Shown: piece after piece, positions 1 through 10,844 of the stretch | Layout of the letters: each line of letters starts with the position of its first letter | How positions within the stretch are numbered: position 1 is the first letter of the stretch | From: a virus | Lineage: Duplodnaviria > Heunggongvirae > Uroviricota > Caudoviricetes | IMG/VR virus record: IMGVR_UViG_2537561687_000016 | Span: 1 to 10,844 of that record | Reading direction: 5' to 3' (one strand) | DNA length: 10,844 bases | Position numbers and translations under genes: made by a program | The notes under the pieces: model-generated | The model's input: only the letters and a program-made list of their open reading frames with translations | Databases searched by the model: none | What the model was told of the DNA's origin: nothing

Positions 1-1170
1 ATGCCCCTAAATGATATGCAGATTCGCTGTGCTAAACCTGAAGCTAAAGCCTATACACTTGGGGATGGGCAAGGGCTGTCTTTACTTGTAGAGCCAAATG
101 GAAGTAAAAGCTGGCGATTTCGTTATCGCTATGCAGGTAAACCTAAAATGATCTCGCTTGGTGTCTATCCAACGATCACACTTGCTGAAGCTCGTTCCCG
201 TCGTGATGAGGCCCGAAAAATAGTGGCTGAGGGAAAAAACCCTAGTGAGGTACGAAAAGAGCAAAAACTAGCATTAAGAATTCAATCTGAGAATGCATTC
301 GAAAAGATTGCTAGAGAGTGGCATCGGATGAAGTCTTTAAAATGGTCTGCTGGGTACGCCTCGGATATTATGGAGGCGTTCCAGAACGATATTTTTCCGT
401 ATGTGGGAACTAGGCCTGTAGGAGAAATTAAACCGCTAGAGCTGTTAAATGTACTGCGTAAAATTGAGAAGCGTGGCGCATTGGAGAAAATGCGAAAAGT
501 ACGGCAACGTTGCTCAGAAGTTTTTCGATATGCCATTGCCACCGGAAGAGCAGAGTTTAATCCTGCCGCAGATCTGTCCAGTGCTCTCGAAGTACATAAA
601 TCAAATCATTTTCCATTCTTAAAATCAGATGAGATACCTGATTTTCTGCGTGCTTTAGAGCGCTATACAGGGAGTCGACTTGTCGTTATTGCTACGAAGT
701 TATTGATGATCACGGGAGTAAGAACCATCGAATTACGTACCGCATTATGGTCAGAATTTGATTTGGATAACGCTATTTGGGAAATTCCCGCTGAAAGAAT
801 GAAAATGCGCAGGTCACATCTTGTGCCATTGTCGACCCAAGCGTTAGATTTACTTAATGAACTCAAGATAATGACAGGGAACTATCGTTATGTTTTTCCG
901 GGGCGGAATGATCCGAAAAAGCCTATGAGTGAGGCGAGTATCAACCAAGTCATCAAACGTATCGGTTATAACGGGAGAGTGACGGGGCATGGATTTAGGC
1001 ACACATTGTCTACAATATTGCATGAAGAATGTTACGATTCTGCATGGATAGAGATGCAATTAGCTCATGTAGATAGAAATAATATACGTGGTACTTATAA
1101 TCATGCTCAATATTTAGAAAAAAGAATAAGCATGATGCAATGGTATTCAAATAAATTACTTGGTGAATAA
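1..1170 (+). CDS. int: P4-family tyrosine integrase (site-specific recombinase), 389 aa
   Basis: ORF starts at window position 1 (ATG). N-terminal MPLNDMQIRCAKP...GDGQGLSLLVEPNGSKSWRFRY resembles the P4/CP4-57 integrase arm-binding region. C-terminal catalytic region HGFRHT...LAHVDRNNIRGTYNHAQYLEKR carries the conserved R/H and the RGTY tyrosine. May be preceded by an att site/tRNA outside the window. Confidence 0.9.
   Translation: MPLNDMQIRCAKPEAKAYTLGDGQGLSLLVEPNGSKSWRFRYRYAGKPKMISLGVYPTITLAEARSRRDEARKIVAEGKNPSEVRKEQKLALRIQSENAFEKIAREWHRMKSLKWSAGYASDIMEAFQNDIFPYVGTRPVGEIKPLELLNVLRKIEKRGALEKMRKVRQRCSEVFRYAIATGRAEFNPAADLSSALEVHKSNHFPFLKSDEIPDFLRALERYTGSRLVVIATKLLMITGVRTIELRTALWSEFDLDNAIWEIPAERMKMRRSHLVPLSTQALDLLNELKIMTGNYRYVFPGRNDPKKPMSEASINQVIKRIGYNGRVTGHGFRHTLSTILHEECYDSAWIEMQLAHVDRNNIRGTYNHAQYLEKRISMMQWYSNKLLGE
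1074..1101 (+). promoter_or_regulatory. Candidate sigma70-type promoter embedded in the 3' end of int, possibly driving the cargo gene
   Basis: TATAAT at 1096-1101 with a weak -35-like TAGAAA at 1074-1079 (16-nt spacer). There is no intergenic space between int and the cargo (2 nt), so any dedicated promoter must lie inside int. Pattern match only. Confidence 0.25.
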
Positions 1171-1172
1171 TT

Positions 1173-3920
1173 ATGAATGTTGACATTAAACATTTTGAAC
1201 ACATTATTAAAGCTGCAGATGACAACTCACTAGCAATTTTTGTCGGAGCTGGGGTATCTAAATCAGCGGAGAATGATACAACCAAATTACCTACATGGTC
1301 AGATTTGATCGAAGAGTTAAAAATAGATCTTGGTATAACCTATGAATTAGATTACCTGAAAGTGGCACAATTATATTTTTTAGAATTTGGTCCTCATACT
1401 TACTATAAGAAAATCAAAAAGTATTTCCCTGACAATCTTGTTCCATCTAAAATACATGAATTAATTTTTGGGATAAATCCGCATTATGTAATTACTACAA
1501 ATTGGGATTGTCTGCTTGAGACTTCGATGTTAGAAAATGCATATATTTATGACTTGGTTTGCAGTGATCAGGATCTAATGAAATCAAGCCTTGATAAAAA
1601 ACTTATTAAAATGCATGGTGATTTCAAGAATCATAATATAGTTTTCAAAGAAGATGATTACATCAATTATGAATTTAATTTTCCATTGTTGTCGAATTAT
1701 ATAAAGAGCATATTATCAACTCACACAATAATTTTTATTGGCTATTCTTATAGTGATATTGATATTAAGCAAATAATAAAATGGGCTCAAAATCATACAT
1801 CGATACGCCCTCCAATGTATTTGTTGGTGTATGAAAATGACGTTGTGCAAAGTCGGTACTTAGCAAGTCATGGTGTGCAGACTCTCATGGCAGGAGATTA
1901 CAATGGTGGTGGGTATTCTGATTATCGAACTAACAAATTATATGGTTTTCTGAAGTCAGTAAAAGATAAAAAAGTTAGTAGTAGTGTTGATAAAAGTGTA
2001 ATTAATATTGTTTTTGCAAAGTTAGCAGAGCTTGGAACATTAAATGCAATATTAGCCGATCAGATTACTAGTTGTTTAGGTGAATGTTATATAGTTTATC
2101 GTGAGGTTGAAAATCGTCAGGTTGCATTATTAAAGTTCTATAGGAATGAAGCAACTCAGTTACAAAATGCAGAGCTCAGAGAAATTTATGCTAAATTTAA
2201 AAGAATTATAAAGACTAGCGATGATACAGGAGAGCATAGAAACTTACTTGGACCAATATTTGATATATTACAAAAAGCAGATATTGCTGGTGTAATCTGC
2301 GACGATGAAGACAAAGAAGCTGTTTTGACTCGTGATATGGCAACAACTCCTGTGAGAAAAAAAGCAGTTGAGGTTTTTAGGTTTGATTATAATAATAAAT
2401 TTGATTTTAGTAAAAAAAATAAATCAATTATGAATTTAAGCTTCGATAAAACAGATCCTTATCTATTTTATCAGCAATGTGATTTTGAAATGGCTTATCA
2501 TGCGGTTGATATTATAATTAAGCATGAGTTGAAGCATAAAAACTATGCCTCATTACTTATATCCCTTTTAAACCATAATATGATTTTACATGTTTTAAAA
2601 AATAGTTTTTTTCACAGGCGAGATAATTTCAGCGATTCAGAATCTTATGATATTAATGAGAGGTTTGACAACTTTCCAAAAAACGTGAAGAGATCACTAT
2701 CTACTTTGTTAGATATTGTTAATGTTGATTATATGTTCAAGTTTATACATTCTGTAGATAAGATACTAACAAAAAATAAAGATAGAGAAGATAAGAAGAC
2801 TTTTTTTTACTTGGATGCTGAAGAGTATAAAACTGATTTTGTTCATAAAAATATACTTTACTTCATAAAAGAAAATGGTTGTCTTGTTGATAACTATTCT
2901 GAGTTTAAATATGCTATTAATAAGATATTTGAGATAAAGGCTACAAAGCAAAAATCACAGGTAAATAATGATTCGATATTGTTTTCATTAGAGGAATTAT
3001 ACTCTGCAATTAAGTATTTAGAAAGTAATAGCCTTAAGGAAAAATTCAAATATAAAAAGAGAAATAAATATCTGAAGTTAGAATTAGATAGTGAAAGTGC
3101 AGAATGGTTGTTGAATCATGCTTTCAAGGAGTTGAGTCAGTTTTATAGAGAGAAAAAAGGAGTAGGTAATTATCATTTGGAGTCATTTAAAAATGCACTT
3201 TATCTTTTAGCCTTTTCTGATGAAAGCCATAATGATAAGGAATTGATTTATAGAGAGTTAATTGGCTTGGTTAGTGGTGATTACAATCAACTCGATTTTA
3301 TTGATTGCATTACTGAATATGTGACAATCTGTTTTAATAATAAAGGGAAGATAGATTTAGAGTTTATAAGAGGTTTGATGAATGGTTTGATTGAAAATTA
3401 TTCGTCATCAACAATTAAACAGAGACGCTACTTCAATAATATATTGAACTCTGCACGTAATATTTTCATCATTGCTAATGAGTTAGGTTTATCATTTGAT
3501 AATCATGTCTTATTGAAGCAATTATTATCGTCGGTAAATGATTGCGAATCTATCGAAAAAATTAGAACTGTAGAAACCATTATTTACGAACTTTTTATTG
3601 TTGGGGATGAACTGACTAAGAAAATGATAAAGGAGTTTATTAGTTTACTTGATATAGAACAATTTGGACACGATAAAAAAATCAAGTTTAAACTTTTTTT
3701 ATTGGCTGCTAGCATAATTGAAAAAGATGATCGTATAGCTAATGATACTCTTACTATGATTAAAAATTTATCCAAGAATAAATTTAGTTCGGAATTGTAC
3801 TCAATGAGAAATACACTCGAATTTTTAGTTAATAATAAAAAGATGCAGGAATTTTCTGAATCTTATGACGAAATAAAAAAAGTGATCTCACTTTTAGAAA
3901 ATAAATATCTAAGTCATTAA
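1173..3920 (+). CDS. SIR2-like (SIR2_2-type) domain protein, 915 aa, with large C-terminal domain of unknown function; candidate single-gene anti-phage defence protein (DSR-like)
   Basis: Complete ORF, ATG 1173 to TAA 3918-3920. N-terminal approx 230 aa show SIR2-like hallmarks: Rossmann FVGAGVSKS (res 23-31), TWSDL, ITTNWD with Asn110 (nt 1500-1502), KMHGD with His148 (nt 1614-1616), FIGYSYSDID (res 188-197). No Walker A or other catalytic motif seen in the remaining ~650 aa. Strongly AT-rich versus the flanking backbone. Confidence 0.75.
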   Translation: MNVDIKHFEHIIKAADDNSLAIFVGAGVSKSAENDTTKLPTWSDLIEELKIDLGITYELDYLKVAQLYFLEFGPHTYYKKIKKYFPDNLVPSKIHELIFGINPHYVITTNWDCLLETSMLENAYIYDLVCSDQDLMKSSLDKKLIKMHGDFKNHNIVFKEDDYINYEFNFPLLSNYIKSILSTHTIIFIGYSYSDIDIKQIIKWAQNHTSIRPPMYLLVYENDVVQSRYLASHGVQTLMAGDYNGGGYSDYRTNKLYGFLKSVKDKKVSSSVDKSVINIVFAKLAELGTLNAILADQITSCLGECYIVYREVENRQVALLKFYRNEATQLQNAELREIYAKFKRIIKTSDDTGEHRNLLGPIFDILQKADIAGVICDDEDKEAVLTRDMATTPVRKKAVEVFRFDYNNKFDFSKKNKSIMNLSFDKTDPYLFYQQCDFEMAYHAVDIIIKHELKHKNYASLLISLLNHNMILHVLKNSFFHRRDNFSDSESYDINERFDNFPKNVKRSLSTLLDIVNVDYMFKFIHSVDKILTKNKDREDKKTFFYLDAEEYKTDFVHKNILYFIKENGCLVDNYSEFKYAINKIFEIKATKQKSQVNNDSILFSLEELYSAIKYLESNSLKEKFKYKKRNKYLKLELDSESAEWLLNHAFKELSQFYREKKGVGNYHLESFKNALYLLAFSDESHNDKELIYRELIGLVSGDYNQLDFIDCITEYVTICFNNKGKIDLEFIRGLMNGLIENYSSSTIKQRRYFNNILNSARNIFIIANELGLSFDNHVLLKQLLSSVNDCESIEKIRTVETIIYELFIVGDELTKKMIKEFISLLDIEQFGHDKKIKFKLFLLAASIIEKDDRIANDTLTMIKNLSKNKFSSELYSMRNTLEFLVNNKKMQEFSESYDEIKKVISLLENKYLSH

Positions 3921-3984
3921 AGTAACTTTTATGATTTTTTATTATCGATAATTGCAGCAATTATAAGATGAGCGTTAGTGCGCA

Positions 3985-4003
3985 GTGCTTTCCCCGCCTC
4001 GCC
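3985..4003. other. cos site core (P2/P4-type 19-nt cohesive end sequence)
   Basis: GTGCTTTCCCCGCCTCGCC at 3985-4003 is the exact reverse complement of GGCGAGGCGGGGAAAGCAC, which I recall as the 19-nt cohesive end of P2/P4. Immediately followed by a GC-rich stem (4003-4008 pairing with 4017-4022) and TTTT. Confidence 0.7.
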
Positions 4004-4104
4004 CGCCCGCTTTGCGGGGCGGTTTTAATGCAGTTGCACTGACACGCTCAGGCCGTGCCGGGCGTGGCCTGGTATACAGAAAATGAGGCAGGAAAACGCA
4101 TGCA

Positions 4105-4137
4105 AAGCCATGCACCTTATCGATGCATGGCTTTTTT
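4105..4137 (+). terminator. Rho-independent terminator-like hairpin (plus-strand orientation)
   Basis: AAGCCATGCA (4105-4114) pairs with TGCATGGCTT (4124-4133), 9-nt loop, followed by a T-run (4132-4137). Lies between cos and the 3' end of psu, positioned to stop read-through from the int/cargo side. Confidence 0.5.
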
Positions 4138-4167
4138 CAGTAAAAACGGGCGGATTTTCGGGGAATT

Positions 4168-4740
4168 TTACACAGACTGACGTGATGCCAGTTGCGCACT
4201 TTTACGCGAAAAAATCATGTTCTGCGCAGGAGTGAATTTTTCACGGCTGTCATCCACCGAAGCCGCGTCAGGCCTGAATCCGATGGTCGTTAAAATGTCG
4301 CTATCCTGTGCGGAATAATTAATTTTTTCACCCTTCGCAAGCCAGGACAGAAGGGCTTCACGCAGGGCATCTGTGGCACGCTGTATGGCACAGTTTCGGG
4401 CAATGGCCGTCAGCTCACTGTAGCCCATCAGCTCCGGTGCCAGTGCCGCCGCCAGTGCTGTGCCGTGCTGCTGCATAAAATCATTCAGCCGGTCGCGGAT
4501 GCTGATGTGCTGAACGGCTTCATGCGAACGAATATAACGACCGGCGGCCTGATTCACCTGCCATTTTCTGACTTCGATAATATTGCGTAATTCGTCCAGG
4601 CGACTGACGTTTCTGCCTTCTCCTGACAGAAGCCGCAGATATTCCTGTTCGGCCGCTGCCAGCTCATTTTTGCGTTGCAGCCATGCTGCTTTGTTATTCT
4701 GACAGGTGTCAAAGGCCTGCTGTAAGGCTGTGCTTTCCAT
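4168..4740 (-). CDS. psu: Psu-like polarity suppression / capsid decoration protein, 190 aa
   Basis: 190-aa ORF, same length as P4 Psu; N-terminus MESTALQQAFDTCQNNKAAWLQRKNELAAAEQEY matches my recollection of P4 Psu. Last gene of the minus-strand sid-delta-psu operon. Confidence 0.85.
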   Translation of the reverse strand: MESTALQQAFDTCQNNKAAWLQRKNELAAAEQEYLRLLSGEGRNVSRLDELRNIIEVRKWQVNQAAGRYIRSHEAVQHISIRDRLNDFMQQHGTALAAALAPELMGYSELTAIARNCAIQRATDALREALLSWLAKGEKINYSAQDSDILTTIGFRPDAASVDDSREKFTPAQNMIFSRKSAQLASRQSV

Positions 4741-4813
4741 CGTTATCTCTTTCTCATCATGCTGAAGAATAAAAATACGGTGTGCGGCGACGGCCGGTGT
4801 TAACCGGCAGCCC

Positions 4814-5314
4814 TCATTCCAGACGCAGCGAATATGATTGTGTTTTTAACCGTACTGGCGGCAGTTCCTGTTTTTCATGCAGGCGTTCTGCCAGTTCGTC
4901 CGGCGTGACCGGGCGGACAATGAAGCGGTTGATGGTCTGAAGCGTTTTAAACACCAGACCACAGCCCGGATCCGTGCACACATAAAAACGCTCGGTGACT
5001 TCCTGAGACAGACGCCGCGATGTTCTTGACAGTGCAAGGCCTTTACATCTCCGACAACAATATCCGGTAACAAGCATTCTTTTCGGGCGTTTCATACTGC
5101 CGGAGGCTGACGTCAGTGAATCGCGGTATCTCTGTTTGCCTGAAATGTATTCCATTCCTGAATCTTTACTGTCAGAGAAAAAGCTTTCACTCGCTTCAAA
5201 TGTCGCAGAGCAATAAATATTCCGGCACTGTGCAATCATTATCTTGGTGCCATCGTCCATGAAATGTGCGCGACGGGTGTGAGCAACATGTCCACACGAC
5301 GGGCAGTAAATCAT
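4814..5314 (-). CDS. delta: Delta-like late transcriptional activator (tandem Ogr-type zinc fingers), 166 aa
   Basis: 166 aa, same length as P4 Delta. Two Cys-rich Ogr-like modules (MIYCPSCGH...C...C and CRRC...CTDPGCG). Start codon overlaps the sid stop (ATGA at 5311-5314). Confidence 0.85.
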   Translation of the reverse strand: MIYCPSCGHVAHTRRAHFMDDGTKIMIAQCRNIYCSATFEASESFFSDSKDSGMEYISGKQRYRDSLTSASGSMKRPKRMLVTGYCCRRCKGLALSRTSRRLSQEVTERFYVCTDPGCGLVFKTLQTINRFIVRPVTPDELAERLHEKQELPPVRLKTQSYSLRLE

Positions 5315-6044
5315 GACAGCAGTCCTCTGGCCTTAAGCTCTGCTCCCTGCTGGTCTATTTTGTCCTGCCACACCTTGCGCTGTGCCGGTGTGCCTGCCAC
5401 CTCATAATCCATGTGCGGGAGTGTTGCCGCTGACAGTCCGGTCAGCCGGAGAACCGGCTCGCCGGTGAGGCTGATTTGCATCTGTTTAATTTTCTGTTCC
5501 AGCGATGATTTCACCTGCTGCATGACAGCCTTTTCCGGTGCGACGTAGCCCTGATGGCCGGTGGTGTTGGCGAGCGGATTTTCCTGTACCAGAATGCTCA
5601 GATGCATTGCCCGGACAAGCGCCTCACAGGTTTCATTCAGGGCGTGTTCCAGCTCATGCTCTGCATACAGACTCAGAAGGTGATGATGTGCCTTCCGGTA
5701 GGCGGTGGCCGTGCTGTCACACGCCCCTTTCAGGCGTTCCGTTCAAAATTCAGCACCACGGCCAGATTGTCATATTCCTGTACCAGCTCCCGGCGTGCCA
5801 CGCGCTCAATGTGGCGCTGTTTCAGCTCGTCGCTCAGGACACCACCGGCTGCACGAAAGGCCGTGCGCCAGTCGTCAGCGTCGTTTCCGTCGGCCTGCGC
5901 CAGCGCATTTTTTTCCTGCTCTGCCCGTTCAATGGCCGTGACGGTCTCATCCATCAGGCGGGCGTTCTCAAGATGGGCGGCTCTGGCCTTTTCCAGTTGT
6001 GCCAGTGCGGGTTGCAGATATTCAGGGATGGTGTTGTCAGACAT
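5311..6044 (-). pseudogene. sid: sid-like capsid size determination gene with an apparent 1-nt frameshift (two ORF fragments)
   Basis: N-terminal fragment (ATG at 6044-6042 with AGGAG RBS, to TGA at 5732-5730) begins MSDNTIPEYLQPALAQLEKARAAH. C-terminal fragment continues in another frame to TGA at 5313-5311. Total span 734 nt, one short of the 735 nt needed for a 244-aa Sid plus stop. Frame switch lies around 5725-5740. Confidence 0.6.
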
Positions 6045-6116
6045 TTTCCGGCTCCTCGTCACTTCAGGTTAAGAAAATTGTGACGTACACCGGACAACAA
6101 CACGACGCATTGCAGA

Positions 6117-6134
6117 TGTGCCAGCCCTGACACA
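6117..6134 (-). promoter_or_regulatory. TGT-N12-ACA dyad, candidate Delta/Ogr activator site of the leftward late promoter (P_sid-like)
   Basis: TGTGCCAGCCCTGACACA at 6117-6134. Centre is about 80 bp upstream of the sid ATG (6044), compatible with the roughly -55 position of Ogr/Delta sites at P2/P4 late promoters. Confidence 0.5.
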
Positions 6135-6213
6135 GGAGACTCATCCTCAGACCGGCAAGCCAGGAAAAGGTCGCAGGAAAAACCGGCTTACTGTTTGTTT
6201 TTTTATATTTTAC

Positions 6214-6317
6214 TGTTCACCTCTGTTCACCATAAGAAAAAAGATAAGTAATACAGTAAGTTAAAGGGTGAACAATCGCAGTAATGACTGTTCACCGTCT
6301 GTTCACCACTGTTCACC
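6214..6317. repeat. Iteron array: five direct copies and one inverted copy of TGTTCACC, candidate alpha-binding replication origin (P4 ori-like)
   Basis: Direct copies at 6214-6221, 6224-6231, 6289-6296, 6300-6307, 6310-6317 (spacing 10-11 bp); inverted copy GGTGAACA at 6267-6274. TGTTCACC is, as I recall, the type I iteron bound by P4 alpha at ori and crr. Array lies about 4.7 kb upstream of the projected alpha 3' end. Confidence 0.6.
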
Positions 6318-6420
6318 CGCTGATGGACTTTTTGTGCTGTTTACTACTGTTTGTTTTTATTAATTCGCCGTGAATGAATAAGAAGAAACGATTTGTATTT
6401 CACTATAAAAATTACGAATT

Positions 6421-6450
6421 GCTTTAAGTGGCTTTAAATGACTTTAAGTG
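6421..6450. repeat. Three tandem 10-bp repeats (GCTTTAAGTG / GCTTTAAATG / ACTTTAAGTG), candidate regulator binding sites
   Basis: Perfectly contiguous decamers with 1-2 mismatches, about 27 bp upstream of the rightward TGT-N12-ACA dyad. Function unknown. Confidence 0.4.
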
Positions 6451-6476
6451 GAGATGAACAAAAAACACACAGCCAT

Positions 6477-6494
6477 TGTAAGGCTGCCGGAACA
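6477..6494 (+). promoter_or_regulatory. TGT-N12-ACA dyad, candidate Delta/Ogr activator site of the rightward late promoter (P_LL-like) upstream of vis
   Basis: TGTAAGGCTGCCGGAACA at 6477-6494; centre about 110 bp upstream of the vis ATG (6597). Confidence 0.45.
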
Positions 6495-6596
6495 AATCCC
6501 CCCTGTTGCGTCTGCCAAAAATATTCACAAAATAAAGCGCTACCCGAAGCCGGACGGACTTATCCGGTGCTGTATGGACATTAACGAGGTAGCCCG

Positions 6597-6863
6597 ATGC
6601 AAGCTGTTTTTTCTTCCCCGTCTCCCGCCCCTGTGACGCCACTGATGCCGCTGCCGGACATCACGCAGGAGCGTTTTTTACGTCTGCCGGAAGTGATGCA
6701 CCTGTGCGGCCTGTCACGCTCGACCATCTACGAACTCATCCGTAAGGGGGAATTTCCGCCGCAGGTGAGTCTTGGCGGTAAAAATGTGGCCTGGCTGCAC
6801 TCTGAAGTCACCGCATGGATGGCCGGACGCATTGCCGGACGCAAACGGGGGTACGACGCATGA
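6597..6863 (+). CDS. vis: Vis-like (AlpA-family) small HTH DNA-binding regulator/excisionase, 88 aa
   Basis: 88 aa, same length as P4 orf88 (Vis). HTH-like core [27 protein letters not shown] typical of AlpA/Vis regulators. GAGG RBS at 6586-6589. Confidence 0.8.
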
Positions 6864-6898
6864 TGATGCCCGCTCTGCAAAAACTCCCTTTTTCTGGC

Positions 6899-6928
6899 TT
6901 GCCTTTTTCCGGCATTTGCGGATATAGT
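6899..6928 (+). promoter_or_regulatory. Candidate sigma70 promoter (P_LE-like) for the immunity/early operon
   Basis: TTGCCT (6899-6904), 18-nt spacer, TATAGT (6923-6928). A perfect 7-bp hairpin follows at 6935-6954 (GCTGCCG / CGGCAGC). Pattern match only. Confidence 0.35.
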
Positions 6929-7249
6929 TTTTCCGCTGCCGCAAAATCGGCAGCCGGGCGTGAGAACCCGAGTAAGTCAAAGGCGACATATGACGCGCCA
7001 TGCGTCTTTTTTTGTGTCGCAATCAACGCCACAGAGCGCCAGATTATGGTGTGGCGTGTGGTTTGCCGTGCAGGTATGATCCTGTTCGCAATCGCATGTT
7101 ATGCCACTGAGTCAATGGTAGCTCAGGCGGGGCAGCCTCCGGGCTGGCCGGTATCCTATGACGCCGGTATTCTCACCCCCGTCTGGGCTATCGCCATCGA
7201 GCGTGAGAACTCCGGCGATAGCGTTATTTGCTACTCAGGAGGCTGCCTT

Positions 7250-7447
7250 ATGGCTACAACCCTTACCCCCTCACACCCTGAATTTGTCTTTGTGTTTGCG
7301 GCTGTCCGTCGCGCAGACCGTCATCCCCGTATCTGCATGCTTCGCACCGTCGCCGGTGATGAACGCAGCGCCCGCCGTTCCCTTGTCCGTGACTATGTGC
7401 TCTCCCTTGCTGCCCGTCTGCCGGTGGTGGAGGTGTCCCGTGCGTAA
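7250..7447 (+). CDS. Small hypothetical protein of the P4-like early operon, 65 aa
   Basis: ATG at 7250 preceded by AGGAGG (7236-7241). This is the 3' 65 codons of the 210-aa track ORF, whose upstream part overlaps vis, the promoter and structured leader and is unlikely to be coding. Identity not recognised. Confidence 0.45.
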
Positions 7448-7727
7448 TAAAAAAGCCCCTCAGACCGTCTCAGCACGTCATGACGCCCGTGAACACCTCA
7501 GCATTGAGGCTTACCATAAGCTCAACCGCGCCAGCGCCGTATCCCAGTTTGTTGGGGGTGATTTGATTCACCGTGAACTCTCCGGCCTGCATCAGCTCTA
7601 CATTCCGCATATTTTCAGCTACCTGAATGAAGATATTGATTTTGTGCTGAATGAGCTGAAAGCCAAAGGCCTGTGCCGCGATTTTCTCGCCCAGCAGAAA
7701 GACCGGGGAGACAGGACGCATGTTTGA
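7440..7727 (+). CDS. Small protein, 95 aa, possible epsilon-like helper derepression protein (tentative)
   Basis: GTG at 7440 preceded by GGAGGTG. Overlaps the previous stop by 8 nt and ends in ATGtttTGA overlap with the next gene. 95 aa fits my uncertain recollection of P4 epsilon. An in-frame ATG at 7395 without RBS is an alternative start. Confidence 0.4.
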
Positions 7728-8175
7728 TTTTCCCCAGCCCGGTGAGATTTACCGTTCTGCCGGTTTTCCCGATGTGGCCGTGGTCGGCATTCTGGAAGAC
7801 GGTATTCCGTGGGAAATGCCGTACCGCTGCCCGGACATTGTCTGGAACCCGTACCGCCGTAAATTCAGTATCCTTGTGCGTATCCTCGCTGACGGGCGCA
7901 CCACAGACATCCCGCTGGGGCGTTTTCTGCGGGAATTTACCTGTGACCGTCCTGACCTGTTTAAACGCAGCCCCGTAAACCGGCATGCGGTACTGAAAGA
8001 AATGGCCGGAGACCCGGAATTACAGAAATGGCGGGAGAAATATCTGGATATTTACCCGCAGGACACTGTTCCGGTCAGCCGGGCAGCACCGGTGGCGCGG
8101 GAATGGCGGGAAATTCCCCGCACGGAGCCTGACCCGGAAACCACCCCGGATAACAGTTACCGCAATTATCTGTAA
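7720..8175 (+). CDS. P4 orf151-like hypothetical protein, 151 aa
   Basis: 151-aa ORF immediately upstream of the alpha region, with GGGGAG RBS. Length and position match P4 orf151. Function unknown. Confidence 0.7.
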   Translation: MFDFPQPGEIYRSAGFPDVAVVGILEDGIPWEMPYRCPDIVWNPYRRKFSILVRILADGRTTDIPLGRFLREFTCDRPDLFKRSPVNRHAVLKEMAGDPELQKWREKYLDIYPQDTVPVSRAAPVAREWREIPRTEPDPETTPDNSYRNYL

Positions 8176-8310
8176 TTAAAAAACGACACCCGAAAAATTA
8201 AATGTGCGTATTCGCGCAGGGATACGCACGTCTTCAGGAGACGCAGATATGCCTTATCAGTTAATGCAACCGGCACGGAATGCAGTCATCTGTCACAGGG
8301 AGGAAAGCAA

Positions 8311-8631
8311 ATGAAAACACCCTTACCGCCCGTCTTACGCGCTGCCCTTTACCGTCGCGCTGTCGCCTGTGCCTGGCTGACCGTGTGCGAACGTCAGCAC
8401 CGCTACCCGCATCTCACCCTTGAATCACTGGAGGCGGCCATCGCCGCTGAGCTGGAAGGCTTTTATCTGCGCCAGCACGGTGAGGAAAAAGGGCGTCAGA
8501 TAGCCTGTGCCCTGCTGGAAGATTTAATGGAATCCGGCCCCCTGAAGGCCGCGCCGTCGCTGTCCTTTCTCGGGCTGGTTGTGATGGATGAACTCTGTGC
8601 CCGTCACATAAAAGCGCCGGTACTGCACTGA
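8311..8631 (+). CDS. P4 orf106-like hypothetical protein, 106 aa
   Basis: 106-aa ORF with GGAGG RBS (8298-8302), ending 14 nt before the alpha start. Length matches the P4 orf106 name; position assignment is from memory and uncertain. Confidence 0.6.
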
Positions 8632-8645
8632 AGGAGAACAACACC

Positions 8646-10844
8646 ATGAAAATGAACGTAACCGCCACCGTCAGCCATGCGCTCGGCCACTGGCCGCGTA
8701 TTCTCCCGGCGCTGGGGATTCAGGTGCTGAAAAACCGTCATCAGCCCTGTCCGGTCTGTGGCGGGAGTGACCGCTTCCGTTTTGATGACAGGGAGGGGCG
8801 CGGCACCTGGTACTGCAATCAGTGTGGTGCCGGTGACGGCCTGAAACTGGTTGAAAAGGTGTTTGGTGTTTCCCCGTCCGACGCGGCCGCAAAGGTGGCT
8901 GCCGTGACCGGCAGCCTGCCCCCGGCTGACCCGGCAGTGACGGCTGCCGCCGGTGCTGAAACAGACGCTGCCCGGAAGAACGCCGCCGCACTGGCACAAA
9001 CCCTGATGGCAAAAACCCGTCCCGGAACCGGTAACGCCTACCTGACCCGCAAGGGCTTTCCCGGCCGGGAATGCCGGATGCTGACCGGCACACACAGAGC
9101 CGGTGGCGTGAGCTGGCGCGCCGGTGACCTTGTGGTGCCACTGTATGACGACAGCGGCGAACTGGTTAACCTTCAGTTAATCAGTGCTGACGGCCGTAAG
9201 CGCACCCTGAAAGGCGGACAGGTCAGGGGCACCTGTCACACCCTTGAAGGACAGAATCAGGCCGGAAAACGTCTGTGGATAGCGGAGGGATACGCGACCG
9301 CACTTACCGTACATCACCTGACCGGTGAAACGGTGATGGTGGCGCTTTCTTCCGTGAACCTCCTTTCTCTGGCCAGCCTTGCCCGGCAGAAGCATCCGGC
9401 CTGTCAGATTGTCCTTGCCGCAGACCGTGACCTCAGCGGTGACGGCCAGAAAAAAGCCGCCGCAGCCGCAGATGCGTGTGAGGGCGTTGTTGCCCTGCCG
9501 CCGGTCTTCGGTGACTGGAATGATGCCTTCACGCAGTACGGCGGGGAGGCCACCCGTAAGGCCATTTACGATGCCATCCGGCCACCGGCTGAAAGCCCGT
9601 TCGACACCATGAGCGAAGCAGAGTTTTCCGCCATGAGTACCAGCGAAAAGGCCATGCGTATCTATGAGCATTACGGCGAGGCGCTCGCGGTCGATGCCAA
9701 CGGCCAGCTTCTGTCCCGTTATGAAAATGGTGTCTGGAAGGTGCTGCCGCCACAGGACTTTGCCCGGGATGTGGCCGGGCTGTTTCAGCGTCTGCGCGCG
9801 CCGTTCTCCTCCGGGAAGGTGGCCTCCGTGGTGGACACCCTGAAGCTGATTATTCCGCAGCAGGAAGCCCCCTCCCGCCGCCTGATTGGCTTTCGTAACG
9901 GCGTGCTCGACACGCAGAACGGCACGTTCCACCCGCACAGTCCGTCACACTGGATGCGCACCCTGTGCGATGTGGATTTCACCCCGCCGGTGGACGGTGA
10001 AACGCTGGAAACCCACGCCCCCGCGTTCTGGCGCTGGCTTGACCGTGCCGCCGGTGGCCGTGCGGAAAAACGCGACGTGATTCTGGCCGCACTGTTTATG
10101 GTGCTGGCAAACCGCTACGACTGGCAGCTCTTTCTGGAGGTGACCGGTCCCGGCGGCAGCGGCAAAAGTATCATGGCCGAAATAGCCACCCTGCTGGCCG
10201 GGGAGGATAACGCCACGTCGGCCACCATTGAGACGCTGGAATCCCCGCGTGAACGTGCCGCGTTAACTGGCTTCTCACTGATACGCCTGCCGGACCAGGA
10301 AAAATGGAGCGGCGACGGTGCCGGACTCAAGGCCATCACCGGCGGCGATGCGGTGTCCGTGGACCCGAAATACCGGGATGCGTACTCCACGCATATCCCG
10401 GCGGTGATTCTGGCCGTGAACAATAACCCGATGCGCTTCACCGACCGCAGCGGCGGCGTGTCACGCCGGCGGGTGATTATTCACTTCCCGGAACAGATAG
10501 CCCCGCAGGAGCGCGACCCGCAGCTTAAGGACAAAATCACCCGCGAGCTGGCGGTCATCGTGCGTCACCTGATGCAGAAGTTCAGCGACCCGATGCTCGC
10601 CCGGTCACTGCTTCAGTCCCAGCAGAACTCAGACGAGGCGCTGAACATCAAACGGGATGCCGACCCGACGTTTGATTTTATCGGCTATCTGGAAACCCTG
10701 CCGCAGACCAGCGGCATGTATATGGGGAACGCCAGTATCATCCCGCGTAATTACCGTAAATACCTCTATCACGCCTATCTGGCTTACATGGAGGCAAACG
10801 GCTACCGGAATGTACTCAGTCTGAAAATGTTCGGGCTGGGGCTG
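8646..10844 (+). CDS. alpha: Alpha-like primase-helicase (zinc-binding N-terminus, Toprim primase, D5/SF3-type helicase), 3'-partial (733 codons in window)
   Basis: ATG 8646 with AAGGAG RBS. I translated the frame by hand over the N-terminal ~280 codons and the last ~250 codons and found no stop; the middle section was not checked codon by codon. This ORF is absent from the supplied track, presumably because it has no stop within the window. Motifs: CPVCGGSDRFRFDDREGRGTWYCNQCG, Toprim-like WIAEGYATALTV and VLAADRDLSGDG, Walker A GPGGSGKS (approx 10146-10169). P4 alpha is 777 aa as I recall, so about 44 codons are missing. Confidence 0.9.
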   Translation, partial: MKMNVTATVSHALGHWPRILPALGIQVLKNRHQPCPVCGGSDRFRFDDREGRGTWYCNQCGAGDGLKLVEKVFGVSPSDAAAKVAAVTGSLPPADPAVTAAAGAETDAARKNAAALAQTLMAKTRPGTGNAYLTRKGFPGRECRMLTGTHRAGGVSWRAGDLVVPLYDDSGELVNLQLISADGRKRTLKGGQVRGTCHTLEGQNQAGKRLWIAEGYATALTVHHLTGETVMVALSSVNLLSLASLARQKHPACQIVLAADRDLSGDGQKKAAAAADACEGVVALPPVFGDWNDAFTQYGGEATRKAIYDAIRPPAESPFDTMSEAEFSAMSTSEKAMRIYEHYGEALAVDANGQLLSRYENGVWKVLPPQDFARDVAGLFQRLRAPFSSGKVASVVDTLKLIIPQQEAPSRRLIGFRNGVLDTQNGTFHPHSPSHWMRTLCDVDFTPPVDGETLETHAPAFWRWLDRAAGGRAEKRDVILAALFMVLANRYDWQLFLEVTGPGGSGKSIMAEIATLLAGEDNATSATIETLESPRERAALTGFSLIRLPDQEKWSGDGAGLKAITGGDAVSVDPKYRDAYSTHIPAVILAVNNNPMRFTDRSGGVSRRRVIIHFPEQIAPQERDPQLKDKITRELAVIVRHLMQKFSDPMLARSLLQSQQNSDEALNIKRDADPTFDFIGYLETLPQTSGMYMGNASIIPRNYRKYLYHAYLAYMEANGYRNVLSLKMFGLGL

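Follow-up and report, generated by a model that had tools for sequence, protein, structure and literature searches.

A DSR2-like SIR2 gene in the int-cos hotspot of a P4-like satellite appears to travel with the 3′ end of the integrase gene

Between the integrase gene (int) and the cos site of a P4-like element lies a single, strikingly AT-rich gene, which raises the question of what is actually exchanged when such cargo is replaced by another: the open reading frame alone, or a larger unit whose edges lie within the neighbouring features. We addressed this on a window of 10,844 nt, the whole stretch of DNA analysed. The reading we favour, with a probability of roughly 80%, is that the window is a P4-like satellite whose hotspot (nt ∼1000-3980) is occupied by a DSR2-like gene, and that the swapped unit runs from the 3′ end of int to near cos.

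Pfam matches in the window comprised Psu, Ogr_Delta, Phage_AlpA, DUF5375 and integrase domains. The genes int, psu, delta, alpA-like, DUF5375 and primase follow the P4 order, with order and primase taken from the annotation of the near-identical elements L003 and L111. P4-like satellites are defined by int, psu, delta, sid, alpA, (epsilon/ash) and the alpha primase in conserved order, and by a P2-type cos shared with helper phages; the element conforms on both counts. Its sid carries a 1-nt frameshift. Relatives adjoin tRNA-Thr/proA. Eleven relatives carried eight unrelated cargo types between int and cos/psu, among them Gabija-like, ORC/CDC6 ATPase, HEPN, RT (retron-type), DRT3, AAA+HNH and ABC-3C genes in relatives of the same int family, while the flanks were homologous and the gap in homology extended from nt ∼1149 to ∼3979. 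We conclude that the AT-rich block corresponds to the defence hotspot known to lie between int and cos/psu in P4-like satellites (Rousset et al. 2022, PMC9122126; Moura de Sousa et al. 2026, PMC13586616). Both studies describe the mechanism of the very fast swapping of defence systems as unknown; the former speculated that the cos end acts together with a second homologous recombination, and the latter referred to 'a presumably different mechanism'. No prior statement that the int 3′ end travels with the cargo was found in the text searched. The type of hotspot and the accession of the cargo were known already; the new detail is a left edge inside int and a cargo-linked int 3′ end.

Base composition provided a first view of the locus. 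An earlier note on this DNA had set an AT-rich cargo and spacer against a GC-rich backbone, and that contrast holds (28.9% GC in the cargo, nt 1173-3920, and 25.5% in the spacer, nt 3921-3975, vs 56.3% in the backbone, nt 3985-10844), but there are three compositional levels rather than two, since int, at ∼44% GC (43.8% over nt 1-1000), is already well under the backbone. Maximum-likelihood change points in GC content were placed at nt 1004 (from 43.8% to 30.6%) and nt 3969 (from 26.9% to 54.1%). The last ∼150 nt of int were indeed AT-rich, as had been proposed (29.3% GC at nt 1021-1170), and GC at third codon positions (GC3) was 0.37 in int 1-960, 0.26 in int 961-1167, 0.25 in the cargo and 0.55 in psu. 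By itself, this AT-rich tail is poor evidence of an exchange boundary, with GC falling past nt ∼990 in 36/36 relatives (mean 0.33-0.37 vs ∼0.46 upstream), including those with reverse-oriented cargo. Because the AT-rich tail is common to all 36, composition alone is no proof of foreign origin. The same observation favours a different explanation, in which the cargo entered at one fixed site, at or directly after the int stop, and the AT-rich, divergent tail is a family-wide trait of this integrase gene (a rapidly evolving C-terminus, codons biased towards AT) unrelated to exchange. Also in favour of this explanation, the tail consists of coding sequence that is homologous between elements and retains the catalytic motifs.

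Table 1. Coordinates of features at the int-cos locus
Feature	Position (nt)	Strand	Basis
int, P4-type tyrosine integrase, 389 aa, intact	1..1170	+	Pfam Arm-DNA-bind_3, Phage_int_M, Phage_integrase
int 5′ part, going with satellite backbone or att specificity, not with cargo	1..750	+	L001 and Salmonella comparisons
Putative zone of cargo-swapping crossovers	750..1000	+	Maximum-likelihood identity change points
int 3′ segment (box II HxxR and catalytic Tyr), AT-rich, coinherited with cargo, GC3 0.26	961..1149	+	Homologous in all relatives
Candidate sigma-70 promoter TAGAAA-16-TATAAT, weak	1074..1101	+	Best + strand match in nt 1-4300 (10/12)
int end specific to cassette: last 6 codons (NKLLGE) and stop	1150..1170	+	All-relative alignment stops after QWYS
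Cargo, single-gene DSR2-like SIR2 protein, 915 aa	1173..3920	+	Pfam SIR2_2, phmmer, AlphaFold2 and Foldseek
SIR2 NADase domain of cargo, aa 8-293	1194..2051	+	Pfam, DSR2 sequence match
Predicted mostly alpha-helical C-terminal region of cargo, aa 294-915	2052..3917	+	Model secondary structure, DSR2 superposition
AT-rich spacer after cargo stop, cassette-specific	3921..3978	+	Without similarity at the same position in other-cargo elements
Cassette right edge: conserved tgcgca, then P2/P4 cos 19-mer GTGCTTTCCCCGCCTCGCC	3979..4003		Homology onset
G+C-rich hairpin followed by TTTTAAT, inside cos region	4003..4022	+	Terminator scan
psu, first backbone gene past cos	4168..4740	-	Pfam Psu, E 1.3e-88; 96% identity to P4

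Sequence comparison between satellites decided between these explanations. Over nt 1-750, int of the window was 98-100% identical to that of L001, whose cargo is Gabija-like, and only 81-84% identical to that of a Salmonella element with the same SIR2 cargo. Identity to L001 was 98.3% left of nt 909 and 76.9% to its right. The reverse was seen with the Salmonella element L110 (83.6% in int 1-900, 96.3% in int 901-1170 and 96.8% in the cargo). Likewise, L027 and L075 were only 54-69% identical over int 1-1000, with identity rising to 79-85% over the stretch that begins at nt ∼1000 and takes in the cargo. This pattern was general: 11 pairs with different cargo and at least 97% identity in int 1-900 dropped to 62.8-76.6% in int 961-1148, and across 602 different-cargo pairs, in which related sequences rather than independent events are counted, mean identity was 86.5% in nt 1-900 vs 70.4% in nt 961-1149. 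Among 28 same-cargo pairs, counted in the same way, cargo identity correlated with int 3′ identity at r = 0.99 and with int 5′ identity at r = 0.60. Differences in rate along the gene could not make identity within a pair fall from 99-100% over 900 nt to 72-77% over the following 190 nt. Nor do they account for same-cargo pairs, which show the opposite trend, with 83-95% identity in the 5′ part of int and 97-100% in its 3′ part, or for the near-perfect correlation. We therefore regard fixed-point insertion as very improbable.

Relatives with unrelated cargo were thus not identical at the int 3′ end, sharing only 63-78% identity there, and the shared identical end that would have argued against a boundary inside int is absent. 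The boundary was thus rightly sought inside int, but the block linked to the cargo begins further upstream than the last ∼150 nt, with crossovers mapping to nt ∼750-1000. Change points in identity were located at nt 752 (window vs L110), 909 (window vs L001) and ∼1000 (L027 vs L075), and at 814, 834, 900, 936, 948 and 972 in other pairs. Since they scatter over ∼250 nt, there is no sign of a dedicated recombination site, and no Chi site, which could guide a RecBCD-dependent crossover, occurs anywhere in the window. Comparison, and not composition, thus supports a boundary within the int 3′ end, and shows joint inheritance of the final 200-400 bases of the integrase gene and the defence gene.

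The two ends of the unit could be located more closely. The coordinates of the int TAA (1168-1170) and the cargo ATG (1173), and hence the 2-nt gap reported previously, were verified in the open reading frames (int 1-1170; cargo 1173-3920). Among relatives, int varies from 1164 to 1227 nt in length, with motifs HGFRH, LAHVD and RGTYNH conserved. The QWYS codons (nt 1138-1149) are the last part alignable in all relatives, and alignable homology stops at nt ∼1149. A Shine-Dalgarno (SD)-like GGTGA (nt 1162-1166) of the cargo sits inside the int tail, 6 nt before the ATG, and every cassette has its own int tail and its own GGAG-like motif. Judging by these alignments, the cassette includes the final six codons of int with their stop, as well as the ribosome-binding site of the cargo. 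On the right, the elements become homologous to one another and to P2 and P4 at nt 3973-3980, placing the edge 5-7 nt away from the cos 19-mer GTGCTTTCCCCGCCTCGCC (nt 3985-4003), within a region sharing 89-96% identity with cos of P2-like phages and P4. The end coordinate given in the earlier note, 3984, is the base directly before this 19-mer.

How might such a unit be swapped? We propose that a satellite integrated at the thrW/proA site would exchange more than the cargo ORF, from inside int to 5-7 nt short of the cos cleavage sequence, including the int 3′ end (box II, catalytic Tyr), its last codons and stop, and the cargo ribosome-binding site. Exchange among P4-like elements would most likely proceed by homologous recombination, with one crossover in the better conserved part of int (nt ∼750-1000); the other junction would come from either the conserved sequence on the cos/psu side or the cos end. 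Because int tails share only 63-78% identity, crossovers nearer the cargo would be rare and the tail would remain cargo-linked. The resulting chimeric integrases are probably still active, since the catalytic motifs are conserved.

The tight junction raises the further question of how the cargo is expressed. Expression must start upstream of nt 1173, and the choice set out in the earlier note, co-transcription with int or a promoter inside int, is sound in its logic. One possibility is an int-cargo operon, whose sole promoter would be that of int, located before the start of the window, and in which translation of the cargo would be coupled to int termination. Consistent with this, the gap is 2 nt here, junctions in relatives range from overlaps of 4 to 17 nt up to gaps of ∼12 nt (ATGA-type overlaps occur in L002 and others), a co-oriented ORF starts within 45 nt of the int stop in 47/76 unique elements, and the SD lies within the last int codons. 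No terminator-like site was detected from int start to cos, and the hairpin inside the cos region is the sole such + strand site downstream of int and cargo. P4 int is autoregulated, and such regulation fits poorly with the steady expression needed by a defence gene. A simple scan found no consensus promoter (Pint) upstream of int, and the unusually AT-rich int tail could itself hold internal promoters. We consider a strict operon a serious candidate that falls a little short of even odds.

Alternatively, the cargo may have its own promoter in int, the TAGAAA-N16-TATAAT sequence, constitutive and int-independent, which would explain why the cassette carries the tail. The TATAAT at nt 1096-1101, singled out in the earlier note, is present as described, ∼70 nt ahead of the cargo ATG in the AT-rich stretch of int that is linked to the cassette, and belongs to the best + strand sigma-70 match over nt 1-4300. 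As a cargo promoter it is weak: its -35 is poor, and the 23 promoter-like sites in nt 1-4300 are not above the shuffled expectation (18.9 ± 5.2). Moreover, its presence is accounted for by protein coding: the hexamer encodes Tyr-Asn within the catalytic RGTYNH motif, and its synonymous positions vary, TATAAT occurring in 29/76 relatives and TATAAC, TACAAC or TACAAT in the other 47/76. Across all 76 elements, TATAAT was somewhat commoner with co-oriented cargo (22/47 vs 7/29 otherwise, p = 0.056), but no association with orientation was seen in the close int family (13/28 vs 4/5, p = 0.34). We therefore judge this promoter rather unlikely to drive the cargo. Under our preferred reading, the transcript would either read through from the int promoter, which lies beyond the window, or begin at a promoter within the AT-rich, cassette-linked int tail; ribosomes would initiate at the SD of the cargo itself, perhaps in coupling with the termination of int. 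A bolder variant, which we put forward tentatively, is that the int 3′ end is a functional adaptor, holding cassette promoter and ribosome-binding site within int coding sequence, with conserved catalytic-motif patches that would allow docking into different integrase families. Under this variant, L027 and L075 would exemplify one 'int tail plus cargo' docking in different integrase families and, together with the cos end, P4 hotspots would form a one-crossover cassette-exchange system.

What, then, does the cassette carry? The exact cargo protein is present in NZ_CP025916 (L113), where its RefSeq name is WP_001552601, the P4-encoded 'SIR2_2' locus in Table S1A of Rousset et al. 2022 (PMC9122126). 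The SIR2 gene assayed in that study (pFR88, E. coli M605) encodes a protein other than this cargo, and no record of an experimental test of WP_001552601 was found in the literature searched. By phmmer, the SIR2 domain matched residues 30-325 of DSR2 (E 2.7e-32), aligning N110 and H148 with catalytic N133 and H171 of DSR2, and both residues are invariant across 33 homologues. An AlphaFold2 model of the cargo (mean pLDDT 81.5, pTM 0.66) was compared with the PDB by Foldseek, and the top 44 matches to this predicted structure were all DSR2 chains (970-1060 aligned columns, TM 0.52-0.66), the best reaching TM 0.62-0.66 over full length. The model thus suggests that the cargo is structurally related to the defence sirtuin DSR2 along its full length, with aa 294-915 as the probable equivalent of the DSR2 sensor region. 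Beyond the SIR2 domain, phmmer against DSR2 gave no significant match (domains 2 and 3 not significant), PADLOC matches were limited to ThsA-type, PDC-S25, PDC-S65 and Aga_SIR2 models, with no DSR2-specific model among them, and an NCBIfam search returned zero matches. Sequence membership in DSR2 does not extend to the whole protein, and 'DSR2-like' is therefore the best name.

Pfam and RefSeq annotation says only 'SIR2 family', which, together with the absence of a recorded test, would also suit a housekeeping-type sirtuin, that is, a protein deacylase passively carried and not engaged in defence. This is most unlikely: the predicted full-length fold matches DSR2 and not deacetylase sirtuins, the slot holds Gabija-like genes, DRT3, retron-type RTs and similar systems in relatives, and the family repeatedly abuts P4-type integrases, all SIR2 homologues examined (39-60% aa identity) abutting or overlapping a P4-type int. 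A Thoeris system (ThsA SIR2-SLOG plus ThsB) was also considered and rejected. The SIR2 domain does match PADLOC ThsA (E 1e-27, aa 9-206) and ThsA in the PDB, but only this part matches; the cargo has no SLOG domain, its C-terminal 620 aa are predicted to be helical and DSR2-like, and no ThsB/TIR gene adjoins it, the hotspot being a single gene.

DSR2 forms a tetramer, is triggered by phage tail tube protein and depletes NAD+. By analogy, the helical C-terminal region of the cargo may recognise a structural protein of the phage, upon which the cargo would hydrolyse NAD+ and abort the infection. Each of the two proteins is a single polypeptide of ∼900-1000 aa whose N terminus carries a SIR2 domain, and in the model the helical C-terminal region superposes on that of Bacillus subtilis DSR2 (PDB 8k98, 8wyb, 8z18 and others). 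The cargo differs in sharing only 16-17% identity overall, in being 90 aa shorter and in coming from a satellite of Enterobacterales. With it, the DSR2-like sirtuins gain a branch that is enterobacterial and carried by a satellite.

Placing both edges of the swapped unit, one inside int (homology ending ∼20 nt before the stop) and one 5-7 nt from cos, makes it possible to test the idea that swapping takes a cos end together with a single homologous crossover. Extraction of hotspots by int-to-psu gene boundaries loses the true left end of the cassette, and phylogenies of P4-like integrases are confounded by the cargo-linked 3′ segment. Clones intended to include the 'native promoter' of co-oriented cargo should take in part of int.

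Compared with published P4 hotspots (PMC9122126, PMC13586616), the locus is of the same element type and occupies the same cos-adjacent slot, in which similar satellites hold differing defence systems; those hotspots were delimited by genes, from int to psu, whereas the present comparison puts the left edge within int. In canonical P4 (NC_001609), the int-cII-beta-gop region likewise occupies the slot from int to cos, and cII, which directly follows int, is co-oriented with it, but P4 differs in its 66-nt int-cII gap, its int lineage and its cargo. The window cassette also resembles, in logic only, the C-terminal displacement cassettes of the type VI secretion system (T6SS) of Vibrio cholerae. 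During T6SS effector-immunity replacement in that species, new cargo reportedly brings along the 3′ end of a conserved gene upstream of it, by homologous recombination inside that gene. In the satellite, the upstream gene encodes not a delivery adaptor but an integrase with a catalytic C-terminus, and a phage packaging site forms the other boundary.

The window (10,844 nt) is a P4-like phage satellite that begins at the ATG of int. Pfam assignments and the P2/P4 cohesive-end sequence give the features listed in the table, and sid, an Icd-like gene, epsilon-type genes, the alpha primase and the P4 gene order were taken from the annotation of near-identical Escherichia coli elements. One of these, in E. 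coli 120899 (NZ_CP025916), differs from nt 1-4300 by one mismatch and is 99.15% identical, with a few indels, to the entire window. On the cos-psu side, identity is 96% to P4 and 89-95% to the cos regions of P2-like phages.

Features located in the satellite, with the basis of each assignment
Feature	Position (nt)	Strand	Basis
int	1-1170	+	Pfam
SIR2_2-domain gene, 915 aa (cargo)	1173-3920	+	Pfam
P2/P4 cohesive-end 19-mer	3985-4003		
psu	4168-4740	-	Pfam
Ogr/Delta gene	4814-5314	-	Pfam
AlpA-like gene	6597-6863	+	Pfam
DUF5375	8311-8631	+	Pfam

The AT-rich island of this element is a locus already known from P4-like satellites, the int-cos/psu defence hotspot that Rousset et al. 2022 (PMC9122126) described and Moura de Sousa et al. 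2026 (PMC13586616) later re-analysed. E. coli satellites whose int is of the same family (81-95% nucleotide identity) lie mostly at tRNA-Thr beside proA and hold other cargo in the same slot: a Gabija-like nuclease with a UvrD helicase, an ORC/CDC6 ATPase, a HEPN protein, an RT with a hypothetical gene, DRT3, AAA with HNH, an ABC-three-component system, or a hypothetical gene in reverse orientation. Earlier publications already cover the island, its position and the cargo protein. What is new is the placement of the cassette's left edge within int; no earlier account of breakpoints inside the int gene of P4 hotspots was found in the literature searched, which is not proof of absence.

An earlier note on this DNA had described an AT-rich cargo and spacer against a GC-rich backbone, with AT-richness extending into the last ∼150 nt of int. 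Measured GC contents bear this out: 28.9% in the cargo, 25.5% in the spacer (3921-3975) and 29.3% at int 1021-1170, against 56.3% from 3985 to 10844. The island is real, but composition has three levels rather than two, since int as a whole (∼44% GC; 43.8% over nt 1-1000) already lies well under the backbone. Maximum-likelihood GC change points fell at nt 1004 and nt 3969, and third-codon-position GC dropped from 0.37 in int 1-960 to 0.26 in int 961-1167, with the cargo at 0.25 and psu at 0.55. Across 36 elements, mean GC fell from ∼0.46 to 0.33-0.37 past nt ∼990, including in elements with reverse-oriented cargo. Since this fall in GC over the int tail extends across the family, AT-richness alone is no evidence of foreign origin. 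The note's exchange boundary inside int held up, although composition by itself would not have established it; the evidence for exchange is comparative linkage.

To follow this linkage we aligned int and downstream sequence of relatives. All could be aligned through the QWYS codons (nt 1138-1149), past which come a cassette-specific last 5-18 int codons, the stop codon and a GGAG-like motif ahead of the cargo start; because these ends are cassette-specific, int varies in length from 1164 to 1227 nt. Identity between the window and L001, a locus with Gabija-like cargo, drops from 98.3% to 76.9% at nt 909, and the same break pattern was found in three further pairs of related loci (L006/L009, L010/L011 and L002/L005). 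Among 36 unique elements with int of at least 80% amino acid identity, and counting pairs among related sequences rather than independent events, mean identity in 602 different-cargo pairs was 86.5% over int 1-900 vs 70.4% over int 961-1148; in 28 same-cargo pairs, cargo identity correlated with int 3′ identity at r = 0.99 and with int 5′ identity at 0.60. Satellites with different cargo shared no identical int tail, the 3′ part being only 62.8-76.6% identical in the 11 different-cargo pairs whose 5′ part was at least 97% identical.

The same linkage was seen in L110, a Salmonella enterica element at proA/thrW with the same SIR2 gene as the window: identity was 83.6% over int 1-900, 96.3% over int 901-1170 and 96.8% over the cargo, and the change point fell close to nt 752. 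Between L027 and L075, identity was 54-69% over int 1-1000 and 79-85% from nt ∼1000 through the cargo, which appears to reflect transfer of a cassette across int families. These two IMG/VR contigs carry the same 316-aa cargo and int tail, with integrases ∼60% identical over nt 1-1000. A third IMG/VR contig, L080, has the int tail of L027 followed by different downstream sequence, suggesting a further breakpoint just 3′ of int. Overall, the identity change points are spread over nt ∼750 to ∼1000, which fits homologous recombination and not a fixed site. Taken together, these alignments put the left end of the cassette inside int, and indicate that the cargo is inherited together with the final 200-400 nt of int, the stop codon and the ribosome-binding site. 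Box II (HGFRH) and the catalytic tyrosine motif (RGTYNH) both lie in the exchanged segment, which shows 70-78% amino acid identity between cassettes; since both motifs are kept in all variants, the chimeric integrases are probably functional. In the window's own int, nt 918 is A where all other copies of the cassette have C, changing Int Asn306 to Lys, and this is their sole difference in int and cargo.

At the right edge, similarity between different-cargo elements restarts at 'gcgca', which precedes the cos 19-mer by 5-7 nt. A speculation by Rousset et al. 2022 (PMC9122126) was that the cos end and a second homologous recombination could exchange the locus; Moura de Sousa et al. 2026 (PMC13586616) left the mechanism open. 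The cassette's anatomy agrees with the proposal of Rousset et al. and adds detail to it. Because its edge lies within a few nt of the cos cleavage sequence, the cassette sits at the terminus of the linear DNA that is packaged, and the other junction would be formed by crossover in a more conserved portion of int. The int tails that go with each cassette differ by 22-37%, so few crossovers would be expected closer to the cargo, and the int tail would thereby stay linked to its cargo. We infer this pathway of cassette exchange; Chi sites (GCTGGTGG), which could guide RecBCD from the cos end, were absent from both strands of the window.

The junction between int and cargo is as tight as previously noted, the int stop codon (1168-1170) and the cargo ATG (1173) leaving no space for an intergenic promoter. 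GGTGA at 1162-1166, in the last int codons and 6 nt ahead of the ATG, could serve as the cargo ribosome-binding site. Such junctions are the rule: in 47 of 76 unique elements a co-oriented ORF of at least 100 aa starts no more than 45 nt from the int stop, mostly at -17 to +12. Read-through from an int promoter lying outside the window is somewhat the more likely source of cargo transcripts. No terminator-like site was found from the start of int to cos, and a promoter scan upstream of int in L111, a near-identical E. coli element, gave no convincing + strand site. A G+C-rich hairpin with a T-run (4003-4022) lies directly 3′ of the cos 19-mer, inside the cos region, and is kept in E. coli relatives and in the P2 cos region of Rousset Table S2 (PMC9122126). 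As the sole terminator-like site downstream of int and cargo, it might double as terminator of their transcript.

Transcription from an internal promoter in the AT-rich int tail is somewhat less likely than read-through. The TATAAT proposed earlier is present at 1096-1101 with TAGAAA 16 nt upstream, and this candidate (1074-1101) is the top + strand consensus match in nt 1-4300. It is nonetheless weak, since coding explains the hexamer: TATAAT is the Tyr-Asn codon pair of RGTYNH, found in 29 of 76 relatives and replaced elsewhere by TATAAC, TACAAC or TACAAT. Its association with co-oriented cargo was not convincing (p = 0.056 overall, confounded by clade; p = 0.34 within the close family). Given this free synonymous variation, we rejected conservation of TATAAT as promoter evidence. 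Promoter-like sites were not enriched in nt 1-4300 (23 vs 18.9 ± 5.2 in shuffled sequence). The clones of co-oriented cargo made by Rousset et al. 2022 (PMC9122126) begin at the RGTYNH motif, and are therefore no test of a promoter spanning 1074-1101.

Several observations concern the rest of the element. The minus-strand sid (5311-6062) is broken into two ORFs, 5311-5607 and 5730-6062, by a 1-nt deletion (G absent; indel after nt 5739) relative to L111 and to L113, the E. coli 120899 locus, both otherwise near-identical to the window. It is either a pseudogene or a sequencing error; a genuine deletion would leave this copy unable to redirect P2 capsid size. Between sid and the alpA-like gene there is a second AT-rich dip, with 34-37% GC at 6201-6500. 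Around 40 mismatches and two indels relative to L111 are packed into nt 6320-6470, the remaining backbone being ∼99.5% identical; the dip appears to be a further exchanged segment and is probably the promoter/immunity region. In E. coli 120899 (L003 1-12000 and L113) the satellite is not immediately beside tRNA-Thr, and lambdoid tail-fibre genes, a GIY-YIG gene and an AraC regulator lie upstream of int, suggesting that prophage and satellite occupy the thrW site in tandem. Loci L114, L116 and L118, from some E. coli genomes, hold the identical int and SIR2 pair followed directly by ecpR and ykgM/ykgO, with psu, delta, sid, alpA and alpha lost; these are decayed satellites in which integrase and defence gene alone remain.

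The cargo protein exactly matches WP_001552601 (its RefSeq name in NZ_CP025916), which has 8 entries in Rousset Table S1A as P4 locus 'SIR2_2' (PMC9122126). The SIR2 protein assayed in that study, pFR88 (PMC9122126), is another one, unrelated in sequence; Moura de Sousa et al. 2026 (PMC13586616) assayed a 'single ThsA' candidate. Homologues at 39-60% amino acid identity come from Salmonella, Citrobacter, Edwardsiella and metagenomes, and all lie directly 3′ of a P4-type int, overlapping it or separated by a few nt. More distant homologues (34-37% identity) belong to Bacteroidota and other MAGs, and full-length ones at 32-37% identity, from six loci, to genomes of Bacteroidota, Flammeovirga, Algoriphagus, Adhaeribacter and Arcobacter; the flanks of both sets lack int, psu and any further P4 gene. 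The low-GC hosts of the full-length set fit the 29% GC of the cargo.

No NCBIfam family was found for the cargo. PADLOC matched the N-terminal SIR2 part alone, to ThsA-type and PDC models, and a Thoeris assignment was rejected on account of this limited match. In a PDB sequence search, aa 8-293 matched the SIR2 domain of DSR2 (E 2.7e-32), with N110 and H148, invariant in 33 homologues, aligned with DSR2 N133 and H171. An AlphaFold2 model made from this alignment (mean pLDDT 81.5, pTM 0.66) is mostly helical from aa ∼250 to 915, and the best 44 Foldseek matches to it in the PDB were all DSR2 chains (∼1000 aligned columns, TM 0.52-0.66, 16-17% identity). The cargo thus shares with DSR2 a predicted architecture and, by alignment, the catalytic residues, whereas at sequence level its membership does not extend beyond the SIR2 domain. 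Because architecture and catalytic residues match and sequence membership fails outside that domain, we label the cargo DSR2-like, a putative NADase-type defence protein of a known class.

Follow-up and report, generated by a model that had tools for sequence, protein, structure and literature searches.

A putative DSR2-like defence-associated sirtuin encoded in the int-psu slot of a P4-like satellite

We analysed a window of 10,844 nucleotides from a Caudoviricetes record (IMG/VR IMGVR_UViG_2537561687_000016, positions 1 to 10,844). At its left end lies int, a gene for a 389-aa P4-type tyrosine integrase (1-1170, + strand; Pfam Arm-DNA-bind_3, Phage_int_M and Phage_integrase), which is the left flank of a variable segment. 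The right limit of that segment is a 19-nt P2/P4 cohesive-end (cos) sequence, GTGCTTTCCCCGCCTCGCC, read directly at 3985-4003; it is the reverse complement of GGCGAGGCGGGGAAAGCAC, which we take to be the P2/P4 cos sequence. The P2 cos region is 89-92% identical around 3975-4050. Alignment with phage P4 reaches the last base of the P4 record at window position 4004, where identity to P4 starts, and the satellite backbone from 4004 to 6600 is 98.8% identical to P4. The right flank is psu (polarity suppression / capsid decoration protein; 4168-4740, - strand; Pfam Psu E 1.3e-88; 98.8% identity to P4), followed by Ogr/Delta (4814-5314, - strand; Pfam) and then by genes that Pfam assigns to the AlpA, Ash and derepression families.

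From the int stop at 1170 to cos at 3985, the variable segment contains one open reading frame and a 64-nt AT-rich spacer (3921-3984) at which it ends, and nothing else. The reading frame (1173-3920, + strand) runs from an ATG to a TAA stop and encodes the 915-aa protein WP_001552601, a putative DSR2-like defence-associated sirtuin. Its ATG is separated by 2 nt from the stop codon of int (1168-1170), and GGTGA, a Shine-Dalgarno-like motif found by direct reading, stands 6 nt 5' of it (1162-1166, + strand). GC content drops from about 1000 onward and is 26-33% in the cargo DNA; stop codons are frequent in such DNA, so that an unbroken frame of 915 codons is far beyond chance. The integrase gene is 82-95% identical to int of 508 E. 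coli genomes and its homology stops at 1106-1157, which places the cassette boundary within the last int codons.

[quoted passage not shown] These results agree with the original prediction, which had described a single SIR2-domain gene with none of these partners as the sole cargo between int and cos/psu of a P4-like satellite. It had also called this slot a known variable hotspot, and the int-psu/cos slot of P4-like satellites is indeed an experimentally validated defence hotspot, in which unrelated defence systems swap freely (Rousset et al., 2022; PMC9122126). Table S1A of that study contains WP_001552601, as a single-gene "SIR2_2" arrangement whose product was classed as SIR2-domain and uncharacterised. 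The study cloned another SIR2 system, pFR88, which carries not WP_001552601 but the 452-aa WP_001133507; it gave no protection against eight coliphages and stood outside the seven active systems (Rousset et al., 2022; PMC9122126). We found that the two proteins share 25% identity, over the SIR2 domain only. The inactivity of the shorter one means that SIR2 cargo of the hotspot is not automatically active in standard assays.

Because the cargo gene abuts int, it is probably either co-transcribed with int or expressed from a promoter lying within the 3' part of int. A promoter-like site was seen at 1074-1101 as a consensus match only; the scan yielded 22 such sites against 19.1 expected in shuffles. 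A consensus scan for terminators yielded one site (1.4 expected in shuffles), a GC-rich hairpin with a T-run just past cos (4003-4022, + strand), placed where it might end transcription coming from the cargo gene. Since the scans did no better than shuffles, we make no claim on expression signals from them.

Residues 1-298 of the cargo protein (1173-2066, + strand) form a predicted SIR2 NADase domain, with a GAGxS Rossmann motif at residues 25-29, C-pocket residues W42 and D112, and catalytic N110 and H148. Pfam SIR2_2 (PF13289) matches residues 106-237 at E 1.4e-22, scoring 80.8 bits where the cut-off is 24.5. The top match among PDB sequences is DSR2 (defence-associated sirtuin 2), at E 2.7e-32 over residues 8-293 and at E 3.3e-51 with the family profile. 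DSR2 of Bacillus subtilis 29R was reportedly described by Garb and colleagues in 2022 and is represented by cryo-EM structures 8K98, 8WKS, 8WYB, 8YG1 and others. Mutation of its W59, N133, D135 or H171 abolishes NADase activity or defence (PMC10981675); these residues align to W42, N110, D112 and H148, all four invariant in 38 homologues. Within the family, mean identity is 65% in the SIR2 core and 19-25% in the C-terminal solenoid, a combination expected of an effector fused to a sensor in an arms race.

The domain limits of DSR2 beyond SIR2 are 299-547 and 548-1005 (PMC11850899). We found an equivalent of the DSR2 MID region at residues ~299-545 (2067-2807, + strand), a linker with beta-hairpins and a helical bundle; its approximate boundary was drawn from AlphaFold2 (AF2) secondary structure, a low-confidence loop at 542-547 and the collinear profile alignment to DSR2. 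It is followed by a HEAT-like C-terminal alpha-solenoid (residues ~546-915; 2808-3917, + strand), which varies more than any other region in the family and is presumably the sensor of a phage protein. The AF2 model, a monomer prediction of the 915-aa protein with pLDDT 81.6, had DSR2 chains as its top 45 fold matches, with TM 0.63-0.67, E 1e-22 and ~1000 aligned columns, and the MID region and HEAT-like solenoid CTD follow one another collinearly with those of DSR2. No DSR1 structure was among the fold matches of the model. This SIR2 domain is N-terminal in every full-length protein that carries the C-terminal module (81/81).

Direct sequence comparison was less sensitive: the C-terminal profile (A2) did not detect DSR2 among PDB sequences at E <= 10. 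This prompted a bridge through intermediates of ~1000 aa (A3). By hhalign, A2 matched the A3 class at 99.9% probability (E 1.2e-33), and A3 in turn matched DSR2 residues 434-999 at E 1.2e-12 and the CTD-only constructs at E 4.7e-13. A word-indexed search started from the SIR2 fragment of DSR2 returned fragments of <=515 aa only, and not full-length DSR2. Overall identity to DSR2 is 16%, a figure that drops to about 12% for the C-terminal region. The protein has 915 aa where DSR2 has 1005, and the ~90 aa by which it is shorter fall at the C-terminal end, so that its ligand-binding geometry may differ from that of DSR2. WP_001552601 is a full-length but distant homologue of DSR2, whose C-terminal homology is transitive, through intermediates. 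The original prediction had placed it closest to DSR-type proteins, left it between a described and a new family, and proposed a SIR2 profile search and a structure prediction with fold search as checks. The Pfam match, the end-to-end fold match, the conserved catalytic residues and the bridged C-terminus settle that question and sharpen the placement to DSR2: the kind of system is already known, and the cargo adds a new branch to it.

Model collections do not make this assignment. PADLOC returned partial SIR2-domain matches (ThsA, PDC-S25 and PDC-S65) and no system-level call, and its Dsr1 and Dsr2 (PDLC02184) models did not match WP_001552601 at E <= 1. When the Bacillus DSR2 SIR2 domain was run as a control, it reached E 2.4e-17 on the PADLOC Dsr2 model, below its ThsA match; because authentic DSR2 scores so weakly there, the Dsr2 model must be considered narrow. 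The same control matches the Dsr1 models, on which the cargo protein is silent, and DSR1 was rejected as its identity. An NCBIfam scan found no named family for the full protein or for its C-terminus, and DSR2 was found as a name for WP_001552601 in no database. A search of the literature on DSR2, satellites, Salmonella and P4-like elements, and for the accession, returned no experiment on this clade and no name for it. Among 50,697 phage records, tblastn gave just two weak SIR2-domain matches (27% identity); the cargo is thus not a known phage gene.

Homologues of the 915-aa protein number in the hundreds. Of 5426 complete E. coli genomes, 5 carry a 100% identical protein, annotated "SIR2 family protein"; the exact sequence is present in 154 contigs, and relatives at 90% identity in over 1000 contigs of Salmonella. 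In P4-like satellites of Salmonella, Klebsiella, Yersinia and Serratia, proteins of 39-44% identity fill the same int-[gene]-psu/delta slot, and the single-gene arrangement recurs in five other genera or loci. These neighborhoods are satellites or integrase-adjacent islands, and not the conserved housekeeping contexts that the original prediction had named as grounds for abandoning a defence role.

The reading that we favor, with a probability of about 0.7, is that the gene encodes an anti-phage system of DSR2 type made up of one protein, which a P4-like satellite carries as exchangeable cargo. Its likely mechanism would be NAD+ depletion triggered by the sensor. Bacillus DSR2 is a tetramer that forms through its SIR2 domains and is auto-inhibited when apo; its ligand is the monomeric phage tail tube protein, which activates it and so leads to NAD+ depletion and abortive infection. 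By analogy with that system, we infer that the N-terminal SIR2 domains would assemble the protein into an auto-inhibited oligomer, and that the divergent C-terminal alpha-solenoid would bind a protein of the infecting phage. Binding would allosterically open the SIR2 active site (W42, N110, D112, H148), and the NAD+ hydrolysis expected of such an NADase would leave the infected cell unable to support phage replication. Protection would accordingly be by abortive infection, sparing the clonal host population and the resident satellite with it.

A closely related account, plausible though somewhat short of even odds, keeps the DSR2-like NADase and changes its cue: the sensor may respond to something other than the tube protein (capsid, portal, sheath or a phage-induced host change), or may be tuned to ignore the tube protein of the P2 helper while hitting competing phages. 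The solenoid is the part where this family is least conserved; its sequence shows no direct resemblance to the CTD of DSR2, and at its C-terminal end it is ~90 aa shorter. In a satellite dependent on P2 tails, selection would be expected to act against a sensor that responds to the tube protein of the helper. However, the overall MID-CTD fold is kept and is compatible with the same binding mode. We also suggest, tentatively and as a rather unlikely extension, that these proteins form an enterobacterial satellite-borne DSR2 clade in which the solenoid has been re-targeted off the siphovirus tail tube, perhaps also under selection to tell the P2 helper from competing phages.

The other readings are far less probable than a DSR2-type defence system. 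The SIR2 family includes some deacylases and ADP-ribosyltransferases, and such an enzyme might serve the satellite life cycle or manipulate host or helper proteins; alternatively, the gene might be an inactive remnant. Both are improbable. The closest relatives are NADase defence effectors and the cargo of the slot is exchanged freely among unrelated defence systems, while canonical P4 does without any such gene, which is therefore not needed for the satellite cycle; a remnant is disfavored by the intact reading frame and by an active site that does not vary across the 38 homologues. Slighter still is the prospect of a Thoeris ThsA-like effector awaiting a signalling nucleotide from a TIR protein encoded elsewhere. 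The PADLOC ThsA match that suggests it spans only the SIR2 part (model positions 11-209 of 478), authentic DSR2 likewise scores best on ThsA models, no ThsB/TIR gene lies in the window or within 12 kb, and the C-terminus is a DSR2-type helical solenoid and not SLOG, which effectively refutes this reading. An Avs5-type pattern-recognition receptor (SIR2-STAND NTPase) deserves least credence of all, since the structural match to it extends over ~350-390 aa, in essence the SIR2 domain with some helices, and scores below DSR2, the Walker A motif (G....GK[ST]) occurs nowhere in the protein, and no AVAST/STAND model matches in PADLOC or Pfam.

The assignment gives a widespread "SIR2 family protein", unnamed more specifically in public sources, to a family that is mechanistically understood. 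Furthermore, it widens the range of DSR2 from Bacillus to satellite cargo of E. coli, Salmonella, Klebsiella, Yersinia and Serratia. Because PADLOC and NCBIfam miss the protein, model-based surveys probably under-count DSR2-type defence in Enterobacterales. Coliphage genetics in these hosts would ease finding of the trigger and would make discrimination between helper and competitor testable. If re-targeting or helper discrimination proved true, the satellite would offer a natural model for how a phage parasite keeps an abortive-infection sensor silent on its own helper.

Several known systems can be compared with WP_001552601. It occupies the same position, between int and cos/psu, as the P4 hotspot cargo of Rousset et al. 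(2022). DSR2 belongs to a Bacillus genome, whereas WP_001552601 is gammaproteobacterial and carried on a P4-like satellite. Thoeris ThsA is a SIR2-SLOG protein with a ThsB partner; WP_001552601 has neither SLOG nor ThsB, and the DSR2-type solenoid instead. Avs5 (AVAST type 5) likewise joins an N-terminal SIR2 effector to a C-terminal sensor in one polypeptide, but WP_001552601 has no NTPase or Walker A and matches it with a lower structural score. KomC (8ZSF), the SIR2 NADase of KomBC, differs from WP_001552601 in being a stand-alone SIR2 protein of 264 aa that acts together with a partner and has no fused sensor.

We found that the variable segment of this satellite, from the int stop codon to cos, holds a 915-aa cargo ORF (1173–3920, + strand, ATG start) and a 64-nt spacer, and nothing else. 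This follows from the positions of the int stop codon, of cos and of the start of identity to P4: the tyrosine integrase gene int occupies 1–1170 (389 aa), positions 3985–4003 are the 19-nt cohesive-end sequence (P2/P4 cos), and phage P4 matches window 4004–6600 at 98.8% identity, reaching its terminal nucleotide. Pfam neighbors are Psu (4168–4740, - strand), Ogr/Delta (4814–5314, - strand), and AlpA-, Ash- and derepression-family proteins. The cargo ATG lies 2 nt past the int stop codon, with a GGTGA motif ahead of it, and the ORF segment is AT-rich (26–33% GC vs. 50–64% elsewhere in the window). No TIR, HerA or Argonaute gene was found within 12 kb at the E. coli 120899 locus. The original prediction, a lone SIR2 ORF with no ThsB/TIR, HerA or Argonaute partner as the int-cos/psu cargo of a P4-like satellite, is upheld.

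The low GC starts already in the last ~170 nt of int (window ~1000–1170), and similarity to other E. coli P4-like integrases ends at 1106–1157. At every homologous locus the cargo ORF begins right against the int stop codon or overlaps it. On the left, the recombination boundary of the hotspot seems to fall inside the C-terminal codons of int.

Pfam SIR2_2 was matched at residues 106–237 (E 1.4e-22). All PADLOC matches were partial and confined to the SIR2 part of ThsA, PDC-S25 and PDC-S65, and an NCBIfam scan of the protein returned no family. The closest sequence match among solved structures is Bacillus subtilis DSR2 (E 2.7e-32), covering residues 8–293 only. The DSR2 residues W59, N133, D135 and H171, required by mutagenesis for NADase activity and defence (PMC10981675), align to W42, N110, D112 and H148, which are invariant among 38 homologues with identity down to 33%.

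The C-terminal two-thirds was examined by fold and by sequence. An AlphaFold2 model of the full protein, built on the 38-homologue alignment (pLDDT 81.6, pTM 0.67), had DSR2 chains as its top 45 Foldseek matches, aligning to the cryo-EM chains over ~1000 columns at TM 0.63–0.67, 16% identity and E ~1e-22. Residues 300–915 were modelled separately to rule out a SIR2-driven match (pLDDT 80.6, pTM 0.77), and the top 36 matches were again all DSR2 (TMq up to 0.62; TMt 0.53–0.55 vs. CTD-only chains); after these come generic HEAT/ARM proteins, which score no higher than TM 0.28. The full family profile is collinear with DSR2 residues 26–925 (E 3.3e-51), and a C-terminal-only profile found no DSR2 at E ≤ 10 in a direct search of solved-structure sequences. 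The C-terminal profile, run exhaustively against 1.84 billion cluster representatives, yielded 242 clusters. The same SIR2 domain is N-terminal in all 81 full-length carriers of the region, and the architecture is therefore fixed. The weakest matches are ~1000-aa proteins whose SIR2 domain is about equidistant from ours (34–36%) and that of DSR2 (34–38%). This class aligns to our C-terminal profile with 99.9% hhalign probability (E 1.2e-33, 524 columns), and its C-terminal profile alone matches DSR2 residues 434–999 (E 1.2e-12) and the CTD-only constructs 8YGO and 8YGK (E 4.7e-13). Because of the Foldseek matches and this bridge, full-length homology to DSR2 is supported by predicted fold and transitive sequence evidence, and the earlier view that the protein is closest to the DSR type can be sharpened: it is a distant homologue of DSR2.

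The PADLOC Dsr2 model did not match the protein, which is weak evidence since the SIR2 domain of authentic DSR2 itself scores only E 2.4e-17 against that model (1222 positions), below ThsA. Among other SIR2 systems, ThsA gave one of the partial PADLOC matches, which goes no further than position 209 of the 478-position model; our protein has no SLOG domain at its C-terminus, and there is no ThsB. Avs5 was rejected in the absence of a Walker A motif or STAND match, and DSR1 because the PADLOC Dsr1 models found no match. SIR2-HerA and SIR2-pAgo lack their partner gene here.

The 100% identical gene occurs in 5 of 5426 complete E. coli genomes and the exact protein on 154 contigs, with close relatives (≥90% identity) in Salmonella forming a cluster of at least 1000 contigs; source annotations for all of these are solely "SIR2 family protein" or "hypothetical protein". 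Homologues at 39–44% identity occupy the same slot, immediately 3′ of int and frequently overlapping its stop codon, in P4-like satellites of Salmonella (>1000 contigs), Klebsiella oxytoca, Yersinia intermedia and Serratia marcescens. A K. quasipneumoniae homologue (35%) adjoins an integrase and P4-cII-like, HEPN and McrA-like genes, and one metagenomic homologue had no mobile-element marks around it. None of the loci inspected was a conserved housekeeping operon. Mean identity to the query is 65% in the SIR2 core and 19–25% in the solenoid, as expected where a conserved effector is joined to a sensor that evolves fast.

Related satellites have a second variable slot 3′ of the alpha primase gene, holding a 535-aa RT-TIR fusion in Salmonella (loci L002/L004, 17345–18709 and 14004–15611), a 346-aa Mrr_cat protein in Klebsiella (L005/L006, 16964–18004 and 10323–11363) and a second SIR2_2 protein in Serratia (L011, 15743–16721). 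It is empty in the E. coli 120899 element.

That element has a lambdoid prophage remnant on one side and the pao operon on the other, and it adjoins a truncated LysR gene next to paoD rather than a tRNA gene. Immediately upstream (7787–8560 and 10171–10383 of its locus, L001) are lambdoid tail genes, a LEM-3-like GIY-YIG protein, an AraC regulator and an IS integrase fragment. Its int and SIR2 module differs from window 1–4000 at one position in 4 kb, and its P4 backbone from window 4000–10844 at ~100 positions in 6.8 kb, 49 of them in 6000–7000. A near-identical module on two slightly different backbones is consistent with cassette exchange by recombination. The window sid gene (5311–6045, - strand) is frameshifted by a 1-nt deletion at ~5739 (GCGTTC-CGTTCA vs. 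GCGTTCGCGTTCA), putting ~115 initial codons out of frame, while sid encodes 244 aa in P4 and E. coli 120899; either it is a pseudogene, the satellite then being unable to direct small capsids, or this is a sequencing error. At 7222–7236, indels of -1 and -2 with respect to 120899 compensate each other inside the overlapping Ash and derepression-protein ORFs, with an in-frame net effect recoding ~5 codons.

The P4 psu-int hotspot has been defined and seven systems from it validated (Rousset et al., 2022, PMC9122126). The exact protein, WP_001552601, appears in Table S1A of that study as a single-gene "SIR2_2" arrangement. The SIR2 construct tested there, pFR88, carried WP_001133507 (452 aa), which is outside the active systems and shares 25% identity with the 915-aa protein, in the SIR2 domain only. 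The corresponding cluster is labelled "Sir2-like (likely a NADase)" in the Domainator re-analysis, and we found no paper naming or testing the 915-aa clade.

Judged by homology, the protein is most likely a DSR2-type sensor-triggered NADase acting by abortive infection. A SIR2 oligomer would be held auto-inhibited until a phage protein is captured by the solenoid; opening of the SIR2 pocket would then let NAD+ be hydrolysed, and infection would abort. The analysis shows the domain architecture, a conserved active site, homology to DSR2, a single-gene layout and residence in the hotspot, while enzymatic activity, oligomerisation, allostery, the nature of the trigger and protection are inferred. 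The assignment is useful for annotation and makes a reasonable experimental target, though it will not surprise a specialist. The solenoid has diverged extremely far from that of DSR2 and is shorter by ~90 aa, and the satellite depends on P2 tails, so that the trigger may differ from the tail tube paradigm of DSR2 or be tuned to spare the P2 helper. The hotspot was already published and this exact protein catalogued from it, and the 915-aa protein represents a satellite-borne enterobacterial branch of a known, well-studied kind of defence protein.

What the first reader, a model, noticed from the sequence alone, without database searches (positions are those of the whole stretch)
1239..1760. 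SIR2 catalytic core appears intact: predicted active-site Asn110 and His148
The motifs FVGAGVSKS, ITTNWD (Asn110, nt 1500-1502), KMHGD (His148, nt 1614-1616) and FIGYSYSD occur in the order and spacing expected for defence-type SIR2 domains, where the equivalent Asn and His are needed for NAD+ hydrolysis (ThsA, DSR2). This suggests an active NADase rather than a degenerate domain.
Basis: partly seen in the sequence, partly recalled or inferred. Interest (0 to 1): 0.6.

Follow-up and report, generated by a model that had tools for sequence, protein, structure and literature searches.

The report
DSR2-type defence sirtuin in P4 satellite
The gene encodes a 915-residue anti-phage sirtuin of the DSR2 type with every known NAD-cleaving residue intact, carried as the single cargo gene of a P4-like phage satellite in E. 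coli; it is an untested member of a known kind of defence protein, not a new kind.

Summary
All four motifs, Asn110 (nt 1500-1502) and His148 (nt 1614-1616) lie in one ORF, 1173-3920 (+), 915 aa. Asn110 and His148 align with the catalytic N133 and H171 of Bacillus subtilis DSR2. Ser29, Trp42 and Asp112 align with three more DSR2 pocket residues (S51, W59, D135). These residues are invariant in about 118 homologues that share 33-60% identity.

Most likely it is a single-protein abortive-infection system. A phage protein would bind the C-terminal sensor and switch on NAD+ hydrolysis. NADase activity, oligomeric state and trigger are all inferred, not shown. Verdict: a new member of a known kind, of modest interest.

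The parts
1173..3920 (+). Complete ORF of the DSR2-type defence sirtuin (915 aa plus stop), identical to WP_001552601.1 'SIR2 family protein'
   Evidence: ORF list. 100% identical in 5 complete E. coli chromosomes and annotated there. Full-length fold match to DSR2.
1173..2000 (+). SIR2 NADase domain (aa 1 to about 275; the C-terminal boundary is approximate)
1245..1259 (+). G25-A26-G27-V28-S29, the NAD-binding loop after strand beta1; Ser29 corresponds to DSR2 S51
   Evidence: G25, A26, G27 and S29 are invariant where aligned.
1296..1298 (+). Trp42, equivalent to DSR2 W59, the aromatic residue that stacks on nicotinamide in the C pocket
   Evidence: Alignment. W59A impairs DSR2. W in 117 of 118 sequences, the other a gap.
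1500..1508 (+). Asn110-Trp111-Asp112: Asn110 matches catalytic DSR2 N133 and ThsA N112; Asp112 matches C-pocket DSR2 D135
   Evidence: Invariant in 118 of 118 sequences.
1614..1616 (+). His148, equivalent to catalytic DSR2 H171 and ThsA H152
   Evidence: Aligned opposite Ala in the DSR2(H171A) chains.. Invariant in 118 of 118 sequences.
1647..1661 (+). K159-E160-D161-D162-Y163, an invariant motif; Asp161 matches DSR2 D188, a tetramer-interface residue; residues 159-164 have pLDDT below 50 in the monomer model
1740..1748 (+). G190-Y191-S192, an invariant loop after strand E185-189 (within the FIGYSYSD motif)
2001..2732 (+). Middle (adaptor) domain, about aa 276-520: helices plus a beta hairpin at 305-322 (boundaries approximate)
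2733..3917 (+). C-terminal alpha-solenoid (HEAT-like) domain, about aa 521-915, the presumed sensor (boundary approximate)
1..1170 (+). P4-type tyrosine integrase; its stop codon lies 2 nt before the sirtuin ATG, and its last ~170 nt are already AT-rich
   Evidence: Pfam Arm-DNA-bind_3, Phage_int_M and Phage_integrase. Composition. Sequence.
1074..1101 (+). Promoter-like hexamers TAGAAA-16-TATAAT inside the 3' end of int, about 70 nt upstream of the sirtuin ATG (weak evidence)
   Evidence: The number of such sites does not exceed the shuffled expectation.
4003..4022 (+). Terminator-like GC hairpin followed by a T run, in the conserved P4 backbone between the cargo and psu
   Evidence: The same sequence appears in the cloned P4 hotspot flanks of Rousset et al..
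4168..4740 (-). psu (polarity suppression protein), the right-hand border of the P4 hotspot
   Evidence: Pfam Psu E=1.3e-88. Annotation.

Best explanation
The ORF encodes a single-protein abortive-infection defence of the DSR2 (defence-associated sirtuin 2) type, carried as the only cargo gene in the int-psu hotspot of a P4-like satellite. Shown here by computation: an N-terminal SIR2 domain with a complete NAD+ pocket (Ser29, Trp42, Asn110, Asp112, His148); a middle domain and helical C-terminal domain that fold like those of DSR2; and strong purifying selection. Inferred from B. subtilis DSR2: the protein rests as an inactive oligomer, probably a tetramer with the SIR2 domains at its core. 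A phage protein made during infection binds the C-terminal sensor; in DSR2 this is the monomeric tail tube protein. The change is passed through the middle domain, and the SIR2 domain then hydrolyses NAD+ to ADP-ribose and nicotinamide. NAD+ depletion stops phage production at the cost of the infected cell. The trigger for this enterobacterial subfamily is unknown. It is probably not the satellite's own P2-like helper.
For: - **Catalytic residue mapping:** three methods agree on N110/N133, H148/H171, D112/D135, W42/W59 and S29/S51.
- **Conservation:** W42, N110, D112 and H148 are invariant wherever aligned in 118 sequences. dN/dS is 0.10 overall and 0.054 in SIR2.
- **Fixed architecture:** all 79 full-length cluster representatives that carry this MID-CTD also carry an N-terminal SIR2 domain. 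Proteins of about 1000 aa bridge towards BsDSR2.
- **Single gene in mobile or defence contexts:** the order int-SIR2-psu/ogr recurs in E. coli, Salmonella and Klebsiella, and int-SIR2-ogr (no psu called) in Yersinia. One metagenomic homologue lies next to a CBASS operon. There is no partner ORF in 3921-4167.
- **Hotspot cargo:** GC is 29% against 56% for the rest of the window. The accession is listed as P4 hotspot cargo in Rousset 2022 Table S1A.
- **Not a classical sirtuin:** only two Cys in aa 1-300 and no CxxC motif, so no zinc module.
Against: - No experiment exists for this protein or its subfamily. No paper mentions the accession.
- The only P4 hotspot SIR2 protein that Rousset et al. 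cloned is a different family (25% identity in the SIR2 domain). It is listed among systems that were not validated.
- The middle and C-terminal region has no detectable sequence similarity to any solved structure, DSR2 included (no hit at E<=10). The sensor may therefore bind something else.
- The PADLOC Dsr2 model does not hit the protein.
- DSR2 tetramer residue Y71 falls in a gap. The allosteric loop1 (WKRGKY) is replaced by LENAYI. The adenine-stacking Y282 equivalent (Tyr251) is not conserved in the family.
- Residue positions in the pocket rest on alignments. I could not read model coordinates to measure distances.
Confidence: 0.75

Rival explanations
1. The SIR2 domain is a classical NAD+-dependent protein deacylase or ADP-ribosyltransferase that modifies a host or phage protein, rather than a bulk NAD+ hydrolase.
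Confidence: 0.05
2. The protein works like Thoeris ThsA: it is switched on by a small signalling molecule made by a partner encoded elsewhere, not by direct binding of a phage protein.
For: The best PADLOC models are ThsA1 (E=1.2e-27). The SIR2 domain is structurally close to SeThsA.
Against: Those PADLOC models cover only the SIR2 part (aa 9-206). The rest of the protein folds like DSR2 MID-CTD, not a SLOG domain. No ThsB/TIR gene lies beside it in any of the contexts examined. The genuine BsDSR2 fragment also scores best against ThsA1 models, so that hit does not discriminate.
Confidence: 0.07
3. The gene serves the satellite's own life cycle rather than defence against unrelated phages. For example, it could control the helper phage P2 or stabilise the island by addiction.
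For: It is tightly coupled to int (2-nt gap here, overlapping in homologues) and recurs in P4-like elements.
Against: The int-psu hotspot is a documented reservoir of anti-phage systems, and only one of the 18 tested P4-encoded systems restricted P2-like helper phages. One homologue lies next to CBASS with no satellite genes called beside it. The architecture matches a proven defence protein.
Confidence: 0.06
4. The domain looks intact but the protein is a decaying remnant with no function.
For: It is rare (5 of 5426 complete E. coli genomes). The satellite in this window has a frameshifted sid-like gene.
Against: The 915-codon ORF is intact. dN/dS is 0.10. The key residues are invariant over a family that has diverged to 33% identity. 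Full-length homologues occur in several genera.
Confidence: 0.03

Closest known systems
DSR2 of Bacillus subtilis 29R (WP_029317421; PDB 8k98, 8wyb, 8wy8 and others)
   Different: Identity is about 16-17% overall and 28% in the SIR2 region. The MID-CTD is unrecognisable by sequence. The protein is 90 residues shorter. DSR2 Y71 and loop1 are not conserved. The host is a Gram-negative enterobacterium, and the gene sits in a P4 satellite hotspot. Trigger and inhibitor are unknown.
ThsA (Thoeris) SIR2 domain (B. cereus MSX-D12; S. equi 7uxt)
   Different: There is no SLOG signal-binding domain and no ThsB/TIR partner gene nearby. The C-terminal 640 residues are of DSR2 type.
KomC, the SIR2 NADase of the KomBC system (PDB 8zsf, 9xvc H146N)
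   Different: KomC is a 264-aa stand-alone SIR2 protein, solved as a helical assembly and in a complex with KomB. The protein here carries its own MID-CTD.
Single-gene 'SIR2_2' cargo of the P4 int-psu hotspot (Rousset et al. 2022, Table S1A; 'Sir2-like, likely a NADase' cluster in the Domainator paper)
   Same: This exact accession (WP_001552601) is listed there as a one-gene hotspot arrangement, in the same position between int and psu.
   Different: Those catalogues give only the Pfam label. The SIR2 protein they cloned (pFR88, E. coli M605) is another family (25% identity in SIR2) and was not among the validated systems. The DSR2-type architecture was not noted.

Membership tests
Defence-type SIR2 NADase domain (Pfam SIR2_2; ThsA/DSR2/KomC clade) | Significant match to PF13289 above the gathering score | tested here: met
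   E=1.4e-22, 80.8 bits against a cut-off of 24.5
Defence-type SIR2 NADase domain (Pfam SIR2_2; ThsA/DSR2/KomC clade) | Catalytic Asn and His (DSR2 N133/H171; ThsA N112/H152) | tested here: met
   N110 and H148 align to them by three methods and are invariant in 118 sequences
Defence-type SIR2 NADase domain (Pfam SIR2_2; ThsA/DSR2/KomC clade) | C-pocket Asp and aromatic residue, plus the GAGxS loop Ser (DSR2 D135, W59, S51) | tested here: met
   D112, W42 and S29, invariant where aligned. Functional data.
Defence-type SIR2 NADase domain (Pfam SIR2_2; ThsA/DSR2/KomC clade) | Adenine-stacking Tyr (DSR2 Y282; the Y282A mutant keeps about half the activity) | tested here: inconclusive
   Tyr251 aligns to it in this protein, but that column is mostly Ser in the family alignment and lies in a gapped loop
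Defence-type SIR2 NADase domain (Pfam SIR2_2; ThsA/DSR2/KomC clade) | No zinc-ribbon module of the classical deacetylases | tested here: met
   Only Cys113 and Cys130 in aa 1-300 and no CxxC motif
Defence-type SIR2 NADase domain (Pfam SIR2_2; ThsA/DSR2/KomC clade) | Hydrolyses NAD+ to ADP-ribose and nicotinamide | not testable with these tools
   Needs an enzyme assay
DSR2 (B. subtilis type) | SIR2 + MID + alpha-solenoid CTD in one chain, colinear with DSR2 | tested here: met
DSR2 (B. subtilis type) | Sequence homology of the MID-CTD to DSR2 | tested here: not met
   A MID-CTD-only profile finds no PDB sequence at E<=10. A link exists only through intermediate proteins of about 1000 aa.
DSR2 (B. 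subtilis type) | Recognised by the PADLOC Dsr2 model | tested here: not met
   No Dsr2 hit at E<=1. That model hits a genuine BsDSR2 fragment only at 2.4e-17, below the ThsA1 models, so it is a weak criterion.
DSR2 (B. subtilis type) | Stand-alone single-gene system | tested here: met
   No partner ORF. The same one-gene arrangement recurs in E. coli, Salmonella, Klebsiella and Yersinia.
DSR2 (B. subtilis type) | Head-to-head homotetramer required for activity (Y71, D188) | tested here: inconclusive
   The D188 equivalent, Asp161, is invariant in the 32-sequence family alignment and lies in a low-pLDDT loop. Y71 falls in a gap. Oligomeric state was not modelled.
DSR2 (B. subtilis type) | Activated by monomeric phage tail tube protein; inhibited by DSAD1 | not testable with these tools
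   Needs co-expression or binding experiments
P4-like satellite hotspot cargo | Located between the P4 integrase and psu in a P4-like element | tested here: met
   int 1-1170, psu 4168-4740, ogr/delta, AlpA, DUF5375 and primase. C4 antisense RNA at 7111-7198. The accession is in Rousset Table S1A.
P4-like satellite hotspot cargo | Demonstrated anti-phage activity | not tested
   Not among the systems cloned by Rousset et al.. No paper cites the accession.

The most novel reading that the evidence does not exclude
This enterobacterial, satellite-borne DSR2 branch may have kept the NADase and the overall scaffold while evolving a C-terminal sensor with no detectable sequence similarity to DSR2. 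That sensor could recognise a different phage component from the siphovirus tail tube protein sensed by B. subtilis DSR2. It could also spare the tail tube of the P2 helper that the satellite needs. If so, it would be a natural case of sensor retargeting on a fixed effector, tuned to a satellite-helper relationship.
Probability: 0.3. Interest if true: 0.5.

Novelty: new member of a known kind. Interest (0 to 1): 0.3.

Why it matters
It gives a precise, testable annotation to a gene that databases call only 'SIR2 family protein' and that PADLOC's Dsr2 model does not hit. The gene is a full DSR2-type NAD+-depleting defence protein carried by P4 satellites across Enterobacteriaceae. All mechanistic work on DSR2 so far uses one Bacillus protein and one phage family. 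An E. coli member would allow the same questions (trigger, inhibitor, tetramer activation) to be asked with the coliphage collection. It would also allow a test of how a satellite's abortive-infection gene avoids firing on its own helper. The catalytic-site finding on its own is ordinary.

Tried and rejected
- **NCBIfam:** no family matched.
- **PADLOC:** only ThsA1 and candidate PDC-S25/S65 models hit, all over the SIR2 part and with no Dsr2 hit. A control scan of a reconstructed BsDSR2 fragment shows the Dsr2 model is weak even for true DSR2, so this absence says little.
- **MID-CTD-only profile against PDB sequences:** nothing at E<=10. The one-stretch full-length alignment was therefore probably carried by the SIR2 part. 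The C-terminal relationship rests on fold and on intermediate sequences.
- **Alternative effectors:** I asked whether this sensor is fused to other effector domains. All 79 full-length representatives have SIR2.
- **Phage genomes:** only two weak hits, covering only the SIR2 region.
- **Prior experimental test:** the accession is in no paper's text. The SIR2 clone pFR88 of Rousset et al. is a different protein.
- **Promoter scan:** a candidate lies inside int, but the number of sites is no higher than in shuffled sequence.
- **dN/dS against the 60%-identical homologue:** synonymous sites are saturated, so it is unusable.
- **Pocket distances:** I could not read the model's coordinates, so placement of residues in the pocket rests on alignments and secondary-structure positions only.
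Full report
**1. The observation**

The window holds one long ORF at 1173-3920 (+) of 915 codons. Its translation contains four motifs:

| Motif | Residues | Nucleotides |
|---|---|---|
| FVGAGVSKS | 23-31 | 1239-1265 |
| ITTNWD | 107-112 | 1491-1508 |
| KMHGD | 146-150 | 1608-1622 |
| FIGYSYSD | 188-195 | 1734-1757 |

The match to a SIR2 domain is not a chance pattern. Pfam SIR2_2 (PF13289) scores 80.8 bits against a cut-off of 24.5, E=1.4e-22. The best solved relatives are the DSR2 chains at E=2.7e-32.

**2. Is the catalytic core intact?**

The HMMER alignment to B. subtilis DSR2 covers residues 8-293 of the query and 30-325 of DSR2. It places VITTNWD on VITTNYD and KMHGD on KVHGD. In the deposited H171A mutant chains the residue opposite His148 is Ala.

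I rebuilt the DSR2 30-325 fragment from that alignment. Its numbering reproduces the published residues T52, W59, W60, N133, D135, H171, T248 and Y282. BLASTP and MAFFT give the same equivalences:

| DSR2 residue | Role in DSR2 | Residue here |
|---|---|---|
| S51 | listed among conserved pocket residues | Ser29 |
| W59 | stacks on nicotinamide in the C pocket | Trp42 |
| N133 | catalytic | Asn110 |
| D135 | C pocket | Asp112 |
| H171 | catalytic | His148 |

The experimental basis comes from the literature:
- N133A and H171A abolish DSR2 defence and lower its NADase activity.
- D135A and W59A impair activation in vitro and in vivo.
- S51, N133, D135 and H171 are listed as the conserved residues of the modelled NAD+ pocket.
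- In ThsA, N112A and H152A abolish NAD+ cleavage.

In the AlphaFold model each motif lies in the loop directly after a beta strand (E20-24, E105-108, E143-146, E185-189), as in a sirtuin Rossmann fold.

Conservation points the same way. In a 32-sequence alignment (33-60% identity to the query) G25, A26, G27, S29, W42, T108-D112, K146-D150 and G190-Y193 are invariant. In 118 non-identical sequences N110, D112 and H148 are present in all, and W42 in every sequence aligned at that position. Against a 97%-identical Salmonella allele, dN/dS is 0.10 overall and 0.054 in the SIR2 part.

Two caveats apply. Activity itself is untested. In the DSR2 paradigm the enzyme is silent until triggered.

Some DSR2 features are not conserved:
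- The adenine-stacking Y282 aligns to Tyr251 here, but that column varies in the family.
- Tetramer residue Y71 falls in a gap.
- The allosteric loop1 (W143-Y148, WKRGKY) is LENAYI here.

The other tetramer residue, D188, corresponds to invariant Asp161 in an invariant VFKEDDY stretch. That stretch includes the lowest-confidence segment of the SIR2 part of the monomer model (residues 159-164, pLDDT below 50). This would fit a loop that becomes ordered only in an oligomer, but that is inference.

**3. What the whole protein is**

A family-profile search of PDB sequences aligns DSR2 in one stretch from profile position 6 to 833 (E=2.8e-50). A profile of the C-terminal 615 residues alone finds nothing at E<=10, so sequence does not establish homology beyond the SIR2 domain. 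Fold does.

- The AlphaFold2 model built from the 32-sequence alignment has mean pLDDT 81.6 and pTM 0.67.
- Its 44 best Foldseek hits in the PDB are all full-length DSR2 chains, with TM 0.57-0.68 over roughly 985-1050 columns at 15-18% identity. Chains that contain only the SIR2 domain give a query-normalised TM of 0.26.

A full HMMER scan of 1.84 billion cluster representatives with the MID-CTD profile found 218 clusters at E<=0.001. All 79 full-length ones carry an N-terminal SIR2 domain, so this sensor is not shared with other effectors. At the weak end of the list are proteins of about 1000 aa whose SIR2 domain is as close to BsDSR2 (about 37%) as to this protein (35-42%). They form a bridge between the two groups.

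Within the family the SIR2 part averages 60% identity to the query, and the MID and CTD about 30%. A conserved effector joined to a fast-diverging sensor is the pattern expected of such defence proteins.

**4. Genomic setting**

The gene lies in a P4-like satellite. The neighbours are:
- a P4-type integrase at 1-1170, upstream;
- psu at 4168-4740 (-) and ogr/delta at 4814-5314 (-), downstream;
- an AlpA-type regulator, DUF5375 and the alpha primase-helicase that runs to the window end;
- the C4 immunity RNA at 7111-7198 and isrK at 6935-7012.

GC is 29% in the gene against 56% in the rest of the window. The drop begins near nt 1000, inside the 3' end of int, and ends near nt 3965. The ATG follows the int stop after 2 nt. 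No other ORF of note lies between the gene and psu.

The gene is 100% identical in five complete E. coli chromosomes out of 5426. The satellite backbone occurs in 1011 of them, so this is rare cargo in a common vehicle. Homologues at 39-60% identity occupy the same position after int in Salmonella, Klebsiella and Yersinia, and in an unassigned metagenomic contig. A more distant one lies beside a CBASS operon.

The accession WP_001552601 appears in Table S1A of Rousset et al. 2022 as a one-gene 'SIR2_2' arrangement of the P4 hotspot. The SIR2 protein those authors cloned (pFR88, from E. coli M605) shares only 25% identity in the SIR2 domain and is listed among the tested but not validated systems. 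No paper in the library mentions the accession.

**5. Most likely mechanism**

- **Shown by computation:** an intact NAD+ pocket, the DSR2 architecture, purifying selection, and a single-gene arrangement in a defence hotspot.
- **Inferred from DSR2**: a resting tetramer; binding of a phage-made protein to the CTD; relay through the MID; NAD+ hydrolysis and abortive infection.
- **Trigger:** unknown. In DSR2 it is the monomeric siphovirus tail tube protein.
- **Helper sparing:** only one of the 18 tested P4-borne systems restricted P2-like helper phages. I therefore expect the helper's tube not to trigger it. This is a guess.

I put 0.75 on the overall DSR2-type reading, higher on an activatable NADase, and much lower on any specific trigger.

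**6. Rivals**

Four alternatives were considered; none is favoured (details in the rival section):
- a classical deacylase or ADP-ribosyltransferase;
- a ThsA-like enzyme gated by a small-molecule signal;
- a satellite life-cycle function;
- a decaying remnant.

**7. Novelty and verdict**

This is a new, experimentally untouched member (a divergent enterobacterial branch) of a known kind, the DSR2 defence sirtuins. It sits in a known kind of location, the P4 hotspot. What this stage adds is the full-length DSR2 architecture, the extra pocket residues, the family and its contexts, and the fact that standard defence-annotation models do not label it. Interest is 0.3.

Noticed in passing
window 5311-6062 (-), difference at about 5739: The sid-like gene downstream of ogr/delta is split into two ORFs (5311-5607 and 5730-6062). 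The cause is a 1-nt deletion relative to E. coli strain 120899, where it is one 244-aa gene. This is either a real pseudogene in this satellite or a sequencing error.
   Followed up: partly
window about 1000-1172: The GC drop of the cargo begins inside the last ~170 nt of int, and the sirtuin ATG follows the int stop after 2 nt. In Salmonella and Klebsiella homologues, and in a 60%-identical metagenomic one, the two genes overlap by 4-17 nt. The exchanged hotspot module seems to include the 3' end of int, and the cargo may be transcribed with int or from a promoter inside it (candidate at 1074-1101).
   Followed up: partly
window 6922-7198 (+): Rfam finds the P4 immunity elements: C4 antisense RNA at 7111-7198 (75 bits), its a1/b1 target at 6922-6974, and isrK at 6935-7012.
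   Followed up: no
window 6000-6500: This stretch holds 39 of the 92 differences from strain 120899, and several small indels lie at 6369-6452. It is the most divergent part of an otherwise 99.2%-identical satellite backbone.
   Followed up: no
protein aa 157-163 (window 1641-1661): VFKEDDY is invariant in the family, yet it overlaps the lowest-confidence loop of the SIR2 part of the AlphaFold monomer model (159-164, pLDDT below 50). It contains the equivalent of DSR2 tetramer residue D188.
   Followed up: partly
PADLOC library: The PADLOC 'Dsr2' model (1222 positions) matches a genuine B. subtilis DSR2 fragment only at E=2.4e-17, below the ThsA1 models, and misses this protein entirely. DSR2-type proteins of this branch are likely to go unlabelled or be read as orphan ThsA.
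   Followed up: partly
L010:6001-12819: A 35%-identical metagenomic homologue (P0115) lies next to a CBASS operon (SMODS cyclase, E2-CBASS, Sa_NUDIX) rather than in a P4 satellite.
   Followed up: no
L008 and L009: In Klebsiella quasipneumoniae the homologue P0113 lies with a P4 cII-like gene, an IS element and an HNH/ScoMcrA-type gene. This looks like a rearranged or composite island.
   Followed up: no

Follow-up and report, generated by a model that had tools for sequence, protein, structure and literature searches.

A P4-type cos site beside a SIR2-domain cargo gene in an Escherichia coli satellite prophage

The window analysed here is a stretch of DNA of 10,844 nt in which a long gene with a SIR2 domain ends shortly before a sequence that resembles the cohesive ends of phages P2 and P4. 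Does this sequence mark a packaging site, and does the SIR2 gene belong to an element that a helper phage can package? The initial annotation had given an affirmative answer to both questions. This interpretation is right in substance. It is also already in print, as all its parts are contained in Rousset et al. 2022 (PMC9122126) and a 2026 study (PMC13586616) has since extended the work on the P4 hotspot to thousands of elements. The interpretation thus holds nothing new: The site is an ordinary P4-type cos located exactly where published work puts it, beside a swappable anti-phage slot. The value of the analysis is one of annotation: It establishes which element is present, where its packaging site and the edge of its cargo slot lie, and that the cargo is likely DSR2-like. 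The sole mildly new item is the full-length DSR2-like fold predicted for the cargo family. The following features are referred to below.

1-1170, plus strand: int, P4-type tyrosine integrase, 389 aa (Pfam Arm-DNA-bind_3, Phage_int_M, Phage_integrase)
1173-3920, plus strand: SIR2-domain cargo gene, 915 aa (Pfam SIR2_2)
3921-3977, no strand assigned: AT-rich, cargo-specific spacer from the SIR2 stop codon to the cos core
3978-4032, no strand assigned: cos core of 55 bp common to P2 and P4, presumed recognition and cleavage site of a P2-type terminase
3985-4003, minus strand: 19-nt cohesive end GGCGAGGCGGGGAAAGCAC, single exact match with 0 mismatches
4003-4026, plus strand: GC-rich inverted repeat followed by TTTT, a pattern match inside the cos core
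4104-4137, no strand assigned: strong hairpin (AAAGCCATGCA...TGCATGGCTTT) located between cos and the stop codon of psu; T6 run on the plus strand
4168-4740, minus strand: psu, intact, 190 aa (Pfam Psu, E = 1e-88)
4814-5314, minus strand: delta, intact, 166 aa, Ogr/Delta activator of helper late genes (Pfam Ogr_Delta)
5311-6045, minus strand: sid, frameshifted (translations and alignment with P4 and strain 120899)
6597-6863, plus strand: orf88/vis, AlpA-type excisionase and regulator (Pfam Phage_AlpA)
6922-7198, plus strand: P4 immunity region (Rfam matches above the gathering score)
7440-7727, plus strand: epsilon, helper derepression protein (Pfam Derepression, E = 2e-49)
7720-8175, plus strand: orf151
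8311-8631, plus strand: orf106
8646-10844, plus strand: alpha primase-helicase (Pfam Zn_Ribbon_Prim, Toprim_3, D5_N, Pox_D5)

Gene content and the cohesive end

The gene content identifies the window as a P4-like satellite prophage of E. coli. Read in reverse orientation, it follows P4 (NC_001609) gene by gene. Pfam matches and colinearity place all core genes, int, psu, delta, alpA/vis, epsilon and alpha, in the P4 order. The alpha frame stays open to the end of the window, which alone truncates it (733 of ~777 aa). The immunity region is intact. Rfam detected the C4 target sites a1/b1 at 6922-6974 (c4-a1b1, 51 bits), isrK at 6935-7012 (71 bits) and the C4/CI RNA at 7111-7198 (75 bits, above the gathering score). 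The initial annotation had listed sid, psu, delta and alpha as present. This holds for psu, delta and the truncated alpha, but sid is not intact. It carries a 1-nt deletion at about 5739/5740 (GAACG-GAACG vs GAACG[C/T]GAACG) that shifts the reading frame after approximately codon 101. The deletion is apparent in alignments with both P4 and the closest E. coli genome (strain 120899), and none of 975 complete E. coli genomes with the same stretch shares it. Therefore, either this copy has acquired a private mutation or the sequencing was in error here.

A pattern search found GGCGAGGCGGGGAAAGCAC once in the window, on the minus strand; the plus-strand reading of 3985-4003 is GTGCTTTCCCCGCCTCGCC. 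The sequence is identical to bases 1-19 of the P4 record (NC_001609 / X51522) as well as to the sequence annotated as 'cosL; left cohesive end' and 'cosR; right cohesive end' in P2 (NC_001895). Consequently, the 19/19 match proposed earlier is real, and the P2 cos sequence on which it was based is correct. The spacing is also confirmed: The cargo stop codon occupies 3918-3920, and cos begins 65 nt downstream, at 3985. BLAST against phage records aligned P4 11624-11448 to window positions 4004-4180 with 94.9% DNA identity across cos and psu. The last base of P4 (11624) corresponds to 4004, with the right end of P4 running from 4004 upward and its left end from 4003 downward. This means that the last base of the P4 record abuts its first base at 4003|4004 and that the window contains a closed (joined) cos junction.

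Could a GC-rich 19-mer match by coincidence? In shuffled sequence, 0.01 matches are found on average even when up to 3 mismatches are tolerated. In addition, the flanks are homologous to the cos flanks of P4 and P2, and the P4 gene context extends throughout the window. A chance origin is virtually impossible on these grounds and was rejected. Cleavage of this cos would presumably follow the geometry established for P2 and P4, with a minus-strand nick at 4004|4003 and a plus-strand nick at 3984|3985, which would leave 5' overhangs at 3985-4003. In strain L65, a satellite with a Gabija-like cargo (locus L124, ~5015-5035) has one substitution inside its cohesive end of 19 nt (GTGCTCTCC...). The overhang itself is thus subject to natural variation.

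The cos core and two hairpins

The cohesive end is embedded in a core composed of 7 nt on the cargo side, the 19 nt themselves and 29 nt on the psu side with TTTTAATGCA at the end. A cos core of about 55 bp is given in PMC9594776, where Ziermann & Calendar 1990 is cited for it, and the same extent was reproduced here from the sequences. To this end, 122 regions with the exact 19-mer (120 IMG/VR loci, P2, P4 and the window) were extracted and classed by their neighbour, with psu denoting satellites and Q denoting P2-like phages. Both classes have kept the same block: TGCATTAAAACCGCCCC...AAGCGGGCG (29 nt, psu or old side), the 19-mer and YGCGCRC (7 nt, other side). The cargo-side variant TGCGCAC is present in 3 of the 20 satellite-class regions, among them the window.

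The comparison with the P2 and P4 cos regions, suggested as a check in the initial annotation, revealed an identical 19-mer and a core identity of 53/55 between window and P4 and 52/55 between window and P2, the latter value also applying to P4 vs P2. With P4 (NC_001609 / X51522), the window shares in addition 38 nt on the psu side (4004-4041, identical by inspection) and the position of cos between psu and a non-essential region adjoining int. It differs from P4 by two substitutions in the 7 conserved cargo-side nt (GTGCGCA in the window, GCGCGCG in P4), by the SIR2 gene at the slot where P4 has gop-beta-cII and by its integrase, a thrW-type 389-aa protein. In contrast to P4, P2 (NC_001895) lacks similarity outside the core, and the match of P2-like phages to the window is limited to about 3977-4045. 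Within the core, P2 deviates in two loop bases of the inverted repeat (CA vs TG) and one cargo-side base. SIR2 satellites of Salmonella and Klebsiella carry a 16/19 cos variant, GGCGTGGCGGGGAGAGCAT. P2-like phages of Klebsiella, Yersinia, Erwinia and Salmonella match these satellites in the region of the cos core.

A GC-rich hairpin with a T-run had been reported to follow cos. The pattern exists at 4003-4026, but it is not a separate feature behind cos: It constitutes the psu-side half of the 55-bp core. It is composed of CCGCCCGC-TTT-GCGGGGCGG at 4003-4022 and the subsequent TTTT. In a pattern scan of 3850-4250, it was the sole terminator-like match, and it faces the cargo gene. Might it act mainly as the intrinsic terminator of the int-SIR2 transcript and not belong to the packaging signal? 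Both int and the cargo are probably read into one transcript, and a stop would be needed ahead of antisense reading into psu. However, the same sequence is kept in P2, where no cargo gene reads in likewise, and cargos of P4-like elements are found in either orientation (PMC9122126). The folding energy of 4003-4026 is ordinary for its composition (z = -1.0 on both strands) and does not stand out from shuffled sequences. Among 103 unique related cos regions, stem pair -16:-3 is unpaired in 34% (35/103) and stem pair -18:-1 in 28% (29/103) with essentially no compensatory change or covariation, whereas the 3' arm AAGCGGGC and the TGCAT motif are nearly invariant. The Salmonella and Klebsiella satellite variants have kept the motif TTTT(A/C)ATGC and largely lost the stem. 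Since pairs are broken without compensation in about one third of the related cos sites, 4003-4026 is not a demonstrable terminator. Furthermore, a much stronger terminator-like hairpin is located 80 nt onward. A mainly terminating role of 4003-4026 is, hence, quite unlikely. From the pattern of substitutions we conclude that this segment is conserved as sequence, most simply for recognition by a protein, rather than as an RNA or DNA hairpin.

The second hairpin, 4104-4137, folds with -21.5 kcal/mol. Its z value is -4.0 on the minus strand, which is the psu strand, and -2.6 on the plus strand. The stretch is kept in P4-like elements. It is likely a bidirectional terminator that acts on psu as well as on read-through from int-SIR2 and, by this, insulates psu from the cargo operon.

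Packaging, host genomes and helpers

With a probability of about 0.9, the segment 3978-4032 represents the cos of a P4-like satellite prophage and would be cut by the terminase of a P2-type helper during packaging. Upon excision and replication of the satellite, the helper terminase would recognize 3978-4032 and introduce staggered cuts with nicks 19 nt apart (3984|3985 and 4003|4004). The satellite DNA would then be packaged into capsids made by the helper. Once packaged in linear form, the satellite would have 65 nt between its left terminus and the 3' end of the cargo gene. The cos site marks one edge of the int-to-cos 'defence hotspot', and whichever gene occupies the slot would travel with the satellite. 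Such a layout is that of a textbook P4-like satellite, described systematically in 2022 and again in 2026. As far as the sequence can tell, it would place a candidate NAD-depleting defence gene on a phage satellite that helpers can package and spread.

The claim that the defence gene resides on a packageable P4-like element can be upheld with regard to the exact cos beside the cargo in a P4-like satellite. The sequence match, its location and the surrounding genes are shown; cleavage, packaging and defence by the cargo are inferred, and sid is frameshifted. Packageability is supported by the intact cos core, by the helper-exploitation and replication genes, which are intact except for sid, and by the presence of the immunity RNA. 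An int-to-cos interval only slightly longer than that of P4 points the same way. The whole window matches E. coli chromosomes. A P4-like match was found in 2487 of 5426 complete E. coli genomes, and only five of them contain the present cargo. To look for helpers in these five carriers, places matched by a chimeric query of the SIR2 gene and the P2 Q and P genes were counted at megablast sensitivity, with the SIR2 gene alone as control. In strains 120899, 103605 and 204446, the chimeric query matched at three places each, and in the two remaining carriers at one; the control query had a single match place in each of the five genomes. Subtraction of the control indicates that three of the five carriers hold two P2-type Q/P (portal/terminase) loci each, while P2-type portal/terminase genes were not detected in the other two at megablast sensitivity. 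Mobilization by a P2-like helper, as suggested by the initial annotation, is consistent with the P2-type genes in these three carriers; it would be weakened by the frameshift in sid if this is real. The same annotation had also argued that the cargo must not block its own helper. Sparing of the helper has been proposed and tested for other P4 cargos, and only one of 18 systems (TIR-NLR) blocked P2 (PMC9122126).

Related elements are found at the tRNA-Thr gene adjoining proA, and in other strains the satellite int is located 165 nt from tRNA-Thr. Strain 120899 (NZ_CP025916, 1124500-1172000; locus L128) has a tandem array at thrW, in which the satellite is separated from tRNA-Thr by a complete lambdoid prophage as well as an AraC/IS remnant. 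This array could complicate excision. The neighbouring prophage was considered as helper and rejected, as it is lambdoid and not P2-like. No tRNA is present within 4 kb of the element in strain 120899, and a search for attL/attR direct repeats around it yielded only a 12-15-nt AT-rich match, probably due to chance. Since att repeats were not found, the exact length of the element can only be estimated by analogy with the P4 layout. In strain 120899, the distance from the int start to the end of crr amounts to 11.3 kb, and we estimate an element length of about 11.7 kb.

Alternatively, the satellite might be domesticated or decaying, no longer mobilized and retained for its defence gene, with cos as an intact relic. 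The frameshift in sid, the tandem array at thrW with no recognizable att repeat and the two carriers with no detectable P2-type Q/P genes would fit this scenario, as would a Salmonella relative (L131) in which psu through alpA are missing directly behind the cos core. Moreover, PMC13586616 reports that defective P4-like elements whose defence genes are intact are common. However, the immunity RNA and the core genes other than sid are intact here, and a frameshift absent from the 975 other complete-genome copies may be a sequencing error. A helper may also arrive by infection and need not be resident. Even a genuine frameshift would not abolish packaging, as P4 sid mutants are still packaged, though inefficiently, with three genomes (multimers) per P2-size head (PMC6893505). 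If the sid frameshift is real, the present element would form no small capsids and could only be packaged inefficiently as multimers in P2-size heads (PMC6893505). Taken together, a relic is unlikely, although not far-fetched, and we prefer the reading of 3978-4032 as a cos site used by P2-type helpers.

The cargo slot and the SIR2 protein

Six elements with five cargos (SIR2, ORC/CDC6, HEPN, hypothetical and gop-beta-cII of P4) were aligned. From psu up to and including the cohesive end, similarity is complete; it terminates 5-7 nt farther on. This means that cos is the edge of the variable region. A sequence break proximal to cos is also displayed in Fig. 1A of Rousset et al. (PMC9122126), where it was speculated that the cohesive ends drive cargo exchange. 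In other E. coli strains, the same slot is occupied by a Gabija-like pair, an ORC/CDC6 ATPase, a HEPN protein or a hypothetical gene. The distance from the int stop to cos is 2814 bp here and 2587 bp in P4, i.e. 227 bp longer. As this interval is near that of P4, the size of the element would stay near the 11.6 kb of P4. The slot corresponds to the P4 int-psu defence hotspot (PMC9122126; PMC13586616) in its location, in the sharp homology break at cos and in the cargo accession, which is listed in Table S1A. There is no substantive difference; the present SIR2 protein is catalogued there and does not belong to the cloned systems.

The cargo ORF begins 2 nt past the int stop (1168-1175), and its homologues overlap int by 4-14 nt (L129 7001-7014 and L132 7001-7004). 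Abutting or overlapping int in this way suggests co-transcription with the integrase gene rather than an own promoter. Perhaps, translation of the cargo is coupled to that of the integrase, too.

The cargo protein is 100% identical to WP_001552601.1, which is catalogued as a single-gene SIR2_2 system in Table S1A of PMC9122126. It was considered whether it is the SIR2 protein cloned by Rousset et al. (pFR88), and this was rejected, as the sequences are different (PMC9122126). Neither PMC9122126 nor the main text of PMC13586616 contains an experimental test of WP_001552601 in defence.

Sequence models recognize only an N-terminal SIR2 domain (Pfam SIR2_2). PADLOC returned only ThsA-type SIR2 models and PDC candidate models for residues 9-207; no DSR model was among its matches, and NCBIfam yielded nothing. 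The best solved relatives are B. subtilis DSR2 chains, which align with cargo residues 8-293. The SIR2 domain is homologous to that of DSR2 (E ~1e-34). H148 aligns with the catalytic H171 of DSR2 and the motif TTNWD with TTNYD of DSR2. Residues N110, D112 and H148 are invariant in 43 homologues. An AlphaFold (AF2) model computed from the 43-sequence alignment has a mean pLDDT of 82. When it was compared with the PDB using Foldseek, the top 44 matches were all full-length DSR2 chains (TM 0.54-0.68, E ~1e-23). The model predicts that the cargo adopts the fold of DSR2 (defence sirtuin) along its whole length, with a SIR2 domain and a helical sensor domain. The likeness to B. subtilis DSR2 comprises the N-terminal SIR2 homology, the catalytic His and the predicted whole-length fold. 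In contrast, overall identity is just 16-18%, the C-terminal sensor region has no similarity detectable by sequence, and curated DSR sequence models do not recognize the cargo. We regard it as a candidate DSR2-like SIR2 NADase. DSR2 is reported in PMC11087589 to sense the phage tail tube protein and to deplete NAD+. By analogy, this would be a reasonable working model for the cargo.

Cargo homologues with 40-45% identity are found in the same int-SIR2-cos-psu arrangement in satellites of Salmonella (L129 7001-9920) and Klebsiella oxytoca (L132 7001-9958). Across genera, the satellite backbone is much more conserved than the cargo, as exemplified by alpha with 84%. Homologues with this identity occur in three genera in the same slot and orientation, abutting int and combined with different cos variants. 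This raises the speculation that the DSR2-like sirtuin is a long-standing partner of P4-type satellites, the sensor of which has co-evolved to ignore, or even to read, the structural proteins of whichever P2-type helper matches the satellite. If this were true, the sirtuin might tolerate the tail tube of the helper and fire on competitors. We consider such a co-evolution very doubtful at present. In the Salmonella copy in L131 (9709-10058), psu, delta, sid and alpA are lost by a deletion that begins just past the cos core. The SIR2 gene is left adjoining orf106 and alpha, an example of a decaying satellite that has kept its defence gene.

Follow-up and report, generated by a model that had tools for sequence, protein, structure and literature searches.

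Is the broken sid reading frame of a P4-like satellite prophage a mutation carried by its bacterium, or does it belong only to the deposited sequence? The stretch of DNA analyzed here (the window) comprises the 10,844 nt at the end of contig AQBY01000075.1 (GCA_000358655.2) from the ETEC isolate Escherichia coli p0305293.3; it begins at the start of the integrase gene, and the contig ends within alpha. The core set of a P4-like satellite was found in it, namely, int, psu, delta, sid, alpA/orf88, epsilon, and the alpha primase gene together with cos, with alpha being cut at the contig end at 10844.

On the plus strand, the integrase gene (1-1170; 389 aa) is followed by a SIR2-domain cargo gene (1173-3920; 915 aa). 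The P4 core (3980..10844) begins with cos (near 3980-4050) and continues with psu (4168..4740, minus strand; 190 aa) and delta (4814..5314, minus strand; 166 aa, with an Ogr/Delta zinc finger), both of which are intact. It is completed by sid, the ori region, orf88/alpA (6597-6863), an ash-like gene (6860-7447), epsilon (7440-7727), orf151 (7720-8175), orf106 (8311-8631), and alpha, which starts at 8646 and is open to the last base, 10844. From 4004 onward, the identity to phage P4 (X51522) is 98.4%. The delta allele was present in 16215 blocks of the gene collection and supplied ten clean reference cores. The window end is also the contig end and lies 135 nt before the alpha stop codon; it is a repeat-induced contig break and not the end of a truncated gene.

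Two observations concern the unique side of the element. The cargo protein has an N-terminal SIR2_2 domain resembling ThsA, and the exact protein was found in 263 blocks of the collection. A system-level match was absent when the cargo gene was submitted to PADLOC, and the gene probably serves anti-phage defense within the P4 hotspot. In the integrase gene, a private substitution was found at approximately position 918 (plus strand; A, compared with C in six relatives), and the 389-aa protein was unique to this contig. This substitution could be a private SNP or an error.

Reading frames of sid and the position of the missing base

On the minus strand, sid occupies positions 6044-5311 and has a length of 734 nt, compared with 735 nt in P4 and in every relative examined. 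Translation from the ATG at 6044 passes through 101 native codons and then through Arg-Asn-Ala to the stop codon TGA at 5732-5730, giving a 104-aa product (5730..6044; GenBank ENG66626.1). The remainder of the gene is intact in the original frame (5311..5739, minus strand), with codons 103-244 followed by the stop codon at 5313-5311, which shares an ATGA overlap with the delta start (5314-5311). Residues 103-244 showed zero changes, and their sequence is the same as in a common Sid allele. The initial annotation had described a frame that stops at 5732-5730 and resumes in another frame up to the delta overlap, with a total length 1 nt short of an intact 244-codon gene, and both descriptions were borne out. 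Its placement of the indel in a short G/C run near 5724-5735 did not hold. When the alignment with intact sid genes that it had proposed was carried out, the gap was placed between 5739 and 5740, and the CCCC/GGGG run at 5724..5727, which lies 12 nt downstream of the indel on the sense strand, was the same as in all references.

As located by alignment, the missing base (5739..5740, minus strand) corresponds to sid nt 306 and would occupy the third position of the Arg102 codon. Its sense-strand context is GAACG[Y]GAACGCC, and on the plus strand GCGTTC is directly followed by CGTTC. Among 17 clean references, this column was polymorphic, with A in P4-type copies and G in SIR2-type relatives (plus strand). 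The corresponding Arg102 codons are CGT and CGC, respectively, and either allele encodes Arg. The junction k-mer spanning the deletion is TTTTGAACGGAACGCCTGAAAG, and the two intact versions at the site are GAACGCGAACG and GAACGTGAACG. Apart from this single 1-nt gap, whose position is precise, the deposited sid is 99.3% identical to P4 sid, and the gap is not a chance product of ORF listing.

The first ATG of the original frame is at 5607 (Met147), and the 98-aa ORF starting there (5311..5607, minus strand) is annotated as a separate gene. Inspection of the sequence near this ATG revealed no Shine-Dalgarno sequence, and on this reading the ORF is probably not a real gene. The ribosome-binding site of sid itself is at 6053..6055 (minus strand), as carried over from the X02534 annotation via the alignment. 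A scan for promoters and terminators around sid gave none.

The interrupted form of sid is rare. The deletion was absent from 1168 sid copies in 975 complete E. coli genomes, and the best matches all had one extra base. Exact matching of the 33-nt junction sequence gave no hit in either IMG/VR or the GTDB representative genomes, which is evidence of rarity only. In a collection of 153 billion gene positions, the 104-aa product was found on one contig only. Restoration of one base gave a 244-aa Sid that was present exactly on at least 1000 contigs and had the same sequence as the intact Sid in the sibling assemblies described below. Because a one-base repair yields this common protein, no further sign of decay is seen in sid. 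The repaired protein matched chain E of 7JW1 over residues 1-244 (E = 7e-157); a Sid model was absent from Pfam.

Disruptions of sid were also observed in other assemblies. Four unrelated assemblies (L011 to L014; locus position 9908) had a common right-hand deletion endpoint corresponding to 5700 and 5701 of the window (sid nt 345 and 346), and their left-hand endpoints differed (window 7329, 7849, 8324, and 8400). Every one of these junctions bears a TAnnGG-like motif, which suggests a recurrent, site-preferring deletion of the 5' half of sid, ori, and part of the left operon. Single-nucleotide deletions in sid were seen at the equivalents of window positions 5714 and 5723. The former was in an otherwise intact element (Logan SRR16277969), where the fragment was present on two Logan contigs, and the latter was in E. 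coli 2770900, whose fragment has entries from NCBI as well as Logan. Certain sid frameshifts elsewhere may therefore be genuine.

Satellite copies in the same clone and the deletions of their shared core

In 2011, several colonies were taken from a Bangladeshi patient whose ETEC diarrhea was cholera-like; isolate p0305293.3 is among them and was sequenced at GSCID/IGS. Isolates from the same patient were clonal in 10 of 12 subjects, and both exceptions were other patients. The source project used an Illumina HiSeq 2000 instrument with 100-bp paired reads, 300-bp inserts, and a coverage of >200x, and the reads were assembled with Celera Assembler; according to the project authors, SPAdes was run as well. 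The sibling assemblies were found via a spurious 48-aa ORF in the ori region.

Three P4-like satellites with different cargo were found in the same-patient assemblies, and they share a core of approximately 6.9 kb with approximately 99% identity. Copy A, the window element, is located at thrW, adjoining proA, and carries the gene for the 915-aa SIR2 protein. Copy B is located at leuX, flanked by ahr and yjgR, and carries cII and a Beta_protein gene (L017, L041, and L043). Copy C adjoins yicJ and carries the gene for a 906-aa SIR2 protein along with a 387-aa integrase (L042; AQBV01000146.1, 1633-5529). A contig connecting the copy A cargo (SIR2-915) to sid was not recovered among the sibling assemblies, and look-ups with the window integrase and ash proteins returned the source contig and no siblings.

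The core closest to that of the window was in isolate p0305293.8 (L017; AQCD01000081.1), with 99.53% identity compared with 98.9% for the next best. In this contig (1-20297), the leuX-side flank, int422, cII, and the Beta_protein gene are followed by a P4 core, beyond which comes the paoD/LysR flank of the thrW-site element; this last flank had 0 mismatches to L004 over 1364 nt. The join is either chimeric or a real inversion between copies. Eight private 1-nt deletions in its core split alpha, orf106, ash, and sid. The mixed join in p0305293.8 and the contig break within alpha in the window indicate that the assembler was unable to keep the copies apart.

A change of allele type was seen near the left end of the core of the window. 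Alleles typical of SIR2-type relatives (L024) persisted for approximately 350 nt into the shared core (3984-4265), and from 4330 onward the window carried sibling/P4-type alleles at 84 sites. This change may reflect recombination or, alternatively, a consensus in which the other copies predominate.

Suspicious 1-nt deletions in the window were confined to the P4 core (3980..10844), which is repeated in the same strain and within which the contig ends. Over the 10.7 kb comprising the unique flank, int, and the SIR2 gene, 0 indels were found relative to six relatives, and the 5.5-kb unique side of copy B had 0 gaps among three siblings. In the shared core, the private 1-nt deletions numbered 2 in the window, 8 in p0305293.8, and 3 in L043, and private insertions were absent from all of these assemblies. 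The two in the window are the 5739 site and a patch at 7222..7236 (plus strand) within the ash-like gene. The patch has a net change of -3 nt, keeps the frame, and falls on variable columns; the resulting 195-aa protein was unique to the window contig. Like the sid deletion, the patch is probably a consensus artifact.

The deletions coincided with the sites at which the copies differ. Variable columns made up 6.6% of the core among the 17 clean references, and 9 of the 10 private deletions of the window and p0305293.8 fell on them (binomial, 2e-10). The sid deletion of the window is one of these nine; within sid, the chance probability of such a coincidence is 7%. The window and p0305293.8 together had 1 private substitution and 10 private deletions, compared with 146 and 5, respectively, in the clean references (Fisher, 1e-11). 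One substitution against 10 deletions is not what natural mutation produces.

Assemblies of the same clone also disagreed with one another. The copy B sid had an intact 244 codons in L041 and L043 and two deletions in p0305293.8. A deletion at 5745 was linked to the copy B cargo in p0305293.8 and to the copy C cargo in L042. At site 5739, the base was present in all four siblings.

Explanations of the missing base

From the comparison of these sequences, the base missing from sid was very probably lost in the consensus of the draft assembly and not by mutation in the bacterium. This reading accommodates the deletion pattern, its restriction to the repeat, its coincidence with variable sites, and the disagreement between clonal assemblies. 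Reads of the near-identical satellite copies would have been merged in the core, and a base would sometimes have been lost where the copies differ. The two alleles may have been put in separate, half-gapped alignment columns and both voted out, and the site between 5739 and 5740 would be one such place at which the base was dropped from the consensus. We infer that the real copy A carries an intact 244-codon sid. The window has far fewer odd deletions than p0305293.8 (2 versus 8), which counts against a consensus artifact, and a literature search found no paper on such a consensus failure of Celera Assembler. The database record does contain the frameshift, but the organism most probably does not.

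The main alternative is a genuine, recent -1 frameshift at Arg102 in copy A, either in the clone or in the isolate, which would leave the satellite Sid-null; we consider it unlikely. The deletion is present in the deposited sequence, and the contig ties it to the unique cargo of copy A. Since no other sibling contig was found to cover the copy A sid, a real deletion confined to that copy would show only in the window contig. Such a loss would also be tolerable, as sid-null P4 is viable and three of its genomes can be packaged in P2-size heads (PMC6893505), and other sid disruptions, both 1-nt and larger, exist in unrelated public assemblies, some of which are reproduced in Logan. However, the truncated product occurs on one contig only, no further change has accumulated in sid, and the deletion sits on a variable column. 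The same assembly has the second private indel patch, again on variable columns, and the sibling assemblies prove that the assembly generates such deletions.

If the deletion were real, its effect could be read from the structure of Sid, in which residues 11-137 form a coiled-coil stem, residues 139-189 form the dimer knot, and residues 161, 163-165, and 219-224 contact gpN (PMC7552001). The 104-aa stub would lack part of helix alpha2, the dimerization knot (139-189), and the gpN-binding helix alpha6 and would be null, with delta and psu staying intact. Packaging of the satellite would then be inefficient and restricted to multimers in large, helper-size heads, with an increased release of helper phage (PMC6893505). 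The claim in the initial annotation that the satellite is unable to remodel helper capsids to the small form while keeping psu and delta is thus sound as a conditional statement (PMC7552001, PMC6893505), but not as a likely description of the real genome. On this unlikely reading, the ability to redirect capsid size would have been lost only recently by a SIR2-carrying P4-like satellite of an epidemic ETEC clone, whose delta, psu, cos, int, and alpha would all have been retained. Alongside the other sid disruptions and the common endpoint at sid nt 345 and 346 in unrelated assemblies, this would be one case of recurrent sid loss in satellites drifting toward fixed defense islands, and the allele would be an ordinary loss-of-function allele whose phenotype has been known since the original sid mutants.

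A base-calling or homopolymer error in the short G/C run at 5724-5735, the other cause put forward in the initial annotation, is highly improbable. A GGGG run does lie near the indel on the sense strand, but it is unchanged in all references, and the gap was found outside it, at 5739 and 5740, between two differing contexts. In addition, Illumina sequencing at >200x does not give indels in a 4-mer, and the deletions of this project follow the inter-copy SNP sites and not homopolymers. Of that proposal, the notion of an error stands, since the evidence favors an assembly artifact, but its location in the run and its origin in a homopolymer miscount do not.

A functional split, with two real genes or with full-length Sid made by programmed -1 ribosomal frameshifting or transcriptional slippage, can be given hardly any weight: two ORFs exist and the gap is preceded, at a distance of 7 nt, by a TTTT run, but this run is also in the intact alleles, the zero frame (AAT TTT GAA CGG AAC GCC TGA) contains no X_XXY_YYZ heptamer, Met147 is not preceded by a Shine-Dalgarno sequence, and the arrangement is not conserved, being found in 0 of the 1168 complete-genome copies and absent from the siblings. 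Related satellites with the same split, which the initial annotation had named as a sign of two real genes, were not encountered, as no other copy has it.

Under the favored explanation, a consensus artifact, the case calls for caution. When a gene of a satellite, prophage, or other multi-copy element is called a pseudogene from an older short-read draft, the call can be an artifact of the assembler, and here this applies to the GSCID ETEC genomes made with Celera Assembler. The element in the window would be misclassified in satellite surveys that grade elements as complete or degraded according to whether their core genes are intact.

Comparison with known systems

The closest known counterpart is Sid of phage P4 (X51522, CAA35904.1; PDB 7JW1), an external scaffold that determines capsid size by directing gpN of the helper into T=4 capsids. 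The window has the same sid-delta-psu operon and ATGA overlap as P4, and its sid shows 99.3% nucleotide identity over the gene. In P4, Sid is encoded by an uninterrupted 244-codon ORF, whereas the window record, which is without nt 306, gives separate 104-aa and 98-aa gene calls. The failure of the window to show the 244-codon ORF is probably an artifact of the record. Laboratory P4 sid mutants, such as the one by which the gene was defined, would share their phenotype, i.e., no T=4 redirection (PMC6893505), with the window element if its frameshift were real. However, these mutants carry verified mutations, and the deletion in the window is probably not present in the cell.

A further likeness is to the frameshift artifacts of draft assemblies in multi-copy elements, with which the window and its siblings have in common repeat-confined indels on inter-copy sites that are inconsistent within the clone and are accompanied by contig breaks and a chimeric join. 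Their pattern differs from that of general collapsed-repeat artifacts in that it consists of deletions only, which lie exactly on SNP columns.

Follow-up and report, generated by a model that had tools for sequence, protein, structure and literature searches.

Phage P4 replicates independently of DnaA, DnaB, DnaC and DnaG, and its alpha protein is regulated by Cnr, the product of orf106. The P4 origin (ori, also called oriI) shares with iteron-type plasmid origins (pSC101, P1, R6K, F) helically phased direct repeats, a replicon-encoded initiator, and an adjacent A+T-rich unwinding region. It differs from them in that its iterons are only 8 bp long, the initiator is itself both helicase and primase, and a distant second cluster of repeats, crr, is also needed in cis for replication. 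Work by Ziegelin and Lanka (1995) is cited in this connection. Two papers describe P4 alpha as binding through its C-terminal domain to the repeats of the P4 origin and then carrying out unwinding and priming (PMC4234260; PMC2777425), and a further article cites Ziegelin et al. (PMC8628076).

The P4 genome record (X51522 / NC_001609) annotates the origin in some detail. Over the stretch of interest here it lists an 'origin of DNA replication' at 9086-9809, six features named 'ori type 1 repeat' and three named 'ori type 2 repeat', and a record from 1984 (X02534) already has direct repeats, described as imperfect, and a putative consensus for ori at this place. The second cluster, crr, is annotated at 4291-4590 of X51522, just past the alpha terminator. 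It is made up of two 120-bp direct repeats, each holding five type I repeats that do not all point the same way, and only about half of these type I repeats are exact copies of the octamer TGTTCACC. In P4, the type I octamer is the recognition sequence of alpha. From the end of crr at 4590 to the start of the ori repeats at 9310, the distance in P4 is 4,720 bp.

The DNA analyzed here, which we call the window, is a stretch of 10,844 bases that makes up the last part of contig AQBY01000075.1 (assembly GCA_000358655.2), the contig ending at window base 10844 inside the alpha gene. Positions 4004-10844 of the window align with P4 positions 11624-4771, on the opposite strand, at 98.4% identity; the 4 kb to the left of this are not P4 sequence. 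Its genes and regions come in the order psu, delta, sid, ori, orf88/vis, the immunity region, epsilon, orf151, orf106 (cnr), and alpha. The coordinates of the features discussed below are collected in the table.

An exact search of both strands of the 10,844-base window returned six copies of TGTTCACC, five direct and one inverted, all of which lie between 6214 and 6317; outside this interval the same search found no further exact copy. Only 0.32 copies would be expected in the window by chance, and a count of at least six was reached in none of 200 dinucleotide-preserving shuffles. Permitting one mismatch added only nine scattered background matches, for a total of 15 against 7.95 expected. 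The direct copies form two clusters 65 bp apart with the inverted octamer in between, and their start-to-start spacings within the clusters are 10, 11, and 10 bp; helical phasing of the iterons holds within the clusters. Iterons 3 and 4 form a dyad, GGTGAACA-N14-TGTTCACC, that was also flagged by a scan for stems. This stem at 6267-6296 was considered as a terminator and rejected, as it is simply iteron 3 paired with iteron 4, and terminator-like stems across the window are as frequent as shuffles predict. GC content falls to 0.25-0.33 at 6200-6260 and 6320-6470, placing A+T-rich DNA between and after the octamer clusters. On one side the array is flanked by sid, which is read from the minus strand with its ATG at 6044, and on the other by orf88/vis (6597-6863, plus strand, 88 aa). 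The original prediction had described, at 6214-6317 between sid and vis, five direct copies spaced by 10-11 bp plus one inverted copy; the exact search agrees with it in every detail, and the flanking genes are those it had named.

Table. Position, strand, and supporting remarks for the features of the window
Feature	Position	Strand	Remarks
Tyrosine integrase, 389 aa	1-1170	+	440 aa for P4 Int
SIR2-family protein (Pfam SIR2_2), 915 aa	1173-3920	+	between integrase and cos
Counterpart of GenBank P4 rep_origin (9086-9809)	5818..6541	.	coordinates transferred from L001 319-1042 by alignment
Type I iteron 1, TGTTCACC	6214..6221	+	exact match; P4 'ori type 1 repeat' 9406-9413
Type I iteron 2, TGTTCACC	6224..6231	+	exact match; P4 9396-9403
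A+T-rich spacer separating iteron clusters	6232..6266	.	GC 0.25-0.32 in 60-nt windows
Type I iteron 3, inverted	6267..6274	-	exact match on the minus strand; P4 9353-9360
Type I iteron 4	6289..6296	+	exact match; P4 alignment
Type I iteron 5	6300..6307	+	exact match; P4 alignment
Type I iteron 6	6310..6317	+	exact match; P4 alignment
A+T-rich tract right of the iterons	6320..6421	.	GC 0.25-0.33; inside annotated P4 rep_origin
Three tandem 'ori type 2' decamers, CTTTAAGTGG CTTTAAATGA CTTTAAGTGG	6422..6451	.	P4 'ori type 2 repeat' x3, 9176-9205
orf106 (cnr), copy-number regulator acting on alpha (function from literature)	8311..8631	+	106-aa ORF, P4 ORF106; Pfam DUF5375 in relatives
alpha (primase-helicase-origin binding protein)	8646..10844	+	729/733 identical to P4 alpha

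The correspondence with P4 extends to each element of the origin. A 351-bp ori stretch is 98.3% identical to P4, with six point differences, and when the two are aligned, the octamers and type II decamers of the window, six and three in number, are the same as those of P4 in sequence, order, orientation, and spacing. The substitutions that separate the window from P4 all fall outside the iterons and type II repeats, either in the spacers or further to the right. The two loci have in common six TGTTCACC type I repeats laid out as two direct, one inverted, and three direct, with the 10-11 bp spacing inside clusters, together with three type II decamers, the A+T-rich tracts, the position between sid and orf88/vis, and a cognate alpha that is encoded in cis and is 99.5% identical. 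The type II decamers score 26 of a possible 30 as a tandem array, against a shuffle maximum of 20. From this correspondence with annotated P4 sequence, we consider it very probable that the array serves a P4-type satellite prophage as its replication origin (ori, oriI). The tract directly to the right of the iterons is a candidate unwinding region.

The initiator expected to act at such an origin is encoded in the window as well. The alpha gene ends with the contig after codon 733 of 777, 44 codons before the stop, and part of the DNA-binding domain lies beyond the contig. What is present of this domain, residues 671-733, is 100% identical to the crystallized P4 origin-binding winged-helix domain (PDB 1ka8, E = 3.5e-36).

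Because the contig ends inside alpha, a crr of this element would fall outside the window. The crr and attR would be on another contig or unassembled, and an 80-base exact scan with the window-end sequence gave no match in the species-representative genome collection. The closest relatives match the entire window at 99.2% identity and share its integrase and SIR2 gene. Their ori is at window-equivalent positions 6215-6318 and their crr octamers are at 11043-11305, about 60-320 bp past the alpha stop, in two repeat units separated by about 180 bp. A crr with two octamer repeat units after alpha was found in the elements L003, L004, L005, and L014. The octamer is common to P4 crr and the window array, and the literature has P4 crr bound by the same protein as P4 ori; they differ in that the window array is the ori cluster and not crr. 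The original prediction had matched the octamer with the alpha-binding type I iteron of P4 ori and crr, read the array as the replication origin, and placed crr about 4.7 kb away beyond alpha. The six octamers map onto the 'ori type 1 repeat' features of the P4 record and sit within the counterpart of its annotated origin, so that both identifications appear sound at the level of sequence. The distance is borne out by P4 and by the nearest relatives, and the matching cluster downstream of alpha, whose absence was to count against the prediction, is there in P4 and in every relative examined.

Conservation of the array can be followed well beyond these close relatives. Of 5,426 complete E. coli genomes, 1,068 have the ori region, in every case in the chromosome. 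When seven elements are aligned, iterons 3-6 and the A+T-rich spacer hardly vary, and iterons 4 and 6 are the same in all seven. The more distant L011 is about 78% identical over the aligned 57% of the sid-vis intergenic region and has the layout ACTATTCACT-ACTGTTCACT ... GGTGAACAG ... ACTGTTCACC-G-ACTGTTCACT-ACTGTTCACC, with GTGAACAGT/ATGAACAGT boxes past its alpha. L012 is about 74% identical over only the aligned 20% of that region and contains paired ACTGTTCA(C/T)/ACTATTCAC boxes that flank an inverted GGTGAAT. Both have retained the layout with the core ACTGTTCAC/ACTATTCAC while the surroundings have diverged. Since it is kept in L011 and L012 despite the diverged flanks, the arrangement of two direct, one inverted, and three direct repeats reads as a conserved footprint, of the kind that would be expected for initiator sites. 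Individual relatives also display changes in or near ori that amount to decay. In L004 (15053), representing the 120899-type elements, iteron 2 is mutated to TGTTCACA, and in L013 (strain 02E060) it has been removed by a 10-bp deletion at about 6162. L013 additionally has an IS66-family element at 8190-10805, between orf151 and cnr in the replication operon.

Outside the origin, the window element departs from P4 in several ways. It is a chromosomal prophage with an integrase of its own beside tRNA-Thr(CGT), and it has a SIR2-family gene where P4 has gop/beta/cII. The tRNA gene (L010 11009-11084) adjoins the element and lies downstream of proA, with proB, phoE, and crl nearby, a chromosomal context that is of the E. 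coli type; both the attachment site and the integrase differ from those of P4. In relatives, the slot occupied here by the SIR2 gene holds other cargo, including a UvrD-helicase with an ATP-dependent nuclease, an ORC/CDC6 ATPase, a HEPN protein, or a DEAD-box helicase or AAA ATPase, and the interval between integrase and cos appears to be a slot whose cargo varies and may consist of defence genes. The cos region itself, at about 3975-4050, is 89-95% identical to P2-type phages (P2, pro147, 9W, and Yersinia phages), and this P2-type match sits where the P4 match begins, consistent with a shared cos site. On the other side of the origin, Rfam matches on the plus strand to c4-a1b1 targets (6922-6974), isrK (6935-7012), and the C4 antisense RNA, or P4 cI RNA (7111-7198), are those of the P4 immunity RNA system, and a sigma-70-like promoter occurs at 6899-6928, where PLE is expected. 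A further locus, L009 8829-13364 (GCA_024770475.1), carries the integrase, the SIR2 gene, cos, and the start of psu at 99.8% identity. Past window-equivalent position 4536 it continues into unrelated chromosomal genes; what is left there is a truncated copy of this element that lacks both ori and alpha.

If the array is the origin of this element, replication could proceed as it does in P4. The octamers would be the type I iterons, to which the element's own alpha would bind through its C-terminal winged-helix origin-binding domain; alpha is a single polypeptide expected to combine primase, SF3 helicase, and origin recognition. After excision, or upon entry as a plasmid, alpha molecules would load onto the phased iterons and open the A+T-rich DNA next to them, and would then carry out unwinding and priming themselves, with host polymerase III subsequently replicating the DNA in both directions. 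The crr, a second iteron cluster predicted just downstream of alpha and about 4.7 kb away, would be required in cis, and the small Cnr protein encoded by orf106 would restrain initiation through alpha. The P4 literature is the source for each of these steps: binding, unwinding, and priming by alpha, the need for crr, and the control exerted by Cnr. What the computed comparisons lend to this scheme is that every ori element, alpha, and its DNA-binding domain match P4 and that crr is present in relatives.

Other explanations for the octamers were weighed against this one. Repetition by chance or low complexity, with no function attached, could be entertained for so short a motif, but the copy number far exceeds expectation and the shuffles, and the position and orientation of the repeats are kept down to about 74-78% identity. 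The shuffles and the conserved layout rule this explanation out, and we assign it practically no weight. A regulatory role has somewhat more to recommend it, as the octamers could be operators for a transcription regulator, either a delta/Ogr-type activator or Vis, acting on the divergent late promoters Psid and PLL. Both of these promoters are in the same sid-vis intergenic region as the array, and X02534 annotates a -10 box and a 5' untranslated region there. Octamer clusters nevertheless occur again downstream of alpha in P4 and its relatives, far from the late promoters, and GenBank labels the octamers as ori repeats. Moreover, TGT-N12-ACA dyads, the motif of delta/Ogr-activated promoters, are found apart from the array, at 6117-6134 on the Psid side and 6477-6494 on the PLL side. 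With the octamer recurring at crr and the promoter dyads lying outside the array, operator sites for delta or Vis were rejected as highly improbable.

The only live alternative is an idle origin in a partly defective prophage, that is, a P4 ori by descent that no longer fires in this strain. Compared with P4 and with all relatives, the sid gene (5311-6044, minus strand) has a 1-bp deletion near 5739 that splits it, leaving open reading frames of 104 aa (5730-6044) and 98 aa (5311-5607) that are two genes in the source assembly, and with this frameshift the prophage may be partly defective. The absence of crr and of the 3' end of alpha from the contig points the same way, as does the decay seen in relatives, where iteron 2 is mutated in L004 or deleted in L013 and IS66 has entered the replication operon of the latter. 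Against this, all six iterons are undamaged, as are the type II repeats and the 733 codons of alpha, and all of these are essentially the same as in functional P4; the contig break is no sign that crr is absent. The split of sid is either a real pseudogene, in which case the satellite would be without small capsids, or an assembly error, and sid is in any case not a replication function. We regard a silent relic as quite unlikely, and the array as the origin of a P4-type satellite prophage remains the reading that we favor.

The P4 ori has long been known, and its identification in the window is correct but ordinary. Only the variability of the type II block adds something to existing annotation. 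Between the window and L004, 41 of 95 differences fall in 6001-6500, and nearly all of these are located between 6320 and 6466. The type II block is P4-like in the window and in L005 and is replaced in the nearest SIR2-carrying relatives. A different decamer triplet occupies the type II position in L014 and L011, and the alignment of seven elements together with the tandem scan revealed no clear decamer triplet at this position in L004 and L013. The pattern across 6320-6466 suggests mosaic recombination inside ori. It is conceivable, if unlikely, that the type I array is fixed while the type II block is a swappable module, exchanged by recombination inside ori; its decamers would then be recognized by a factor that differs from element to element and adjusts the activity of the origin or of PLL.

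The main value of the finding is one of correct annotation, with the array marking what is very probably the origin of a P4-type satellite prophage. P4-like elements are common in complete E. coli genomes: about 20% have this ori type, and 46% match some part of the window. Because RefSeq leaves the ori unannotated, a rule that looks between sid and vis for TGTTCACC in the arrangement of two direct, one inverted, and three direct copies, and for crr past alpha, could serve for its routine annotation.

Follow-up and report, generated by a model that had tools for sequence, protein, structure and literature searches.

An RNA immunity leader of the P4 type in a satellite prophage of Escherichia coli, with co-variation of its seqA, seqB and seqC elements

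Does the region between the vis and kil genes of this prophage carry an RNA immunity determinant like that of satellite phage P4? The question arises from a direct repeat, GCGTGAGAAC, which was predicted to enclose a complementary core in the manner of the P4 elements seqA, seqB and seqC. Positions given here refer to the window, that is, the whole 10,844-nt stretch of viral DNA that was analysed, and all features lie on its plus strand. Inspection of the window reveals the repeat at 6958-6967 and 7201-7210, and these are its sole two copies even with one mismatch allowed. The complementary core TTCTCAC is located at 7170-7176, inside the interval 7167-7180 to which it had been assigned. Of 300 dinucleotide shuffles of the window, 32 (~11%) contained two direct copies of a 10-mer no more than 300 nt apart and enclosing a 7-mer complement; in the real window, apart from this locus, such an arrangement is seen at the P4 ori repeats (about 6212-6317) alone. 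The bare pattern is therefore not significant alone, and the case rests on homology and co-variation.

Comparison with the P4 genome (NC_001609) shows that window positions 4004-10844 are collinear with P4 11624 to 4771 on the reverse strand, with 98.4% identity over 6.8 kb. Gene order in this P4-like part is psu, delta, sid, ori, vis (orf88), leader, kil/eta, epsilon, orf151, orf106 and alpha; the genes flanking the leader, vis upstream and kil/eta through alpha downstream, are the same as in P4. In contrast, positions 1-4003 have no P4 counterpart and encode a tyrosine integrase unlike that of P4 and a SIR2-domain protein of 915 aa, the gene for the latter standing in place of the P4 gop/beta/cII region. 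The nearest chromosomal relative is a prophage of E. coli strain 120899, which is 99.1% identical to the whole window. Among 5426 complete E. coli genomes, the 371-nt leader finds a match in 1048 with megablast and in 2575 with blastn, the latter count taking in C4-only matches on P1-like plasmids; on such E. coli plasmids only the C4 part of the query is matched, at 73-84% identity. Because the leader matches so many E. coli genomes, the window can be regarded as a common P4-type satellite prophage. The sid gene is frameshifted (about 5739), which may point to a partly defective prophage or to indel errors in the assembly.

The last gene before the immunity leader is vis (P4 orf88), which encodes an AlpA-family regulator/excisionase (6597-6863; Pfam Phage_AlpA, 74 bits; P4 9030-8764, ORF88) and whose stop codon overlaps the eta start in the sequence ATGA (6860-6863). 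A P_LE-like promoter had been proposed upstream of the repeats, and a promoter scan recovers it as a constitutive PLE-type promoter with the sigma-70-like arrangement TTGCCT-18-TATAGT at 6899-6928. This promoter is identical to P4 8728-8699, and the -10 box falls on the one marked 'consensus -10' in the P4 record X02534. Its transcript should start near 6935. Leader hairpin 1 (6935-6954, GCUGCCG-CAAAAU-CGGCAGC) folds as anticipated into a 7-bp stem of -11.8 kcal/mol (z -3.9), a stability reached by 0 of 200 shuffles. The seqA element is placed not in this hairpin but in the second one (6955-6970, CGGG-CGUGAGAA-CCCG), where the upstream target of CI occupies an 8-nt loop and the sequence is identical to P4. 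Both hairpins fall within 6922-6974, which matches the Rfam model of C4 target hairpins, c4-a1b1 (RF03163), over its full length at 50.8 bits, above the gathering score.

A terminator scan identifies an intrinsic terminator at 6992-7012, GACGCG-CCA-UGCGUC followed by U7, with its stem at 6992-7006, T7 in the DNA and one loop substitution relative to P4. We take this terminator to be the one named t1 in P4, where termination at t1 is said to depend on CI. A comparable hairpin and T-run is present in 11 of 18 relatives. The 5' hairpin, the seqA hairpin and t1 together compose a short leader RNA (6935-7012), IsrK-like and also termed 'seqA RNA', which matches the full Rfam isrK model (RF01394) at 71.3 bits against a gathering score of 50, with t1 as the terminal hairpin of the model. 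The spacer between t1 and CI is variable: the majority of changes relative to P4 fall within 7055-7108, where there are about 20 substitutions and a 9-nt deletion that keeps the frame.

The original prediction envisaged a P4-like cI RNA locus in which seqB faces flanking seqA and seqC, with an RNA of ~70 nt. The region is 96% identical to P4, and alignment with P4 places cI at 7117-7195 (P4 8501-8423), within the region that had been proposed, with the three elements base-for-base identical. The small RNA gene stands, on the Rfam C4 match and the P4 mapping, and only its size needs revision, to about 79 nt; P4 8501-8423 are presumably the ends of the 79-nt CI RNA mapped by Forti et al. 2002. 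Rfam assigns 7111-7198 to the C4 antisense RNA family (RF01695, clan CL00128) at 75.4 bits against a gathering score of 45, covering model positions 1-87 of 87 (E = 1e-13). Two substitutions, at 7158 and 7162, are all that separate the gene from that of P4, and each lies in the loop that caps the major stem.

RNA folding yields a CI cloverleaf with a minimum free energy (MFE) of -49.3 kcal/mol (z about -5.1), composed of a 16-bp stalk (7117-7132 / 7177-7192), a minor stem-loop (7133-7146) and a major stem-loop (7147-7168). The loop of the latter, AUCCUAUGAC (7153-7162), is complementary in relatives to the ribosome-binding region of the downstream gene, a complementarity that is weakened here. 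The antisense element seqB, AUUCUCAC (7169-7176), is left unpaired in a single-stranded bulge, and both target hairpins present their targets in loops. Downstream of CI, the predicted hairpin at 7187-7222 does form, with a 9-bp stem (7187-7195 / 7214-7222) of -18.8 kcal/mol that carries seqC (7201-7210) in its apical part; it is identical to P4 and is directly followed on its 3' side by the U-rich tail GUUAUUU. Predicted duplexes reach -21.3 kcal/mol for seqB:seqA and -16.4 kcal/mol for seqB:seqC. The 5' arm of the seqC hairpin is at the same time the 3' strand and tail of the CI stalk, a layout found in 18 of 18 loci. Since the strand is shared, the seqC hairpin and the CI stalk would be mutually exclusive in the primary transcript, and we infer that this exclusivity has a functional meaning.

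The order and spacing of all elements are as in P4, and seqA, seqB, seqC, both target hairpins, the CI stalk and the promoter are identical in sequence. Judged at this level, the locus belongs to the P4 immunity system, every testable defining feature of which is found here, and no feature of the sequence contradicts this explanation. By its model scores the locus is also a member of the Rfam C4, c4-a1b1 and isrK families.

To examine co-variation, one genome per species was scanned with the pattern GCAAAATC-N6-CGGG-N7-9-CCCG. The pattern proved too loose, in that most of its 120 matches were chance occurrences in unrelated phyla, and 18 gammaproteobacterial loci were kept and checked by Rfam. 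They come from Erwinia, Kluyvera, Kosakonia, Enterobacter, Brenneria, Rahnella, uncultured Enterobacteriaceae, Aeromonas, Vibrio, Acinetobacter, Xanthomonas and several Pseudomonas, one Pseudomonas locus having two modules of which one was analysed, as well as from Dryocola. Since the hairpin-1 loop and the CGGG/CCCG stem were part of the search pattern, the locus set says nothing about how well they are conserved. A full-length C4 RNA lies 56-144 nt downstream of the target hairpins in 17 of the 18 loci; the Dryocola locus gave no C4 match with Rfam. These 17 loci and the window form a co-variation set of 18, in which the loop 8-mer has 12 different core sequences.

Whole-C4 RNAduplex predictions against the targets were drawn to GC-rich stems in several loci, and a G-U-tolerant score of cognate versus non-cognate pairs was uninformative; exact 7-mer tests were therefore used instead. 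The exact 7-nt complement of seqA is present in the cognate C4 bulge in 18/18 loci, compared with 1/290 non-cognate combinations. Likewise, an exact second copy of seqA, corresponding to seqC, lies within 20 nt (<=20) after the cognate C4 in every locus (18/18), compared with 0/290 non-cognate combinations. The fold is constrained as well: RNAalifold with 20 sequences gives 27 consensus pairs, 17 of them with compensatory changes, and leaves the seqB bulge unpaired. Within E. coli, P4-like elements display three specificities, CGTGAGAA, CGTAGGAA and CGTGGAAA, each altered consistently at all three sites. The window and the 120899 element illustrate such a change, with GA/AG at 6962-63 (seqA), TC/CT at 7173-74 (seqB) and GA/AG at 7205-06 (seqC). 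All three sites have switched in concert, while the rest of the two sequences is nearly identical. With all three sites switched, the 120899 element should be heteroimmune to the window element, and the identity of seqA, seqB and seqC to those of P4 predicts that the window element is homoimmune with P4.

A further complementarity did not show this behaviour. The CI minor stem at 7131-7140 (GGCAGCCUCC) is a perfect 10-nt complement of the kil Shine-Dalgarno region at 7239-7248 (GGAGGCUGCC), and this pairing dominates the MFE fold of the whole leader. In Brenneria and uncultured Enterobacteriaceae loci the Shine-Dalgarno region is the same and the minor stem differs. Because there is no co-variation, the match was rejected as a selected pairing.

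By analogy with P4, then, the region is very probably the immunity leader of a P4-type satellite prophage of E. coli and should work as its P4 counterpart does. At the level of sequence, the evidence consists of the anatomy and its identity with P4, of the complementary elements, and of the evolutionary constraint acting on the three pairing partners and the RNA fold. In P4, transcription is ended at terminators named t1 and t4 and at the Rho-dependent timm, and PNPase acts at the CI 3' end. If the window element follows P4, constitutive transcription from PLE (6899-6928) would produce, in order, the 5' hairpin, the seqA hairpin, t1, CI RNA, the seqC hairpin, and then kil and the replication genes epsilon, orf151, orf106 and alpha. 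RNase P would cut the 5' end of CI and PNPase its 3' end, as P4 work indicates, and CI would accumulate. Newly made PLE transcripts would then be bound in trans by its seqB, at both seqA and seqC, with two predicted outcomes: premature termination at t1 and further downstream, and a block to kil translation that would expose the transcript to Rho. Through this termination and the kil block, the replication operon would be off in the lysogen and a superinfecting P4 would be repressed. Transcripts from PLL would escape termination because eta is translated through the region.

Published work on P4 agrees with this scheme. CI is made by processing of an untranslated leader and acts as an antisense RNA on seqA and seqC, leading to premature termination (PMC4825925), and it is a substrate of RNase P (PMC5499578). 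CI/seqA interactions bring rapid termination to transcripts that start at the constitutive promoter within eta; Kil is translated only upon read-through, and eta translation from the upstream late promoter prevents termination (PMC10111431). The P4 RNA immunity switch is thus already known, and the present finding is correct, not new: the earlier interpretation is supported and sharpened, in that the locus is the P4 immunity leader itself.

The relationship extends to the C4 RNA of phages P1 and P7 (immI, c4-icd-ant), which belongs to the same RNA family and adopts a cloverleaf. There, too, an antisense RNA is processed from the leader of the operon that it represses, targets lie on both sides of the RNA gene, and an Icd-like gene is directly downstream. 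P4 CI and P1/P7 C4 are both RNase P substrates (PMC5499578). The two systems differ in what is controlled: in P1, C4 blocks the antirepressor Ant under the protein repressor C1, whereas P4 has no protein repressor and CI terminates transcription of the replication operon. The Rfam C4 and IsrK families have in turn been equated with P4 CI RNA and the seqA leader (PMC3632133, PMC4825925).

This last equation brings in a different activity for the leader. The 6935-7012 RNA may act in trans as IsrK of Salmonella Gifsy-1 does, activating the read-through transcript, or it may serve as a decoy or sponge for CI. The full-length match to the isrK model, at the score given above, speaks for such a role, and t1 is predicted to yield a discrete 78-nt RNA carrying seqA. 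P4 SeqA RNA has been described as a structural homolog of IsrK, and the STnc1160 RNA downstream of IsrK may act like CI (PMC4825925). In Gifsy-1, a lambdoid prophage, IsrK is a dual-function small/messenger RNA that activates anrP translation, and its short form acts in trans on the long isoform (PMC4825925). A TraDIS screen in S. Typhi moreover showed a requirement for the IsrK-like element of P4-like prophages; the authors called the part that this element plays in lysogenic maintenance unclear (PMC3632133). Against this, seqA is an exact complement of the CI bulge, the two co-vary, and P4 genetics give seqA the role of a target. We know of no activating role like that of IsrK for the P4 leader. 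An IsrK-type activity therefore seems unlikely here, and it would in any event add to the CI mechanism, not replace it.

Considerably weaker is the reading in which the region encodes a protein repressor (cI or ash) and the repeats and hairpins are incidental to its coding sequence. Database records give this reading its footing: NC_001609 and X51522 place here a cI 'transcriptional repressor' of 137 aa, and X02534 labels the stretch 'put. ash gene'. The frame is indeed open, as the eta ORF (6860-7447, open back to 6815), and it matches Pfam Phage_ASH (PF10554) at 75 bits. This ORF starts at the vis stop codon and spans the entire leader, the CI RNA gene included, and PGAP annotates the same ORF, beginning at the vis stop, in E. 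coli relatives. Its 3' end is kil (7250-7447), which encodes a 65-aa Icd-like cell-division inhibitor (NCBIfam phage_ICD_like, 76 bits against a cut-off of 25) and is the first gene translated from PLE transcripts. Translation of kil has its ribosome-binding site in AGGAGG (7237-7242) and its start codon at 7250-7252, and the conserved motif AGGAGGCTGCC..ATGGCTAC recurs in relatives.

The eta ORF is real, but its role is different from that of a repressor. In P4, eta is translated only from the upstream PLL promoter, and Kil is a truncated form of Eta (PMC10111431). Searches of the ORF with Pfam and NCBIfam returned Phage_ASH and the C-terminal Icd-like match only, with no DNA-binding domain (HTH or other). 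The conserved core behaves as an RNA, with 17 of its 27 pairs showing compensatory changes, and three short elements co-vary as pairing partners over 12 specificities, which a repressor protein does not need. P4 immunity is reported to be retained when an in-frame stop is introduced upstream of the CI RNA gene and the RNA structure is left intact. The immunity factor is moreover published as an untranslated RNA (PMC4825925, PMC3632133, PMC10111431). On these grounds we consider a protein repressor highly improbable. A functionless chance arrangement, for which the shuffled windows with a like pattern might be cited, has practically no likelihood left, given elements identical to the experimentally defined elements of P4, three Rfam families above their gathering scores and three sites that co-vary in all loci of the set.

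With the P4-type RNA immunity leader as the preferred reading, the main value of the result lies in correct annotation, namely of a P4-type satellite prophage with an RNA immunity determinant. The RNA gene is annotated in none of the GenBank/RefSeq records examined, in which the ORF is called 'transcriptional repressor', 'ash family protein' or 'Icd-like protein'. The window and the 120899 element together also offer an instance from nature of an RNA repressor evolving a new specificity, a principle that is already established.

The CI major loop shows a second complementarity, to the kil ribosome-binding region. In relatives, the C4 major loop is complementary to 6-10 nt running into the Shine-Dalgarno sequence of the Icd/kil-like gene, with 7-10 nt in 13 of 19 loci. 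The contact co-varies, both across the family and among the P4-like elements of E. coli: the longest exact complement between major loop and ribosome-binding region averages 7.6 nt for cognate pairs versus 4.6 for non-cognate pairs. Six of seven E. coli relatives have 9 bp, each with a different sequence pair, and the seventh has 9 bp with one G-U pair. In P4 the contact pairs UCCUGUGAA with UUCACAGGA at -15.3 kcal/mol, and in strain 120899 it reaches -12.9 kcal/mol. The window retains UCCU:AGGA and two pairs across a bulge (4+2 bp), at -6.3 kcal/mol. Both sides of the contact differ from P4, the loop at 7158 and 7162 and the target at 7234 and by a 2-nt deletion after 7235, and these changes on two sides occur without compensation. 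Restoring 'AT' in 7231-7240 (CTCATAGGA) would give 8 bp with the window's own loop. The same loop recurs in an independent IMG/VR contig of 99.5% identity, whose target is different but likewise imperfect (-6.8 kcal/mol). A metagenome scan returned no match to the exact major stem-loop of the window.

These comparisons lead us to raise, as a doubtful suggestion, that specificity in P4-type satellites depends also on a further contact, in which the major loop pairs with the 9 nt leading into the kil Shine-Dalgarno sequence, and that this contact has decayed in the window and in the 99.5% identical contig, leaving Kil translation partly uncoupled from CI. A contact as weak as that of the window, compared with P4, may loosen control of kil translation, and window-type elements would then have leakier or differently tuned immunity. 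The eroded contact may reflect looser kil control in a sub-lineage, drift or, for the indel, an assembly error. To our knowledge the second contact is not part of the P4 seqA/B/C model. A similar two-site target arrangement exists for P1 C4, hence it is not new for the family.

An artefact was considered as the source of the 2-nt deletion. The independent contig has a different, equally imperfect target, yet further indels are present in both assemblies, and a sequencing error is possible. Just upstream of the kil start, two indels distinguish the window from P4, this 2-nt deletion (7235/7236) and a 1-nt deletion (7247).

Comparison of 18 family members (loci L004-L076) reveals that in every one (18 of 18) the C4 stalk and the hairpin displaying seqC share a strand, which is the 3' side of the stalk and the 5' arm of the hairpin. 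Because this strand is shared, the primary transcript can adopt either the fold of the mature RNA or the target hairpin, but not both at once. Inspection of the locus from Pseudomonas sp. H11T01 (L036) reveals two complete modules, each comprising a target hairpin and a C4 RNA, at 2173-2371 and 2898-3100 on the same strand and ~730 nt apart. The locus thus holds two RNA immunity cassettes in tandem, and their specificities differ (loop CGTCGCGG versus TTTGGTCA).

Two segments of CI RNA are complementary to the region immediately upstream of kil, the Icd-like gene at 7250-7447. Complementarity between the CI major loop (7153-7162) and the kil ribosome-binding region (7231-7240) co-varies across the family. 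This potential contact comprises 9 bp in P4 versus 4+2 bp in the window, where the loss of major-loop pairing stems from changes on both sides that do not compensate for one another. Comparable decay of the contact is observed in L133, an IMG/VR contig 99.5% identical to the window. The second segment is the CI minor stem (7131-7140, GGCAGCCUCC), which is perfectly complementary over 10 nt to the kil Shine-Dalgarno region (7239-7248, GGAGGCUGCC), and the same 10-nt complementarity is present in P4. When the leader is folded in its unprocessed form, pairing between the minor stem and the Shine-Dalgarno region gives rise to an alternative, long-range structure (-151 kcal/mol, z -6.4), and no co-variation of this pairing is seen in the Brenneria and Enterobacteriaceae relatives.

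Differences from P4 are concentrated in the spacer between the intrinsic terminator t1 and CI RNA (7055-7108), whose 54 nt carry ~20 substitutions as well as an in-frame deletion of 9 nt; divergence across the remaining backbone averages ~1.5%. The spacer lies within the eta ORF, directly 5' of the presumed RNase P site. A second dense block, of ~40 differences, separates the window from the 99.1%-identical prophage of E. coli 120899 at 6320-6466 (ori and the region upstream of vis), yet here the window remains close to P4. Since this block is distant from 120899 and close to P4, the sequence comparison suggests a mosaic or recombinant history, one that would also cover immunity specificity.

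Annotation of the region corresponding to window positions 6815-7447 omits CI/C4 RNA in every record examined (NC_001609, X51522, X02534 and E. coli loci L124-L131). The P4 RefSeq record still places a protein of 137 aa over CI RNA, under the label 'cI gene product / transcriptional repressor'. Within the eta ORF, the Pfam Phage_ASH match falls where the frame runs across the RNA, and the PGAP 'ash family protein' call in P1-like plasmids coincides exactly with a C4 RNA. Because both fall on the RNA, much of the conservation of the ash protein family may be owed to the RNA itself.

Elsewhere in the window, the capsid-size gene sid (5311-6062, minus strand) is split into two ORFs, 5311-5607 and 5730-6062, by a 1-nt deletion at ~5739 relative to both P4 and E. 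coli 120899. Either sid is a pseudogene or the deletion is an assembly error; a near-identical IMG/VR contig carries a different indel in sid, a few bases from ~5739.

The first codon of the window is the ATG of a 389-aa tyrosine integrase. It contains P4-type arm-binding, central and catalytic domains but lacks similarity to P4 int at the DNA level. Next within 1-3920 comes a protein of 915 aa that begins with a SIR2 domain (Pfam SIR2_2; ThsA-like by PADLOC) and whose C-terminal ~650 residues match no family. The two genes occupy the int-psu slot, described as the anti-phage hotspot of P4-like satellites (PMC9122126), and the pair is found at 100% identity in five E. coli chromosomes.
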